Shown piece by piece: positions 1 through 64,000 of a stretch of DNA of 64,000 nt. Both the position numbers and the translations under genes were made by a program. Source of the DNA: an uncultured bacterium (GTDB lineage Bacteria; Verrucomicrobiota; Verrucomicrobiia; Verrucomicrobiales; DEV007). The notes below the pieces were generated by a model. That model was given only the letters and a program-made list of their open reading frames with translations. It searched no databases and had not been told where the DNA came from. The stretch spans positions 1 to 64,000 of the forward strand of contig CAXBMO010000003.1 of the NCBI GenBank assembly GCA_963977015.1, written 5' to 3'. Each line of letters opens with the position of its first letter. Position 1 is the first letter of the stretch.

Positions 1-47
1 ATGCATTCTCGACTGGATCAGGTAATTTCTAGGTTCTAAAACACGAC

Positions 48-695
48 CTAGTCCAATTCCCCCGTTTCAACCCATTTCACGGCCTGATGCATCAGTTCGG
101 TCGCATCTTTGAACCCCAGCTTTTCCTTAATGTGCGTACGATGTGCATCGATGGTTCGGACGCTGATATGGAGCATGCCTGCGATCTCGCGGCTGGCCTT
201 ACCTTCTCCGAGAAGCCGAAATACCTCCAATTCGCGGTCGGTCAGTCGGCCGATTCCAAAGCCTTGGGCGGATCGGCCATTGGCAAAATTTTGAACGATC
301 CGGGCTGACACTGCATCGCTGACAAAGACACCACCGGTAAGTACTTGTCGAACAGCTTGAACCAATTTATCGGGCGCCTCTTCCTTCATGACGTATCCCC
401 GGGCCCCGGCTCTCAGTGCGCGTTCCGCATACGTATTCTCATCGTGCATGGAGACGATGAGGACGAGGAGATTGCTATGAATTGCGCGAAGATCCTTGAC
501 CAGTTCCAGCCCGTTTTTATCCGGAAGGGTGACGTCGATCAGGACGAGATCAGGGGCTTTGATTTGTAAATCGGCGAATGCCTCTGCGGCAGTTCCCGCT
601 TGCCCAATCACTTTCAGGTCCTTCTCGGCGTCGATGAGGGCTACCAAGCCGAACCTCATCACCGGATGGTCATCGATAATGTAGATCTCACTCAT
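48..695 (-). CDS. NarL/LuxR-family response regulator (REC + HTH)
   Basis: N-terminal IIDDHP, phospho-acceptor in VLIDVTLP, C-terminal LTDRELEVFRLLGEG...HRTHIKEKLG LuxR-type HTH; 15 nt downstream of the sensor kinase. Confidence 0.95.
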   Translation of the reverse strand: MSEIYIIDDHPVMRFGLVALIDAEKDLKVIGQAGTAAEAFADLQIKAPDLVLIDVTLPDKNGLELVKDLRAIHSNLLVLIVSMHDENTYAERALRAGARGYVMKEEAPDKLVQAVRQVLTGGVFVSDAVSARIVQNFANGRSAQGFGIGRLTDRELEVFRLLGEGKASREIAGMLHISVRTIDAHRTHIKEKLGFKDATELMHQAVKWVETGELD

Positions 696-710
696 TAATG
701 GGAGCCTTTC

Positions 711-2129
711 TTAAGGGAAGTGGACAAGGCATTCGACGGTTGTTCCATTTTCTTCAGTAGTGCGGATTTCGAATTCGCCGCCAAGAGCGCGGGCGCGATG
801 CGCCATGGTGAGAAGACCCAATCCGGATTGAATGTTCGTGGAGTCCTGCATTCCGTGCCCGTCGTCGTGGATCCGGAGTCGGACATTGGAACCTTCTTCA
901 AAGAGATGGATGGTGATCAGGGCTGGAGCGGCGTGTTTGACGGCGTTGTTGACGGCTTCCTGTGCGATTCGAAAGAGTTGAACCATCTCCTCCAGACTGC
1001 CGAGTTTAATCCGTTTGCTGGCTCGAAGGCGGCATTTGACCGGTGCATAAATTTGCTCGGTGGAACTCGCAAGGTCCTCCAGCGCTCCAATCAAACCCTC
1101 TGTCTCGAGAACTGCGGGAACGAGTCCTTTGGCGATTTCACGGGCTCGGACGTTGGCTTGAGAAACCATATCCCCAATCTGCGAAAGATGCTCAGCACCC
1201 TCTTCGTAAACGTTGCGGAGTCTCTGCTCGAGAACCTTGGTGAGGCACCCGATACTGGCCAGCTGTTGGCACAGGTCGTCATGAATGTCCTGTCCGATTC
1301 TTCGTTGTTCCTTTTCGCTCGCGTGAAGCACCTGTTCCTCAAGGCGTTTCTGTTCCGTGATGTCATGGGCACAAATGACTGCTCCTGAATGGTCTTCGCC
1401 CTGGGTTTGGGTTGCACGTACCGCAACGGCGATTCTTTTTCCGGACTTGGTGACACACCAGACCGTCTCTTCCGTTTTTTGATGCTCAGCGACGGTTTTC
1501 ATGATCCGCCCGCATCGCCCGGAATCTTCTTTTGGGAGGAGCATCTCTGCCGATTTCCCAATCACTTCTTCGGAGGAATATCCATAAATCGTCTCCGCGC
1601 CCCGATTCCAACTTAGCAAAATGCCATCTGATCGAACCATGAAAACCGCATCGTGAATATTGGCCAGGATCTCTGCCTGCTTCTGAAGCGCTTGGTTGCT
1701 GTGCTGCAATTCCGTTGCATAAGCGGTTAGTTTGTCTTCGGCGTTCTTTCGCTCGGTGATGTCTACAATCGAGCTGACGATGAGCTTCCCTTCCGGGGTA
1801 TCCACCGGGGTAATGCCGATCTCGACCGGAAACTCCTTGCCATCTTTTCGAACGGCGTAGAGGTCTCGGCCTTGTCCCATCGCGCGGGTCGTGGCCGCTT
1901 TCGCATACTGTTGTCGATGCCCAAGGTGACCCTTTCGAAGATTCTCTGGAACCAAATCTTCGATCTTCAGTTGCAGGAACTCGATACGCGAATAACCGAA
2001 AAGCTCTTCTGCGGTTTTATTAACGAGGACGATTGAGCCACGGAAGTCTGCGGCCACAATCCCATTGGGGGCTGCTTCAAGGACTCGTTGAAAAACGTCC
2101 TGAGCATCCGGTGTTTTGGTGTGTCCCAT
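711..2129 (-). CDS. Cytoplasmic two-PAS sensor histidine kinase (HisKA_3/NarX type)
   Basis: Two PAS/PAC units, H-box IGQDIHDDLCQQL, N-box QEAVNNAVKH, DDGHG and GLGL boxes; no TM segment. ATG at 2129 chosen because AAGAGGTG (SD-like) precedes it; the ORF extends to TTG 2165. Confidence 0.93.
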   Translation of the reverse strand: MGHTKTPDAQDVFQRVLEAAPNGIVAADFRGSIVLVNKTAEELFGYSRIEFLQLKIEDLVPENLRKGHLGHRQQYAKAATTRAMGQGRDLYAVRKDGKEFPVEIGITPVDTPEGKLIVSSIVDITERKNAEDKLTAYATELQHSNQALQKQAEILANIHDAVFMVRSDGILLSWNRGAETIYGYSSEEVIGKSAEMLLPKEDSGRCGRIMKTVAEHQKTEETVWCVTKSGKRIAVAVRATQTQGEDHSGAVICAHDITEQKRLEEQVLHASEKEQRRIGQDIHDDLCQQLASIGCLTKVLEQRLRNVYEEGAEHLSQIGDMVSQANVRAREIAKGLVPAVLETEGLIGALEDLASSTEQIYAPVKCRLRASKRIKLGSLEEMVQLFRIAQEAVNNAVKHAAPALITIHLFEEGSNVRLRIHDDGHGMQDSTNIQSGLGLLTMAHRARALGGEFEIRTTEENGTTVECLVHFP

Positions 2130-2391
2130 ATACACCTCTTTAGCTGAAAAATGCGAGAAATCCAAGTTGGCTAGTCGTTATTGGCCCACATTCGGGCTAT
2201 CCCGAAGCGAGGGATTGAACCGAGATTGGTGATGAAATCCATCTGAGCGATCTTAGAATCCCTTCGCTGAGGCGACCTCGCGTGAATTGCTCAACAATGT
2301 GCGGAAATAGTTCATCCCATTTTCGTCAAACCATGATCCCGCGTTCAAAAATCTTGTCTCCAAGGTGAAATTGAAACTAGTTTGAATCACT

Positions 2392-3018
2392 ATGTTCCGG
2401 TCCATTTCAGCTCTTGTCCTTCTGCTTCAGACTGCCTTGCCTTTGGTGGCGAAGGATTCCACGGAAAACTTTGAGAGTTTTGCGGTGGGAACAGAACCGG
2501 ATTTATTCATCCTTGACGGAACCTTCACGGTTGAGCTGGATGGCGGAAACAAGGTATTGAGCCTTGATCCATCTCCCTTGGTTGAAGGTACCGTTCAAAT
2601 TGGGAAGTCATTGAGGACCGGTGCCGAGATTACAGCTCGAGTAAAAGGGGCTCAGAAGCGCCGGAGTTTTCCTCGTTTTGGCGTTTCACTCCATGGGTTG
2701 TCGGGCTACAAGCTCCGCGTAGTTCCCGCCAAACAAATCCTCGAATTGGTGAAGAACGACGAAGTCATTCAGACTTCTCCATTTGTCTGGTCCACGGACC
2801 AATGGCATGTGCTCAGATTAAGAGTTCAGCGATTGGACGACGAGAGGTGGTCGGTTTCCGGTTGGGTTTGGGCCGAGGCGACGAATCCGCCCGAACACGC
2901 CAACATTGAGTATATCGGGGAGGCGAAACGGTTTCAGGGAAAGGCCGCCATCATAGGCACACCCTATTCCGGAAGTCCGATTTTATTTGATGATGTACAA
3001 ATTACGCCTCTTGACTGA
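2392..3018 (+). CDS. Exported beta-rich protein, possibly ConA-like fold
   Basis: Signal peptide MFRSISALVLLLQTALPLVA; WHVLRLRV and ILFDDVQI resemble lectin/ConA-like beta-sandwich ends. Function unknown. Confidence 0.6.
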   Translation: MFRSISALVLLLQTALPLVAKDSTENFESFAVGTEPDLFILDGTFTVELDGGNKVLSLDPSPLVEGTVQIGKSLRTGAEITARVKGAQKRRSFPRFGVSLHGLSGYKLRVVPAKQILELVKNDEVIQTSPFVWSTDQWHVLRLRVQRLDDERWSVSGWVWAEATNPPEHANIEYIGEAKRFQGKAAIIGTPYSGSPILFDDVQITPLD

Positions 3019-3048
3019 GAAGGGGAGCTTACCAAAACCGACTGGCCC

Positions 3049-3104
3049 AAAAAAGGCTTTCCCGGTTGCACTGAAAATAGGTAATCAGCACGAACCGGGA
3101 AAGC
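3049..3104 (-). terminator. Intrinsic terminator between convergent genes
   Basis: 12-bp perfect inverted repeat GCTTTCCCGGTT (3056-3067) / AACCGGGAAAGC (3093-3104), followed on the minus strand by a T6 run (3049-3054). Confidence 0.7.
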
Positions 3105-3137
3105 GGAGTGTTTTCTTGTATTACGGGCGTTGGCCGC

Positions 3138-3494
3138 TCAAAACTGTGACTGTTGGTCTGGTTCTCCAGGGTGAGTCATAATCAGCTGACTTTGGCACAA
3201 CGAGCACCCCTGTGATGATGCGGAGCGAAATGGTTGCCCATCAGACATTGCAATGTATTGACACTGCTCGTTTGGGCAAATCCACTCCCCATGCGTCAGG
3301 AGGGCAAGGAAGCCAGGTTCAGAGATGTGTGAATTCCCGGAGTTCGGGTTTTGAGCCTTGTATGAGGCACTGTTTTCCGGCGAGCCGGAAGAAGCGAATA
3401 CCACAATGGCAAACGCAGCCAACAGCGATCCGCTGACAAGAACCTTTATCGTTGACATGTTAGACATTGGATCAGAAAACGGTTTAAATTTCAA
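3138..3494 (-). CDS. Small exported or membrane-anchored protein with Cys4 (zinc-ribbon-like) motif
   Basis: Hydrophobic N-terminus (VLVSGSLLAAFAIVVFA), then WICPNEQC...CSLC; followed by a terminator on the same strand. Start uncertain (several Met). Confidence 0.55.
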   Translation of the reverse strand: MKFKPFSDPMSNMSTIKVLVSGSLLAAFAIVVFASSGSPENSASYKAQNPNSGNSHISEPGFLALLTHGEWICPNEQCQYIAMSDGQPFRSASSQGCSLCQSQLIMTHPGEPDQQSQF

Positions 3495-3606
3495 GTCTTA
3501 AGTTATTGTGTGTGGGAGCCGTTTAAGATTAACAGTTCCAATCAAAAGACCGTGGCCAGATGACTATTTGCAGCTTTATTCAAAAAAAGTTCGTGGAATC
3601 GAAAAT

Positions 3607-4344
3607 ATGAGCGCTAGCGCAATTGAAGAGGATTTCAGCCTCGTCCAAACCCTTCTCAAGGGGGATACGAAGGCTGGAAATGAGTTTGCAAGCCGTTTTA
3701 GAGACGACCTCGTGGGGTGGCTCTGTTCCAAATGCGATGCCAATGACGGGCGTTCTCGGGAGAAAGCCGTCGACATTGTGGACAATCTGATTGCTGAGTG
3801 TGTTGCGGGGGATCCGGTGAAGGGGAAACCCCCTCTTTTGACAAAGTTCGCTGGCCGCGGATCGCTCGAGGGATGGTTGCGGCGTTCATCGCGCTGCCGG
3901 CTCATCAGTTGGTGGCGAAGTTTGGAATATCGCTCAGAACAGACCGAGTCGACGATGACCACCGAGGATGACAGCCAGCCTCTTGAGTCCCGATTTGCGG
4001 CGGCTGACTCGATTCATACCGAGCCAGCGATTGCGGAGGTACTAAAGGATGGCCTGCAGTTTGCCTTTGGCAAAGCGGCGAAAGAAGAGCCGCTGGGCGT
4101 CATTTTTCTGCGACTTTCGAGTTTGCATGGCATTCAGAAGCAGCGGTTGGCTCAGGCATGGGATCGCGATCCCGCCCAAGCCGGACGGAGAATCTCCAAG
4201 GCACTTGAGATCATTCGAAGTTCGGCCCAGGAGTATGTAAGGGCGGTGGATCCATTTCTGGATTTGGAGTGGGAGGACTACCTCAAAGTGTTTCAAACCT
4301 ACCCAAGACTGCTGCATGGGGATATGGAGGACGTGGAAGATTAA
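3607..4344 (+). CDS. ECF-type RNA polymerase sigma factor (atypical)
   Basis: Region-2-like DFSLVQTLLKGDTKA, KAVDIVDNL, FAGRGSLEGWLRR; region-4 HTH-like HGIQKQRLAQAWDRDPAQAGRRISKALEIIR. ATG 3607 preferred over GTG 3508. Confidence 0.7.
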   Translation: MSASAIEEDFSLVQTLLKGDTKAGNEFASRFRDDLVGWLCSKCDANDGRSREKAVDIVDNLIAECVAGDPVKGKPPLLTKFAGRGSLEGWLRRSSRCRLISWWRSLEYRSEQTESTMTTEDDSQPLESRFAAADSIHTEPAIAEVLKDGLQFAFGKAAKEEPLGVIFLRLSSLHGIQKQRLAQAWDRDPAQAGRRISKALEIIRSSAQEYVRAVDPFLDLEWEDYLKVFQTYPRLLHGDMEDVED

Positions 4345-4436
4345 GGGAGAAATTCCCAAGGTTCGCAAGGAGGACCAGGGAAAGCGTCTGCAGCTTATCC
4401 TTAATTGAACTCCCAATAGCTGAAATAGATAAAATC

Positions 4437-4661
4437 ATGACCCTACACGAAGAATTTAACCTGATGTGCGATTTCCTCGGCGCTATGAGCCCGGAAATCG
4501 AGCCACGGGATGCCGCAGCTCTATCCGAGGAAGAGCAGCTAGTGCTCGAAAAAATTGCAAATGGTGAGAGCAGCGACAGCGAAAGAAGCAGCGTTCTTGA
4601 TCTGCTTGTTGAAAATAGCACGGCGCTCGAGTTTCTCGCTGCCAAGTTGGCAGCGGGTTGA
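4437..4661 (+). CDS. Small acidic helical protein (74 aa), possible anti-sigma or sigma partner
   Basis: ATG 4437, MTLHEEFNLMCDFL...LEFLAAKLAAG; lies between the sigma gene and a terminator. The role is inferred from position only. Confidence 0.55.
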   Translation: MTLHEEFNLMCDFLGAMSPEIEPRDAAALSEEEQLVLEKIANGESSDSERSSVLDLLVENSTALEFLAAKLAAG

Positions 4662-4693
4662 GCATTAGGTCCTCAAGAATAGAGGAAAGGAAG

Positions 4694-4723
4694 AACGGTT
4701 GGACCCAACCGTTTTTTCTTTTT
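4694..4723 (+). terminator. Intrinsic terminator, possibly bidirectional
   Basis: AACGGTTG-GACC-CAACCGTT hairpin followed by TTTTCTTTTT, between the convergent 74-aa ORF and ptsI. Confidence 0.8.
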
Positions 4724-4735
4724 GTAGGAGGGGAC

Positions 4736-6514
4736 TCAGGTCAGGAGCTCAGGATAGAGAGCCAAAGCAACCTCCCTGCATCGTTCTGTGACCATTTCAG
4801 GAGCACTGGCGGATTGGACCTGTAAGACCAGCTCTTCGCAATCCTTCTTATTGAGACGCCGGATCGCCCTCTTGACGAAAGGAACCTGGCTTGCGCTGAC
4901 ACTCAATTCGGATACTCCCAAGCCAACCAACAGGGGAGTGGAGAGAATGTCACTAGCCATTTCTCCGCAGACTCCAACCCAAATCCCATGGCGATTCGCC
5001 GCTTCGGCCGTCATCTGAATCAACCTTAACACCGCCGGGTGATGAGGGGCATAGAGGTTGGCAACCCTTTCGTTTACCCGGTCAACCGCGATGGTGTATT
5101 GAACGAGGTCATTCGTTCCAATGCTAAAAAAATCGACTTCTTTGGCCAGGGAGTCGGCGATCAAGGCTGCGCTTGGGATTTCAATCATGACTCCCACCTT
5201 GATTTCGTTGTCGAACGGAAGACCTTCAGAACGAAGCGATGCTTTTGCCTCTTCCAGAACGGCTTTGGCGTCGAGGAGTTCCTGAAGGCACGAGACCATC
5301 GGGAACATGATGGCAACTTTACCCTGTGCACTGGCCTTGAGGATCGCACGCAACTGGGACATGAACATTTCATGTTCTTCCAGGCAGACACGAATCCCCC
5401 TCCATCCGAGAAACGGGTTGGGTTCTTCCGGAATTAGTGAACCCGGTAGTTTGTCACCCCCAAGATCAAGAGTTCTGACGATGGTGCCATGTGGATCGGA
5501 GCCCCTTGCTGTTCGTCCATACTCTTCAGTGAGGGTGTCCTCGCTCGGCATACTGCCCTGATTAAGGTACAAATACTCCGTTCGATATAAACCGATACCT
5601 TCTCCTCCCATTTTGATGACTTGTTCAACCTCGTAGGAAAACTCGATGTTGCAGGAGAGTGTTACTCGAAAGCCGTCGGTCGTTTCTGCAGGTTGATCGA
5701 CAATCTCCTCCAAGGTCTTTTGGAGCTTTTCCTTTTCGACCTGAACCCGATCATAATGAGCAATGGTTTTTGGGGACGGGTGGAGGATCAGAACTCCTTC
5801 ATAACCGTCGAGAAGCACTTCATCCCCGGTATGGACGAGAGTGTGAATATCATGAAGTCCCACGGTGGCGGGGAGATTCATGGACCGCGCAATGATGGCG
5901 GTGTGAGAAGTTTGAGCCCCGGCTTCCGTGGCAAATCCGAGGATGAGTCCCCGGTCGATTGATGCCGTCTCTGAAGGTGAAAGGTCGTGCGCCAGCAGGA
6001 TATGCGGATGATCGGTCTTCGATTCTGTTGGCGATTCCTTTGTGCCTCCGGGTTTGAGATTTCGCAGAACCCGTCGGGTCACATCCTGCAGGTCGTCAGC
6101 TCGCTCGCTCAGGTAGGGATCGCCCACCTGGCGCAGGCTTTCCTTATACTCGGTAAGAACGCCAAAGAATGCCGCTTCGATGTTGATTTTTTCTTGTTCC
6201 ACCCGGTCGAAGACCTGCTTTAACATGCTGTGATCCTCTAAAACCATCACATGTGCTTCGAAGATGCTGGCATTGTCGGCACCGATGGTTGAGCGGACCT
6301 GCTTGTGAAGAGAGGTGAGTTGGCGCCTTGTCTCTACCAGCGCTTGCTCGAAACGGTTCCGCTCCTTCTCGATGTCCGATTCTTGAATGGTGTAGACTTC
6401 CGGCTCATCGAATGATGGTCCGCGAACAACCGCTACGCCTGACACGATGCCGGCGGAAACTGCGATTCCCTCAATCCTTTGTTCCTCCTTGGGGCTGTCG
6501 TCTATTCGATCCAT
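4736..6514 (-). CDS. ptsI: Phosphoenolpyruvate-protein phosphotransferase (PTS enzyme I)
   Basis: TSHTAIIAR phospho-His motif, GIGLYRTE, RTLDLGGDK, EPNPFLGWRG, DFFSIGTNDL, GVCGEMA; no N-terminal GAF domain. ATG 6514 chosen (ORF extends to 6541). Confidence 0.97.
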   Translation of the reverse strand: MDRIDDSPKEEQRIEGIAVSAGIVSGVAVVRGPSFDEPEVYTIQESDIEKERNRFEQALVETRRQLTSLHKQVRSTIGADNASIFEAHVMVLEDHSMLKQVFDRVEQEKINIEAAFFGVLTEYKESLRQVGDPYLSERADDLQDVTRRVLRNLKPGGTKESPTESKTDHPHILLAHDLSPSETASIDRGLILGFATEAGAQTSHTAIIARSMNLPATVGLHDIHTLVHTGDEVLLDGYEGVLILHPSPKTIAHYDRVQVEKEKLQKTLEEIVDQPAETTDGFRVTLSCNIEFSYEVEQVIKMGGEGIGLYRTEYLYLNQGSMPSEDTLTEEYGRTARGSDPHGTIVRTLDLGGDKLPGSLIPEEPNPFLGWRGIRVCLEEHEMFMSQLRAILKASAQGKVAIMFPMVSCLQELLDAKAVLEEAKASLRSEGLPFDNEIKVGVMIEIPSAALIADSLAKEVDFFSIGTNDLVQYTIAVDRVNERVANLYAPHHPAVLRLIQMTAEAANRHGIWVGVCGEMASDILSTPLLVGLGVSELSVSASQVPFVKRAIRRLNKKDCEELVLQVQSASAPEMVTERCREVALALYPELLT

Positions 6515-6586
6515 ATGCTCGCTAGCGAGTGATCTAATCACATTAAGTTACAATGATCGCAATCGAGGTGATGAAGTTGCTCCTGA

Positions 6587-6856
6587 TCAGTTTGGTGTGA
6601 AACCCCCAATAACCAATCGCTCAATCTCGGCCATGGCCTCGGCCGCATCATCTCCATCAATCGAAACTTCGACCGCCTCCCCATGCCCCGCCGCCAGCAT
6701 CATCAAGCCCATGATGCTCTTCCCATTCACTTCTTCACCATCTTTCGTGACCCAAATCTCCGACTGATACCGGTTTGCGACCTTCACAAACAAAGCAGCA
6801 GGTCTAGCATGCAACCCCTGTTTGTTGGTAATCGTGAAGGTCTTGTTGAGGGCCAT
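6587..6856 (-). CDS. ptsH: Phosphocarrier protein HPr
   Basis: GLHARPAA (His15) and NGKSIMGLMML (Ser46). Confidence 0.97.
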   Translation of the reverse strand: MALNKTFTITNKQGLHARPAALFVKVANRYQSEIWVTKDGEEVNGKSIMGLMMLAAGHGEAVEVSIDGDDAAEAMAEIERLVIGGFTPN

Positions 6857-6921
6857 GAAAGTTCTCGGACTGAATTAATGTGAAAACGTAGTGTGATGGG
6901 GATTTTGCGCGCTCAAACAGG

Positions 6922-7905
6922 CTAATTAATCCGGCGTTCACGCATGATTTTCAACAGTTTCTTATTAAATTCGACTGCGGAATTGTATCCAAAGCTTCGT
7001 AGCTTCTGATCCAGTGCCGCAACTTCGACCAATTGGGCAAGGTCTCGCCCTGGTGCTACCGGGATTTCCACTTCGGGAACGCGCAATCCCAGTAACTGAT
7101 ATTTCTTCTGTTCCATACCAAGGCGATCGACTTCGCCCATGTCTGTCGCGATTCTGAGAGTGCAGACCAAGTTAAGGCGTTTTTCGAGGCGAATGCTTCC
7201 GACTCCAAACAACGCACCCACATTGATGATTCCCAGACCGCGAACTTCCATGTGGGAACGCCCGAGTTCCGGAGATTCTCCAACTAGTTCTCGATTTTCG
7301 AGGTTTCGAAACAGGACCATGTCGTCGGCTACCAGGCTTGACCCTCGCCGAAGTAGCGACAAAACGCATTCGCTCTTACCCGTGCCACTGTTTCCGCGGA
7401 TCAAAACGCCGATTCCCATCACGTCTACCATACACCCGTGGACCGTCGCGGTGGGAGCAAACTCCCATTCAAGCTGAATGGTCGCCGCATTGATGAAATT
7501 CATCGTGACCATCGTCGTACGGAATACGGAGACACCACGCTTGTTCGCAATATCCAGCAGTTCGTCGGAGAGTGTGTCTCCGCGACTGATAATGATGCAG
7601 GGGATGTCTTGCTCGCAGAACTCTTTGAAGCGGCTTTTTGCTTCGGCAGGATCGAGTTGCTTCAGATAGGATCTCTCGGCCTTACCAAGAACCTGAATTC
7701 GCATGTAGGCAAAGTAATCGTAGTAGCCAGAAAGGGCTAAGCCGGGGCGATTGATGGTCGGTTCACGAATCTTGCGATCGAAACCGCTCTGATCACCGAT
7801 CAAGCGCATTCCAAGCTCTTTGCCGTGCCGATCAAAGTATTCCCGGACGGTGATACTCTCGACTCGCTTGCCTTTGGGGGCTCTATCTGGTCTTGAAGAT
7901 TCCAA
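6922..7905 (-). CDS. hprK: HPr(Ser) kinase/phosphorylase
   Basis: INRPGLALSGY, Walker A GNSGTGKSE, LVADD, MEVRGLGII, PVAPGRDLA. Confidence 0.97.
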   Translation of the reverse strand: MESSRPDRAPKGKRVESITVREYFDRHGKELGMRLIGDQSGFDRKIREPTINRPGLALSGYYDYFAYMRIQVLGKAERSYLKQLDPAEAKSRFKEFCEQDIPCIIISRGDTLSDELLDIANKRGVSVFRTTMVTMNFINAATIQLEWEFAPTATVHGCMVDVMGIGVLIRGNSGTGKSECVLSLLRRGSSLVADDMVLFRNLENRELVGESPELGRSHMEVRGLGIINVGALFGVGSIRLEKRLNLVCTLRIATDMGEVDRLGMEQKKYQLLGLRVPEVEIPVAPGRDLAQLVEVAALDQKLRSFGYNSAVEFNKKLLKIMRERRIN

Positions 7906-7909
7906 CCAT

Positions 7910-8524
7910 CTATCCGGGTGAATCCTTACCGTCGAGATTCGGTTCGATCAGACCATAATCGCCGTCCGGACGCTTGAAGAGAACGGCAAGCTTGTCATTT
8001 TTCTGGTTCTGGAAAACCATGAACGCCTTTTCGTTCATCTCCATTTCCATTATCGCTTCGTCGGTAAAGAGCGGGCGCACCTTGAAATTCTCCTTGTGGA
8101 TGATGTGGGGCTCAACGTCAGGCGTGGATTCATCAGTCTCCGTATCGGGCAGTTCCGGGGCGAAAACCTGTTCAGGCAAGACTCTTGTCTTCCCTTTTCG
8201 CGGCCGGTGGGAGCGGCTCAGCATACGAGTCTTGTATTTACGCATACGACGGGCAATCTTGCTGATCGTCTCGTCAATGGAGGCGTAAACGTCCTCGGAC
8301 ACGGTGCTTGCATCAATTGTGATGTGGTTGGCGCAGTGGAGAATAATTTCAGCAAAGTGCCTGAATCCATTTTCGACATCAAGAACCACTCTGGCCTCAA
8401 TGATTCGCGGGTAATCCAGGTGAAGCGTTTCGACTTTCTTCCTGGCGTAGTCTCTCATCTGCTCTGTGATGCTTGAGTGACGTCCTGTTACGGTGATTGG
8501 AAGATTAACGTTTGCTGTCTGCAT
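7910..8524 (-). CDS. hpf: Long-form ribosome hibernation promoting factor
   Basis: ITVTGRH, DVYASIDE...RRMRKYK, plus C-terminal domain DEAIMEME...KRPDGDYGLIEP. Confidence 0.93.
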   Translation of the reverse strand: MQTANVNLPITVTGRHSSITEQMRDYARKKVETLHLDYPRIIEARVVLDVENGFRHFAEIILHCANHITIDASTVSEDVYASIDETISKIARRMRKYKTRMLSRSHRPRKGKTRVLPEQVFAPELPDTETDESTPDVEPHIIHKENFKVRPLFTDEAIMEMEMNEKAFMVFQNQKNDKLAVLFKRPDGDYGLIEPNLDGKDSPG

Positions 8525-8600
8525 GATAAGTTTCGTACACTAAAAAAAAGGGAGATTCGACCCAAAACTTTCGACTTGGATCAAATCGATGGGGGTTGTT

Positions 8601-9398
8601 TCACATACTGAATCGCTCGCCCAGGTAGAGCTCGCGACTGACGGGGTCATTGATGAGAAAATCACTGGTTCCTTCGCGGACGACCTTACCTTCCGAAATC
8701 AGATAAGCTCGATCCACAATCGAAAGCATTTCGCGCACATTGTGATCGGTGATGAGAATTGCCAACCCCGCTTCGCGCAGGCTCAGAACAATCTCTTGCA
8801 CATCATTCACCGCGATTGGATCCACTCCACTGAAGGGTTCATCAAGCATCAAGAGGCTTGGCTCCGTCACCAGGGACCGGGCGATGGTCAGGCGTCGCTT
8901 CTCACCACCCGAAAGGGTTAGGGCGACGCTCTTTTCAAGGTGAGATATTCCGAAACGCCTCATGAGGGCGTCTGTTCGTTCGATCTTTTCTTTGCGTTTC
9001 AGGTCGAGGGTTTCCATTACGGCCATGATATTCTCGCGAACCGTCAACTTCCGAAAAATCGACTCTTCCTGAGGCAAATATCCCATTCCCAAGCGTGCCC
9101 GCTGATACATGGGCATGTGGGTGACCTCCGCATGATTGAAAACGACTTTCCCGCTGTGGGGAGGGACGATGCCGACGATCATGTAGAATGTCGTCGTTTT
9201 TCCTGCCCCGTTTGGCCCCAGCAATCCGACGATTTCCCCAGGACGAACGTTGATATTCACTCCGTTGACCACGGCCCGCCCGTCATAGACTTTCTTGAGG
9301 GAGTGAGTGTGAAGGAGGAACTCGTTTTGGTTGGGTTGAGGTGCCTGGGCCGTTTGCGGAGTTGGTTGAATCGGTTGCTGGCTCGCCAGTGTTGTCAT
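8601..9398 (-). CDS. lptB: LPS export ABC transporter ATP-binding protein
   Basis: GPNGAGKTTTFY, YLPQEESIFRKL, LSGGEKRR, LDEPFSGVDP, ITDHNVRE, YLGERF. Confidence 0.97.
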   Translation of the reverse strand: MTTLASQQPIQPTPQTAQAPQPNQNEFLLHTHSLKKVYDGRAVVNGVNINVRPGEIVGLLGPNGAGKTTTFYMIVGIVPPHSGKVVFNHAEVTHMPMYQRARLGMGYLPQEESIFRKLTVRENIMAVMETLDLKRKEKIERTDALMRRFGISHLEKSVALTLSGGEKRRLTIARSLVTEPSLLMLDEPFSGVDPIAVNDVQEIVLSLREAGLAILITDHNVREMLSIVDRAYLISEGKVVREGTSDFLINDPVSRELYLGERFSM

Positions 9399-9446
9399 AA
9401 AAATGGATAGATAAAGAAACTGTTCTTCTCGAGAAACCTAAAGCTG

Positions 9447-10478
9447 CTAGTTGCGTGGCTTCAGTTTGAGCGGATTGGAATCGCCAGGCGTTACCAACGT
9501 GATCTCAGCCGGACCTTCCACGGTGTATTTTCCATTGGGGCGCAGGAAAATTCTTGTCGCCTCACTGGTGCCTTTGATTAGGTTTTGGCCGTCCTGCATT
9601 TGAGGGAAGATCATCAGGACAACGTTTCCGGTCGATGATTCGTAAACAGCGCGCCTTGCCTTGGCTACCTGGGTGTCGCCATCCGGCGTAAGCTTTTCAA
9701 TGACAACGTAGCCGGAAGCAATGGCCCGTTCGATTCCGCCTGACGCGGCTGCCTGGGTGGGAGCAACCGCATTGTTCCCGTCCGCGCCCTCCTGCTTCTT
9801 CAATTCCGCTTCCAGAATGTCACAGGTCAGGTCGAATTCCGGATGATCGAGTTCCACGTTATCCTCAAATGTCACCAAATTGGTGTTCGCATCAAATTCT
9901 GCCTGCTCCGCAATGATCTTGGTAACCCGCGATGGGTCCTGATTCGGGCGAGGGATCGGTTTGATGACGGGATCGGTAGGAGTGGGAACTTCGAGAGGGC
10001 TCAGGCTTGCGGGCTTGGATGAGGAAGTGGCTGCGATGGCTTTCGCGACCACGCGCTCGTCGGAAGCCAGCGGAGCGAGTTTTGCCGCTGCATTCCGTAA
10101 TGCCTCCGGATCCATCCCTTCGACCGTCTTTGCGGCGTTGTTGAGAAAATCAGAGTCCTGAGAGAGTTCGCTACCCTTCTTCATGGCGGCATCGGGATCA
10201 CCGAGCAGACCCTGTCCAACCTCCAGCAACTCTTTTGCAGATTCTTGGCCAGCGAGGGCTTGGGCCGCTTCCTTCACCGCATCCTGCGTTTCCTTGTTCT
10301 CGAGCATCTGCTTCGCGGTCGACTCTACCTGCTGTCGAGTTTCAGGGTCGATGTCCTTCTCCTCGAACAGACGATTCAAGAAACCTTTCTTGGATTTCTG
10401 TCCATCGGACTGCGCAACAACCTCACCCATGAGGCTTGCAGAAACGGTTATCACAATGGTGAGGAGCAATATCTTCAT
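9447..10478 (-). CDS. lptA: LptA/OstA-family periplasmic protein with long N-terminal extension
   Basis: Signal peptide; C-terminal beta-jellyroll-like motifs (IIAEQAEFD, VTFEDNVEL, LTCDILE, AIASGYVVI, AKARRAVYE); positioned between lptC-like and lptB. Confidence 0.72.
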   Translation of the reverse strand: MKILLLTIVITVSASLMGEVVAQSDGQKSKKGFLNRLFEEKDIDPETRQQVESTAKQMLENKETQDAVKEAAQALAGQESAKELLEVGQGLLGDPDAAMKKGSELSQDSDFLNNAAKTVEGMDPEALRNAAAKLAPLASDERVVAKAIAATSSSKPASLSPLEVPTPTDPVIKPIPRPNQDPSRVTKIIAEQAEFDANTNLVTFEDNVELDHPEFDLTCDILEAELKKQEGADGNNAVAPTQAAASGGIERAIASGYVVIEKLTPDGDTQVAKARRAVYESSTGNVVLMIFPQMQDGQNLIKGTSEATRIFLRPNGKYTVEGPAEITLVTPGDSNPLKLKPRN

Positions 10479-11077
10479 TTGGAGGACAGGGTAGCGGTCG
10501 AAGTTAGAGAAGGTGATGTGGCAGCTGGTTCGGACGGCTCCGTATTGATTTCAGGGAGGGGAACCGTGGGAATCGGCATGGCTGCGCGTTCCATGTCGTA
10601 GATGACCATCTCGACGTTTCCGTTCAACTTTCCATTCTGGTGCCGCGTATCGAAAATCATCTTATCACCATGCATATCAAATTGTGGGTGTTGAATGAAG
10701 GTTTTCTCGCGACTTTTTAGTTTTTCTTCATTCACGTCGTAAACACCTCGTTCGGTGATCAGACGCAGACTCATGTCCCCGTTCTTCTGAAACATCACCA
10801 CGGTCAAACCGAGCATATGAAGGAGTTCCTTGCTCTCGCGGGTTAGAACCTTGGTGTGAAGAATCGATGTGAGGATGTCATTTTCGTCAAAACTCGGGAC
10901 TCTGACACTTTCCCAAGGCTTGCCGACAGGAAAGAGATCGAAAGCTTCATCGGCAATCGCTCCGCCGGAAAGCGGTGCTTTTGCGGTGCCGTTCGCAGTT
11001 TCCTGAGCGATTGCCCAAGGCCCCTGCAGGAGGGAAACAAGGGCAATAAACTGAACCAAATTGCAACGTTGAAACAT
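10475..11077 (-). CDS. lptC: LptC-like LPS export periplasmic protein
   Basis: Signal or anchor segment, LITERGVYD, MHGDKMIFD, LNGNVEMVI; synteny kdsA-lptC-lptA-lptB; ATGA overlap with the next gene. Confidence 0.68.
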   Translation of the reverse strand: MFQRCNLVQFIALVSLLQGPWAIAQETANGTAKAPLSGGAIADEAFDLFPVGKPWESVRVPSFDENDILTSILHTKVLTRESKELLHMLGLTVVMFQKNGDMSLRLITERGVYDVNEEKLKSREKTFIQHPQFDMHGDKMIFDTRHQNGKLNGNVEMVIYDMERAAMPIPTVPLPEINTEPSEPAATSPSLTSTATLSSK

Positions 11078-11085
11078 GTGAGCGG

Positions 11086-11919
11086 CTATCTAGGAGGCGT
11101 TACGAGTTCATGAATTTGTTTGAGCTTTTTCAGCACGCCGCCCAGTTCGGAAAGAGGAATCTGGTTTGGCCCGTCGGACAAGGCTTCGCTGGGAGTCTCG
11201 TGCGTCTCAATAAACACACCGTCGCATCCCACCGCGACAGCAGCCCGTGCCAGGACGGGCGCCAAAATGCCGTCTCCCCCTGAGGATGTCCCTTGCCCTC
11301 CAGGACGTTGAACGGAATGTGTTGCATCAAAAACGACGCGGTGGCCAGCTTCGCGGATCCAGTAAAGGGAGCGCATGTCCGCGACTAAATTGTTGTACCC
11401 GTGGCTCGAGCCTCGCTCCGTAAAGAAAAATCGTTCATTCCCGAAATGTGCCAGTTTGTCGGCGATCGGTTTGATGTCCCAAGGAGCGAGAAATTGCCCT
11501 TTTTTGACATTAACCACCCGTCCCGTCTTCGCCGCAGCTTCAATCAAATCGGTCTGACGGCAGAGAAATGCCGGGATCTGAATAATGTCGATAAACTCAG
11601 CCGCAATCTCAGCCTCCTTGGGCGAATGGACGTCGGTTGTGACAGGGACGCCGAGTTGTTGACTGATTTCGCCGAGAATCTGACACCCAACGTGACAATC
11701 TGTTCCCCTGAAGGAGGAGTGAGAGGTTCGATTGGCTTTGTCGTAGGAAGCCTTGAAGACGAACGGAACCTTTAGATCATCTGTCAGAGCTTTCAGTTCC
11801 TTGGCCATGTGCCAGACGAAGCTTTCCGTCTCCATCACACAAGGGCCGAGGATAAAGAGTGGCTGAACTCCGTTCATCACGACGTCGTCGGTGATTTTAA
11901 GGTCGGGAAGGGATGTCAT
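11086..11919 (-). CDS. kdsA: 3-deoxy-8-phosphooctulonate (KDO8P) synthase
   Basis: GPCVME, KASYDKANRTS, QIPAFLCRQTDL, NVKKGQFLAP, FDATHSVQRPGG, ALSDGPN. ATG 11919 chosen. Confidence 0.97.
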   Translation of the reverse strand: MTSLPDLKITDDVVMNGVQPLFILGPCVMETESFVWHMAKELKALTDDLKVPFVFKASYDKANRTSHSSFRGTDCHVGCQILGEISQQLGVPVTTDVHSPKEAEIAAEFIDIIQIPAFLCRQTDLIEAAAKTGRVVNVKKGQFLAPWDIKPIADKLAHFGNERFFFTERGSSHGYNNLVADMRSLYWIREAGHRVVFDATHSVQRPGGQGTSSGGDGILAPVLARAAVAVGCDGVFIETHETPSEALSDGPNQIPLSELGGVLKKLKQIHELVTPPR

Positions 11920-12060
11920 GAATGGGCGAATTGGTAGGCTTGTGAGCGCTGGTCGCAAGTATTTTCGTATTACGGTTAAGTAATAAGTCCTAATCAATCT
12001 GACGCACCATCCCCAGCAGACTTCAAGCTCAGTGACTTGTGGAAACTGAATGTTGACCAG

Positions 12061-13290
12061 TCAGGAGGCGCCTTCTTCTGACTCAGCGGTAACTTTTACG
12101 ACGAACAGGGTGGTGTCGTCGTGGCCGGCGACTTCGGTGGCTTCATCCAGAATTGCGGTCGCAGTCTCTTTGGCGGTCCAGCCTTCTTCGGAGGCTTTCT
12201 CAAAAAACGCGGCGATATTCTTGTCCCACAAGCCGTCAATCACGCCATCGGAGCAGAAGAGAAGCCAGTCTCCTACGGACAACTGAACCGTTCCCACCTG
12301 GGGTTGCACTTTCTGGACGTCGGCACCAATGGCCTGGTTCAGCACATTGCGATTAGGGTGAAAACGTGCTTGGCGTTCGTTGATTTGGCCTTCCCTGAGC
12401 ATTCGACCGACTCGAGAATGGTCGTAGGTCAGTTGTTGAAGCTGGCCCTTTCTAAAAAGGTAAATCCGGCTATCCCCCACGTGTGCAAAATGGATTTCCG
12501 TTCCCACAATCAGGCCACAAACAAGCGTCGCGCCCATGCCTTCGAGATTCCGCTTCTTCCCTGACCGAATGATGTGATCATGAAGGTCCTGAATGGCCAA
12601 TGTCAAGGTGTTGAGAGGCTCTGCCGCTTTCCGGAAATCACCGATTCGCCCGGGAAGAAAACGTCTCAACTCCGATACCGCGAGCCGGCTTGCAACTTCA
12701 CCACCTTCGACTCCGCCCATCCCGTCGCTCACGGCGAGAACCACAGCTTCTCCATTGAGGCTCAGCTTTCCGGCCAAGGTCCGTTCCCTGGCCCAGCCCA
12801 TGTCAGATGAAAAGATGGCGAGAGCGTCCTCATTACCCGGTTTTCGTGTTCCAGCCCGACTTTCGCCGGCCCAGTTGATCACGAGTTGGCGATCCTGGTA
12901 GGGCTCTCCAGTCGGGAGGATGTCGGCCAACTCAAAGTCAATCACGCAAAAACGACCCAGTTGGGGATGGTAGGTAATGTTGCGCTGAAACGCATCTTTG
13001 TGAACGACTCCGTACTTATTGGCCAGTTCAGAAAAGATGCTGTCGGTTTTCTCTTGGCTTAGTTGCGAGTCGACCGGGTGTCCGCAGTTGGTGGTTACGA
13101 TGGTCAGTGTCTCATCATCCTGTTCCAGAAGCCGGGGGACGAAATCACAACCTCGATTTTCCAGAACCTTCAGCACTGCGACCTCATTGGCGTAGCGCTC
13201 TTCGCGATCGGTGCCCCGGAACGTTTTATGGACGCGACCGTCGTAACCAACGTGAACGATCGACCGGACTCCGTCTTTCGCGACTTGCAT
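12061..13290 (-). CDS. Fusion of a minimal protein-kinase-like domain and a PP2C/PPM phosphatase
   Basis: N-terminus: HKTF, NEV, VPRLL, HKDAFQRN, IDFE. C-terminus: NEDA, VSDGMGG, HVGDSRIY, LTYDHS, CSDGV, GHDDTT. Confidence 0.85.
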   Translation of the reverse strand: MQVAKDGVRSIVHVGYDGRVHKTFRGTDREERYANEVAVLKVLENRGCDFVPRLLEQDDETLTIVTTNCGHPVDSQLSQEKTDSIFSELANKYGVVHKDAFQRNITYHPQLGRFCVIDFELADILPTGEPYQDRQLVINWAGESRAGTRKPGNEDALAIFSSDMGWARERTLAGKLSLNGEAVVLAVSDGMGGVEGGEVASRLAVSELRRFLPGRIGDFRKAAEPLNTLTLAIQDLHDHIIRSGKKRNLEGMGATLVCGLIVGTEIHFAHVGDSRIYLFRKGQLQQLTYDHSRVGRMLREGQINERQARFHPNRNVLNQAIGADVQKVQPQVGTVQLSVGDWLLFCSDGVIDGLWDKNIAAFFEKASEEGWTAKETATAILDEATEVAGHDDTTLFVVKVTAESEEGAS

Positions 13291-13317
13291 TCCCCACGTT
13301 ACGCGAGGTTTGCCGAT

Positions 13318-13632
13318 TCATTCAACTTCAATAGAGATCTCGTCTTCCTCCACGTGAACGGGAAATGACTTCACGGACTCAATCGCAGGAAGACTCAGGG
13401 CTTCTCCGGTGCAAAGATCAAATTGCGCACCATGCCAGGGGCAAGAAACGCATTTTCCATCCACCCAACCGGCTGATAATTGAACTTCAGCATGCGTGCA
13501 TTGGTCCTCGATCGCGAAAAATTCGCCGGAAACATTGAAGACGGCAACGGCGTAGCCCTCGATTTCGAAGGTTTTTACCGTTCCTTTCGGAATCTCGGAA
13601 ACTTTTCCAACTTTCGTAAGTTTAGACAACAT
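13318..13632 (-). CDS. Rieske-type [2Fe-2S] ferredoxin
   Basis: CTH...CPWHGAQFD Rieske motifs, 104 aa. Confidence 0.93.
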   Translation of the reverse strand: MLSKLTKVGKVSEIPKGTVKTFEIEGYAVAVFNVSGEFFAIEDQCTHAEVQLSAGWVDGKCVSCPWHGAQFDLCTGEALSLPAIESVKSFPVHVEEDEISIEVE

Positions 13633-13693
13633 GGGATGCTGGTGTCGAATCTTCTCGACGGCAAGCTGCTAGTGTCTAAATTCCATTATCACT

Positions 13694-14377
13694 ATGAAAA
13701 CTGCGTTCGTGCCCTTGGCCTTTTTGATTGGATTGATGAGTTCCATTTGTCTGTCTTCTGCCTACTCTCAAGTCGTCGTCTACAACATCGACTTCGATAA
13801 GGTTGGTCCCAGCGCAAATTATCGGTCCTATGATCGCGGCTTTTTGGTGATGCCTCTAGATGGAGGGGATGTGGATTTCATTTTCCAGTTCCAGGTTGGT
13901 TCGACTCGATACTTTGTGGAGGCCTCTGAGTTTGGTACCTACTACATCACTACGGAAGATGATGAGAGGGAAGGGGTTGTCGCCAACGCCACCACATCGA
14001 ACACGCCCATCAACTTTTTCATGGCCATTGGTGATCTGAACACCACGGTGCGAGCGACCGTGACGACCACGGATGAAACCAGCAATGTCACCACAGCAAC
14101 GAAAGTGAGCCAAAAAGTTCCCAATAAGCTGGAAGGCTACATTTTGACGGCGGATCCGAGTGGTGCCGGAGTCTTTGACGCAAACTCAGGAGCCGCCGGA
14201 GCAAGCGAGATGACGGCAACGTTGGATGCCGTGCGGACCAATACCGCGAACCTTCAGCAACTTACGATTGCTGAAACGGTGGCGAGTTTGGTCGAGAGTC
14301 TGGAACTCGCCGGTTGGCAGGAGTTGATTGTCTCCGAAGAAGGGGCGGAGGATGATGCCGTTACGACGGGTGGGTGA
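13694..14377 (+). CDS. Exported hypothetical protein
   Basis: Signal peptide ending AYS-Q; acidic, Thr-rich; no recognised family. Confidence 0.65.
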   Translation: MKTAFVPLAFLIGLMSSICLSSAYSQVVVYNIDFDKVGPSANYRSYDRGFLVMPLDGGDVDFIFQFQVGSTRYFVEASEFGTYYITTEDDEREGVVANATTSNTPINFFMAIGDLNTTVRATVTTTDETSNVTTATKVSQKVPNKLEGYILTADPSGAGVFDANSGAAGASEMTATLDAVRTNTANLQQLTIAETVASLVESLELAGWQELIVSEEGAEDDAVTTGG

Positions 14378-14452
14378 ATCCGCAGACTGGCGTTACCAGA
14401 ATCGTCCAAGAAAGTGCTAGTTTTCGGGCAAATTTCCATCCAAGATTAGGTT

Positions 14453-14926
14453 ATGACCGTCGATGGAGCGAATGAACTAGCCCGTGTGGAGCCCGCCACT
14501 ATCGAGGATCTTGCGGAGTTGATTGATTTGGTGATGGATCTCCTCCAAATGGAGGAAGATTTCGAACCTGACAGGGATCGACAGGAACATGGCCTCAGAT
14601 TGATTCTCGAAAACCCGAACCGCGGAAGAATTATGGTCTTGCGGACGGATCATCGGATTATTGGGATGGCGAACCTTTTGTTTACGATCAGCACCGCGTG
14701 TGGTGGATTTGTCGTGCAAATGGAAGACGTGATCGTGCATCCCGACCATCGAGGGCACGGTTATGGTTCCCAGTTGATGAATTTCATCATCGATTTCGCT
14801 CGGAAAAAGAATTTCAAGCGGATTACGCTTCTCACGGACCGGATCAGTGCTGAATCCCAGCGTTTCTTCCAAAAATTTGACTTCCAATTTTCGCACATGA
14901 TCCCGATGCGACTCAATCTGGAGTAG
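14453..14926 (+). CDS. GNAT-family N-acetyltransferase
   Basis: Motif A VIVHPDHRGHGYGSQL, then RITLLTD...SQRFFQKFDF. Confidence 0.9.
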   Translation: MTVDGANELARVEPATIEDLAELIDLVMDLLQMEEDFEPDRDRQEHGLRLILENPNRGRIMVLRTDHRIIGMANLLFTISTACGGFVVQMEDVIVHPDHRGHGYGSQLMNFIIDFARKKNFKRITLLTDRISAESQRFFQKFDFQFSHMIPMRLNLE

Positions 14927-14928
14927 TC

Positions 14929-15237
14929 ATGACGGGATTGGTATTCGCTGCGATCTATCGCGAGACTTTTGGCCAGGGAGCTAACGAGTTGGTTGGTTCG
15001 GAAGCTTATCTGGTGGTGTTTCTCTTGGGATTGCTGACCGGAATCTTTGGCTTGGGGGCTCTTTTGGTCTGGCAAAATCTCCGAAGCCGGGCAAGGACTG
15101 AATTATCCAAAGAAGATCAAGAAATGCTGGATGGCCTGAGCCCGGATGAATCAAACGAGTTCACTTGCAGACCGGAAGTTTCTGAAGAGGCTCTGAAAGT
15201 GCCTTGGGAGAGAGAGCCGGATTGGTGGAGGCGTTAG
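14929..15237 (+). CDS. Small single-pass membrane protein
   Basis: One long hydrophobic helix and C-terminal PWEREPDWWR; starts 2 nt after the GNAT stop. Confidence 0.55.
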   Translation: MTGLVFAAIYRETFGQGANELVGSEAYLVVFLLGLLTGIFGLGALLVWQNLRSRARTELSKEDQEMLDGLSPDESNEFTCRPEVSEEALKVPWEREPDWWRR

Positions 15238-15485
15238 AGAGGAGAGTCCGGAAACCCTGCAAGGTTCCGCCCCTTGCCGTCCTCAGATTAGGGACAATAC
15301 GCATGTTGAGTTTGTAAAAACCATAACCTTTGAAACTTTAAGAATTGCTGATCAATGGCAACAATAAGCAAATAACTTAGTTAAAGGTTTTACAAGTACC
15401 TGAAAGTAAGGGAAATTTAGGGGCTGGCGGTCCCTGAAACAGGCCGCTAGTTCTCAATACGAAACGCACACATACCTATACTATC

Positions 15486-16205
15486 ATGAAACCTGGACAA
15501 TTGTTGGCCGTTCTGCTTGCCGGAACGTTCTGCGGAGTATCTTTGGCTGCTCCCCCTGATTACAGCACTCGCTTGGAAGTCGTTGACGTTCCTGCAGACG
15601 CCGGTGTCACGAAACCACGCGGATTTCTGTTCTTTGGGCGCCGCAAGGCGGAAGAGCGAGCGAATCGCGAAAATTCTGTTCGCCGCAGCTTGAGTTCTGC
15701 AATGCTGAGGAACGACCGGACTCGACGAAATCGCTCTGAGACCGTTGCATCCGATCCCCGATTGGCTCCAGATTTCAAAGTCTTTGTTCGCCGCAATGTC
15801 TTGGCGAAGAGCACTGGAAGGAACAGTCGTGTTGAGATCGATCTTGCCGGGCAGCGCGCTTATCTCTTGGTCAACGGCGAAATTGGTTTGGAAACTCCCA
15901 TTTCGAGCGCTCGTTCCGGAAAATATACTCCAACCGGGACTTTCACCGTCCATGATCGCGTCAGAAGCGGCAAAATTTCCAACCTCTACGACGTGTTGAT
16001 GCCTTATTGGCAGCGCTTGGGAAGCACGGAATTCGGTATCCATGCCGGATATCTCCCAGGTCGCCCCGCTTCCGCTGGCTGCGTTCGTTTGCCAAGACAG
16101 GCTGCGGAACTCATCTTTGATCACACGGCCTACGGCACGCAGATCAGCATCCATTCATCCTGGTCACCTGAAAGTGGCACTTCGATGACGTATGCTTCGC
16201 GCTAA
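15486..16205 (+). CDS. L,D-transpeptidase (YkuD family)
   Basis: Signal peptide; EIDLAGQRAYL, TPTGTF, MPYWQRL, GIHAGYLPGRPASAGCVRL. Confidence 0.92.
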   Translation: MKPGQLLAVLLAGTFCGVSLAAPPDYSTRLEVVDVPADAGVTKPRGFLFFGRRKAEERANRENSVRRSLSSAMLRNDRTRRNRSETVASDPRLAPDFKVFVRRNVLAKSTGRNSRVEIDLAGQRAYLLVNGEIGLETPISSARSGKYTPTGTFTVHDRVRSGKISNLYDVLMPYWQRLGSTEFGIHAGYLPGRPASAGCVRLPRQAAELIFDHTAYGTQISIHSSWSPESGTSMTYASR

Positions 16206-16249
16206 TTGACCTGACGGGTACTTTACTCGTATCAGATCTACGTTTTCAC

Positions 16250-16293
16250 AACTACCGCATTCCCATTAGGTTGGGATGCGGTAGTTTCGTTTT
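16250..16293 (+). terminator. Intrinsic terminator after the L,D-transpeptidase gene
   Basis: AACTACCGCAT(T)CCCA-TTAGGT-TGGGATGCGGTAGTT hairpin followed by TCGTTTT. Confidence 0.75.
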
Positions 16294-16450
16294 GGGAGGG
16301 ACGCATCGGTCATTGAAAGGCGTGGCAGCTGCGTGATCTGAAGGTTTCCGGTTTAGAAATGGGACGTTCGATGCGTTGACAGGGAGTCCAGACGCGGCAT
16401 TTTGAAACCCTAACCGATACCCCACAACCTTCAGCCACCTCAATTCGATT

Positions 16451-18868
16451 ATGGACATCAACGTCGCCGACTACGAAAAGCTTGGTAAGTTTTATCTCGG
16501 CCGAACCTATGACATCGGGCAAAAAGAAATGCTCGACGATCTTGTCATGTATGACTCGAAGGATCTCGTCACTCATGGTGTCGTACTCGGAATGACGGGT
16601 TCCGGAAAGACCGGTCTTTGCATGGCCCTGCTGGAGGAGGCTGCGATGGACGGAATTCCTTCGATTGTCATCGATCCCAAAGGGGATATTGCCAACATGA
16701 TGCTCCAGTTTCCCGACTTCCAGGGATCGAGCTTTCGGCCTTGGGTCAACGAAGGGGATGCAAAGAAAAAGGGGCTTACACCCGATGAATTCGCGCAGAA
16801 ACAGGCGGATCTTTGGAAAAACGGTCTCTCTCAATGGGGGCAATCGGGCGAGAGAATGCAATCGATGCAGAGTAAAGTCGATATCAACGTCTTTACGCCT
16901 GGATCCAGTGCGGGCATCCCGGTTTCGATTTTGAGTTCGTTGGATGTTCCTGAGCCGGGGATTCTCGAGGATGGCGAGCTTTTGGCCGAACGAATTGAAA
17001 GCACGGTTTCCAGCCTGCTTTCCCTGATGGGGGTGGATGCGGACCCGATTCAGAGTTCGGAGCACATTCTGCTTTCCAATATTTTCAATCATTGTTGGCA
17101 GAGTGGGGAAAGCCTCACCCTTCAATCGATGATTCGGCACATCATGGAACCGTCCTTCACGACGGTTGGGGTGGTCGATGTGGAGGACTTTTACAGTGAG
17201 AAGAAGCGGCAGGCATTGGCCATGAAAATGAACAACCTGCTGGCATCACCCGGATTCAGTACCTGGCTGAAGGGGGTGCCGCTTGATATCAACAAGATGA
17301 TGAGCGCTCCGGATGGTCGAGCACGGGTCTCGATTTTTTCGATCGCCCATCTAGGCGATTCAGAGCGGATGTTTTTCGTTTCCCTGCTTCTCAATCAGAT
17401 GCTCGGATGGATGCGATCCCAGTCCGGAACGAGTTCCCTGAGAGCTCTTCTCTACATGGACGAGATCTATGGGTATTTGCCTCCAACGGCGAATCCACCC
17501 TCGAAGAAACCGATGATGACGATGTTGAAGCAGGCTCGTGCCTTCGGGCTTGGGGTGCTTTTGGCAACCCAGAACCCGGTGGATCTCGACTACAAGGCTC
17601 TCTCGAACATCGGAACCTGGTTTCTGGGGCGACTTCAGACGGAGAGGGATAAGGCGCGTGTCTTGGCCGGACTCGAGGGGGCGGCCGCCTCTCAAGATGC
17701 CGGATTTGATCACCAGCGCATGGAGGAGATTCTCGCGGGATTGGGAAGTCGGGTCTTCCTCCTCAACAACGTCCATGAAGAGGCGCCGGTCACCTTTCAC
17801 GTTCGTTGGGTGATGTCCTACCTCCGAGGTCCGTTGGCGAGAGCACAGATCAAGCAGTTGATGGATCCGAAACGGGACCAATTCAAGATCATGACCCATG
17901 AAACGGGTGTCAGTTCCAGCCACGCAAAAGCCGGGGCAGCTCCGAGTAGCGGAAGTTCGGGAAAACCAGCCGTTTCGACCCGAATCGATGAGTATTTTGT
18001 TCCCGTAGCCGGAGAATTTCTGGAAGACGAGATCACGTATCTGCCAGCCGTCATCAGGGCGGCGGACGTCCGGTTTGCCGAAGCAAAATACGATGTGTAT
18101 GGCGACAAATCGATTACCCTGATCAACAAGGTCGATGATCGGCAGGACAAGATTGATTGGGATGATTCGCTAACGCTGCCGGAGGGGATGAATGTTTCCC
18201 ATCTTCAGCAAAAGCCGCACAACGCGAAGTCATTTGGTGCTTTGGCCGACGAACTTACCGACTCCACCTCCTATACGCGTTTCAAAGACGAGTTTGAGGA
18301 TTGGATCTATCACAATGAGAGTATGGAGGTTCTGAAGGCTGAGGCTTTTGAAATGTACTCGAAGTCCGGAGAGGCCGAGGGCGAGTTTCGGGGACGACTG
18401 CGGCATCGATCACATGAATTGCGAGATGAAGCGGTCGATGCAATGCGCGACAAATATGAGAGCAAGATCGTGAAACTGGAGGACAAGATCGCTGAACAAG
18501 CTGCTCAGGCCGGCTCGGCGAGAATGTCCGCAGTCGTTTCGATCGGGAGTTCCATTTTTGGCGCGCTCCTTGGCGGGCGGAGTAAGTTTTCTGCAACGAA
18601 AGCCCGTTCGGCATCAAGCCGGGCCTCAAAGGCTTGGAAGGAAGGGCGCGACGTGACCCGGGCCAAGCAAGAGCTGGAGCGGCTGGAACAGGAGTTGGAA
18701 CGCGAAATCGTCCGAATTGAGGAGCAATACGATGCCGACCTCACGCCAATTGAGCCGATTGGAATCACGCCCCTGAAGAAGAACATCAACGTCAAGACTT
18801 GTGGACTGGCGTGGCTGCCTTACGTCGATGGTAGTCGCGGCGAGCTTCTGGAAGCGTGGATTTCGTGA
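16451..18868 (+). CDS. HerA/FtsK-superfamily P-loop ATPase (DUF87/DUF853-like) with C-terminal coiled coil
   Basis: Walker A GMTGSGKT, VIDPKGD, Walker B LYMDE, KQARAFG...LATQNP. Confidence 0.85.
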   Translation: MDINVADYEKLGKFYLGRTYDIGQKEMLDDLVMYDSKDLVTHGVVLGMTGSGKTGLCMALLEEAAMDGIPSIVIDPKGDIANMMLQFPDFQGSSFRPWVNEGDAKKKGLTPDEFAQKQADLWKNGLSQWGQSGERMQSMQSKVDINVFTPGSSAGIPVSILSSLDVPEPGILEDGELLAERIESTVSSLLSLMGVDADPIQSSEHILLSNIFNHCWQSGESLTLQSMIRHIMEPSFTTVGVVDVEDFYSEKKRQALAMKMNNLLASPGFSTWLKGVPLDINKMMSAPDGRARVSIFSIAHLGDSERMFFVSLLLNQMLGWMRSQSGTSSLRALLYMDEIYGYLPPTANPPSKKPMMTMLKQARAFGLGVLLATQNPVDLDYKALSNIGTWFLGRLQTERDKARVLAGLEGAAASQDAGFDHQRMEEILAGLGSRVFLLNNVHEEAPVTFHVRWVMSYLRGPLARAQIKQLMDPKRDQFKIMTHETGVSSSHAKAGAAPSSGSSGKPAVSTRIDEYFVPVAGEFLEDEITYLPAVIRAADVRFAEAKYDVYGDKSITLINKVDDRQDKIDWDDSLTLPEGMNVSHLQQKPHNAKSFGALADELTDSTSYTRFKDEFEDWIYHNESMEVLKAEAFEMYSKSGEAEGEFRGRLRHRSHELRDEAVDAMRDKYESKIVKLEDKIAEQAAQAGSARMSAVVSIGSSIFGALLGGRSKFSATKARSASSRASKAWKEGRDVTRAKQELERLEQELEREIVRIEEQYDADLTPIEPIGITPLKKNINVKTCGLAWLPYVDGSRGELLEAWIS

Positions 18869-18872
18869 ATTC

Positions 18873-21074
18873 CTAGTTCAGCAGATACGAGACAAAGTCG
18901 TCAGCCTGAAGGTTTAGGGCATCCTCCGATCCCGCGTAGGCTTTTTGAAGGGTTTTCGAGGTGTCTTGGCGCGGGGTAGACACCCAGAGGCTATTCGGGG
19001 CGCCGAGAGCGAGAAAAGCCGGCAAATCTCCGTATTTTGCGGCGCCCGGAAGAAAATCCGCGTCCCAATCAGAGGTTAACTCCGCAAAGCGAAACCCACC
19101 AGTTTCGACGACGGCTCGATCGATGGAATCTCCGGCGACGGCTCTTGCCGCGGCAACCCAATGACCTGCCCCTTTCAAGCCGATCATCGAAACGTTTTCG
19201 ACCTTCCACTTCGGATGAGTTTGGGCGAAAGCCACGCAGGTTAGAAGGTTGTGAACGCGTTTGGAAAACACCGAATCGTTGTAGCCGTAATAGTAGACGC
19301 TGGAAAGCCGCCAGGTAGAACCGGGTTTTGAAGTGTCTCCAGGATATTGCGTCCGGACGTTCTCGTCAGATTCCCTGTCTTTTAAAAGCAGCTCACCCTG
19401 CATCCAGAGATCTGGAGCAATGATAGAAACGCCGGCATCAAGAAGTTGCTGTGCCTCGGCGCGCAGTTTCCCGTTCGGGTAAAGGTTCGCTTTCCCGTCC
19501 GGAAACGCCCAGATTGCCGTGCGCCCTTTCCAATCCGCTGGATAAAGGAACATCGCCGGGATTACCTCGTCGTGCTTCTGGTTTTTGATGCTGCCGGACA
19601 TGGCAAGATACCCTTCCCGCTCTTCCTTGGCCGCCAACTCGAAGTCGAGATCGTCTGCCAATGGAAGGCTGCGATTGATGAGGATCTCCAACCCGGACCG
19701 CACCAGATCGTTGGCGTCTGGGCGGGACTGAAGCTGCTTCTCCGCATCTGTTGCCCACCATTTCAAGAGACTGGTTTCGTGCTTATCTCCCACCTGATCT
19801 TCGCTTGGACCCGGGTGACCATTGGACCAGACGGTCAGATCTTCCTTGGTGAGTCGTTTGAAATCGCGCTCCAGAACCGGTCTGCTCAACCCCAAACGGA
19901 AATGCTCGTTCACAAAGTTGTACATGTGGGTCCGGGAAACGTGATTGTAGTTGTGCTTGAAGTGCACGTCGTAGTGCGCCTGAAACTTGTTCTTGGCTCC
20001 AAGCATTTCATAAAGACCAAACAATTCCGGGGCGCCTTTGGTTTTCAGCTCCCTCGTCCAATCATCCGCCGCGGTCATGCCCTGCGGCCGGGGGGCGACC
20101 GCAGCTGCAATGTCGATATTTCCCTGCCCAATTCGGAGGTAGTAGGTGTTCTCACAAGTGCATCCCCCCTGCATTGCGGTGGATGGCATCACGCAGGGGA
20201 AGGACGCATCAATCCGCTCATCAATTGCGGCGAGCATCTGGGTTTGCGTTCCTCCGCCGCTCGCGCCGGTAATCATGAGTCGATCCGGATCGACTCCCGG
20301 CAAGCTGGCGAGAAAGTCCAAAGAGCGAACACTGTTCCAGGTTTGGATCCCGAAGTTGGTTTGCAGGTGATTGGCCGCCTGCGGACTCACCAGTCCCCAG
20401 CGCCCGAGTTCTGGACGATTGAGGTGCGGTCTTGGGCCGCGACGGTGTTCGGTGAACTGGATCGAATCGGAGTTCCCGAGCATGTCATAGTGAAAGACAA
20501 AGCAACCCATTCTGGCCAACTGGACACAGCGGGCTTGAATTGGGTTTCGGGCCGCGTTCATGAACCGCTCTGCTCCAATGGCGATTTGATTCTTCGCCGC
20601 AGCCTCCCCGGCGTCATAGAATCGGGCATGTTGCCAATGGCCGTGGGGGCAAAGAATCGCGGGCCGGACCCCGTTCTTCTCCCCGTGCGTGAGTGAAATC
20701 CCGGATGGCCGATAGAGATTGCCTGTCACAAAATGGCCGGGGAATGACTCAAAGAACACTTTCTCAACAATGTAGTCTCCCATGTTCAACTCCCCGTGGA
20801 TGACTGGGTTGAGTGGAGTTTTGGTGGGCATTGGCCAAAGACCGGATCCAACCTGGATGCGAAGCTTGATGTGTTCTCTCCGTGCTTCCCATTGGGATTT
20901 TGAAGCAACCGACCGGAAAGGATGGTAATCATGGAGCGTCAAAGGAGGGGCGAAACGGGCATCCGGGGGCTGCTCGTTTTCGGGAAACACGCGAAGCTCC
21001 TGGGCAGGGGCGGAAATGGCGACAAAGCAGCAGGCACCCAGAATGGGCAGAAAAAGGTGACGACGGGGTTTCAT
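18873..21074 (-). CDS. Exported two-domain alpha/beta-hydrolase (acetylxylan-esterase-like)
   Basis: Signal peptide from ATG 21074; CPHGHW, nucleophile GASGGG, GGCTCE; second hydrolase-like domain with degenerate elbow (IGLKGAG). Confidence 0.8.
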   Translation of the reverse strand: MKPRRHLFLPILGACCFVAISAPAQELRVFPENEQPPDARFAPPLTLHDYHPFRSVASKSQWEARREHIKLRIQVGSGLWPMPTKTPLNPVIHGELNMGDYIVEKVFFESFPGHFVTGNLYRPSGISLTHGEKNGVRPAILCPHGHWQHARFYDAGEAAAKNQIAIGAERFMNAARNPIQARCVQLARMGCFVFHYDMLGNSDSIQFTEHRRGPRPHLNRPELGRWGLVSPQAANHLQTNFGIQTWNSVRSLDFLASLPGVDPDRLMITGASGGGTQTQMLAAIDERIDASFPCVMPSTAMQGGCTCENTYYLRIGQGNIDIAAAVAPRPQGMTAADDWTRELKTKGAPELFGLYEMLGAKNKFQAHYDVHFKHNYNHVSRTHMYNFVNEHFRLGLSRPVLERDFKRLTKEDLTVWSNGHPGPSEDQVGDKHETSLLKWWATDAEKQLQSRPDANDLVRSGLEILINRSLPLADDLDFELAAKEEREGYLAMSGSIKNQKHDEVIPAMFLYPADWKGRTAIWAFPDGKANLYPNGKLRAEAQQLLDAGVSIIAPDLWMQGELLLKDRESDENVRTQYPGDTSKPGSTWRLSSVYYYGYNDSVFSKRVHNLLTCVAFAQTHPKWKVENVSMIGLKGAGHWVAAARAVAGDSIDRAVVETGGFRFAELTSDWDADFLPGAAKYGDLPAFLALGAPNSLWVSTPRQDTSKTLQKAYAGSEDALNLQADDFVSYLLN

Positions 21075-21205
21075 GAAGCCAGCGTAGTCACGCATTCGGC
21101 CCGAAGCCAAGCCTGAATCCGCCTGGGAATCGGCTCTAACGGAAACACAATCGGAATTGCATTTCAAAGGGACTAAGGCTAGCCTCTCGGAAATTTACTC
21201 AGGTT

Positions 21206-21904
21206 ATGAAGCAACTTTCGGCACTCTTTTTCCCCATCACACTTGTAGTTGGTGCAATTGGATTGCACGGGTGCGCAAGTGTAAGCCAGCGGGCCATGGT
21301 TTGGGAGGCTCAATTGGGGCCGGTCCCGGAAACGCCGATCACGGCCGAAGCATTGTATCGCGAGGCGAATGTGGCCATCGATCTGATTCCCAAAGGAATC
21401 TATGGCCGGAACAATCCACGACCACTGCGAGCCCGATACATCACGATCCACAGCACCCAAAACTATTCAGGGGATGCCTATGCTCACGCGAAGGCGTTAA
21501 AGCGAGGAAAGCTGCGCGGAGGGCGGCGCAGTGGGTATTTGTTCTGGCATTACACCGTTCAAGACAATGTTGCGATTCAGCACTTGCCGACGAACGAAGC
21601 GGGCGAACATGCTGATTTGGACGGCCCCGGCAATCGCAATTCCATCGGCATCGAGATGGCGGAGCATCGGGGTAACGACATTGCTCAAACGATTGAGAGA
21701 ACGGCAAAATTGACGGCATGGCTTGCCTATACCCAGGGAATTCCGATCAAACGGGTGGTGCCCCACTACCACTGGCCAAGGGAAGGCTATAAACCGGCGC
21801 ACAAGAACTGTCCGCATTTTCTCCTACAAAATGGTAAACCACGAGGAACCTGGCGTTGGTTTCAGAATCGGGTTCGTGATCACTACGAGCGTATTCAGGG
21901 CTAA
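21206..21904 (+). CDS. N-acetylmuramoyl-L-alanine amidase (Amidase_2), lipoprotein
   Basis: Lipobox LHGC; ITIHST, WHYTV, NSIGIEM, VVPH, KNCP zinc-ligand motifs. Confidence 0.88.
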   Translation: MKQLSALFFPITLVVGAIGLHGCASVSQRAMVWEAQLGPVPETPITAEALYREANVAIDLIPKGIYGRNNPRPLRARYITIHSTQNYSGDAYAHAKALKRGKLRGGRRSGYLFWHYTVQDNVAIQHLPTNEAGEHADLDGPGNRNSIGIEMAEHRGNDIAQTIERTAKLTAWLAYTQGIPIKRVVPHYHWPREGYKPAHKNCPHFLLQNGKPRGTWRWFQNRVRDHYERIQG

Positions 21905-21908
21905 CCGT

Positions 21909-22736
21909 TTAGTCTGAGACTGAAACCAAGCGCGTCGATCTCTGAAACCGCGTGGTGTCGATTCCGAGAAAGGGGAGCATCGCCGCAAACCATTTCTCAG
22001 CCATTTTCTGTTCTCCCTGTGGATTGGGGTGAACCCAGTCATGGCAGTCGTGGCCATCGGTATGAGGATTCTCAACCCAACCCCGAAAATGGTCCACGGT
22101 GATGACCGGAGACTTTGCCAGGGATTTCGAGTGAGCCATGGCGTCGAACACGGGGCGGGATTTGATGGAATTTCCGCCATTGAAGTTGAGATGCCCAATG
22201 AGGATCACCACCTCAGGATTCCTTGCCCTCAGCAATTCAATCATCTCGTCGAGAGGACGACCGAGGTATCGCGCAAAATCGTGGTGATGATCGTAGTCAT
22301 TCGTTCCAAGATGAATCAGGGCGATATCCGGAGGCGGGAGTTCGAGGAGCGAACGACGCAATTTGGTGCGAACCATCGCCATTCCCGCTCCGCCATAAGC
22401 TTCGTGGTCGAGGTCAAAGCCTTCAGGCCAGGCGAAATTGCGATCTGAGCCGGTGGACTGCGAGCCGATGAAATCCACTTCACCTCCAAGGCTGGAAATC
22501 ATTCGATAAAGAGGAAGACGGAAGGTGTTCTCCCTCCGCTGTTTGGATCCGCCCTGAGTGATCGAATCCCCAATACACAGAACCCGCAGTGGATCCTCTT
22601 TTTGGGGGGCTGACATGAGGGAGGTCAGCAGACCAGCCACAAAAAACATCATGAGCACAAGATGCGCCGTCGCGTTGGACGATTTTGAAGTGGTTGAACT
22701 TTGGAACTGCCGTTTCTGATTCCTAGCGTAACTCAT
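21909..22736 (-). CDS. SGNH/GDSL hydrolase
   Basis: IGDSIT, IHLGTND, DWVHPN blocks; start uncertain, overlaps the hrpA stop. Confidence 0.88.
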   Translation of the reverse strand: MSYARNQKRQFQSSTTSKSSNATAHLVLMMFFVAGLLTSLMSAPQKEDPLRVLCIGDSITQGGSKQRRENTFRLPLYRMISSLGGEVDFIGSQSTGSDRNFAWPEGFDLDHEAYGGAGMAMVRTKLRRSLLELPPPDIALIHLGTNDYDHHHDFARYLGRPLDEMIELLRARNPEVVILIGHLNFNGGNSIKSRPVFDAMAHSKSLAKSPVITVDHFRGWVENPHTDGHDCHDWVHPNPQGEQKMAEKWFAAMLPFLGIDTTRFQRSTRLVSVSD

Positions 22737-25700
22737 GCGCAAATTCGGGGGCAAAGTGCTTCAAGCGAAGCCGTGCCTCGCAATCGCGAAGCTCCAAATC
22801 CTGTTCTAAAGGATGTGGGTAGCGACAACAATTTGTGGAATCCTGAGCAGTATGCAAGATATCAAGGTTGTTATAGTCCGAGAAAAACCGCTCCATCTTT
22901 TGGAAATCGCGATCTGGTGGACCGCCAAATAATCGCGTCAACCGGGTTTCGAGTCCGCGAAATTGGACCTCAAGCCGGTGCAAGTTGCCGCGATAGGCCT
23001 CTGCCAGCCAACCTGGCCGCAAGAGAAATCGGTAGTGTTCTCTGGCATCCATCAACGAGTCTTCGTAGCCGGAATCGGTTCGTTGCAATTGGACCGCAAT
23101 GGATTGAGTGAGATCCAGAATTTTGGTTAAAGGAGTGCTCAAACGCTTCGCGACCTCAAAAAAGTCGATGCTGGGAAGTTGTTCAGCCAAGGGGGCGCCA
23201 TCTTGGGGGAGTGGCGATGTTAAAGCCGTCAAAACCACGAGAGTCAGAAAGTCCGCCCGGTTCTGAAGGGGGGCATCACCAACGAGATTCAACTGGTGGA
23301 TCGCTCCAGTAGTAAGGAACTCACTTTTCTCGGATTTCTGCGGAGCAACCATTGGAGTTGTTCCGCCAAAGGCCGCTCCCAGGGAATTGAATCCGTCAGC
23401 TGCCGGCATCGACTTCAGGCTTGGTTTGGATCGATCGCTCGACGGAGTAAAGAGGGTCTTTTCAAGCTGGGTGAGGCGTTCGCGCTCCAGGTTTTTGACA
23501 AGTTCTGCCAGTCCAAAGGGATAGAACCACGTGGCGCAAAATTCTGACGCAAAGATTCGCTCCTCGGGGCCGCCCTTTTTGGGGAAGAGCGTGGTGTATC
23601 CGGTCGTGGATTGATCGAGGGGAACCGGCGTCAACATCGGGCCGAAATCGAGGTTGTGGACAGTCCGCGGTTTTCGCTTCTTCTGAGCCAAGGACGTGAA
23701 TCGTGACTCCAGCTTCTCCGCGAGTTCAGCCCTCAGCTGGGGCAGGTCTCGTCCCGACCGGGCAATCTTGTGATCGTCATCGACAATCACGAAATGCGCT
23801 TTTAGATATTCCGGAACCCGCTCGGTCGCGAAGGCGTCTTCAGCCACCGTCACACCATAGAAAGACTCCAGGTGGGCCAGAATCGCCTCCAGCAGACCAC
23901 ATTCCGGCTCGTAACCCTCCCATTCTGCGAGAAAATCCGACGATACGTCCGCCATTGGTGGAAGCAACTGGCGGATGTTCTTGTCGATCGACCGCAGAAG
24001 AAACTGAACCTTCTCTTCCAGAAAACCCGGGACCAGCCAGTCCCCGAACCAATCCGGCACCACCGCCAAATCCGCGAGCGGAATCGAAATCGAAAGGCCA
24101 TCCGCCGCTGAGGATGGATCATGGAGGTAGGTTACTGTGTATTCGTTGAGCTCGTCCGGAAAAGCGGCTTCGTCTATCCGTTGAAGTTGCGGGATCATGC
24201 AGTCTTCGAGACTCAAATCCAGGGTGCCCTCAGGCTGCTGTGAAGCCCACTTTTCAAACGCCTTCTGCGTGCAGACCTCTTGGGGAAGGCGCTCATGGTA
24301 GGCCTCAAAAATCGCCTGAGGGAAAAGGAGGCCATCGCGCCTTCGAAGCTTGTGCTCGAGGGCCTTCACTCGTTGAATGAGTTCCCGGTTCGTGGCCAAC
24401 GCCGGTAGCGGTGAGCGGGTATTCTCGTTTACCAAAGCCTCCCAAATGAATATCTCCCGTGCCTTGGCGGGATCAATCTTCCCCAAATGAATCCGGCGCT
24501 TTTCTACCATCGGCAGGCCAAACGCGATGACGGCCTCCTCCGCATAAACCGCTCCCTGTTCGGGAACCCAATGCGGTTTGGTATAGCGGTGACGGCAAAC
24601 ATGCGGGGCGACCTTCTCCATCCACGACGGATCAAAGCTGGACGCATTTCGCGCATACAATTTTGCGGTCTCGACCATCTCGAAGGCCATGATCCACGTT
24701 GGCGCCTTCCGAAAAACGCCGGAAGCGGGATGAACTGCAAAACTATGGTCCCGAGCGCCTTTGTAGCCCTGCTTCTTCCCGAGATTCAACCCGATATTGC
24801 TGGGGATCGCCGCAAGAATGGCCCGGTGCAGAGATTCGTGGAAGGATCCGTCCGGGTCGGTCAACGGTTTCCGATCCAGCTTCCAACCGAGTTTCCGGAG
24901 CGTCTCTGATAACTCCCGATGCAGACTGAACCACTCCTGAACTCTCCGGTAATTGAGAAAATGCTTCCCGCAGAAGCGCCGAAGCGTGTTGTTCGATTTG
25001 CGGTTTTCTTGCAGCGCGAACCAGATCTTGAGCCATCCGGTGAAGTCGCTGGTTTGGTCTCGGAACCGTGCGTGAGCCTGATCCGCGGTTTCTCGACAGT
25101 CCTTGGGGCGCTCTCTTGGGTCTTGAACCGTCAGAGCACTCGCCACGATCAGCGCTTCTCGAACGCATTCCTCCCGATCAGCCTCGACCAGGATGCGCCC
25201 GACCCGCGGGTCGAGGGGGAGTCGCGCCAACGTGTGACCGACATCGGTCAGCCCGCGTTTGCGGTGGATCGCGCCAATCTCTTCGAGAACGCGGTACGCC
25301 TCACTGACCCGTTTGGGGTGTGGTGGATCGACAAACGGGAATTTGAGAGGATCTCCCAGATTGAGATGCTCCATCTGCAAAACCACTCCGGCGAGATTCG
25401 AACGCAGGATCTCGGGATCGGTGTAGGGACGCAACTCTTCGAACTCCTCTTCCTCATAGAGCCGCACGCAAACTCCCTCTGAAACTCGCCCGCATCGTCC
25501 CCGGCGCTGTCGAGCGCTGGCCTGTGAAATTCGCTCAATCTGGAGCCGTTGAATCCCCGCAGAAGGGTCATAGCGATTAACCCGGGCCAATCCCGAATCG
25601 ATCACAAACCGGATGTCCGGAATCGTCAGCGAAGTCTCCGCCACGTTGGTCGCCAAAATCAGTCGGCGTTCTCGCGGTGTCGGTTGAAAGATCCGCTGTT

Positions 25701-26520
25701 GATCGCCGCCGGCCTGTCGTCCGTAGAGTGACAAGACCCTGGTGGAGGGATACTGCCGTCCTTCAAGAAGTTCCTCTGCATCCCGGATTTCCCGTTCGCC
25801 AGGCAGAAAGACGAGGGTGTCGCCAAGGGAATCCATCTCCCCGAGCCATTCACAGGCTCTTGCGATCTGGTCTGCGATTCGCTCTCGGGAATGGAGTGGT
25901 GGCTGGAAATGGTCTTCGACCGGAAAGGTTCGGCCCTCGACCTGGATCACCGGCGCCCCGGAAAAGAAGTCGGAGAAGAGTTCTGCGTCGAGTGTGGCCG
26001 AGGATATGATGATTTTCAGGTCCGGCCTGCGCGGCAGGAGCCGCTTCAGATAGCCGAGGATGAAGTCGATATTCAGCGACCGCTCATGGGCTTCATCCAC
26101 GATGATGACCTCATATTGCTTTAGACTTGGATCGCCCCGCGTCTCTGCCAGCAGAATCCCATCCGTCATGAATTTGACGATGGTTTGGGGACTTGTGCTG
26201 TCCTGAAACCGAATCTGAAACCCGACTTCCTGGCCCAATTCGACTTTCAGCTCCTGAGCCACCCGCTTCGCGACCGACGTCGCCGCGATTCGCCGCGGCT
26301 GCGTGCAGCCAATTCGGGCCTTTTCCCCAAGTCCCAGATCGAACGCGATCTTGGGTAATTGAGTGGTTTTGCCGGATCCCGTATCGCCGCAAACCACGAC
26401 GACTTGATGATTCTCAATGGCCTCACGAATGGACGCTCGCTGACGAGAGACGGGGAGTTCTGATGGAAATGCGATGTTCAACGGTTCGCGCAGTATCCAA
26501 CCCCATTCTCGATCATGCAA
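22723..26520 (-). CDS. hrpA: ATP-dependent RNA helicase HrpA
   Basis: GDTGSGKTTQLPK, TQPRRIAA, DEAH, SAT, ATNVAETSLT, QRRGRCGR and long HrpA-type C-terminus; start uncertain. Confidence 0.93.
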   Translation of the reverse strand: MHDREWGWILREPLNIAFPSELPVSRQRASIREAIENHQVVVVCGDTGSGKTTQLPKIAFDLGLGEKARIGCTQPRRIAATSVAKRVAQELKVELGQEVGFQIRFQDSTSPQTIVKFMTDGILLAETRGDPSLKQYEVIIVDEAHERSLNIDFILGYLKRLLPRRPDLKIIISSATLDAELFSDFFSGAPVIQVEGRTFPVEDHFQPPLHSRERIADQIARACEWLGEMDSLGDTLVFLPGEREIRDAEELLEGRQYPSTRVLSLYGRQAGGDQQRIFQPTPRERRLILATNVAETSLTIPDIRFVIDSGLARVNRYDPSAGIQRLQIERISQASARQRRGRCGRVSEGVCVRLYEEEEFEELRPYTDPEILRSNLAGVVLQMEHLNLGDPLKFPFVDPPHPKRVSEAYRVLEEIGAIHRKRGLTDVGHTLARLPLDPRVGRILVEADREECVREALIVASALTVQDPRERPKDCRETADQAHARFRDQTSDFTGWLKIWFALQENRKSNNTLRRFCGKHFLNYRRVQEWFSLHRELSETLRKLGWKLDRKPLTDPDGSFHESLHRAILAAIPSNIGLNLGKKQGYKGARDHSFAVHPASGVFRKAPTWIMAFEMVETAKLYARNASSFDPSWMEKVAPHVCRHRYTKPHWVPEQGAVYAEEAVIAFGLPMVEKRRIHLGKIDPAKAREIFIWEALVNENTRSPLPALATNRELIQRVKALEHKLRRRDGLLFPQAIFEAYHERLPQEVCTQKAFEKWASQQPEGTLDLSLEDCMIPQLQRIDEAAFPDELNEYTVTYLHDPSSAADGLSISIPLADLAVVPDWFGDWLVPGFLEEKVQFLLRSIDKNIRQLLPPMADVSSDFLAEWEGYEPECGLLEAILAHLESFYGVTVAEDAFATERVPEYLKAHFVIVDDDHKIARSGRDLPQLRAELAEKLESRFTSLAQKKRKPRTVHNLDFGPMLTPVPLDQSTTGYTTLFPKKGGPEERIFASEFCATWFYPFGLAELVKNLERERLTQLEKTLFTPSSDRSKPSLKSMPAADGFNSLGAAFGGTTPMVAPQKSEKSEFLTTGAIHQLNLVGDAPLQNRADFLTLVVLTALTSPLPQDGAPLAEQLPSIDFFEVAKRLSTPLTKILDLTQSIAVQLQRTDSGYEDSLMDAREHYRFLLRPGWLAEAYRGNLHRLEVQFRGLETRLTRLFGGPPDRDFQKMERFFSDYNNLDILHTAQDSTNCCRYPHPLEQDLELRDCEARLRLKHFAPEFAHELR

Positions 26521-26710
26521 TCACGGGAACGCTTCAGCGTTGCGGCCTGAAACGAAGAGGGGAGCCCCATTCGGCATCCACAGGAGGCAGGGCAGGGCAG
26601 AACGATGAATACCAGAAACAGGGCTCCCCAAATTGAAAAAGAAACATAATCATCTCTGGTGAGATCCCGTCAATCCTTTACAAAGATTTCGTACGGAAAA
26701 TTAGCTGAGA

Positions 26711-29056
26711 TTACGAATTGTAGTTCGGAAAGCGCGACTTCAGCTGTCCCTCATAGGAATCGGCCTTCTCCGTCTCCTCAAGCATGCGGAGAGCGGTCAC
26801 CAGTTTGCTGAGAGCCTCAGGAACGGTCACCGGATCACTACCCAATTCGGCGACAATGACATAAAAATTGACGGCAGTTTTTGGGTCGTCTTCGGCCATT
26901 GCGATATCACCAAGGAGGATCCGTGCCTCGGCGTTTGCCCGTCCCGTCCGAACCAACTTCAAAACCTCCTCGCCAACCGCCTTGGCCTCCTCGGTTTGGT
27001 TCAGTTTGAGCTGGGCTCCGGCTTTCTTGAGCATCGCCTGCGAACGCTTGACGGGATGTTGTTCATGAATCAGGAAGTGATCGATGGAGCTGATCGCTAC
27101 GTCCCACTTTTCCTGCTCGAGATAGATGGTGAACAGCTTCTCCCAGATGTCTGGCGGCGTCTTTTGCGGGTTCGACGGGTTGCTGGCTCGCTCCAAAAAG
27201 GTCCTCGCGCGCGAGAGTTCACCGCGCTCAAAGAGTTTGCGCCCCAAGTGAGCAAAGACCTGAATCGGAACCTTCAAACCACCGGTTTTCATGGAAAGGA
27301 AGGCTTTGGTCTCCGTTTCCAGTTCATCGAGTTGATCCAAATGATAGTGCGCCAGAAGAATTCGGAGGGTGGCCTTTGGCCCAAATTCCTCAGGCTTGAG
27401 TTTCCGGGCCTGATCAAGGGCGGGAATGGCCAATTTGTAGTCTTTGAGGTCGAATAGGCCGCCTCCGATCCAGTAGTTCGCTTCAGCCTTGATGGCCGTG
27501 TTCGGAAATCGCTTCAGCAACTGGGCATAAGCATCAACCATCGGCCGAATTTGCCGCAGTTGGGCATGAATCAACGCAATCTGCTGCATGGCATACTCAG
27601 TGTTGGGATCACTTGGGAACTTCTTTGTCAGGGCCACGTAGTTGGAGAGTGATTGCTCATAGTTTTCGATCGCCTGAAAAGTCATCGCTCGCTTGACGAG
27701 GGCCGAGGGAACCCGCGGATCTTCGGGCCAGTCGTTGGCAAATTCCCCGAGGATATCGAGACCTTGTGCTTCGCTGCCACTTTCGATGAGTGCCCAGCCC
27801 ATTTTGTAATGCCTCACGGGAACATATTTGGGGTCGATGTTACCGGGGCGGACATTGCGGTAGGTGATCGCCGCATTCTTGTAGTCCTTGTTCTCGTAAA
27901 GCCGCTCAGCCTTGATCAGGAGCGCGAGATCGATAAACGGAGTTTCCGGATCAATGGTGCTCTGGTTCTCGACATATTTATCCACCCAACGTGCAATGTC
28001 GGGATCCCCCGCTTCCAAAAAGCAATGCAACTTGCGAAAACCTGCTTCGCGTCCTTCGGGCAGTTTGCGGAAGGATTGGTCCGATTCGATTTTGCCGTAA
28101 ATCTCAATCGCCTTCGCGAGCTTGCCGAGTTTGCGATACGCGTCCGCAGCAATCAGCATCATTTGAGCGGTCGACTGTGTTTTCTCATTCCCAAGCGGTC
28201 CGGCCCCGTAGTAGACCGAAACCTTCTCGTAGTCCTTCCGATCATTGGCTTGCAGAATCAGGGCCAACTGAGCCTGCGCTTTGAAATCCGGATTGCTGGA
28301 AGGGCTTTTCAGGGTGTTGAGGAGAAAGGCTTCGGCTTTCTGAGGATTATCGGAATCCAAGCCCAGGATGCCGGCCTTAAAGGTGGCTTCATCGCGAATT
28401 GAGGGATCTTTGGCGCTCGAAGCCAGATTGGCGAAATGCTGCGTCGCTTCAGCCTTTTTACCAGCGGCAAGCTGAAGCTTCGCCAGCTCCAGTTCCGCAC
28501 GCTCCCGGTAATCATTTGGAACTTTGGATGCGAGAACCGCCTGGTAAGTCTTGATTGCTTCGGTATCGCTTTTTGCCAACTGGAGCGCTTGGGCGTAAAA
28601 AAACAGGGACTCGAGATTAATTTTCGGATCCTTCAGTTTGTTGGTCGCGATCCGAAAATAAGGAAGCGAGGCGTCGAACTTGTTCTCATTGAACGTGTAA
28701 ACCGCCATCGCATAAGCGGCAAAGCCCGCGAAAGGGCCGTTCGGATCGATCGCAAGCACCTGCTTGAACGCCTTCTTGGCTTCCTCAATGTTTTTGAGAC
28801 GGCGCTGGCAGTCGGCCAGCCGATACCAGGCGGTCGGCGCATTGACGCTCTTGGGGTGTTCGGCCAGGAACCGCATGTATTTGGGAGCGGCCTCCTCAAA
28901 ATTCTGATTCCCGTAGAGCAGATTTGCAAACTTGAACAACTCTTCCTGAGCCTGAATGGGCACGGCCCGGATTTGGTCCTGGCTGTGAGAAAGAGAGGGC
29001 ATCCCAAGCAATAATAGGCCAGAGAGCAGGAGGAGAGGGAAAAACGAGACCTTCAT
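26711..29056 (-). CDS. Exported tetratricopeptide-repeat protein
   Basis: Signal peptide and many TPR-like helical repeats of BamD/CpoB type (e.g. LLKRFPNTAIKAEANYWIG). Confidence 0.85.
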   Translation of the reverse strand: MKVSFFPLLLLSGLLLLGMPSLSHSQDQIRAVPIQAQEELFKFANLLYGNQNFEEAAPKYMRFLAEHPKSVNAPTAWYRLADCQRRLKNIEEAKKAFKQVLAIDPNGPFAGFAAYAMAVYTFNENKFDASLPYFRIATNKLKDPKINLESLFFYAQALQLAKSDTEAIKTYQAVLASKVPNDYRERAELELAKLQLAAGKKAEATQHFANLASSAKDPSIRDEATFKAGILGLDSDNPQKAEAFLLNTLKSPSSNPDFKAQAQLALILQANDRKDYEKVSVYYGAGPLGNEKTQSTAQMMLIAADAYRKLGKLAKAIEIYGKIESDQSFRKLPEGREAGFRKLHCFLEAGDPDIARWVDKYVENQSTIDPETPFIDLALLIKAERLYENKDYKNAAITYRNVRPGNIDPKYVPVRHYKMGWALIESGSEAQGLDILGEFANDWPEDPRVPSALVKRAMTFQAIENYEQSLSNYVALTKKFPSDPNTEYAMQQIALIHAQLRQIRPMVDAYAQLLKRFPNTAIKAEANYWIGGGLFDLKDYKLAIPALDQARKLKPEEFGPKATLRILLAHYHLDQLDELETETKAFLSMKTGGLKVPIQVFAHLGRKLFERGELSRARTFLERASNPSNPQKTPPDIWEKLFTIYLEQEKWDVAISSIDHFLIHEQHPVKRSQAMLKKAGAQLKLNQTEEAKAVGEEVLKLVRTGRANAEARILLGDIAMAEDDPKTAVNFYVIVAELGSDPVTVPEALSKLVTALRMLEETEKADSYEGQLKSRFPNYNS

Positions 29057-29266
29057 CAGGTAGGAAATTACGCGGGCGTGGCGGTTTGGGGACTATTGCA
29101 TGCTTCTACGGGGAAGATCATCTCAAAAATCGGAGAACTATCGGGATGAGACATTTCGGGAGTGGGAGAAACCGGTGCAGGTTTGTCGCGTCTGCCGTTC
29201 TTGAAATTCAAAGTGAACTCAGGACGTTGAGACCTCGCGAAAGGGATGCCGAATCCGGTTGGTGAT

Positions 29267-29680
29267 CTACTCCGGTTTTTCGGCCGCAAAGGCGACGTTC
29301 CAGATTCCCGCTTCCTGGCAGGTATCCAGAACCACCATGACCGCGGCAAAATTCGCGTCGCGGTCACCTCGAAGGATGACGGGTTGATCCTTAAAAAGCT
29401 CCGCGACTCGCGTCAGCTTTTCGAGAAGTTCCGATTGATCGAGGATCTGGCTGTTGATCTTGATATCCCCGTCCTTGGTGACGTTGATAATGATTTCACC
29501 AGGAGTCCGGGGAGTCTGTTCCGCCGTTTTGGCTTCAGGAACCGAGATGTTCACTTCGGCTTCAAAACGGGCGAAGTTCCACGACACGATGAAGAAGATT
29601 AGAAGGAGAAACACCACGTCGATCATCGGCGCGAGTTGCATCTCGGCCTGTTTCGGGGTGCTGTGCTCGCGAAACTTCAT
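29267..29680 (-). CDS. exbD: ExbD/TolR-family protein
   Basis: LAPMIDVVFLLLIFFIV TM motif, VILRGDRDA...VLD. Confidence 0.92.
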   Translation of the reverse strand: MKFREHSTPKQAEMQLAPMIDVVFLLLIFFIVSWNFARFEAEVNISVPEAKTAEQTPRTPGEIIINVTKDGDIKINSQILDQSELLEKLTRVAELFKDQPVILRGDRDANFAAVMVVLDTCQEAGIWNVAFAAEKPE

Positions 29681-29698
29681 AGTTTTAGGAATTCAAAA

Positions 29699-30583
29699 TT
29701 AAACACCCTTGGCGTCACGGCGAGCTGCCGGCCGCTCATCGCTCCGCGCCGTGGCCCGGTAGTTTGCCCGCTTGTATTGAGCGGCCAACAGAGCCATCAA
29801 GTGCGTCATCGCCGCTTCCATCTCGCTGATCATTTTCTGAACCTTCCCGCGGAAGATGGAATAGAAGATCAAGGCTGGAATCCCGATCGTCAGTCCGCTC
29901 GCCGTGGTGATCAGAGCTTGGGATACCCCTTGGCTGACCTGAACCTGAACGGCGCCGGAAGCTGCACTGAGGTCATTGAAAGACTTGATCATCCCCAAAA
30001 CCGTTCCCAAAAGACCGACCATTGGTGCCACCGAGCCAACATCCGCGAGGTAGGTGATGCGTTGGCTGAGAATACTGGCCTGCCGACTTCCTTCCGCTTC
30101 CGTGACTTCCCGAACCTCTTCGAAACTCGCAGTCGGGTTCTTGGTCGCGAAATCGAGCGTTTTGTAAGTTACCCGGGCGATGGCCTCATTCTCGCGATTA
30201 CAAACGGCGATCAACCCGAGATAGTCCTGTTTCCGGATCAAGGCGTCGGCTGCGTTCATGAACTTATCACTGACGACCGTTCCCTGCCGAATCGTAAGCA
30301 TGTAATAGAAAATCAGGAGAACCGCGACAAAGGACAGGGCCGCCAATGGGATCATGACGACGCCGCCCGTCTTGAGAACCTTAATGAATTCGACCGCTTT
30401 CTCGGTCGTTGAAGCACCAGGGACCTCAGCGGCCAACGTTGGATCAGCTTCTTCAGTGGTTGGCTCCTCTGGAGGAGGTGCGGCGGCAGGATCTTGCGCG
30501 AAGGCAAAAGAGCCGAGAAATGCCGAAAAGGCGAGAGCTAGGAAAAATCTCATGGAAAGATGTGTTAGCTGCGTCGTGGCCAC
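29699..30583 (-). CDS. exbB: MotA/TolQ/ExbB proton channel protein
   Basis: APMVGLLGTVLGMIKSF and GVSQALITTASGLTIGIPA motifs. Confidence 0.92.
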   Translation of the reverse strand: MATTQLTHLSMRFFLALAFSAFLGSFAFAQDPAAAPPPEEPTTEEADPTLAAEVPGASTTEKAVEFIKVLKTGGVVMIPLAALSFVAVLLIFYYMLTIRQGTVVSDKFMNAADALIRKQDYLGLIAVCNRENEAIARVTYKTLDFATKNPTASFEEVREVTEAEGSRQASILSQRITYLADVGSVAPMVGLLGTVLGMIKSFNDLSAASGAVQVQVSQGVSQALITTASGLTIGIPALIFYSIFRGKVQKMISEMEAAMTHLMALLAAQYKRANYRATARSDERPAARRDAKGV

Positions 30584-30645
30584 AACTTTTGTTTGTGTCA
30601 GTCAGTTAATGTCGAACCCTTAAGTTGTACGGAATTTAGGGGCGC

Positions 30646-30674
30646 ATCTTAGCGACCCTTTCTCGACGTTGCAA
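30646..30674 (-). promoter_or_regulatory. Sigma70-type promoter upstream of exbB
   Basis: Minus strand TTGCAA-N17-TAAGAT. Confidence 0.6.
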
Positions 30675-30779
30675 TCCTCACATTTCGAAAAATGCGAGGT
30701 GTTCCAAAGTCCAGAAATTCGATTTGCTGCCCGTCAAGGCCTCGGTAATTTTGATTCACAAATCCCACTATACTGACTC

Positions 30780-31898
30780 ATGAAGACGCTAGGCACTTTG
30801 GTGCTATTCATTGCTTCGATTTCCCCTTTAACGGCAGGGAAAGTTCTTGAACAGACCATCAAGGGAGCTCCCGACATCGGCCGAATCGATGTTGTCAGCT
30901 TTGCGCCGGAGAATGTTTTGCTGATCGGCGACGGGCAAAAGGCGCGGATTATCGCGGTCAAGGTGAGCGATGCCCCCAGATCCGAGGAGGCGTTTGAGCC
31001 AATCAAAAACCTCAATTCGGAAATTGCCGGAAGATTGGGCGTTCCGGCAGAAGATGCGGAAATCCTTGATCTGGCAGTGAATCCGGAAAGCGGAATTCCC
31101 TATCTCGCGGTTCGAAAGCAGGATGACAAGACGTATGTCATTCTGCGAATTCAGCCCAATCGGGAGATCGAATTGGTATCGCTTTCGGATGTGGAATACG
31201 CTTCCATTCCGATGCTGAATGGTGATGGAGCGCCAATCAGCAAAATTACCGATGTTGTCTGGGTGGGGGACCGTTTGGTTGCGGCAGGCCGGGCTTCCGA
31301 CGCGTTTGCCAGCAAGATCTTTGCGGTTGATGGCCCAATCGATCACGATAAGCCCGGACAAGTCTATAGTGCGGAGACCTATCATATTTCCCATCGCCGG
31401 TGGGAGACCAAGGCGCCGATGAGCGTGATGATTCCCTATCAGGAAAACGGAAAGAATTACATCGTTGGGGCTTTCAGCTGCACTCCGGTGGTGAAATATC
31501 CGATCGATGACCTTGAGCCAGGGGCGAAAATCAAGGGGATCAGCATGATTGAGCTGGGTTCCGGCAACCGTCCGATCGATATGTTTGCCTATGATGCAGA
31601 GGGAGCGGGATCAAGCATCCTGACGAACACATTTCGGTTTCATCATGAGAAGCGCCCGTTTGGCCCCAGCGCCCACCTGGCGTTTCGTTTTGACGAGGGG
31701 CTGCTTGGGAATGCCGAAAAAGTCAACGAACAGGCAACCCGAAGGTTGGATGCATCAACTCCCGAGAGCGAACGAATCGAAATCGCAGAACCTTTTCACG
31801 GCGTTGTGCAAATGGATCGCCTCAATCAGAAAACCGCTCTGGCTCTTCGTGAAGGAGAGGGGGGCGGCCTGGATTTGGTGACGATTGCGCTTCCATGA
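30780..31898 (+). CDS. Exported hypothetical protein, possibly beta-propeller
   Basis: Signal peptide, beta-strand-rich repeats (ILDLAVNP, ITDVVWV), block ETYHISH...ET.APM...CTPVV...ELGSGNRPIDM. Confidence 0.65.
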   Translation: MKTLGTLVLFIASISPLTAGKVLEQTIKGAPDIGRIDVVSFAPENVLLIGDGQKARIIAVKVSDAPRSEEAFEPIKNLNSEIAGRLGVPAEDAEILDLAVNPESGIPYLAVRKQDDKTYVILRIQPNREIELVSLSDVEYASIPMLNGDGAPISKITDVVWVGDRLVAAGRASDAFASKIFAVDGPIDHDKPGQVYSAETYHISHRRWETKAPMSVMIPYQENGKNYIVGAFSCTPVVKYPIDDLEPGAKIKGISMIELGSGNRPIDMFAYDAEGAGSSILTNTFRFHHEKRPFGPSAHLAFRFDEGLLGNAEKVNEQATRRLDASTPESERIEIAEPFHGVVQMDRLNQKTALALREGEGGGLDLVTIALP

Positions 31899-32941
31899 TT
31901 CTTGCTGTTGCGCTTGCGGCGACCCTTGCAGAAGCGGTGGTCCGCTTCGTGGTGGCGGCTCCGGCGAAGGTTGAGGTCATCGCCGAAACGGGCGATCGGG
32001 ATGCAAATCTCTCAATTCATCGGGTTGAACCCAAAACCGAGGAGTTGGGCCCTCCCATTTTCGCGGAGGTGAAAAGTGAAGCCAATCGGCTTCGGCTTAA
32101 ACCCCGGATTTCCCTGAGTGGGGGAGCCGAATATCGTGCCGTACTGCAGCTCTCAAACGGGAAGCGGATTGAAGCCGCCTACAAGGTCCCTCGGGTGGAA
32201 GGAACGGTTCCCCAGGTGACTCGAATTGAGCCGGGTTCCGGAGTCGTTCCGGCCAATCTTCTCAAGTTTTACGTCTACTTCGACCAGCCGATGCGGGAAG
32301 GTCGCGCCATCTTCGATCATTTCCATCTGGTGGACGACGCCGGGATGGAGATTGAAGCGCCTTGGCGCCGACAGGAAATTTGGGACCATGAAGTGAAGAG
32401 GCTGACGCTTCTCATTCATCCGGGAAGGATCAAACAAGGCGTCAATCTCCGTGAAGAATTGGGTCCTGTTCTTAAACCCGGCTCTCAATATCGGCTGGTC
32501 ATTGATCCGGACCTGAGAAGCGCACGGGGAGTCGAACTGGGAAAACTGGTCACCCACGAATTCGCGACCGGACCCGAGATCTATCAAATTTTGGATCCCG
32601 CAACTTGGGAGCTGGTAGTTCCGGGCACCGGGACCACGGAACCTCTGTCCGTTCGCACGGATCGCCCGGTGGACCACGCCATGGCGCAATGGCAACTGAA
32701 CGTGTTGAGCGAGGATCATGCTCCGATCAGGACAACCGTTGTGGTGAATCCGCAGTCGGGCGTAATTGAATTGGTGCCGGCGGATCCTTGGCGCGAAGCG
32801 GATTACTTTCTCGAGATTGGTGAATGGCTTGAAGATTTGGCGGGGAATACGAGACTCCGGGTTTTTGACACGGACCTTTCTCAACCCGAACCTAAGCCCG
32901 GTTTAAGCATTTTGAATTTTCACCCCGAAACCCGCAGTTAA
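31895..32941 (+). CDS. Hypothetical protein with Ig-like (Big_5/SbsA-like) domains
   Basis: P.NLLKFYVYFDQPM, LTLLIHPGRIKQG, LEDLAGN motifs; ATGA overlap with the upstream gene. Confidence 0.65.
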   Translation: MILAVALAATLAEAVVRFVVAAPAKVEVIAETGDRDANLSIHRVEPKTEELGPPIFAEVKSEANRLRLKPRISLSGGAEYRAVLQLSNGKRIEAAYKVPRVEGTVPQVTRIEPGSGVVPANLLKFYVYFDQPMREGRAIFDHFHLVDDAGMEIEAPWRRQEIWDHEVKRLTLLIHPGRIKQGVNLREELGPVLKPGSQYRLVIDPDLRSARGVELGKLVTHEFATGPEIYQILDPATWELVVPGTGTTEPLSVRTDRPVDHAMAQWQLNVLSEDHAPIRTTVVVNPQSGVIELVPADPWREADYFLEIGEWLEDLAGNTRLRVFDTDLSQPEPKPGLSILNFHPETRS

Positions 32942-33474
32942 TGGACGACAGCTACTTTAGCCAATTTATCAACGACCCCAGTCAGGAGAACTTCGCGGAG
33001 CTTAGAAACGCCCATTTGCAGAGCGGATATGATCCCTATTCCAGTGAATTGGAGGGAATCGATCAACTTCTCAAAGAGGCCAAGTTCGAAGAGGTGGTTG
33101 CACGCATCAAACAGGTCATGACGCCCAATTTTCTGCTGAGCCCATCCACTCATTTGAGGTTGGCCGCAGCTTATGAGGGGACCGGTGATCAAGAGAAATG
33201 TGAGCTGGAGCGAGCCATTGGAAGGGCCCTGATCAAGGGGATTCAGGAAAGCGGAAAGGGAACGCCTGAAGAGCCATACAAAGTAACACGGACCTCTGAT
33301 GAGTATGATCTTTTGTATTTTGAAGGACTGAAATTCGAGTCCCAAAGCCTGAGGGAGGTGGATGGGCGTCGAATGGATGTCCTAAAGACGAAGGAAGGTC
33401 GGGAAATCTGGTTCGATGTCAGCGATCTGCTGGCCGCCATCAAAGCGAAGCTGACCAAGAAGGGCCCTCAATAA
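32941..33474 (+). CDS. DUF4919-like protein
   Basis: SGKGTPEEPYKV...DEYDLL...QSL...IWFDVS pattern; TAATG overlap with the upstream gene. Confidence 0.65.
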   Translation: MDDSYFSQFINDPSQENFAELRNAHLQSGYDPYSSELEGIDQLLKEAKFEEVVARIKQVMTPNFLLSPSTHLRLAAAYEGTGDQEKCELERAIGRALIKGIQESGKGTPEEPYKVTRTSDEYDLLYFEGLKFESQSLREVDGRRMDVLKTKEGREIWFDVSDLLAAIKAKLTKKGPQ

Positions 33475-33491
33475 CGTTGCGCGCCCGGCTT

Positions 33492-34595
33492 CTAAGTCGG
33501 CTTGTGACCGATGAGGTCGCGGAGACGATTGCGGAGCTCATCCAGGCCGGTTTCCTCAAGCGCGGAAATTGGGAAGACTTCGATCTTTGGAAAGCGCTGC
33601 TGGAACTGGGCCAACTTTTCGTCGGCGTCTTCCAGATCCATTTTGTTCGCGACAATAATCCAAGGCCGCTTCGACAGGTCTTCATCGTAGAGTTTGATCT
33701 CTTTGCGGAGTGTTTCGAGATCCTCGATCGGATCCCGCCCTTCGCTTCCTGCCATGTCGATGACAAAGACCAGCAGATTGCAGCGCCAGATATGCCGAAG
33801 AAACTCGTGGCCCAAGCCCACGTTTTCGTGTGCGCCCTCGATCAAGCCGGGAATATCGGCAATGGTGGTCCGGCAAAAACCCGGAAATTCAAGAACTCCG
33901 ACTTGGGGAGTCAACGTGGTAAACGGGTAAGCCGCGATTTTTGGCTTCGCGTGTGAGAGCTTCGTCAGAAGTGTCGATTTTCCTGCGTTGGGGAATCCTA
34001 CCAAACCGGCGTCTGCGATTCGGCGAAGCTCCATGTAGAAATACCCTTCTTCACCAGGCTCACCGGGTTCTGCTTCGGTCGGCGCACGGTTGGTCGAACT
34101 CTTGAAGTGAACGTTGCCCCTTCCTCCTTTCCCTCCTTTGCAGAGCACGAACTTCTCGCCAATCTCGGTCAAATCCGCGACCAACTCTCCCTCGACCCGA
34201 TTGTCGGCAGGCGCCAACACGTCTTCGGCCTGGGCGTCCAGGTCATAAAGAAACGCCATCCCGTCTTCAACATTTTCCGGCTCCTCGGTTTTCGGCCCTT
34301 TCGCCGTATAGATCAGGGTTCCCGGCGGCACGGAGATGACCATGGTTTTGCCGCTTTTGCCGGTCTTTTGCTGGCCTTGCCCGTGGTCGCCCCGTGGAGC
34401 TTTCAGGTTCGGTTTAAAGAAGAACGCCTTCAGGTTGTCGGTGTGCTCATCGACGCGCAGGACGATATCCGCGCCCTTTCCTCCGTCCCCCCCATCGGGT
34501 CCCCCTTTGGGAATAAACTTAGCCCGGTGAAAGCTGGCACTTCCATTGCCGCCGTCGCCTGCTTTGGCGTAAATGCGAAGATGATCCACAAACAT
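33492..34595 (-). CDS. obgE: GTPase ObgE/CgtA
   Basis: MFVD..., GGPDGGDGGKG, GFPNAGKST, YPFTTL, DIPGLIEGA, NKMD. Confidence 0.97.
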   Translation of the reverse strand: MFVDHLRIYAKAGDGGNGSASFHRAKFIPKGGPDGGDGGKGADIVLRVDEHTDNLKAFFFKPNLKAPRGDHGQGQQKTGKSGKTMVISVPPGTLIYTAKGPKTEEPENVEDGMAFLYDLDAQAEDVLAPADNRVEGELVADLTEIGEKFVLCKGGKGGRGNVHFKSSTNRAPTEAEPGEPGEEGYFYMELRRIADAGLVGFPNAGKSTLLTKLSHAKPKIAAYPFTTLTPQVGVLEFPGFCRTTIADIPGLIEGAHENVGLGHEFLRHIWRCNLLVFVIDMAGSEGRDPIEDLETLRKEIKLYDEDLSKRPWIIVANKMDLEDADEKLAQFQQRFPKIEVFPISALEETGLDELRNRLRDLIGHKPT

Positions 34596-34669
34596 GCCCC
34601 AACTTCTCAGGTTTCACCCAAACTGCAAGGCGTGTAACCGTTCAAAGATTTCTTTCGTCTCGCCCAATC

Positions 34670-36184
34670 ATGAAGTTCCTCTTTTTCGTCTTCGTTCTCT
34701 CTAGCCCGTTGATGCTGTTGGCCGAGGAAATCACCTTCAATCAGCATATTGGGCCACTCGTTTATCAAAAATGCGCCACTTGTCACCACCCGGGCGCGGC
34801 GGGGCCTTTTTCACTGCTCTCCTACAGTGAGGTGAGTAAGAAAGCGCGCACGATCCGACGTGCGGTCGAAAGTCAATACATGCCGCCGTGGCATCCCGTC
34901 GATGCCGGGGTTGAGTTTGCCCACAATCGGAGTTTATCAGCAGCAGAGGTCGCGATGTTCGGAGCTTGGATTGAAGGAGGGAAGCTGGAGGGAACTGGCC
35001 CGGCGCCGGCAGCTCCTTCGTTTGCGGATGGCTGGTCGCTGGGCGAGCCGGATTTGGTCGTTTCGATGAAGGAAGCGTTTCCTGTTCCGGCGGAAGGTCC
35101 TGACATTTACCGGAATTTCGCTCTGAAGCTCGATCTGCCCGACGACAAGTGGGTCACCGCGATTGAGCTGCGCCCAAGTGCGCGGAGTGCGGTTCATCAT
35201 TCACTGTTTTTCCTCGATGATACCGGAACCGCTCTTGAAATGGACGGAAAAGATGGAAAGCCGGGCTTTCGAGGGATGGCTTTTCGGAGAACGGGACGAC
35301 TCGGTGGGTATGTGCCTGGATCGACCACCCAGTTTCTGCCGGAAGGGCTTGCCATGGCGCTTCCCAAAGGGAGCGATCTGGTTCTGTCGACGCACTTTCA
35401 TCCAACAGGAAAGGAAGAATTGGAAATGAGCACCGTGGGACTCTATTTCGCAGATGGACCGCCGAGCCGGACCTTGGCCAACATTCAGGTGCCACCCGCG
35501 TTTGGTCGCGGCTTGGGAATTGATGTTCCCGCCGGCGAATCCAACTACCGGCGGTCCGATTCGTTTGTTCTCCCCGTTGGAGTTGATGCGTTCGCGGTTG
35601 GTGGCCATGCGCATTACATCTGTAAAGAGATGAAAATGACTGCGGTTAGCCCTGACGGCGAGGAGACAATTCTGCTGCAGATCGATAATTGGGATCTGAA
35701 CTGGCAGGACCGCTACTTTTTCAAGCAACCGATTCACCTCGTGGCAGGAACGGAAATCCGCACGGATTTGGTTTACGACAATAGCGCAGACAATCCGGAC
35801 AACCCGTTCGATCCCCCTCAGCGGATTCGGTGGGGGCATGAAAGCACGGACGAGATGGGCAGCATCACTCTGATGGTGGCACCTAGCGAAAATGTGGACG
35901 AAGCCAAGCTCGCTCGGGCTTCCCGAATGAAGCAGGTCGAGGTTCTGGGCGCGGTCGCTCGGGAAATGAGGGAGGGATCCGGTTCCGCAATGGTCAAGCG
36001 CATTGGGCAGTTGGATACCAATCGCAACGGGTTGATCGAAAAAGCGGAGATTCCGGAACGATTTCGGGCGCGGGTGCTTCAGAATTTTGATGGAAACAAG
36101 GATGATGCGATCGATCGCAAAGAACTGGGCGCGTTGCTGGAATCGATTCGCAACGGGTTGGTCAATGCTGGAGGTCAGGAATGA
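34670..36184 (+). CDS. Exported cytochrome c / copper type II monooxygenase-like / EF-hand protein
   Basis: Signal peptide, CATCH heme motif plus MPPW, VHH, HFH, HAH and DEM copper-ligand-like motifs, two EF-hand loops (DTNRNGLIEKAE, DGNKDDAIDRKE). Confidence 0.78.
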   Translation: MKFLFFVFVLSSPLMLLAEEITFNQHIGPLVYQKCATCHHPGAAGPFSLLSYSEVSKKARTIRRAVESQYMPPWHPVDAGVEFAHNRSLSAAEVAMFGAWIEGGKLEGTGPAPAAPSFADGWSLGEPDLVVSMKEAFPVPAEGPDIYRNFALKLDLPDDKWVTAIELRPSARSAVHHSLFFLDDTGTALEMDGKDGKPGFRGMAFRRTGRLGGYVPGSTTQFLPEGLAMALPKGSDLVLSTHFHPTGKEELEMSTVGLYFADGPPSRTLANIQVPPAFGRGLGIDVPAGESNYRRSDSFVLPVGVDAFAVGGHAHYICKEMKMTAVSPDGEETILLQIDNWDLNWQDRYFFKQPIHLVAGTEIRTDLVYDNSADNPDNPFDPPQRIRWGHESTDEMGSITLMVAPSENVDEAKLARASRMKQVEVLGAVAREMREGSGSAMVKRIGQLDTNRNGLIEKAEIPERFRARVLQNFDGNKDDAIDRKELGALLESIRNGLVNAGGQE

Positions 36185-36762
36185 AACCGTTTCTAGTGGC
36201 AGTTGTCTTTTTACTCGGATTCCTGCTTCCAAGTTTGGGAAATGAGCAGGGAGCTGGGATTGAGCTCAAAGACCTGAAAGGACAGAGCGTCCGACCTTTG
36301 GAGTGTGTGACTGGAGAGGCGTTTTCAGTGGTCATCTTCATCACCACCGATTGCCCGATCGCGAATGCTCTCATTCCGGAAATGAATCGACTGGCGGAAC
36401 AGGTGCAATCCCGTGGCGGAAAGCTCACGTTGGTCCAAGTCGATTGGGAACTCAGTGATGTGGACGCCCTCAAGCATGCAACGGAGTTTGGCATTCAAGC
36501 ACCGGTCGTCATTGATCGAAATCATGATCTCGTTCGCTCGACCAAGGCGACCATGACCCCGGAAGCCTTTCTTCTCAGCAAAACCGGACGAATTTTGTAT
36601 CAGGGGCGGATCAACAACCTGTTTACCGACTATGGGGATCGGAGAAAGACGGTAACCAAGCATGATTTGCGCGTCGCCATTGAGCAATATCTCGCTGGGG
36701 AAGAGGTTTCCCATCCGAAGGTGGAGGCTCTCGGCTGCTTTATTCCCGAATTGCCGAAGTGA
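36181..36762 (+). CDS. Exported thioredoxin-fold redoxin (AhpC/TSA-like)
   Basis: FITTDCPIAN, TPEAFL, YQGRI, GCFI; ATGA overlap with the monooxygenase-like gene. Confidence 0.85.
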   Translation: MKPFLVAVVFLLGFLLPSLGNEQGAGIELKDLKGQSVRPLECVTGEAFSVVIFITTDCPIANALIPEMNRLAEQVQSRGGKLTLVQVDWELSDVDALKHATEFGIQAPVVIDRNHDLVRSTKATMTPEAFLLSKTGRILYQGRINNLFTDYGDRRKTVTKHDLRVAIEQYLAGEEVSHPKVEALGCFIPELPK

Positions 36763-36818
36763 TGCAATCCACGCGAACTTCCTTGCATTGATCGATGAGA
36801 CGATGTGAAGCTGCGGGA

Positions 36819-37562
36819 ATGAGTCGCAAAATCCTCAAGTACCTTCCGGTTCTGGTCGCCGTGGCGGTGATGTCCTGCTCGAATGATGACGAGTCTTCAT
36901 CCGTGGCAACCACGGTTCCCGAACCAGCGGAAGAGTCGGCTTCGCCCGAAACTCCGAAGCCGGAGGAATCATCCTTGTTTTCTCCAATCAGCGCCGCGCA
37001 TGAGAAGAATATGGAGCAACGGAAGGAAGAGGCGGCTGAGATCGAGCGAAGGATCGAGGCTGCGGCAAAGGTTCGTGACGCGGAGTTCCTCGTCGAAGTG
37101 AAAGCAAAGCTGGTGGAATACAAATCCCACTATGCGTCCCAATACGCGGAACAGATCCAATCTTCAGTCACCCAGTATCGCACTGATCTCCAGGCAAAGT
37201 ATCTGGAGACGCTCAAGCAGAACTACGACGCTGCCCAGGCTGGCGGCATGACGGTTCTGGCACAGCAGATTGCAGAGGAAGGAAAGCGCCTCAAGGCCGG
37301 GCAACCGGTTCCCCGTCCTCCGGCTGAGAGCGACCAGGCCAATCCGGGGATGCAGCTTCTCTTCGATCTTCGCAAATGGTATCACGATGGGGCGGCAAGC
37401 ATCGACGAATCCAAAAGAACCAGCGAAGCCGCGCTAACGGAAGCCTACCGAAACACCCTTGCCGAATACCACGGACACGTTTCGCAAATGTCGCCCCCGG
37501 AGGCTGCCGAGGCTGTTGCCAATGCGTTGGCCGAAGTCAAAGGGGATTGGTGGACTCAATAA
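36819..37562 (+). CDS. Helical hypothetical lipoprotein
   Basis: MSRKILKYLPVLVAVAVMSC lipobox, Pro/Glu linker, coiled-coil-like body. Confidence 0.65.
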   Translation: MSRKILKYLPVLVAVAVMSCSNDDESSSVATTVPEPAEESASPETPKPEESSLFSPISAAHEKNMEQRKEEAAEIERRIEAAAKVRDAEFLVEVKAKLVEYKSHYASQYAEQIQSSVTQYRTDLQAKYLETLKQNYDAAQAGGMTVLAQQIAEEGKRLKAGQPVPRPPAESDQANPGMQLLFDLRKWYHDGAASIDESKRTSEAALTEAYRNTLAEYHGHVSQMSPPEAAEAVANALAEVKGDWWTQ

Positions 37563-37569
37563 GTCGCCC

Positions 37570-39039
37570 CTAAGCGAAAAGCTTTAACGCTGCCTGCGCC
37601 TTCACCAGTTCCCTGGGCTGGTTCAGGTGGTTGTAGACAATGGTCTCGGGATCGATGCCCATGGAGTGATAAATCGTTGCCAGGACTTCGCACGGATGAA
37701 CGGGATCTTCGGTTGGCGCTGATCCGGTTTTGTCCGATTTGCCGTGACCGTATCCACGCTTAATTCCGGCACCACCGATGATCGATGTGTAGCAATAGGG
37801 CCAGTGGTCGCGACCATCGGCGCTGTTCCCGTTTCCTGAAGTCGAAACTCCCTTCTCCGGGCTGCGACCAAACTCACCAATCGCGACGACGAGTGTTTCG
37901 TCGAGAAGGCCGCGGTCGTCGAGATCTTCGAACAGAGCGGAAAGCCCGGCATCAAGCATCGGACCGCTCTGATCCTTCATCCGCTTGGGCAGTCCGGAAT
38001 GATGATCCCAACTGTGATTGTTGGAGTTCGCCACTTTGGGCCAAATCACTTCAACGACCTTGGTTCCGGCCTCGACCAGACGGCGAGCGAGCAGGCAGCT
38101 TTGGCCAAACGTGTTCCGCCCGTAAAGATTACGGGTTCTTTCGTCTTCTGCTTCGATGTCGAAGGCATCCCGGGCTCGGCCGGACACGATCAGGCTCAAC
38201 GCTTTGTCGTAATATTCATCCAGATTGTAGTCCTCAACTGCTTTCTCGATCACGGGCATTTGGGCCGTGAGGGCTTCACGCAGCTTTGCGCGGCGTTGCA
38301 ATCTCAAGGAGAAAACCTCCGGGCGCAGCTGAAGGTCATCCACCTTGATCCGCTCCAGCTTGTTCATATCCATGTCGTCACCGTCCGGAAACAGGTAATA
38401 GGGATCGTAGGCCTTGCCGAGAAACCCGGCTGTTCCGCCTTTGTTGATGACGCCTGACTCTTGGAGCGGACGTGGCATCACGACAAATGGCAACATCGGC
38501 TCATCGGTCGGCCTCAGGCGAATGATGTTCGAGCCGAAGTTCGGGAAATCCTTCGGGCTGGGCGGTTCCAGCTGGCCGCTAGGGCTCACTTTATCCGTCG
38601 TGTAACCCGTCATGATCTGGTAAATCGCCGCGGTATGATTAAACAGACCATTGGGCGTATAGCTCATGCTCTGGATCGTGGTGAAACGATCGTTCACCTT
38701 TGCCAGCCTGGGCAGAATCTCGGTGTATTGGATGCCATCGACCTTGGTCGGAATGGGCTTGAAGATCGATCGAACGTTGTCCGGTGCATCCGGTTTTGGA
38801 TCCCAAAGATCAAGATGGCTCGGGCCGCCTTGAAGATAGATCATGATGACGCTCTTCGCCTTTCCCCAACCCGGCGATCCCACCAAACCCGAGTTTGCGC
38901 TCGCGCTTTGCACCGCCAGAATGTTGTTCAAACTCATCCCCAACATGCCGGCTCCACCGACTCGAAGGAAGTCACGTCGCGTTGGTCGCAAATGGGAGTC
39001 GCAGAGGTCTTGGGCTACAGAACCGGGGATTCGAATCAT
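37570..39039 (-). CDS. DUF1501 domain protein with Tat signal
   Basis: [56 protein letters not shown]. Confidence 0.92.
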
Positions 39040-39088
39040 GGCGGTAAATGGGGGCTTTACCTAGAATACGGGATTTTTCGGCGGATTC

Positions 39089-39826
39089 TTACATGAATCG
39101 CCATTGGGGGGCGCTCCCATCGGAGAGCAAAACTCGAGCGGGAGAGGCCGTTTCCAACGCTGCCGAGTTGTCTTTCTCAGCCCCAGATTCGCTGATGTAG
39201 ATGAAGTAGACCAGAAGGCCAAGGATCACGAGCGAGAGAAAGAGGTGAAAGATCTGGCTGTGATTCGGACGGAGGAAAAACGCCGTCAGCACGATCAAAA
39301 ACGCGATGCCGCGCAGGGCCAATTCCGATTGATTGTTCTCCCAGGTCTTGTCCCACAGAAAAATCGCCTGAAGAAGCGCGGTCACGATCAGCGCACCGAC
39401 AATCAGGTAGAAAGCGCGCGCCTGGTCCGTGAAGTGTTCCTTCATCGAAAACTCTTCGACATCGCGGAGGTCTTTGCACAGAACCGCCGTCGCACCATAA
39501 ATGAAGAGGGGCATGAGCAGCAGTCGGGCGTAACTCAAAAAGGTGAAGTCTTCGGCCAACTGCGGTTGACCTTTGAGGTCCCAGGCCGACCACCAGTAGA
39601 AAATCTGGTAGGTGAAGAGGGCCAGCATGTAGATGAGGAAAGTCGGATGCCAGGTCACCACATCACGATTGATGATGATTTGCCCGGAAAACGTGACCAA
39701 CCGGCCTATTGAAAGACCGACGACGACGCCGATCAGGACGATGAGAAAGTCGAGCCTCGTTGGTTGGATGAGAACATATTGCACGTTCTCCTCAGCCAAC
39801 CCGCCAATGGTTTGAGCTAACAGCAT
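39089..39826 (-). CDS. Multi-pass membrane hypothetical protein
   Basis: About six hydrophobic helices; no recognised family. Confidence 0.7.
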   Translation of the reverse strand: MLLAQTIGGLAEENVQYVLIQPTRLDFLIVLIGVVVGLSIGRLVTFSGQIIINRDVVTWHPTFLIYMLALFTYQIFYWWSAWDLKGQPQLAEDFTFLSYARLLLMPLFIYGATAVLCKDLRDVEEFSMKEHFTDQARAFYLIVGALIVTALLQAIFLWDKTWENNQSELALRGIAFLIVLTAFFLRPNHSQIFHLFLSLVILGLLVYFIYISESGAEKDNSAALETASPARVLLSDGSAPQWRFM

Positions 39827-39855
39827 AGTTCCAAAAATGGTTCAGAAGTTTCTCA

Positions 39856-39884
39856 ATTCTGGGATGGAACCATCCTTTCGGCAA
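39856..39884 (-). promoter_or_regulatory. Putative promoter with palindromic spacer
   Basis: Minus strand TTGCCG-N17-CAGAAT; the spacer contains GGATGG-TT-CCATCC. Confidence 0.4.
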
Positions 39885-39885
39885 G

Positions 39886-41244
39886 CTATTTGCCAATGCA
39901 AAAGGCCCCGAATATTTCGCCAAGAATTTCCTCAATATCGGTATGACCAATGACCTCACCAATCGAAGATAATGCGGATCGCAGTTCGAGGGCGATGAAT
40001 TCGGGAGATTCGCCGGTCATGAGCTTTGTATTCGCCTCTTGCAAGACTGCGGAAGCCTTCAGTAGGCATGCCTGGTGCCTTGCATTGATCGCAACCGCAT
40101 GATGCCCACCTTCTTCCGTGTCGACTCCTAGCGAGTTGATGATCGCTGCGGTGAGGTTTTCAAAACCTTGGCGATCTGCGCAGGAGACTCGGATGGCTTC
40201 TGATTCTTTCCAATCGGGATGCTCGGCGAGATCGGACTTGTTGAGAATCGTGACGACCGATTGACTCTCTGAGATGGGGAGCGGGCGCTGATTTTGCTGC
40301 GGGCTGCAACTGCCGTCGAACACCTGGAGCACCAACTCTGCATCAGCAATCTGGGATTCCGCCCTGGCGATACCCTCCTGCTCAATCTGATCCGTCGCGG
40401 TTCGCACACCTGCGGTATCGATCAACCGCAAGGGAATGCCTTCCAGGTTGATCACCTCTTCGATCGTGTCGCGGGTGGTTCCGGCGATCTCACTGACGAT
40501 CGCGCGATCAAAGCCGAGCAAAACATTGAGCAGGCTGCTTTTGCCCACGTTCGGTGCTCCCGCGATCACGGTTCGAACGCCTTCCCGCAGAATGCGTCCC
40601 TGGTGAGCAGTGGCGGTCAATTTGGAGATGGCCGCGTCGAGTTCCCGAATTCGCCCGGCCAACCCCTCACCGGTATCAGGATCGATATCTTCGTCAGGAA
40701 AGTCGATAAAGGCCTCCACGTGCGCAATGACTCCGATCAACTCCTTTCGAAGGCGTTCGACTTCGGTGCCCAACTGGCCCTGAAGCTGCTCGTTTGCCGA
40801 TCGGAGTGCCAGCTCCGTTTGGGCAGAGATCACGTCCATGACCGCCTCCGCCTGGGTGAGATCCATCTTGCCGTTGAAGAACGCTCGTTGAGTGAACTCG
40901 CCTCCGGTGGCGGCTCGAGCGCCGGCCTGGAGAAGTTGACTCAAGACCGCACGGGTCACGAGCATGCCGCCATGACAACTGATCTCGATGAGGTCTTCTC
41001 CCGTGTAACTGCGAGGTCCCTTGAACCAGGTGAGCAGGACTTCATCGACTGGCTGTTCGTCTGCATCGACAATGGTCCCAAACGTGGCGTAGCGCGGTTT
41101 GATGGAGGCAAAGTCTCCGGAGGCTGGTCGGAAAAGACCTTCGCAGATGGGGCGGGCGCCAGCTCCACTGACGCGAATCAGTGAGATGGCCCCTTTTCCG
41201 GGAGGAGTCGCAATGGCTGCGATCGTGTCTTGATCCGGGCTCAT
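39886..41244 (-). CDS. mnmE: tRNA modification GTPase MnmE
   Basis: DTIAAIAT, SYTGED, GAPNVGKSSL, GTTRD, DTAG, NKSD, C-terminal FCIGK; ATG 41244 overlaps the hisC stop (ATGA). Confidence 0.97.
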   Translation of the reverse strand: MSPDQDTIAAIATPPGKGAISLIRVSGAGARPICEGLFRPASGDFASIKPRYATFGTIVDADEQPVDEVLLTWFKGPRSYTGEDLIEISCHGGMLVTRAVLSQLLQAGARAATGGEFTQRAFFNGKMDLTQAEAVMDVISAQTELALRSANEQLQGQLGTEVERLRKELIGVIAHVEAFIDFPDEDIDPDTGEGLAGRIRELDAAISKLTATAHQGRILREGVRTVIAGAPNVGKSSLLNVLLGFDRAIVSEIAGTTRDTIEEVINLEGIPLRLIDTAGVRTATDQIEQEGIARAESQIADAELVLQVFDGSCSPQQNQRPLPISESQSVVTILNKSDLAEHPDWKESEAIRVSCADRQGFENLTAAIINSLGVDTEEGGHHAVAINARHQACLLKASAVLQEANTKLMTGESPEFIALELRSALSSIGEVIGHTDIEEILGEIFGAFCIGK

Positions 41245-42332
41245 TCCAACAGCTGCTTCAAGACCTCGACGCAGCGAGCGTTCTGATCGGGTCTTCCAAT
41301 GCTGATGCGAACCCAATCCGGGAGCTTGTAACCTCTCATGGCCCGCAAAATGACACCTTGCTTCATCATCTCGCGAAAGATGCGATCTCCGTCACCTACC
41401 TTCACGAGAACGAAATTGGCGAAGCTGGGAACGAACTCGAGACCCATTTTCTCGAACTCCGTTTGGAAATACGTTCGGCCTTCATCGGTGAGTTGCCGGG
41501 TCTTTTCCTGATGATCTTCATCCAGCAGACCGGCCAGAGCTCCAACCTGGGCAATTGCATTGGCATTGAACGGCTGGCGACATTTTTGGAGCACATCGGC
41601 GATTGGTTGTGGCGCCAATCCATAGCCGATCCGGAGCCCGGCAAGCCCCTGAATTTTCGAAAACGTCCGCAAAATAACCACGTTCCGGCCTTCTCGCACA
41701 AATTTCAGCGTGTCGGGCGGCTCGTTGAGAAACTCATAATAGGCTTCGTCAAAAATGACCACCACGTGCTCAGGGACCTTGTCCATGAAGCGTTCAATGT
41801 CTTCCTGCCCGACCATTGTCCCGGTGGGGTTATTCGGGTTGGCGACGAAAATTTGTTTGGTATTTGGGGTAATCGCTGCCGCCATCGCATCGAGATCATG
41901 AACAAATCCAGGATCCGGGATCTCGATGGTGTCCGCACCAAAGAGCGTGGCCATCAGCTTGTAAACGACGAATGCGTGATCGGCGACAATCACATTGTCC
42001 CCGGGGTTGAGGAATGCGTGACCAATCAACTCGATAATTTCGTTGGAGCCGTTGCCGAGAATCACGTTTTCGCGGTTCAGGCCAAACTTTTCAGCGATCG
42101 CATTGCGCAACCGCCAGCCACCGCCGTCCGGGTAAAAGTGAACGTTTTCGACGGCTTCCTTCATGGCCTCGACTGCTTTGGGCGAGGGGCCGATTGGATT
42201 TTCGTTGGAGGCAAGTTTGATGATCTCATCCGGCTCCAAGCCGAGTTCGCGCGCCACATCCTCGATGGGCTTTCCGGGTTCGTAGGCGATTAAATCGCGT
42301 AGCTGTGGTTTGGCGTAATCCCAAATGGACAT
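41241..42332 (-). CDS. hisC: Histidinol-phosphate aminotransferase
   Basis: YEPGKP, KLASNENP, GNGSNE, NPNNPTG, DEAYYEF, RTFSK PLP lysine. Confidence 0.95.
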   Translation of the reverse strand: MSIWDYAKPQLRDLIAYEPGKPIEDVARELGLEPDEIIKLASNENPIGPSPKAVEAMKEAVENVHFYPDGGGWRLRNAIAEKFGLNRENVILGNGSNEIIELIGHAFLNPGDNVIVADHAFVVYKLMATLFGADTIEIPDPGFVHDLDAMAAAITPNTKQIFVANPNNPTGTMVGQEDIERFMDKVPEHVVVIFDEAYYEFLNEPPDTLKFVREGRNVVILRTFSKIQGLAGLRIGYGLAPQPIADVLQKCRQPFNANAIAQVGALAGLLDEDHQEKTRQLTDEGRTYFQTEFEKMGLEFVPSFANFVLVKVGDGDRIFREMMKQGVILRAMRGYKLPDWVRISIGRPDQNARCVEVLKQLLE

Positions 42333-42449
42333 GCGCGAACCTGCCGTTGTGTTGATGAAATTCAAATGAGAAAGCGGAGGGGACTTCGCGCGGCAGAAGG
42401 TCCATCGCGTCCTTCTCGTCGATCGCTGAAGGGATGGCCAGGTCTCTTC

Positions 42450-43160
42450 CTAGCTCGGGCCGAGGAAGTCGGCCCTGATGCTTGGCTCAAAGGGCATTTG
42501 GATGATCCTTGGACTCCTCAGTTTCGATTGAAGGGCGGATTCGAAGTTCTGTAGCATCAAGGATCTCGATTCGGAGGATGAATTTCGATGGTGGGCGGAA
42601 GTGGTGAAATGGTGATGGTTCAGCAGCAGGCTTAGCAGCCCTGCAAAGCCAATCGGTTTCACAGCTGGAGGAGAGGGGAGTGCCCGCAGCCGAATTTTAG
42701 GTTGGAAGTCACCTAAATAGACGTCATCTGGATGCAAGGAATCGATGGTCAGTTCCAGCCGTTCGCTTCGTTTTAGCGCACGATGAATTGCCCAGCCGAT
42801 CTGAATGGCTTTCGGTGTTTCGAGCGGTCCTGATTTCAGGATTTGGGAAATGGTGCTCAACTCGTCCACATCCTCGATCACCCAATGAGAGGTCTTCGTG
42901 CTCCAACGCTCGGACAGATGGGTGATTGGCCGGTGCCAGGTTTGGCTGAATGCCCAAGCTCGGTTGATGGTGTGACAAGACTCCGAATCTTTGGGAAACC
43001 GGTGAACCACAGTTTTTCTCCCGCTTGGTTTCCGAACATGAAACCGGGTTGGGCCGTCGCTCTCATGGTTCTCGCAGGGCAGAAAAATCCCACGTCTTGC
43101 CAGCTCGATTCGGTCTTCGTCTCTAAAAAATGACTTCGGGAATTTCTGAGATTTCAGCAT
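42450..43160 (-). CDS. Degenerate Ser/Thr-kinase-like protein (putative pseudokinase)
   Basis: Kinase scaffold pattern (HRPITHL, WVIEDV, SQILKSGPL, AIQIGWAIHRAL, DSLHPDDVYL) without HRD or DFG. Confidence 0.45.
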   Translation of the reverse strand: MLKSQKFPKSFFRDEDRIELARRGIFLPCENHESDGPTRFHVRKPSGRKTVVHRFPKDSESCHTINRAWAFSQTWHRPITHLSERWSTKTSHWVIEDVDELSTISQILKSGPLETPKAIQIGWAIHRALKRSERLELTIDSLHPDDVYLGDFQPKIRLRALPSPPAVKPIGFAGLLSLLLNHHHFTTSAHHRNSSSESRSLMLQNFESALQSKLRSPRIIQMPFEPSIRADFLGPS

Positions 43161-43254
43161 TGCGTCTCAATTTTGAGATTGAGAATCTAGGCAATATTGA
43201 AAAGAAGGCAATTGAGATTGTCAGTATTTCAGAGTTATCACCCTCAGAGCGCGA

Positions 43255-44253
43255 TCAAGGCACTGGAAGATGATTCAGGATCTCCTGAATGATCTGTTCC
43301 GTTGTGATTCCCTCGGCCTCAGCCTCATACGTCAGCAAAATCCGATGCCTCAGTACGTCGGTCGCGAGATCTTTGATGTCCTCAGGCCAAACGCTGCCCC
43401 GGCCATTCAGGAAAGCGCGCGCTCGAGCGGCAAGCGTAAGGTTAATGGTGCCTCGGGGCGAAGAACCGGCCCGAATCAGAGGCTTGAGGTTCTCGTGGAT
43501 TCGGTCGGGATTCCGGGTCGCATCAATCAAATCAACAATGTAGTCCTTGATCGAATCGTCGATATAGATCTGATTCACCAATGACCGGCTGTTGATGATG
43601 GTTTCCGGATCGACAATCTGCCGAGTCTCGGGGGGCTTCGAACTGGTGGCCATCAGGTCGAGAATTTGGCGCTCTTCCGCCCGGGTTGGGTAGTCGACGT
43701 TTACTTTGAGGAGGAAACGGTCCAGTTGAGCCTCTGGAAGTTGGTAGGTTCCTTCCTGGTCAATTGGGTTCTGCGTTGCCAGGACCAGAAACGGATCGGG
43801 AAGAAGGTAGGTGTTTTCTCCAATCGTGACCTGTCTCTCCTGCATCGCTTCGAGAAGAGCACTTTGAACCTTTGCTGGCGCCCGGTTAATCTCGTCAGCC
43901 AGAATCAGGTTCGAGAAAATGGGGCCTAACTTCGCGGTAAATTCAGCAGATTGCTGATTGTAAATCATGGTGCCGATCAGGTCGGCGGGAAGGAGGTCCG
44001 GGGTAAATTGGAAGCGTTGAAAGTCAACATGCAAGCACCCGCTGAGGGCTTTGATGGTCAGGGTTTTCGCGAGACCGGGAACCCCTTCGAGGAGGACATG
44101 GCCATTGGTGAGCAAGCCAACCATCAGCCGATCCACCAACTCGTGCTGGCCGATCAAGACCCGGGACATCTCGTCCCTAACTGCCTGAACCCAGGTAAAT
44201 TGCTTCTCGATTTGTTCAGTGAGGACCGCGGGTTCGATGGGAGCGCTAGGCAT
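43255..44253 (-). CDS. moxR: MoxR-family AAA+ ATPase
   Basis: HVLLEGVPGLAKT, QFTPDLLPAD, LADEINRAPAKVQSALLEAM, ATQNPIDQEGTY.LPEAQLDRF. ATG 44253 chosen. Confidence 0.95.
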   Translation of the reverse strand: MPSAPIEPAVLTEQIEKQFTWVQAVRDEMSRVLIGQHELVDRLMVGLLTNGHVLLEGVPGLAKTLTIKALSGCLHVDFQRFQFTPDLLPADLIGTMIYNQQSAEFTAKLGPIFSNLILADEINRAPAKVQSALLEAMQERQVTIGENTYLLPDPFLVLATQNPIDQEGTYQLPEAQLDRFLLKVNVDYPTRAEERQILDLMATSSKPPETRQIVDPETIINSRSLVNQIYIDDSIKDYIVDLIDATRNPDRIHENLKPLIRAGSSPRGTINLTLAARARAFLNGRGSVWPEDIKDLATDVLRHRILLTYEAEAEGITTEQIIQEILNHLPVP

Positions 44254-44325
44254 AAGTTGATCCGATAATAGTATGAATGAAGATCGCAAAGGATGCCGAA
44301 ACCCTCGCAAAGTTCAAGCTAAGAG

Positions 44326-45768
44326 CTAGGAATCCGGTGATTCAGCATTTCCTCCGTCTTCGACGCCGCTTTCCGGGGTTTGATTCGCTCCTTCTCTCGC
44401 CAGTCGCTGAGTCATTTCCGGCTGAATTCGCCGCTCCCAGATATATCGCCGGAAGAGCACTTTGACGGCTGCGGTGAGGGGAACCGCGAGAAGCGCTCCG
44501 AGTAATCCACCAAGAAGCAGACCCCAGAAAAGCATTGAAAAAATGACCGTGATTGGATGGAGGCCAACGCTGTCGCCAACAATTTTCGGTGCCGTCACCA
44601 ATCCGTTGATCTGCTGTAGAATCACAAAAAGCAAAATCACGATGACGGCATAGGTGCCCACTTGTGTCGGTAGCCAATTCCAGGTGTTCGTGTAGATCTC
44701 GTAGCTGAGCGGGTTTCCCGCGGCATCGAGAATCGTCTCATGAATCCGATGATCACGGCCGGCCAACTCAGCTGCCGGAATCAGGGTTTTTGACCCAAAG
44801 TGCACCAGCGTGATAATAATCGTGGGAATCAGCACGATGAGCGAGCCGACGTAGGGAATGAGGCCGAGAATTGCGAGAAACACCCCCAGCAGGAGAGCGT
44901 AGGGCAGTCCCATGAAACTGAGGGCGATCGTGACAAGCAGCGCGTCAATCATGCTGACGAGCATTTGTCCGCGAAAATAGGCGATGAGATATTGATTGAT
45001 CTCTTTCAGGACATCGACCAGCTCGTCTTTGAGCTTCGATTTCCGGAGCGGAACATAGTCACTCCAATTCTTTGCGATGCTCGTGCTTTCCCGAAGGAAG
45101 AAGAACAGATAAATGGGAACGAGGAAAAACCCGAGGAGATAGCCCAATATCGAGGCGGCGCTGGAGAAACCTCGACCGAAAAAGACGGCCAATTCGTCCA
45201 TAAAGCCGCTCACGTGATCCCAAACCCAGCTTGAAAGCGTCCCGACATCCCAAGTGTTGTCTTCCGTCTTGAAACGTTGGACAAAGGTGAGGTTTCCAAC
45301 CCGTTCGTCAATCGATTGCAGAATATCATTCAGCTTCTGCTCAAGTTTCGTTTCGGTTTTCGTTCCCCCTTCCGGACGGTCTGTTGAGTCCTCAACGATG
45401 ATGCTGGGTATCTCCGTGAGATATTCAGCCGAGAATTTCTTGGCTTGTCGTACGGTTGGATAAATGACGAGGAACGCCAAAAGAAGCAGGAACGAGAGGA
45501 AGGAGAAAAAGACGGTATAGACGGCCCGTTTGCGTTCAACGCCCCGCTTGACCAGAAGAATGATCACGGGTTCCAGAAGGTAGGCCAGGATCGCGGCTAC
45601 GGCGACGGGAACAAGAACCGGCTGAAGATATCCCAAGCCCCAGCTTACGAGGAAGACCGCTCCAACCGAAATTGCACCCAGAACCACGATGCAGAAGGCA
45701 GTCAGGGCTGCCCAAGCCGTTTTCTTTTGGAACGTTGATGGAGAAAAATTGCGCACCTGAGAAATCAA
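44326..45768 (-). CDS. AI-2E family transporter
   Basis: LAYLLEP, YFRGQMLV, LIPYVG, PKIVGDSVGLHP, GALLAVPL; start may be GTG 45756. Confidence 0.9.
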   Translation of the reverse strand: MISQVRNFSPSTFQKKTAWAALTAFCIVVLGAISVGAVFLVSWGLGYLQPVLVPVAVAAILAYLLEPVIILLVKRGVERKRAVYTVFFSFLSFLLLLAFLVIYPTVRQAKKFSAEYLTEIPSIIVEDSTDRPEGGTKTETKLEQKLNDILQSIDERVGNLTFVQRFKTEDNTWDVGTLSSWVWDHVSGFMDELAVFFGRGFSSAASILGYLLGFFLVPIYLFFFLRESTSIAKNWSDYVPLRKSKLKDELVDVLKEINQYLIAYFRGQMLVSMIDALLVTIALSFMGLPYALLLGVFLAILGLIPYVGSLIVLIPTIIITLVHFGSKTLIPAAELAGRDHRIHETILDAAGNPLSYEIYTNTWNWLPTQVGTYAVIVILLFVILQQINGLVTAPKIVGDSVGLHPITVIFSMLFWGLLLGGLLGALLAVPLTAAVKVLFRRYIWERRIQPEMTQRLAREGANQTPESGVEDGGNAESPDS

Positions 45769-45936
45769 AATGAATTGATTCCCAACCCTTCATACGGTCT
45801 CAGGACAAATCAACTTTGGGTTCGTAGAATGCTAAATTCTGTTTAACGACATGGAAAAACGTTGGATTTGCCCTTCAATCTGCGCGACTGGTCCCTCGTA
45901 GCGCCGTCCTTTGGTTCATGGGGGCGAACTTTTACA

Positions 45937-46671
45937 ATGGCTGCGACCAATCAATTTTTCAGCTTAAGCCTGACCCGTCCCGGCGCAAAACGAGACGTCG
46001 TTGATCACAAGGAAAACGAGGATCGCGTGTTGGTGCGAGAGTTTAGCAAGGAGGAAACCTTCAGCGAATCTCCGACCATGCTGGTCGCGGTCGCTGATGG
46101 CGTCAGTCGATGTGCGGACGGTGGTGCGGTGGCCGAATGGTTGCTGACGCAAATTGATCGCGATGTGATTTTCGAAGAGAATCACCAGAAAACCCTCATC
46201 AATCAGTTTCACGATTACGCCGAGTCGCTCCGAGCCAAGTTCATGGTCGAGTTTAAGGACCGGCCTGAAATCCAGGAGAGCGGTTGCACGTTTGCAGCGG
46301 CATTGGTCAGCGGCGACACCGGTGCTGCTTACTGGGCTGGTGATTCGCCAGTCTATTTGATTACCCCGAATGGGGAGCGGTTGAAGGCCCGCACCCTCAC
46401 AATCGCCGACAAAGATCCTTATTCGGGAGCGCTGACCGATTGCTTTAGTGGGGTCACGCCATTTCGGGTGAAGCAGGCCGGGTTTAAGGTGGAGCCTGGC
46501 CACATCGTCGTGGCTGTGAGCGACGGGGTGGCCTACGACGGCGAAGACTTGGCTGCGACGATTCATTCCAACGGTTTTACGCAGGAGTGGATGGAGTCGA
46601 TTTGCCAGCAATCCTTCGATATGCCGTTTTCTGATGATATCAGTTTGGCGGGCGTCCGAATCGAGGATTGA
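45937..46671 (+). CDS. PP2C/PPM-family protein phosphatase
   Basis: NED, AVADGV, WAGDSPVY, VSDGV, DDIS metal-binding motifs. ATG 45937 chosen. Confidence 0.85.
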   Translation: MAATNQFFSLSLTRPGAKRDVVDHKENEDRVLVREFSKEETFSESPTMLVAVADGVSRCADGGAVAEWLLTQIDRDVIFEENHQKTLINQFHDYAESLRAKFMVEFKDRPEIQESGCTFAAALVSGDTGAAYWAGDSPVYLITPNGERLKARTLTIADKDPYSGALTDCFSGVTPFRVKQAGFKVEPGHIVVAVSDGVAYDGEDLAATIHSNGFTQEWMESICQQSFDMPFSDDISLAGVRIED

Positions 46672-46727
46672 AGCTTCCGAAAAAGGCGGTTGAGAGCGAG
46701 CCTTCCCTCGGGTAAATCTTTGCAGAT

Positions 46728-47792
46728 ATGCCTGACGAAACAGCGGTTCGCGAAACACTAGCCCAAGTAAAATACCCGGGATTTTCCCGTGATGTCGTTT
46801 CCTTTGGATTAGTCAAGGAGATCAAAATTGACGGAAGCGCAGTCGACGTTGTCTTCTCATTTGCGACGCGGGATCCCAAAGTTCCGGAGCAAATTTATAA
46901 GGACGCCCGGGCGGCTCTCGAAGCGATGGATGGCGTTGATGAGGTTCATCTTGAGTTTGATATCAAGGATCCGCCACAACAACAGCCGCCAGCAGCCGGG
47001 GGTGAAGGTGGAGTGATGGCTGATGCGAAAATTCCCGGAGTGAAGCACGTCATTGCGGTTGGCAGCGGCAAAGGTGGGGTAGGGAAGTCCACGGTGGCGG
47101 CGAATCTGGCCGTTGCGCTGCAGAAGACCGGCGCCCGCGTTGGGCTTTGCGACTGCGACCTTTATGGCCCGAGCGTCGCGATGATGTTCGGCAGCAATGA
47201 TCAGCCGATGGTGAACGAGGCGGATCAGATCATCCCAATTCGCGCTCACGGGCTTCAACTGATGTCGATGGGCTTTATGCTGGGCGATGATTCTCCAGTC
47301 ATTGTCCGGGGGCCGATGGCGACCCGCTACACCCAGCAGTTTCTCCGGAATGTTGCGTGGGATCAGCTCGATTACTTGATTCTCGATCTCCCGCCCGGAA
47401 CCGGCGATATTCAGCTTACCATCGTGCAAACGGCCTCGCTTTCCGGGGCTGTGATTGTCACGACCCCTCAGGAAGTTGCGTTGATTGACGCCCGCAAGGC
47501 CGTGGCCATGTTCGGGAAAGTGAACGTGGAGATTTTGGGGATCGTCGAGAACATGAGCTACTTCCTTTGCCCGAGTGATGGGAAACGCTACGACATCTTT
47601 GGAACCGGCGGCGGAAAGAAGGAGGCCGAGACTCTCGGAGTTCCACTTCTCGGGGAGATCCCAATTGATATCGAAACCCGGCAGGCTTGCGATGATGGAG
47701 AACCGATCGCGATTCGTGATGAGAAGGACAACGCAACCAGCAAGGTATTTGCGGAAATCGCCCAAAAGCTCATAGCCCGAGTCGATGCGTGA
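46728..47792 (+). CDS. mrp: Mrp/ApbC Fe-S cluster carrier ATPase
   Basis: N-terminal DUF59-like segment, GKGGVGKST, DLYGPS, DLPPGTGD, VTTPQ, ENMS.F.CP. Confidence 0.95.
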   Translation: MPDETAVRETLAQVKYPGFSRDVVSFGLVKEIKIDGSAVDVVFSFATRDPKVPEQIYKDARAALEAMDGVDEVHLEFDIKDPPQQQPPAAGGEGGVMADAKIPGVKHVIAVGSGKGGVGKSTVAANLAVALQKTGARVGLCDCDLYGPSVAMMFGSNDQPMVNEADQIIPIRAHGLQLMSMGFMLGDDSPVIVRGPMATRYTQQFLRNVAWDQLDYLILDLPPGTGDIQLTIVQTASLSGAVIVTTPQEVALIDARKAVAMFGKVNVEILGIVENMSYFLCPSDGKRYDIFGTGGGKKEAETLGVPLLGEIPIDIETRQACDDGEPIAIRDEKDNATSKVFAEIAQKLIARVDA

Positions 47793-48217
47793 TTCGATTT
47801 GAAGTCATTCGCCCGGATCCTGGGTTTTCGCTGACCCTCGAGGAAGAGAGCGGAGAAGTGGAGTTGGAGTGTCCCTTCTCGGTTCCGCTTTTTTTCGCTC
47901 AGAATTGTCGGAAAGGCGACTTGATGCTCTGGCTCGATGTCGAAACCAACGTCGTCGGCATTTTTGCCGGAGACAGAAGGGTGGCTTGGCGCCACGCCAT
48001 GATCGCGAGGGCCAATATTGCCATCCTTCATCCCGCCAAGGGGCAATCTGGGGTCGTTGGATTCGAAGTCGGACTACGAGAGGAAGCCGGGGAGCGGCCG
48101 GTATTCGCGGTGGATGAATATTCCCGGGAGATTCTGGATTGGTTCAAGCTGCGGAGATCCGCTCTGAACGAGTACTTTGGAGTCGAAGTTGCGGTGAAGG
48201 ATTACGGAACTCTGTAG
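47789..48217 (+). CDS. Hypothetical protein
   Basis: GTGA overlap with the mrp stop; fills the gap to the next gene; no recognised motif. Confidence 0.5.
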   Translation: MIRFEVIRPDPGFSLTLEEESGEVELECPFSVPLFFAQNCRKGDLMLWLDVETNVVGIFAGDRRVAWRHAMIARANIAILHPAKGQSGVVGFEVGLREEAGERPVFAVDEYSREILDWFKLRRSALNEYFGVEVAVKDYGTL

Positions 48218-48288
48218 CAAATTGGGGAATCCGAATAACTCGTTCTCGACGGACGCCCAAGGGTGAGGCAAAGTTGCTCCACCTCCAA

Positions 48289-50244
48289 ATGGCCGTCTCC
48301 CTCGGTAAACAATATGATAAGCGCGCATTTCTGGGCGCAAAAGCGCACAAACGCTGGAAGCAGACGATTGATCCCAAGCGTCACAAGAGCGACCGGGAAC
48401 GACTGAAGCGCATCGAAGGTCTCGCTCAAGAGATGAGCCTGATGGAGCAGGTGGATTTTCGCCGGAAAGTGCAGGAGTGGAGAGCATTGGCGGCAAACAA
48501 GGAGCTAAAGCTGGAGGAAATCATTGAGCCTGCCTTTGCGATGGTGAGAGAGGCGTCTCGCCGAACAACGGGACTTTTCCATTACCCCGAACAGATCCTG
48601 GCTGGGTTGGCACTCGTTCGGGGAGGAGTGGCGGAGATGGCGACGGGAGAAGGAAAGACCCTCGGGGTGACCTTGCCCGCCTTCGTGTTTGCCCTGTTCG
48701 GAGAAGGAGTTCACGTGATTACGGTCAACAGTTACCTGGCGGAACGTGACCACGAGTTTACCGCCCCCATCCTGGAATATTTGGGGATTTCCTCAGCCCT
48801 ATTGCTTGAGGGACAGGAGGGGACTCCCGTGAAGAAAAAAACCGCCTACCTGGCGGATGTGACCTACGGCGTCGGTTATGAGTTTGGGTTCGACTATCTG
48901 CGCGATCAACTCGCGTTGATTCGTGCGCCGAAATCCGGTCCGCGCGAACGATTGAGAAACGCGTTGATGGGCGTCAAAACGCCGGAACCGCCGGTCGTTC
49001 AACGAAAACTGGCCTACGCGATTATTGACGAGGTCGACAGCGTTCTGATTGATGAAGCGGGATCGCCTCTCGTCATCAGTGAATCTCCACCCGGTGAGAA
49101 CGAGGCGTCACCCGCTTATTGGTTGGCGCGCGATGTCGCTGAAGATCTGATCGCGGATCAGCATTTCGAGCTGAAGCTGGCCAATCGCGGCGTGAAGTTG
49201 ACCCACGAGGGGTTTGACCTTGTTCACGAATTTGAAAACATTCCATGGGATCTCCTGCGAAGACCGTGGCACACCTACGTCTTGAATGCTCTCCGTGCGC
49301 TGCACTTTTTCCAGCGAGACGTGCACTATGTGGTCGATGACGAAGACAAAGTCGTGATCATTGACGAGTTTACGGGCCGAAGATTTGAAGAGCGAACTTG
49401 GCGCGATGGACTTCACCAGGCGGTTGAAGCGAAAGAAGAGGTGGAGATTCGCTCGGAGACTGATTCTGCGGCGAGCATTACCCGGCAACGCTATTTCGGG
49501 TTTTACGAGACCATCTGTGGATTGACGGGAACCGCAGCCGAGAGTGCGGGCGAATTCTGGCACTTTTTCAAAATGGATGTGGAACCAGTTCCTCTCCACA
49601 AACCGAGTCAGCGAAAGATCCTTCCGGAACGTGTCTTTCAAACCCAGGACGCGATGTATCACGCCGTCGTTGCGGATGTCATTCAGCGGTACCAGACCTG
49701 GCAGCCAATCTTGATTGGAACCCGTACCATTCGAGCGAGTGAAGCCCTGGCGGAGTTGATGACCCAATCGGGAGTTCCTTTTACCTTGCTTACCGCCAAA
49801 CAAGACGAGGAGGAGAGCGAAATTGTGGCGAAAGCCGGACAACCAGGGCACGTGCTTCTCGCGACCAACATGGCAGGTCGCGGAACCCACATTGGCCTCA
49901 CGGACGACGCGAAAGCTGCCGGAGGTCTTCACGTGATCGTCGTCGAACGCAATGAGTCGATCCGTATCGACCGTCAGCTCATTGGCCGCGGTGCACGGCA
50001 AGGTGAGGTGGGCGGTGCGCAGATGTTTGTCAGCGCAGACGATCACCTGGTTGAGATGTATGCGCCGGAGCTGGCCACCGAGATGCGCAAGGCGCGAGCG
50101 GACTCCAACGGAGAGCTACCCGGAAAATTCAGCAAAGACTTTGATGAGCTTCAAGCAGAAGTTGAGCGTCGACGCTATGAACAGCGTTTGGCAATGGCCC
50201 ATCGCGACAAGTGGCTCGATGAAATCAAAACCAATCTGGCATGA
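48289..50244 (+). CDS. Secondary, C-terminally truncated SecA-like ATPase
   Basis: EMATGEGKT, TVNSYLAERD, FGFDYLRD, IDEVDSVLIDEA, GLHQAVEAKE, TNMAGRGT, RIDRQLIGR; ends early in the helical scaffold. ATG 48289 chosen. Confidence 0.9.
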   Translation: MAVSLGKQYDKRAFLGAKAHKRWKQTIDPKRHKSDRERLKRIEGLAQEMSLMEQVDFRRKVQEWRALAANKELKLEEIIEPAFAMVREASRRTTGLFHYPEQILAGLALVRGGVAEMATGEGKTLGVTLPAFVFALFGEGVHVITVNSYLAERDHEFTAPILEYLGISSALLLEGQEGTPVKKKTAYLADVTYGVGYEFGFDYLRDQLALIRAPKSGPRERLRNALMGVKTPEPPVVQRKLAYAIIDEVDSVLIDEAGSPLVISESPPGENEASPAYWLARDVAEDLIADQHFELKLANRGVKLTHEGFDLVHEFENIPWDLLRRPWHTYVLNALRALHFFQRDVHYVVDDEDKVVIIDEFTGRRFEERTWRDGLHQAVEAKEEVEIRSETDSAASITRQRYFGFYETICGLTGTAAESAGEFWHFFKMDVEPVPLHKPSQRKILPERVFQTQDAMYHAVVADVIQRYQTWQPILIGTRTIRASEALAELMTQSGVPFTLLTAKQDEEESEIVAKAGQPGHVLLATNMAGRGTHIGLTDDAKAAGGLHVIVVERNESIRIDRQLIGRGARQGEVGGAQMFVSADDHLVEMYAPELATEMRKARADSNGELPGKFSKDFDELQAEVERRRYEQRLAMAHRDKWLDEIKTNLA

Positions 50245-51056
50245 GAAACTACCTAACCCTATTCCTAATCACGTTGAGCGGAACTTTGGCGGCTCAGGAT
50301 ACTGAAGAAGTTCTGACCTATCTGGAGCCCTACCGTTCCATTGAAATTTCTCCGATTGAAATTGGAGTGATCAGTGAGGTGGTTGCCAACGAAGGCGACA
50401 AGGTATCGGTTGGCGACGTTCTGCTGAAACTTGATACGGAGATTACCGAGGCCCGGTTGGGTATCGCACAAATGCAGGCCGACAGTGAGGGCCGGGTACA
50501 AGCAGCGGAAGCTGAATTTGAACTCCAGCAGGACAGGACGGATCGCGTGGAGCGACTGAGCGGAGCCAGTGCCGCGGAAAAGCGCAAGGAGCGTGCCACG
50601 TTGAAAATCGCCGAAGGAAACCTGATCATCGCTCAGGAGGAACGGGAAAGTTACAAGCTTCAGGTGAAACAAATTGAAGCGGAATTGAGAAGACGGATTC
50701 TGACTAGTCCGATTGATGGGATCGTCACGGAGATTACGAAGGATGTCGCCGAGGCCGTTACTCCTTCTGAAATCCGGGAGGACAACTTTTTGGTCAGGGT
50801 CGTAAAAGTCGACCAACTCAGGTGTGTGGGGCATGTTCCAGAAAGTCTCGCCCGCTCGCTTCACGTGGGGGATAGTCTGGATGTTCGAATCGAAGACGGG
50901 AAAGACACCATGGTTCGGGGGAAGATTGAGTTTGTTTCAGCAGTGATCAATCCTGCCACGAAAACCATTCGAATTCGGTTAGTAATTGAGAACCAATCCG
51001 GGAAGCTTCGAAGTGGTTCTTCCGCCAACATCTTGATTCCGCGGAGACTTTCCTGA
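50241..51056 (+). CDS. HlyD/RND membrane-fusion (periplasmic adaptor) protein
   Basis: Signal peptide, GVISEV..EGDKVSVGDVLLKLD, coiled coil, SPIDGIV, GKIEFVS..INPATKT..R; ATGA overlap with the SecA-like stop. Confidence 0.9.
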   Translation: MRNYLTLFLITLSGTLAAQDTEEVLTYLEPYRSIEISPIEIGVISEVVANEGDKVSVGDVLLKLDTEITEARLGIAQMQADSEGRVQAAEAEFELQQDRTDRVERLSGASAAEKRKERATLKIAEGNLIIAQEERESYKLQVKQIEAELRRRILTSPIDGIVTEITKDVAEAVTPSEIREDNFLVRVVKVDQLRCVGHVPESLARSLHVGDSLDVRIEDGKDTMVRGKIEFVSAVINPATKTIRIRLVIENQSGKLRSGSSANILIPRRLS

Positions 51057-51132
51057 TCTGCCTCTAAAAGATTGCTGAGAAATCGGGGACGGCTATAGTC
51101 TGCTGCATGTTCGGTGAACGTAGTTTCCGTCG

Positions 51133-52113
51133 ATGAGTTCTCTCCACCATTCTTTGCTGACTCTGGCGCTGCTATTCTGCGTTTCGTCTGCGCACGCGTT
51201 TGGCGGTCTTTTTCAGCGGAAGGCAGGTCCCCCGGAGAGTCTGGAAGACATCGTGCTTGCCCAAATCGTGCTTGATGAGGGGCTAATGGGACCAGGGAAA
51301 ATCGATGGCAAGCTTGGTGAATTTACCGTCATCGCCGCACGGCACTACAATGAGCAGCGGAATCTGGCAGCAGACAATTGGTTCAGAATTCTGAAGGACG
51401 CGCAGAAAAACGTAAAGCAGCCGTTCACCTCGTATGTGGTTCGTGATCGCGATCATCAGTTCGTCGGTGCGGTTCCGGCTGATCCGGCTGATCAGGAGAA
51501 ACTCGAGTATTTATCCTATCGGTCGCTGCTGGAGCTAGTCGCAGAACGTTATCACACGGATGAAAGGTTCCTTCGCAAGATTAATCCGGGTCGCAATTTG
51601 GACCGATTGCGAGTTGGGGAATCGGTAACGGTTCCCAATGTCACACCGTTCGAGATTTCGGCGATTCGGAAACATCAGCGGTTTGGAGAGAACCAGACGT
51701 TGAGCAGTCGCTACGTCATCGTGGATACGCAGATTAAGGTCGCGTTAATCTACGAGAAGAAGGGTGGGAAGCTTGTTGCGTCATTCCCGATCACTCCAGG
51801 CGTGAAGAAATTCGTTCCCTATGGCGAGTGGACCATGACCACCATGGTAACCACACCGGAATTTCGATGGGACAAGCGGATGCTGGAGGAAGGCGAGCGA
51901 GGCGATGAATTTTTTCAGCTCCCTCCCGGCCCGAATAGTCCAGTTGGTGTGATTTGGGCCGGCTTATCCAAATCGGGTATCGGATTACATGGAACCAGCA
52001 GTCCGGAGACGATTGGTCGGTCTCGAAGTGCGGGTTGCATCCGGCTCGCGAATTGGGACGCTATACGGCTTAGTTCGGTCGTTCGTCCCGGAGCGGTCGT
52101 TATCGTGAAGTAA
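51133..52113 (+). CDS. L,D-transpeptidase with peptidoglycan-binding and LysM-like segments
   Basis: GPGKIDGKLG, LELVAERYH...LRKINP, PGPNSPVG, IGLHGT...SAGCIRL. Confidence 0.92.
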   Translation: MSSLHHSLLTLALLFCVSSAHAFGGLFQRKAGPPESLEDIVLAQIVLDEGLMGPGKIDGKLGEFTVIAARHYNEQRNLAADNWFRILKDAQKNVKQPFTSYVVRDRDHQFVGAVPADPADQEKLEYLSYRSLLELVAERYHTDERFLRKINPGRNLDRLRVGESVTVPNVTPFEISAIRKHQRFGENQTLSSRYVIVDTQIKVALIYEKKGGKLVASFPITPGVKKFVPYGEWTMTTMVTTPEFRWDKRMLEEGERGDEFFQLPPGPNSPVGVIWAGLSKSGIGLHGTSSPETIGRSRSAGCIRLANWDAIRLSSVVRPGAVVIVK

Positions 52114-53218
52114 TCGTCCGAATATACTTCTCACAAATTTGGTAATACGTGATCATCGAGGCGATATCGATCCATTCATCGGCTGCATGCAGGCGTCCGA
52201 CCTCCGGGCGTGAAAGCATCACCGGGGTTCCTTCCTGGCAGATAAACCTGGCGTCACTGCCGCCAGAGGCTTTGGTCAAACTGACCTTCTTACCGGTAAC
52301 CTCTTCGGTGATCTGACAGAAGAGAGGGTCAGGCGCCAGGTGGGTTGGTTCCGCGCAGATGATGGGGTCCATCGCCACTTCCATTCCCAATACCTGGCGA
52401 ACCTCAGCCAGCATTCTCTCGACGGTGTAGGGAGGTGGAAAACGAAGGTCCAACAGTGCTTCTGCTTCGCCGGGGATACGGTTGATCGCCTCGTTAGGGG
52501 TCGAAACCTTTGTCACGGCACAGGTTGGAAACCAATTCCCGTTGCTCCCATCGCCTCTGGTGTCAGCGAAGTGATCTCTCAGCCGTGCCAACCGGCTGAT
52601 GAGTTTCTCCACGGCGTTTTCCGCCAACCAAGGACGAGCCGCGTGGCCAGCCTTTCCTTCGATACTCACCCTGAGATGGATGATGCCCTTCTCATCGGTG
52701 GTCACGTCGTTCAACGAACCTCCGTCGGGAATGATCGCCCGCGCGCATTCCAAACCCACTTCCTCAAAGAGGTAACGCACCCCATTTTCTCCGCCAATCT
52801 CTTCATCGGAAGTAAGGGCAATTCCAACCGGGCAACCTGGCAGATCCCGCTGGAGTTGGCGGAAGAGCTCGATCATGATCGCGTCAGCTCCCTTCATATC
52901 ACCAGCGCCAGGCCCAATGATGCGACCGTCCTCAACTTGTCCGCGATACACGGCTACATCCGAATGTTCGATGACGTCGATATGCCCACAGAGCAATACT
53001 TGAGGTCGAGTCAGCCCCTCAGGCATGGCAACGAGTGATTGGAACCCATTGGACTCGTAGCAATCGATTCTGACATCGGGAATCGCCTCAAGATGGTTCT
53101 CAATGAACTGAAAGCAGCGTTGCCGCTCATCCGGGTGGAGATCCGTGCTTCGGATCATCATCAGATCCCGGGTCAATGCGGTGATTCGTGCCGCGAGTTG
53201 TTGGTCTTCTGTCATCAT
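52100..53218 (-). CDS. M20 metallo-amidohydrolase (ArgE/DapE/LysK-like)
   Basis: GHIDV, GAGDMKG, SDEEIGG, GHAARPW, GGSDARF, LHAADE. Confidence 0.9.
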   Translation of the reverse strand: MMTEDQQLAARITALTRDLMMIRSTDLHPDERQRCFQFIENHLEAIPDVRIDCYESNGFQSLVAMPEGLTRPQVLLCGHIDVIEHSDVAVYRGQVEDGRIIGPGAGDMKGADAIMIELFRQLQRDLPGCPVGIALTSDEEIGGENGVRYLFEEVGLECARAIIPDGGSLNDVTTDEKGIIHLRVSIEGKAGHAARPWLAENAVEKLISRLARLRDHFADTRGDGSNGNWFPTCAVTKVSTPNEAINRIPGEAEALLDLRFPPPYTVERMLAEVRQVLGMEVAMDPIICAEPTHLAPDPLFCQITEEVTGKKVSLTKASGGSDARFICQEGTPVMLSRPEVGRLHAADEWIDIASMITYYQICEKYIRTITSR

Positions 53219-54613
53219 CTAATCACGATCGGCCTGCCATTCGACCGGGAGCATTTGTTCGGCTTTCTCCAGAAGATTCCAACAAACCTCGTGGCTGGGG
53301 GCAAGGCAAAGAAATTGACCTTTATGAACCTGTTCATCACTTCCGAAATTGAAATTGATCGGCAAAATTCCAACCTCATCGCCTTTCTGAAACAGTAGTC
53401 CCGCTTCCTGTAATATGATCAGGAGTTCAGCGCCTCCCATGGGTTGTTTCAATCGGAGATTCTGCATCAGCCAATGCCCATCAGGGGTGAAATGACGGGC
53501 CAACAAACACGGGTAGGTGGCTCCCGTAACTCGCGCATTGATTTCGCAGACGTAGACATCGGGTAATGAAGAATCATCGCGTTCTACGAAAAGAAAGTCA
53601 GTGCTCGCCGTTCCGCGGTATCCCTGATCATGAAGCCATTGTCCCGCGAGGGTCGCTTGTCGGAACAGTTCCTCCCGAGCGCCGGCGATTCGGGAAAGGT
53701 AAGGTGGAGGCGAAACGTTACCCTCATGGACACTGTCCCGACTGAGGATTTGTTCTGTGATGTCGAAGAGCCAGACACTCTTCTCATCCAGAAACATCTG
53801 CACACTGGGACTCTTGATCGCCTGAATGCCGGGTCTGTCCGGGCTGAGCCATCCTTGAACCATGACCGGTCCTTCATAAAACAGGTGCTCGGGAATATCG
53901 ATGAGGCGCGCTTCGTCAAACGTCCCAATCTTTTTGACTCGAAGGATCCCAATTCCTGAGGCTCCGATCTGGGATTTGAGAACGACTTCATCAAACCCTG
54001 CCTGGCTGAGTTCCGCCATACACGATAATATCTCTGTCTTGTGGTTGGCAAGGCAGGTGGGTGGAGTGGGAAGGGTTTGGGACTCGAGAAACTGGTGGAG
54101 AAGAAGCTTATTGTTCCCCTTCCAGCAGCCTTCCTGAGTGGTGACCGTCTTTTTGCCGAGGGAGGTGGCGATTCCCGTCAGAGTTCCGTCGGTGACGTAT
54201 CCGTCGATCCAGTAGGCTCCGTGGTCTGCGATGGTTGAGAGCCGGTCCTGAACCAACGACGTTTCGTTCTGCGCAAGTGCCTCGCCAACCAAACGGTAAT
54301 TGTCGGGGGACATGATTTCCGTCCTGGGCAGGCTCAGGCCCAACTCTTGCTCGAAATATTGATTCAGGACACCTGCGGAATGCCGCTCGAGAACCAAGAG
54401 GTTGTTCTTGCCTCGAAATAGCAGATTGAGAATGGGAACCAGTCGACCTCCGTAGGAATCAACTTCACCGACAATTTCCTCCAATTCGTTGGTCTCCTTT
54501 TCATTCCCAAAGAAGAGCTCCAGCAAATTCGCGAAGAAAATAACGTCACCTTCCCAGAACTGCGGAAGCTTCCCTTTCGTGTCAATCACTGGCGCGGACA
54601 AGGTGTTAGTCAT
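53219..54613 (-). CDS. Atypical ATP-grasp ligase
   Basis: NNKLLLHQFL, VVLKSQIGASGIG, MVQGW, GYRGTASTDF, CEINARVTGATY (ExNxR). Confidence 0.8.
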   Translation of the reverse strand: MTNTLSAPVIDTKGKLPQFWEGDVIFFANLLELFFGNEKETNELEEIVGEVDSYGGRLVPILNLLFRGKNNLLVLERHSAGVLNQYFEQELGLSLPRTEIMSPDNYRLVGEALAQNETSLVQDRLSTIADHGAYWIDGYVTDGTLTGIATSLGKKTVTTQEGCWKGNNKLLLHQFLESQTLPTPPTCLANHKTEILSCMAELSQAGFDEVVLKSQIGASGIGILRVKKIGTFDEARLIDIPEHLFYEGPVMVQGWLSPDRPGIQAIKSPSVQMFLDEKSVWLFDITEQILSRDSVHEGNVSPPPYLSRIAGAREELFRQATLAGQWLHDQGYRGTASTDFLFVERDDSSLPDVYVCEINARVTGATYPCLLARHFTPDGHWLMQNLRLKQPMGGAELLIILQEAGLLFQKGDEVGILPINFNFGSDEQVHKGQFLCLAPSHEVCWNLLEKAEQMLPVEWQADRD

Positions 54614-54658
54614 GACGACAGACCATTTGCCTTAAACTCAGGGCGGTTGGGTGTTGGT

Positions 54659-55042
54659 TCAACCTTGTTTCGCGATGTCTCGGGCTCGAGGCCATTCTCC
54701 GCCAACATCCGGCAATTCCCTGGTCTCGAGTAGGTAGTGATACATGATCACGCCTTCCTGATCGGCGAAGGGCGGTTCGAGCGATGCGGTTGCCCTTTTG
54801 TAAAGTCCTTCGTCAATTCCCTCCAATTCGTCGATCAACGTCAGGCAGTCATCGCTGACGCGCCAAAGTTCTCCCTTAATGGAGTAGCCTCCGGAATCAA
54901 CAATTGCCGCGGGGTAGCCGCCGTAATCGAACATTCGGTATCCGGGCTTGGTTTGCGCGTTACCGACCCATTCAGCGTTTGCGAGATAGAAATGATTCGA
55001 AAACCCGCGTTTCAAACTGCCATAAACGAAAAGCAGGTTCAT
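54659..55042 (-). CDS. Gamma-glutamyl(amine) cyclotransferase (AIG2/BtrG/GGACT-like)
   Basis: LFVYGSLKRG..NH, YPA, GELW, IDELEG...Y.R. Confidence 0.9.
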   Translation of the reverse strand: MNLLFVYGSLKRGFSNHFYLANAEWVGNAQTKPGYRMFDYGGYPAAIVDSGGYSIKGELWRVSDDCLTLIDELEGIDEGLYKRATASLEPPFADQEGVIMYHYLLETRELPDVGGEWPRARDIAKQG

Positions 55043-55064
55043 TGCTTACTAGGAATAAGAAAAA

Positions 55065-55146
55065 TACCGGCGGTCGGGATCGAACCGACACTCCCGAAGG
55101 AACGCGATTTTGAATCGCGCGCGTCTACCAATTCCGCCACACCGGC
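55065..55146 (-). tRNA. tRNA-Leu (anticodon CAA), CCA not encoded
   Basis: GCCGGTGTGGCGGAATTGGTAGACGCG-CGCGA-TTCAAAA-TCGCG-TTCCTTCGGGAGT-GTCGGTTCGATCCCGAC-CGCCGGTA: cloverleaf with long variable arm and discriminator A. Confidence 0.97.
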
Positions 55147-55167
55147 TTTGGGAAAAATTGGGTCGGA

Positions 55168-55196
55168 ATCCTAGGCTTCTCATGTCCGAGGCGCAA
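55168..55196 (-). promoter_or_regulatory. Sigma70-type promoter for tRNA-Leu
   Basis: Minus strand TTGCGC-N17-TAGGAT, ending 21 nt upstream of the tRNA. Confidence 0.6.
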
Positions 55197-55213
55197 GCCT
55201 TTTTAGGCCCAAG

Positions 55214-55717
55214 TCATCTGGAATCTTTGAGCGCTACCGGCTTGTCGAGAATCTCCTTGAGCAAAATCGCATTTCGCAAAGAAGCTGAATCGGAAAGCAA
55301 CAGGCGAAGCGAGCGGTGCGAACGCTGTTTTGGCGCCTCGGGTGCGTAATGATCAACCTGGGTTTTGATTCGCTCCAGTGCTTCAATCTCTTCCTTGCTC
55401 AGGGCAGGGGCTTCAACGGGTTTCTCTACCGGAATTGCCCGAACGGCCTGAACTGGGGGAGGTGGCGGCTCTGCTGGTTTCCCGGCCAATTGTTCGAGGA
55501 ACCGTCGCAAATCCTCCGCTCCCTCTGGTTCCTTGGACCGGGCTTCGCCAGGAATGGGAGGCGGCCCGCTGTCCTCCATTTGGTCGGGCTCATACTCAAA
55601 TTCTTCCTCTTCCTGAGTGCGACCCCGTTCCGTGAAGAACCAACGGAAAAAGGCGATGAAGATCATCGCAATGATGACCCAGTAGTCGCCGAGATCCGCT
55701 AATAACGCCGGAAGCAT
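55214..55717 (-). CDS. Membrane-anchored hypothetical protein (YqfB-like position)
   Basis: N-terminal TM, Pro/Glu-rich linker, C-terminal LRNAILLKEILDKP; third gene after nfeD-floA. Confidence 0.65.
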   Translation of the reverse strand: MLPALLADLGDYWVIIAMIFIAFFRWFFTERGRTQEEEEFEYEPDQMEDSGPPPIPGEARSKEPEGAEDLRRFLEQLAGKPAEPPPPPVQAVRAIPVEKPVEAPALSKEEIEALERIKTQVDHYAPEAPKQRSHRSLRLLLSDSASLRNAILLKEILDKPVALKDSR

Positions 55718-55730
55718 TGGATGGATTTAG

Positions 55731-56786
55731 TTAAGAGGGCTCAGTGGGCTTTGAATCACCCTTGTGTCCAGCGATGCTGTCACGCATTTCGGTATCCGCT
55801 TCGATATTCTTGTATTTGACGTAGTCCATCACGCCAAGATTTCCATTCCGGAAGGCCTCGGCAATGGCCAGAGGAATCTGGGCTTCGGCCTCAACGACGC
55901 GGGCCTGCATCTCCTGGGTTTTTGCCTCCATTTCCTGTTCGCTGGCGACTGCCGCCGCACGACGAACTTCCGCCTTGGCCTGGGCAATCTGCTTGTCCGC
56001 CTCGGCTTGCTTGGCCTGAAGGCGAGCACCGATGTTCTCCCCGACATCCACATCAGCGATATCAATCGATAAAATTTCAAACGCGGTATTGGCATCAAGA
56101 CCCCGGGCAAGAACCATCTTTGAGATCGCATCGGGATTCTCCAGCACCTCTTTGTAGCTTTTGGAGGAACCGATCGAAGAAACGATGCCTTCTCCAACCC
56201 GGGCAATAATGGTTTCCTCCGTTGCGCCACCCACGAAGCGATCGAGAGCGGTCCGGACCGTGACCCGGGCACGCGCCTTGACGGCAATTCCATCGGCGGC
56301 AACCCCATCGATGGTGATTCGAGCTCCGGAGCTCTGGGGGGGCACATCGATCACTGCTGGGTTGATGCTGGTGCGAACAGCTTCGAGAACGGTCTTGCGG
56401 GTTCCTTTGACCGCGAGGTCGATCGCGCAAGCTCTGTCAAAATTGAGCCCCAATCCGGCTTTGTCAGCGGCAATCATCGCCAGCACAACATGGTCGATTT
56501 GGCCTCCGGAAAGATAGTGTGCCTCCAACTGATCCGTTGAGAAATTCAGGCCGGCTTTGCTCGCTGTAATCCGGCTATCAACCACCAGGGCGACCGGCAC
56601 CCTTCGCAACCACATTCCAACGAGTTTGAAAATGCTGACCGGAGCGTTCGATACAAGTGCCCGGAGCCAGATGTTAAAGAACTTCAGGAAGATGAAGAAA
56701 AAAACGATCGCCAGAAGAACGAGAATGGCGCCAACAACGAAGGCAGCGGAATCGCCACCGGGAAGGTTTTGCAGAAGATCCTCCAT
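55731..56786 (-). CDS. floA: Flotillin-like protein FloA (YqfA family)
   Basis: [53 protein letters not shown]...DTEMRDSI. Confidence 0.95.
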
Positions 56787-56879
56787 AATTTATGCGTATT
56801 TGGGTTTTTGAAGTGCCTAAGTGAACTAAGACACTAGCATTCTTCCTGTCGTGTAATGCCTGCTTGGTGTCAAGGTGTG

Positions 56880-57353
56880 TTAGGACGCTTTCGGGCGAAC
56901 AATAACGCTGATTCCATCAACTTTGACGACCTCGACGTCAATCCCGGCTTCAATCGAACCTATTTGGGCGACTACATCGTGTTTTTCACCGTCAATCACA
57001 GCTTTTCCGGATGGAAGCAAAGCGGTGGTTGCCACGCCCGTTTTGCCCACCAGTTTCGCCAGTTCCGCGAGGTGCTCATCATTTCCTACTTCAGAGCTCA
57101 GCGTCACCTGCCTGCCAAAGATTGACCTTCTAAAAGTTCGCATCCAATACCAGAGCATCAGGATCACCACCAGTACTGCGATCAGTGCGACGAGGCTACC
57201 GGCGCGAAACCCAAATTCACCGAATACCAGCAGAACGCCCACCGAGATGATGACGCCGCCGATCAGTCCCATGATTCCGCCCGGCAGGTAGAACTCGAGC
57301 CAAAGAAAGGTTAGCCCGAACACGAAGACCGCAACGATGACCCAGATATCCAT
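56880..57353 (-). CDS. Short NfeD-family membrane protein
   Basis: LEFYLPGG TM region followed by OB-fold LVGKTGVATTALLPSGKA. Confidence 0.9.
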   Translation of the reverse strand: MDIWVIVAVFVFGLTFLWLEFYLPGGIMGLIGGVIISVGVLLVFGEFGFRAGSLVALIAVLVVILMLWYWMRTFRRSIFGRQVTLSSEVGNDEHLAELAKLVGKTGVATTALLPSGKAVIDGEKHDVVAQIGSIEAGIDVEVVKVDGISVIVRPKAS

Positions 57354-57395
57354 TTGGACTAGTAGGCTGTTCTGGCGATGGGAACAATCCTAATC

Positions 57396-60300
57396 TCAGG
57401 CACCGCGTCCGCAGCACTGCTTAAACTTCTTGCCGCTTCCACAAGGACAGGCCTCGTTTCGGCCAACTTTGGGTTGTTCACGACGGACTGGTAAACTGAT
57501 TTTTGGTCCCTCGGGCTCTGAGCCGCCCCCGGAAGTCATCACCTGACCAGCACTTGCGGCTTTACTTGGCTGCTGCTGATCACCGAAGAGGTCTGCAAGT
57601 TCAGCCTTCAGGTTGCTGGCAGGCTGGGTTGGAACTCGAATGGTTCGGAAGGCAAAGAGGTTGCCGAGAGCTTCGAACTTGATGTTATCCATCAAGTCAA
57701 CAAAGAGGTTGTAGCCCTCCTTTTTGTATTCCACGAGTGGATCCTTCTGGCCTTGTGCCCGCCATCCGATCGCCTCGCGGAGACCGTCCATGGCGTAGAG
57801 GTGATCTCTCCAAAGGTTATCGATGGCCGAAAGAATGATGAAACGCTCAAGCTCATCAGCATGCTCAGGGTCCTCGTGAGACATCTTCCGGTCATAGGCC
57901 TCGCGAATACGCTCGATGATGAACATCTCCACGCCCTCGTCTGACTTGCTTTCGAAATCGGCGTCTTTCTCGCTGATCATGAGCGGGAAGGTGGAATTGA
58001 GCCAATGAAGAAGACCGGCTGTGTCGCGCTCCGGGCCGTCCGCTTCGAGATGCAGAAACTCGCTGACCTTCGCGGGAACGCATTCCTCAATCAACTCCAT
58101 GATGAGTGCTCTAGGATCCTCTGTCTGGAGAACCTCATTGCGGTAGCCGTAAATGACTTCCCGCTGTTGGTTCATCACATCGTCATACTGAAGAACCCAT
58201 TTGCGGCGAATGTAGTTTCGTTCCTCGACCTTCTTCTGTGCCATCTCGATGGTTTTCGTCAATAGGCCGCCTTCCAATTCCTGACCTTCTTCCAGCCCCA
58301 TCCGGTCCATCAACTTGGTCATCCGTTCAGATGCTCCATACTGACGCATCAGATCATCTTCAAAACTGACGAAGAAGATCGACTGTCCAGGGTCGCCCTG
58401 ACGTCCGGAACGACCTCGCAGCTGGCGGTCAATTCTTCGCGAAGGGTGGCGTTCGGTTCCGATCACGCGCAAGCCGCCAAGATCGGTAACGCCTTCGCCC
58501 AGTTTGATATCAGTTCCTCGACCCGCCATGTTCGTGGCAACCGTGACGGACCCTTTCTTACCGGCGCTTTGCACGATTTCGGCTTCCTGACGGTGATGTT
58601 TCGCGTTCAGGACGCTGTGAGGGATTTTGTCACGTTTCAGCATCTTGGAGAGAACCTCCGATGAACGCTCGCTCGCGGTTCCGAGTAGCAATGGTTGCCC
58701 CTTGTCGTGGGTCTCCTTCACCATATCCACGACCGCCGCCAGTTTTTCGCGTTGCGTCTTGTAAACGCGATCGTTGAGGTCTTCGCGGGCGATGGGTTTG
58801 TTCGTCGGCATGACCATCACGTCACACTTGTAAATATCCTGAAACTCAGCAGCTTCGGTCTCGGCCGTTCCCGTCATTCCAGCCATCTTTTCATACATCC
58901 GGAAGTAGTTCTGGATCGTGATGGTCGCCAGAGTCTGGGTTTCCTGGTCGATCTTGACGCCTTCCTTGGCCTCGACGGCTTGATGCAGTCCATCGCTCCA
59001 CCGGCGTCCCGGCATGGGGCGCCCGGTATTTTCGTCCAGAATCACAACTTTGTTGTCCGTCACCATGTAGTGGACGTCTTTCTCGAACAGGCAATAGGCC
59101 TTCAGAAGTTGACTGATCGAGTGCATTCTCTGAGCCTGGGAGTCCGCTTGCTCTTGGATCTCTTGCTTCTTTTTCTCGCGGTCGGCATCACTGAGAGAGG
59201 TGTCACCATCCATCTCGCTAAAAACCGTGGCGATGTCGTGAAGGACGAAGGCGTCTGGGTCGTCTGGATTGAGAAACTCGCGGCCTTTCTCGGTCAAATC
59301 GGCATCGTTCTGCTTCTCGTCGATGTTGAAGAACAACTCTTCTTTGAGGGCGAAAAGTTGGGCTTTTTGGGTGTCCTGATAGAACGAAAGTTCGGCCTTG
59401 TCGGTCGCGCGCCTCACTTCCGGGTCTTCCAGCATCCGCATGAGTTGGCGATGCCGGGGTTGCCCCAGTTTGACCCGGAAAAGGTTCATGCCAACTTCCT
59501 CCAAATCGCCTTCATCGAGCGCCTTTTTCGCGTCATTGGCGAATTTATTGCAAAGGGCGATCTGTTTTTTGACCAGTTGGTTAACGATGCCTTTGAACCG
59601 GTCAAACTGATGCGTTGAAGAGGCGACCGGACCGCTGATAATCAGTGGAGTGCGGGCTTCGTCAATCAGAATGGAGTCAACCTCATCAATCAACGCATAA
59701 TAGTGGCTTCGCTGGACTTGGTTTTCGACCGTTGTCGCCATTCCGTTGTCGCGAAGGTAGTCAAACCCAAACTCACTCGCCGTCCCATAGGTGATATCCG
59801 TTTGGTACTGCTCGCGCCTGACCGAGGGATCCTGATTGTTCTGAATGCAACCAACAGACAGGCCGAGCCAACGGAAAAGTTCCCCCATCCATTCACTATC
59901 CCGTCTCGCCAGATAGTCGTTCACGGTCACGACGTGGACACCCAGGCCGGTGAGAGCATTCAGATATACCGGGATGGTCGCGACAAGGGTTTTTCCCTCA
60001 CCCGTTGCCATCTCGGTGATGATTCCGCGGTGAAGGGCAATTCCACCGATCAACTGGACATCGAAGTGAACCATTTCCCAAGTGATCGGCAAATCGCAGA
60101 CATCCCAGGTTTTGCCGCACATCCGTCGCGACGCGTTTTTGACGACCGCGAAGGCTTCGGGAAGAATTTCGTCCAAATACTCGGCCCGTTTGTCGGGGAA
60201 CTCTTCGCGCAGTTCATCATAAAGTTTTTGGGAGTCGAGGATGGCTTCGATTTGAGACTCCTTGTTCCCGCTTTCTCCCTCAGTCTCCATTCGTCCGGCT

Positions 60301-60602
60301 AGATCGGCCGCTTTCGGAAACTCCTTGCTGAGCCCTCCCAACCGCTTCTGCCAGGACTTGATCAAATCGAGCCGCACCTCCTCCTCCATCGCCTCAATGT
60401 TGCGAGTCGCGAAGTATTCGACATCCTCTTCGTAGCGGGAGAGGTGTGCTTTCCATGCTGCCGTTTTCTCCTTGAGAACTTCTTCGGGTTCTTCCTGGAG
60501 TCGTTCTTCGATCGTGTTGATCTCCTGAACAATTGGCCACATCTGGCGCAATCGGCGCTGATTTTGATTACCGACGATTTTTTTGAAAACCCACTGGAGC
60601 AT
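57396..60602 (-). CDS. secA: Preprotein translocase subunit SecA (full length)
   Basis: All SecA motifs plus QKDPLVEYKKEG and C-terminal SEC-C KVGRNEACPCGSGKKFKQCCG. Confidence 0.98.
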   Translation of the reverse strand: MLQWVFKKIVGNQNQRRLRQMWPIVQEINTIEERLQEEPEEVLKEKTAAWKAHLSRYEEDVEYFATRNIEAMEEEVRLDLIKSWQKRLGGLSKEFPKAADLAGRMETEGESGNKESQIEAILDSQKLYDELREEFPDKRAEYLDEILPEAFAVVKNASRRMCGKTWDVCDLPITWEMVHFDVQLIGGIALHRGIITEMATGEGKTLVATIPVYLNALTGLGVHVVTVNDYLARRDSEWMGELFRWLGLSVGCIQNNQDPSVRREQYQTDITYGTASEFGFDYLRDNGMATTVENQVQRSHYYALIDEVDSILIDEARTPLIISGPVASSTHQFDRFKGIVNQLVKKQIALCNKFANDAKKALDEGDLEEVGMNLFRVKLGQPRHRQLMRMLEDPEVRRATDKAELSFYQDTQKAQLFALKEELFFNIDEKQNDADLTEKGREFLNPDDPDAFVLHDIATVFSEMDGDTSLSDADREKKKQEIQEQADSQAQRMHSISQLLKAYCLFEKDVHYMVTDNKVVILDENTGRPMPGRRWSDGLHQAVEAKEGVKIDQETQTLATITIQNYFRMYEKMAGMTGTAETEAAEFQDIYKCDVMVMPTNKPIAREDLNDRVYKTQREKLAAVVDMVKETHDKGQPLLLGTASERSSEVLSKMLKRDKIPHSVLNAKHHRQEAEIVQSAGKKGSVTVATNMAGRGTDIKLGEGVTDLGGLRVIGTERHPSRRIDRQLRGRSGRQGDPGQSIFFVSFEDDLMRQYGASERMTKLMDRMGLEEGQELEGGLLTKTIEMAQKKVEERNYIRRKWVLQYDDVMNQQREVIYGYRNEVLQTEDPRALIMELIEECVPAKVSEFLHLEADGPERDTAGLLHWLNSTFPLMISEKDADFESKSDEGVEMFIIERIREAYDRKMSHEDPEHADELERFIILSAIDNLWRDHLYAMDGLREAIGWRAQGQKDPLVEYKKEGYNLFVDLMDNIKFEALGNLFAFRTIRVPTQPASNLKAELADLFGDQQQPSKAASAGQVMTSGGGSEPEGPKISLPVRREQPKVGRNEACPCGSGKKFKQCCGRGA

Positions 60603-60716
60603 GACGGAACTGAAATAATTTAAGGGTCGCTGGCCTTAGGCAAACGACAAGAGGGGCACAATGATGCCCAGAGGCATCGGTGACGCAAGAAGAGGAGCGA
60701 TGAAAACGATCAAATG

Positions 60717-61502
60717 CTAGGCTACAGCCGCGATGGGCGCATGCCGATGGATGAATTCGTCGCAAAACGCCGAGTATCCTTTCGCTCCAGGTGAACTTGG
60801 AGCGTATTCAGAAATCGCCATTTGGTGACTGGGTGCTTCGCTCAACTTCACGTTCCGCGGAATCACCGTCTCGTAACACATTTCGGCGAGTCGACCTCGA
60901 ACCTGATTGATCACGTCCTCCGTCAATTTGGTTCGGCTGTCGGCCATGGTCATGACGACGCCTTCAATGTAGAGCCCGGGATTGGCGCCGGACTGCTTCA
61001 ATTCGTCGATCAACTCAATCATTTTGGCGAGACCTTCAATCGCGAAGTATTCACACTGTACCGGGATGAGGATTTCATCGACGGCGGCAAGGGCGCTGGT
61101 CATGTTGATTCCAAGGGACGGAGGGCAGTCGACCAGCATAAAATCGAAAGGCGCGACTGAGCGGTAGTTATGGAGAATGGTGCGGAGACGAACCAAATGG
61201 TCATCAGTTCGAGCCAGTTCCACTTCCACTCCGGCGAGGTCCATGCTGGACGGAATCAAGGAAAGATTCGGATAACGGGTAGGCTGTGGAAGATCCTGAA
61301 TGTCACAGCGACCAACCAGTGGATCGTAAATGCTTGGAAAATCGCCGGGTTCGAATCCGAAATTACTGGTCGCGTTAGCCTGTGGATCAATATCCAGAAC
61401 GCAGACGCGGTTGCCCGCTTTTGCCAGGTAAGCGCCCAAGTTCACGGACGTTGTGGTTTTTCCTACTCCTCCTTTTTGATTGGAAAGGGCAATAATTCTC
61501 AT
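60717..61502 (-). CDS. parA: ParA/Soj-family ATPase
   Basis: NQKGGVGKTTT, DIDPQANAT, DCPPSLG, PVQCEYFA.EGL, IPRNVKLSEAPS. ATG 61502 chosen. Confidence 0.93.
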   Translation of the reverse strand: MRIIALSNQKGGVGKTTTSVNLGAYLAKAGNRVCVLDIDPQANATSNFGFEPGDFPSIYDPLVGRCDIQDLPQPTRYPNLSLIPSSMDLAGVEVELARTDDHLVRLRTILHNYRSVAPFDFMLVDCPPSLGINMTSALAAVDEILIPVQCEYFAIEGLAKMIELIDELKQSGANPGLYIEGVVMTMADSRTKLTEDVINQVRGRLAEMCYETVIPRNVKLSEAPSHQMAISEYAPSSPGAKGYSAFCDEFIHRHAPIAAVA

Positions 61503-61638
61503 TTTATCGACTCTTGAGGGATTTAATCCTAACATAGTCTCTAAAACAGAAATTATAACGAATCTAGCGATTTTTTGGAAATGTTAAAGAAAATCGCAAT
61601 TGGACGAAGTGGCGCCCCTCAGTTAGGGCTAGTGCTCT

Positions 61639-64000
61639 ATGGAACTGACTGAGAAATGGCTCAACAACGCCGCGGGATGGCAGGTTCTCAAGGAGGCGCG
61701 TGGTTTGTGGAAAGGTGGCGCCGTGATGGATGCGACCTACGAAGGGAAGTTGATGAAGGGAGTTGTGATGCGCGGCGGAAAACGCCAGGTCGCCGGATTT
61801 GTCATCAACAGCCGAACTGACCTGGACAATCTCTGTAAGTGCCCGACCGCAAGGCGTTACGGTCAGGTCTGCGCCCACTCCGTTGCCATTGCCCTGCAAA
61901 TCATCAACGGAGATGCGAATCCTGCGCCGAAAGCAAGCCAGGCATCCAAGGCGCCTTCTTCTCCGAAACCGGATAACGTCGCGAAACCGCGGGGAATCGG
62001 CGTGTTGCCGATTTTCAACAAGCGACTTGTCGAGATGTGGGGAAAGGGGCGGATCCCTTTAAAAATGGAACAAGGAGACGTGGAGCCGCCGGGTGTTTGG
62101 AGCTGGCTTGAAGCGGTTGGAGTGTCAACGCTGCCAGTGCATGCAGTTCTCAATCCAGCTCAGGCCAGCGAGTTTTTGGCCATTATGGAGGGGGCACCTG
62201 CAAAATTGGGCGAGGAAGATCTCACCGTAAGCGCGACGAGTGCCGCGCGTTTGAGGGTCGATCTTCGGCAAGTTGAAGACGATTTCGAACTCAGTCCGTT
62301 GCCGTGGATCAGCGAAGATCAGGTCCGCCTTGATGACTGGGTGTTTCTGGCCAATTCGACCACCATTCAGCCTCTCCGAAAACCACCAAGAGGGAGTGAA
62401 AAGTCCTATGCTGCGTTGCTCGAGGGAAGAACCGTTAGGCTAAGTGCGGGGGAATTGCTCGCAAACGTGGACGGATGGCACGATTGCCTCGAGTTCCGCA
62501 CCAAAGTTGGACGGGGGTTGGTCGTTCGGCCGGGTAATCCGACCTTCAAAATCAAGCTGGAGGGTTCCATGAATGCCCTGGCGGCGGTCGTGACAGTTCA
62601 CTACGGCGATCTGGAGTTTCGGTTGGGCAAAAGCCCGGAAGGTGCCGCGTTTCCGTATCGCGATGAAGACGGGGCATTTGTGGTTCGAAACGGCTTGGCG
62701 GAGCATCGGGCGTCCCTATTTCTGTCGGACGAGATGGAGTTTTCGAGTCCCGATAAGGGTGGCCAGTTTCAGATGCGTGGTGAGGCCAATATTTCGCGGT
62801 TTTATGCGACCGGTATCCCGAAGTTCGGAAGCCAATGGGAAGTCGAATTCGGAGAACGGTTTCAACACGTCACGAGAAACCTGGAAGTCATCCGCCCGCA
62901 GTTGGTTCAGCATGGAATCGACAATCAATGGCTGAGTTTCGCGATCGATTACAGTAGCGCAAGCGGTGCCGAGATTCCGCGGGAGGAGATTCAGCGATTG
63001 CTCAACAAGGGACAGAATCGGGTCCAGTTGGCGAATGGAAGAACTGCTGTGATCGACCTGGATGCCTGTGCCGAAGCGGCTGAGGTGATTTACGATGTTC
63101 ACGCGAATCAGGAGGGAGGGCAGTTTCGGGTTAAGGCGAACCAATCCGGTTATTTGGCCGCTGCGTTAGGGGCGAGTGATCTGGCGGACGCCGCAAAAGT
63201 GAACCTGAAGGAGCTGGGCGATTTGGAGCCCGTTTTGCGCGACTATCAAAAAGAAGGCGTGGAATGGATCATCCAGCGATTCAAGGGTGGAGCCAAGGCC
63301 TGTTTGCTCGCGGATGAAATGGGGCTTGGTAAAACGCTTCAGAGCCTGGCCGCGATTCAGTTGATCAAGGCCTCGGAGGAAGGTCAAATCCTGATCGTGT
63401 GTCCGACGTCGCTGCTCTCCAACTGGCAGATGGAGGCAGCGAAATTCGTTCCGAACCTGACCACCGAAATTCTTCACGGTCCGAAGCGTTGGAGCAATTC
63501 CAAGAAGATCGACAACGCGGATGTGCTGATCACCAGTTACGCACTTCTCGTTCGTGATACCGAAAAATACGCGGAACGCTCCTTTCTCCTCGCGGTTCTT
63601 GATGAAGCCAGTGCGATTAAGAATCCCGATACGAAAAATGCAAAAGCCTGCAGAAGTCTCGAAACGGCTCACCGGATCGCGTTGACCGGAACACCGGTCG
63701 AGAACACGGTTCGGGAACTGTGGTCGATCTTCCATTTCCTGGTTCCCGGATATTTGGGCAGTCGCGATGAGTTCAGGGAACGCTACGAGGCTCCCATTTC
63801 GGGCGGAGCTGCTGCAAGGCCGGTTTTGGAAAGGCTGCGTCATCGGATCAAGCCCCTGACCTTGCGTCGTTTGAAGCAAACGGTCGCGAAGGATCTTCCG
63901 CCCAAAATTGAGCAGGTCAGATTCTGCCAACTCGGTCCGGCCCAAGCTCAACTTTATGAGGCAATTCTCCGGGAAAGCCGTAAGAAGATTGACGATGCCC
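61639..64000 (+). CDS. SWIM zinc-finger SNF2-family helicase (3' end beyond the window)
   Basis: Read directly from the sequence: MELTEKWL..., SWIM LCKC...VCAH, then in the same frame LRDYQKEG, LADEMGLGKT, LDEA, LTGTPVEN, LRRLK. Absent from the ORF track, consistent with having no stop in the window. Confidence 0.92.
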   Translation, partial: MELTEKWLNNAAGWQVLKEARGLWKGGAVMDATYEGKLMKGVVMRGGKRQVAGFVINSRTDLDNLCKCPTARRYGQVCAHSVAIALQIINGDANPAPKASQASKAPSSPKPDNVAKPRGIGVLPIFNKRLVEMWGKGRIPLKMEQGDVEPPGVWSWLEAVGVSTLPVHAVLNPAQASEFLAIMEGAPAKLGEEDLTVSATSAARLRVDLRQVEDDFELSPLPWISEDQVRLDDWVFLANSTTIQPLRKPPRGSEKSYAALLEGRTVRLSAGELLANVDGWHDCLEFRTKVGRGLVVRPGNPTFKIKLEGSMNALAAVVTVHYGDLEFRLGKSPEGAAFPYRDEDGAFVVRNGLAEHRASLFLSDEMEFSSPDKGGQFQMRGEANISRFYATGIPKFGSQWEVEFGERFQHVTRNLEVIRPQLVQHGIDNQWLSFAIDYSSASGAEIPREEIQRLLNKGQNRVQLANGRTAVIDLDACAEAAEVIYDVHANQEGGQFRVKANQSGYLAAALGASDLADAAKVNLKELGDLEPVLRDYQKEGVEWIIQRFKGGAKACLLADEMGLGKTLQSLAAIQLIKASEEGQILIVCPTSLLSNWQMEAAKFVPNLTTEILHGPKRWSNSKKIDNADVLITSYALLVRDTEKYAERSFLLAVLDEASAIKNPDTKNAKACRSLETAHRIALTGTPVENTVRELWSIFHFLVPGYLGSRDEFRERYEAPISGGAAARPVLERLRHRIKPLTLRRLKQTVAKDLPPKIEQVRFCQLGPAQAQLYEAILRESRKKIDDA

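Follow-up and report, generated by a model that had tools for sequence, protein, structure and literature searches.

An ATP-grasp amide ligase and an M20 metallo-amidohydrolase, encoded side by side in the window (the whole stretch of 64,000 nucleotides analysed here), appear to form a two-gene cassette that has been inherited and transferred as a unit across phyla, and whose two products probably synthesise a single small molecule of dipeptide-like kind and later cleave it. We give this joint reading slightly better than even chances. With it comes a tightly conserved family of amide ligases, as yet uncharacterised, that has a dedicated partner. The two core genes lie on the minus strand: the ligase gene (53219..54613, 464 aa), whose product has the PGM1/BesA/LdmS fold, is followed with a gap of 0 nt by the M20 gene (52100..53218, 372 aa), whose product has an ArgE/DapE-type architecture. 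Two ATG codons in a row come directly after the ligase stop codon TAG.

The first-pass annotation described these genes, together with a gene of the gamma-glutamylamine cyclotransferase family (GGACT, 54659..55042, 127 aa, minus strand), as three co-oriented genes with gaps of 45 and 0 nt, and all three reading frames are on the minus strand at the positions it gave. A tRNA-Leu(CAA) gene, absent from that annotation, lies 22 nt upstream of the GGACT gene on the same strand (55065..55146). The genus has three further genomes, and all of them show this order of tRNA, GGACT, ligase and M20. At the other end an L,D-transpeptidase (YkuD) gene on the plus strand (51133..52113) converges on the M20 gene, overlaps its end by 14 nt and marks the boundary; the conservation of this neighbour beside M20 is confined to the genus.

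Linkage speaks for a cassette. Of 80 related loci, drawn from several phyla, 73 have an M20 gene directly downstream of the ligase gene (it is whole or truncated at a contig end in 72, and in two pieces in one); for three of the 80 the genome yielded no cognate M20, and three more have the M20 gene unlinked. This adjacency is far beyond chance. Among 150 genomes of the window's order, M20 is directly downstream in all 21 that carry a main-type ligase, and among 251 genomes of Planctomycetota it is so in 4/4 ligase genomes, the other 247 showing neither gene. Within the family, 25 of 26 main-type ligase loci have M20 downstream, and the remaining one ends at a contig edge. Seen from the other gene, 22 genomes bear M20; in one of them the ligase is missing, and one more carries an extra M20 that is unlinked.

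The gene trees tell the same story. We compared a quick tree and FastTree trees for the 70 of 81 loci in which both genes are near full length: 37 of the 45 ligase-tree splits with support of at least 0.9 recur in the M20 tree, against a mean of 0.2 and a maximum of 2 after shuffling. The splits common to both trees include one that unites Verrucomicrobiia, Proteobacteria, Syntrophobacteraceae and Binatia, and in both a Pirellulaceae sequence falls inside a verrucomicrobial group. The M20 of one locus (L005) sits on an abnormally long branch. The co-occurrence of ligase, M20 and cyclotransferase, put forward earlier as a check, is thus borne out for the first two, in loci and trees alike, but not for the cyclotransferase, which is not a conserved member.

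Beyond the two genes, little else is conserved. We found no third gene that is kept around the pair across lineages, no short ORF that any but close relatives have in common (75 stretches of 400 nt upstream and 69 downstream), and neither a small acidic (LysW-like) ORF nor an acyltransferase or amidinotransferase kept beside the pair. The earlier remark that no carrier or precursor peptide gene is visible nearby therefore holds across lineages as well. An Rfam search of 11 of the 81 loci returned tRNAs and no riboswitch, upstream k-mers at 75 loci gave nothing clearly above shuffles beyond kin, and a promoter and terminator scan stayed at chance level. No ligase-M20 fusion occurs among proteins of 841-2400 aa; a plain fusion might measure as little as 813-840 aa, just below that range. 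A predicted complex of the two proteins scored 0.00 in two runs, which is evidence neither way, and 102 pattern matches in viral contigs included no relative. A literature search, light on subscription papers, found no account of the pair.

The ligase gene is single copy in the genome and its product matches Pfam ATP-grasp_3 at 24.2 bits (cut-off 23.2). A structure model (pLDDT 94.5) gave PGM1 as the best fold match (Z 32.3, rmsd 2.6, 389 residues aligned over model range 23-457), then 8ynd (Z 30.4), BesA (Z 27.6) and LdmS (Z 26.7), with the next family at Z 22.4; profile comparison with the four top PDB matches gave E values from 1.6e-26 to 2.1e-20. Fold search and profile alignment thus agree with the initial impression of a PGM1-like enzyme. 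The protein consists of a pre-ATP-grasp N-domain, an ATP-grasp core and a PGM1-like C-domain, and the N-terminal region of about 165 aa, once called unplaceable, is the pre-ATP-grasp domain common to PGM1. The PreAtp-grasp model PF18604 does not match the window ligase; it scores over its cut-off in 5 of 27 scanned close-family proteins, five of the 27 having been pre-selected for a precomputed match. RimK, LysX, GshB and CarB-like models reach at most 28 bits against cut-offs of 143-350, as expected from the earlier statement that the ligase does not resemble RimK, GshB or CarB. Some ligase relatives bear the automatic name 'butirosin ACP glutamate ligase'.

The motifs quoted from the sequence at first sight, Q288-I-L...H296-x-G-N299, GYRG...D339-F and E357-I-N-A-R-V-T-G-A-T-Y367, are all present, and their key residues (Q288, L290, H296, G298, N299, R333, G334, D339, E357, N359-R361 and T363-Y367) show no variation across an alignment of 118 relatives, as is true of G217/S219/G220/G222, K169 and R57. 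The C-terminal R463-D464 is likewise invariant. When mapped to LdmS, the set that is kept comprises the metal-binding acid, the catalytic Arg, the P-loop glycines and the Arg for the acceptor carboxylate; in the profile alignment LdmS R47, Q244, N255, D301 and R305 correspond to the invariant R57, Q288, N299, E357 and R361.

The partner matches Peptidase_M20 at 84.9 bits, plus M20_dimer (Pfam); its closest solved relative is 2rb7 and its nearest families and structures are of the ArgE/DapE type. H79, D81, D107, E139, E140, D165 and H344 are invariant in 110 M20 sequences and are, by comparison with DapE and PepV, presumably the two-metal ligand set and the general base. The DapE residues of the proximal carboxylate (R258, N245 and H194) are kept as R259, N246 and H192, whereas those of the distal DAP carboxylate (N244, S181 and S290), and also T325, have become I245, I179, C288 and G320, respectively, in an alignment to 5vo3. 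DapE R178, which we take to act on the succinyl side, is replaced by an invariant E176. One other gene of the genome, C43, resembles the M20D type by eye.

Could the M20 simply be a housekeeping DapE or ArgE, with the ligase a mere unrelated neighbour? JGI labels many of its relatives succinyl-diaminopimelate desuccinylase, and its best NCBIfam matches are DapE models. However, every score is far under the cut-off: the DapE equivalog models give 139.8 against 381, 122.9 against 284 and 100 against 361.8 bits, and the ArgE model TIGR01892 gives 98 against 297.7, where two other M20 proteins of the genome score 166 and 211. With TIGR01910 two other M20 proteins of the genome, of ArgE/DapE type, likewise reach 203 and 247 bits, against 119 for the window M20. 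The genome, 95% complete, has DapL (606 bits, over cut-off) and a gene that resembles ArgJ, at 275 bits under a cut-off of 298; its best dapD match, at 24 bits, stays below the cut-off. Of the 150 genomes of the order, 128 yielded no copy of the M20 gene. The housekeeping reading is refuted as far as computation goes, and we leave it next to no probability; the first-pass annotation was right to treat the gene as something other than the genome's dapE or argE.

The cyclotransferase is a different matter. It is the sole PF06094 member of the genome (77 bits, cut-off 22.8) and adjoins the ligase in 4/4 genomes of the genus, behind tRNA-Leu, with 49-62% identity. Elsewhere it is beside the ligase in none of 77 other loci (12 of which have less than 700 nt upstream) and in none of 20 main-type loci with enough flank from the family's other genera. 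A single-protein query in the rest of the order found GGACT in 11 of 24 ligase genomes, on another contig in 11/11, and 39 of 50 GGACT genomes are without the ligase. Its neighbours in other genomes vary (mdh, proC, panB, an lplA-like gene, cphA), and the link to a tRNA is specific to the genus, because no tRNA stands beside GGACT in 10/10 other genomes examined. GGACT is a local neighbour in one genus, outside the conserved unit.

This bears directly on the three-gene system first proposed, in which the ligase gamma-glutamylates, the cyclotransferase removes the group and M20 turns the product over further. In its favour are the shared strand, the 45-nt gap and the order kept in the four genomes of the genus, the common fold with BesA (which its PDB label calls a glutamate ligase) and the automatic butirosin name. 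The scatter of GGACT just described, the many GGACT genomes that have no ligase and the lack of an acyl carrier gene near the pair make it highly improbable. Since GGACT is not a conserved member, the analogy with the protect-deprotect pair BtrJ/BtrG and the idea of a gamma-glutamyl amide lose their only specific support.

In the make-and-break reading that we prefer, the ligase would spend ATP on linking the amino group of an L-amino acid to a small carboxylic acid, itself likely an amino acid; M20 would hydrolyse the amide bond so formed and set both parts free. Family chemistry suggests an acyl-phosphate mechanism at ligase E357/N359/R361 and an acceptor with a free alpha-carboxylate, which R57 would anchor in the ligase and R259/N246 in M20. 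Both enzymes are probably cytoplasmic, judging by eye from the lack of a signal peptide. We count the two-gene hmrA/ldmS operon as a precedent. Against this reading, a synthase translationally coupled to its own hydrolase would run a futile cycle if nothing regulated it, and the loci of the pair (11 searched with Rfam, 75 upstream stretches) revealed neither a regulator nor an upstream motif. A guess at the role, possible but doubtful, is that the product is a reversible pool, either a compatible solute or an amino-acid or nitrogen reserve.

As a member of the ArgE/DapE branch of deacylases, M20 fits a two-step synthesis equally well: the ligase would join an N-acylated block to an amino acid, M20 would deacylate it and the final product would accumulate. 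The deacylases DapE and ArgE are the nearest characterised relatives of M20, the 0-nt coupling suits a 1:1 forward pathway, and PGM1-type ligases accept N-blocked acids (PMC8939145). We nevertheless find this scheme fairly unlikely, given the absence of a conserved acyltransferase or amidinotransferase beside the pair, a sister clade that works without any cognate M20, and the invariant E176 at the DapE R178 position. The best fold match, PGM1, and the R-x-T-G-x-T loop in common with it raise another option, that the ligase caps the N-terminus of a peptide or protein with an acyl group or an amino acid and M20 removes or recycles the cap; two unlinked M20 copies do adjoin transglutaminase-like genes. 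Yet the 400-nt stretches hold no short ORF common beyond kin, and M20 enzymes of the ArgE/DapE branch cleave N-acyl amino acids whose free carboxylate adjoins the cut bond, a feature that a capped protein does not offer, so we deem N-capping very unlikely.

The sister clade, two genera and two metagenome contigs, offers a contrast to the main clade. Its ligases differ at pocket positions, and in 6/6 loci they are flanked on one side by an EamA gene and on the other by a convergent gene for a pentameric-channel-like protein, the two taking the place of M20. Among 151 genomes the channel family was found in three, precisely those that have sister-type ligases. The channel model is poor (pLDDT 44.6), so its fold search is a lead only, and the assignment rests on other evidence. 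The combination of an exporter (EamA) with a channel predicted to be pentameric and ligand-gated hints at an exported, sensed product. The flanking genes and their exact co-occurrence would also fit a signal, sensed at low level and removed by M20 in the main clade or exported and channel-sensed in the sister clade. We see a slim chance for this, as the main clade, window included, has no conserved exporter, channel or regulator, and the small sister clade with its different pocket may make another product.

A link to salt is weak. The ligase is near-core in the marine anammox genus Scalindua (23/27 genomes, against 0/65 other Brocadiales), whose means of coping with salt are described as open (PMC5486813). 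The salt proxy nqrA is present in 2 of 151 genomes and is uninformative. Carriers of the cassette include non-PVC lineages whose habitat is unknown, which counts against the link. The reported solute pool of R. baltica, a species that may or may not carry the pair, lists no dipeptide. No GshB gene over cut-off was found in the genome, which tells neither way on a thiol-related role. A bolder version, quite unlikely in our view, gives one new small amide two uses. In the window's clade and in Scalindua it would be a reversible solute, with a hydrolase of its own, for salt stress or as a nitrogen reserve; in the sister clade it would be exported by EamA and gate the neighbouring pentameric channel through a fused periplasmic binding domain. 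If true, this would be a neurotransmitter-like circuit of synthase, exporter and receptor, and would name the native ligand of a bacterial Cys-loop-type channel.

These results have several uses. They correct two automatic database names (dapE and butirosin ACP glutamate ligase), could lead to a new metabolite of marine PVC bacteria and, through the sister clade, to a candidate for the natural ligand of a bacterial pentameric channel that is still an orphan. PGM1-fold ligases are also useful as biocatalysts.

Several known systems resemble the pair in part. PGM1 of pheganomycin (3wvq) and Streptomyces 8ynd are the best whole-length structural matches of the ligase and have the pre-ATP-grasp domain in common with it, at 17% identity. 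The hallmarks of PGM1 clusters, genes that encode a precursor peptide and others that supply a non-proteinogenic guanidino acid, are not conserved at the pair across lineages; the window ligase forms a stand-alone pair with its hydrolase, without PGM1-type precursor peptide, NRPS or amidinotransferase genes. BesA (8yi6), a propargylglycine-glutamate ligase with the same fold (397 residues aligned, 15% identity), joins small amino acids without the need for a carrier, but differs in the loop after the catalytic Arg and in the GN motif, and no Bes pathway genes accompany the pair. BtrJ/BtrG and LysX/LysK likewise place an ATP-grasp ligase beside an amide-removing enzyme. These need the carriers BtrI and LysW, respectively, whereas the conserved neighbours of the window pair include no carrier gene, GGACT is unlinked outside the genus, and the LysX and LysK models give 15.3 against 275.6 bits on the ligase and 46.7 against 363 on M20. 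In animals, carnosine synthase and carnosinase are an ATP-grasp dipeptide synthase and an M20 dipeptidase that make and break one dipeptide. The window pair may work in a similar way, although those enzymes belong to a different ATP-grasp branch and M20 subfamily.

The closest parallel is the two-gene operon of Staphylococcus that encodes HmrA, an M20D dipeptidase, and LdmS, an L-Asp-L-Met ligase (PMC9486568). The cleavage of Asp-Met by HmrA is stated there as untested, and make-and-break is a proposal in that system too. The two ligases have the fold and the five equivalent residues given above in common at 15% identity, and differ in their pockets: Y252, N307 and S309 of the LdmS Asp pocket are H296, T363 and A365 in the window ligase, with N255 kept as N299, and L44 of the Met pocket is Y54, as placed by offset from R57. 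Furthermore, HmrA is of the M20D type whereas the window M20 is of the ArgE/DapE branch, the gene order is reversed, no riboswitch was seen at 11 loci of the window type, and the window pair has spread by transfer across phyla. The pair is a variant of the known ATP-grasp plus M20 design of LdmS and HmrA.

The three minus-strand open reading frames described in the first-pass annotation, with their 45-nt and 0-nt gaps and their motifs, were all borne out on re-reading the sequence. Pfam assigns them to the gamma-glutamylamine cyclotransferase family (GGACT; 54659-55042, 127 aa), marginally to ATP-grasp_3 (the ligase; 53219-54613, 464 aa), and to Peptidase_M20 with its dimerisation domain (M20; 52100-53218, 372 aa). 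The M20 end is met by a convergent YkuD gene; upstream of GGACT, after a 22-nt gap, comes a co-directional tRNA-Leu(CAA) gene (55065-55146). This tRNA gene could be the point where the block was inserted in an ancestor of the genus; no integrase was seen among the window ORFs from 42000 on. The nearest relatives of the locus carry the name Verrucomicrobiales, and the 6.9-Mb genome (95% complete) has one copy each of ligase and GGACT. A shortened SecA paralogue with an HlyD-type adaptor is present in addition to full-length secA (window 48139-51056 and 57396-60602).

The ligase and M20 genes are a conserved pair and are inherited together. Of 240 genome loci the best 80 were compared, and the cognate M20 directly follows the ligase in 73 of them; of the other seven, three have it unlinked, one has it opening a different contig beyond a contig break, and in three it was not found. 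Among 150 genomes of the order, 24 hold the ligase, 22 the cognate M20 and 21 both, adjacent in 21/21. The same four of 251 Planctomycetota genomes hold ligase and M20, again adjacent, with 6-7 candidates scored per genome. Trees were compared over 70 loci that carry ligase and M20: of the 45 supported splits in the ligase tree, the M20 tree reproduces 37 (at most 2 in shuffles). Kinship accounts for part of this congruence. The groups common to both trees also mix phyla, and these cross-phylum groups point to joint transfer of the two genes. No third gene common beyond close kin was found when the neighbouring genes of the loci were compared.

The cyclotransferase, which the annotation had placed in the same unit, is a bystander of this pair. 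It precedes the ligase only in the window and in L002, L003 and L061, loci that together form one fully supported group, the window's genus (4/4), and a tRNA-Leu is always ahead of it there. None of the 77 other loci has GGACT next to the ligase (12 with a short upstream flank), and it adjoins 0/20 main-type loci (ligase of the window's clade) of other genera with enough flank. Of 150 genomes in the order, 50 gave a GGACT match and 39 of these lack the ligase; the 11 genomes with both carry them on separate contigs. The neighbours of GGACT vary across 10 genomes. In the window's genus, co-transcription with the pair is plausible and GGACT may have been recruited locally. In another genus, g5, GGACT and a gene for cyanophycin synthetase are convergent (L094:3038-6176, L097:370-3491).

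The ligase search matched 923 of 7994 candidate proteins at E 0.001 or better, and 120 relatives among the matches listed are full length with 49-100% identity. A confident structure model from 118 sequences (pLDDT 94.5) has the fold of PGM1 (3wvq) as its top match (Z 32.3, rmsd 2.6, 389 aligned, residues 23-457), followed by the solved ATP-grasp ligases 8ynd (Z 30.4), BesA (8yi6; Z 27.6) and LdmS (7r8q; Z 26.7), with PurK-type enzymes lower (22.4). With a wider profile these four again come out on top (E 1.6e-26 to 2.1e-20). Because these matches cover the whole chain, the N-terminal region that the annotation could not place can now be assigned as a pre-ATP-grasp domain. PF18604 has no match in the window ligase; of 27 scanned close-family proteins, 5 exceed its cut-off, and the 27 include five that had been chosen for a precomputed match. 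Identity to the four solved enzymes is 15-17%, therefore none is an orthologue.

In the profile alignment, LdmS R47, Q244, N255, D301 and R305 correspond to ligase R57, Q288, N299, E357 and R361, all invariant. In LdmS, R47 binds the acceptor amino acid through its carboxylate (PMC9486568). Since PGM1 and 8ynd share an Arg at this position, R57 is only modest evidence that the acceptor would be a free amino acid. The side-chain pockets, with H296, T363, A365 and Y54 in the ligase, differ from those of LdmS, and Asp-Met is therefore not expected as the product. The C-terminal R463-D464 (53219-53230) is invariant in 118 relatives; this RD is present in 78/79 main-type ligases and absent from a sister clade, which is without M20.

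The M20 residues that we take to be the general base and the metal ligands do not vary among 110 relatives. The nearest solved protein is 2rb7 (E 6e-58), labelled merely M20/M25/M40 peptidase, with DapE next. Aligned with HiDapE, M20 keeps R258, N245 and H194 and is missing N244, S181, S290 and T325. By the residue roles given in PMC5919655, the retained equivalents suit an N-acyl-L-amino acid or a dipeptide with a free carboxylate. In two assemblies, a Scalindua rubra record (L077) and one further genome (G041:C58:41529-42710), the M20 gene appears in two pieces, through either error or decay. A cognate-type M20 without ligase (55% identity) adjoins two transglutaminase-like genes in two genomes from different genera (L082:3938-7039, L083:5800-8828). 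An opine/octopine dehydrogenase-family gene follows M20 in L036 (9652-10749) and, judged by clustering, in L027, a close relative; it was seen at no other locus.

The sister-type ligase (43-47% identical, with A replacing G in the RVTGATY loop) occurs in 4/55 ligase genomes of the family and on two metagenome contigs, with no cognate M20 adjoining. In 6/6 loci (L084:3800-8986, L085:3472-8393, L086:4743-10175, L100, L101:4974-9750, L106) it has an EamA gene in the same orientation on one side and, on the other, a convergent gene for an 823-870-aa protein. The N-terminus of this protein resembles periplasmic binding proteins (Atlas 0.97) and its C-terminus pentameric ligand-gated channels (ELIC E 0.0013; 31/34 matches are such channels); its structure model has low confidence. 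It is found in exactly 3/151 genomes, those with sister-type ligases, and G069 has a second paralogue of 1140 aa elsewhere. This arrangement, in a narrow sample, supports a small and exportable product for the ligase family, and the sister-type locus is possibly a synthase-exporter-receptor module.

Within the window's family the ligase is found in 54/133 other genomes; two other families have it in 0/36 (f2) and 3/35 (f5). In the anammox order it occurs in 23/92 genomes, all among the 27 with a Scalindua-type trxB (at least 76% identity), and in 0/65 others; this trxB adjoins the ligase and is thus a clade marker, but not an independent one. Homologues of the trxB by the pair in Scalindua (L065:9658-10614) at 76% or more are confined to that clade, other anammox genomes having matches of 39-52%. 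The named matches are Scalinduaceae, plus one record labelled Brocadiaceae that falls in the same group. PMC13597103 calls Scalindua marine, and PMC5486813 gives its compatible solutes as unproven; the occurrence of the ligase in this clade hints at a salt role. As a salt proxy, nqrA failed; a solute study of R. baltica (PMC3694870) has no dipeptide among the solutes.

We infer that the ligase would activate a small acid as an acyl phosphate and couple it to an amino acid, and that M20 would hydrolyse the same amide, a reading we hold at slightly better than even chances. Two-step processing, in which ligation is followed by deacylation, is unlikely, and peptide capping is distinctly doubtful. 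For the annotation's own proposal, a gamma-glutamyl triad, the fold shared with BesA, a glutamate ligase by its PDB label, is the one pointer to glutamate or a gamma linkage that we found in the ligase. The confinement of GGACT beside the ligase to the window's genus makes the triad very improbable, and a product acting as a signal is about equally so. That M20 is a housekeeping enzyme is scarcely credible: it scores far below cut-off on all DapE and ArgE models, and the genome has DapL (DapD is absent, an ArgJ-like gene is slightly below cut-off) and two better ArgE/DapE candidates.

The names 'butirosin ACP L-glutamate ligase' and 'succinyl-diaminopimelate desuccinylase' carried by the pair in P0038, P0103, P0279 and other proteins look like over-annotation, and a full-text literature search found no published description of the pair. 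For PGM1 we used the chemistry described in PMC8939145. The Staphylococcus LdmS/HmrA operon, a ligase with an M20D enzyme, is a pair that would work alike, but the ligase-M20 pair is not a member of that system because both the pockets and the M20 subfamily differ.
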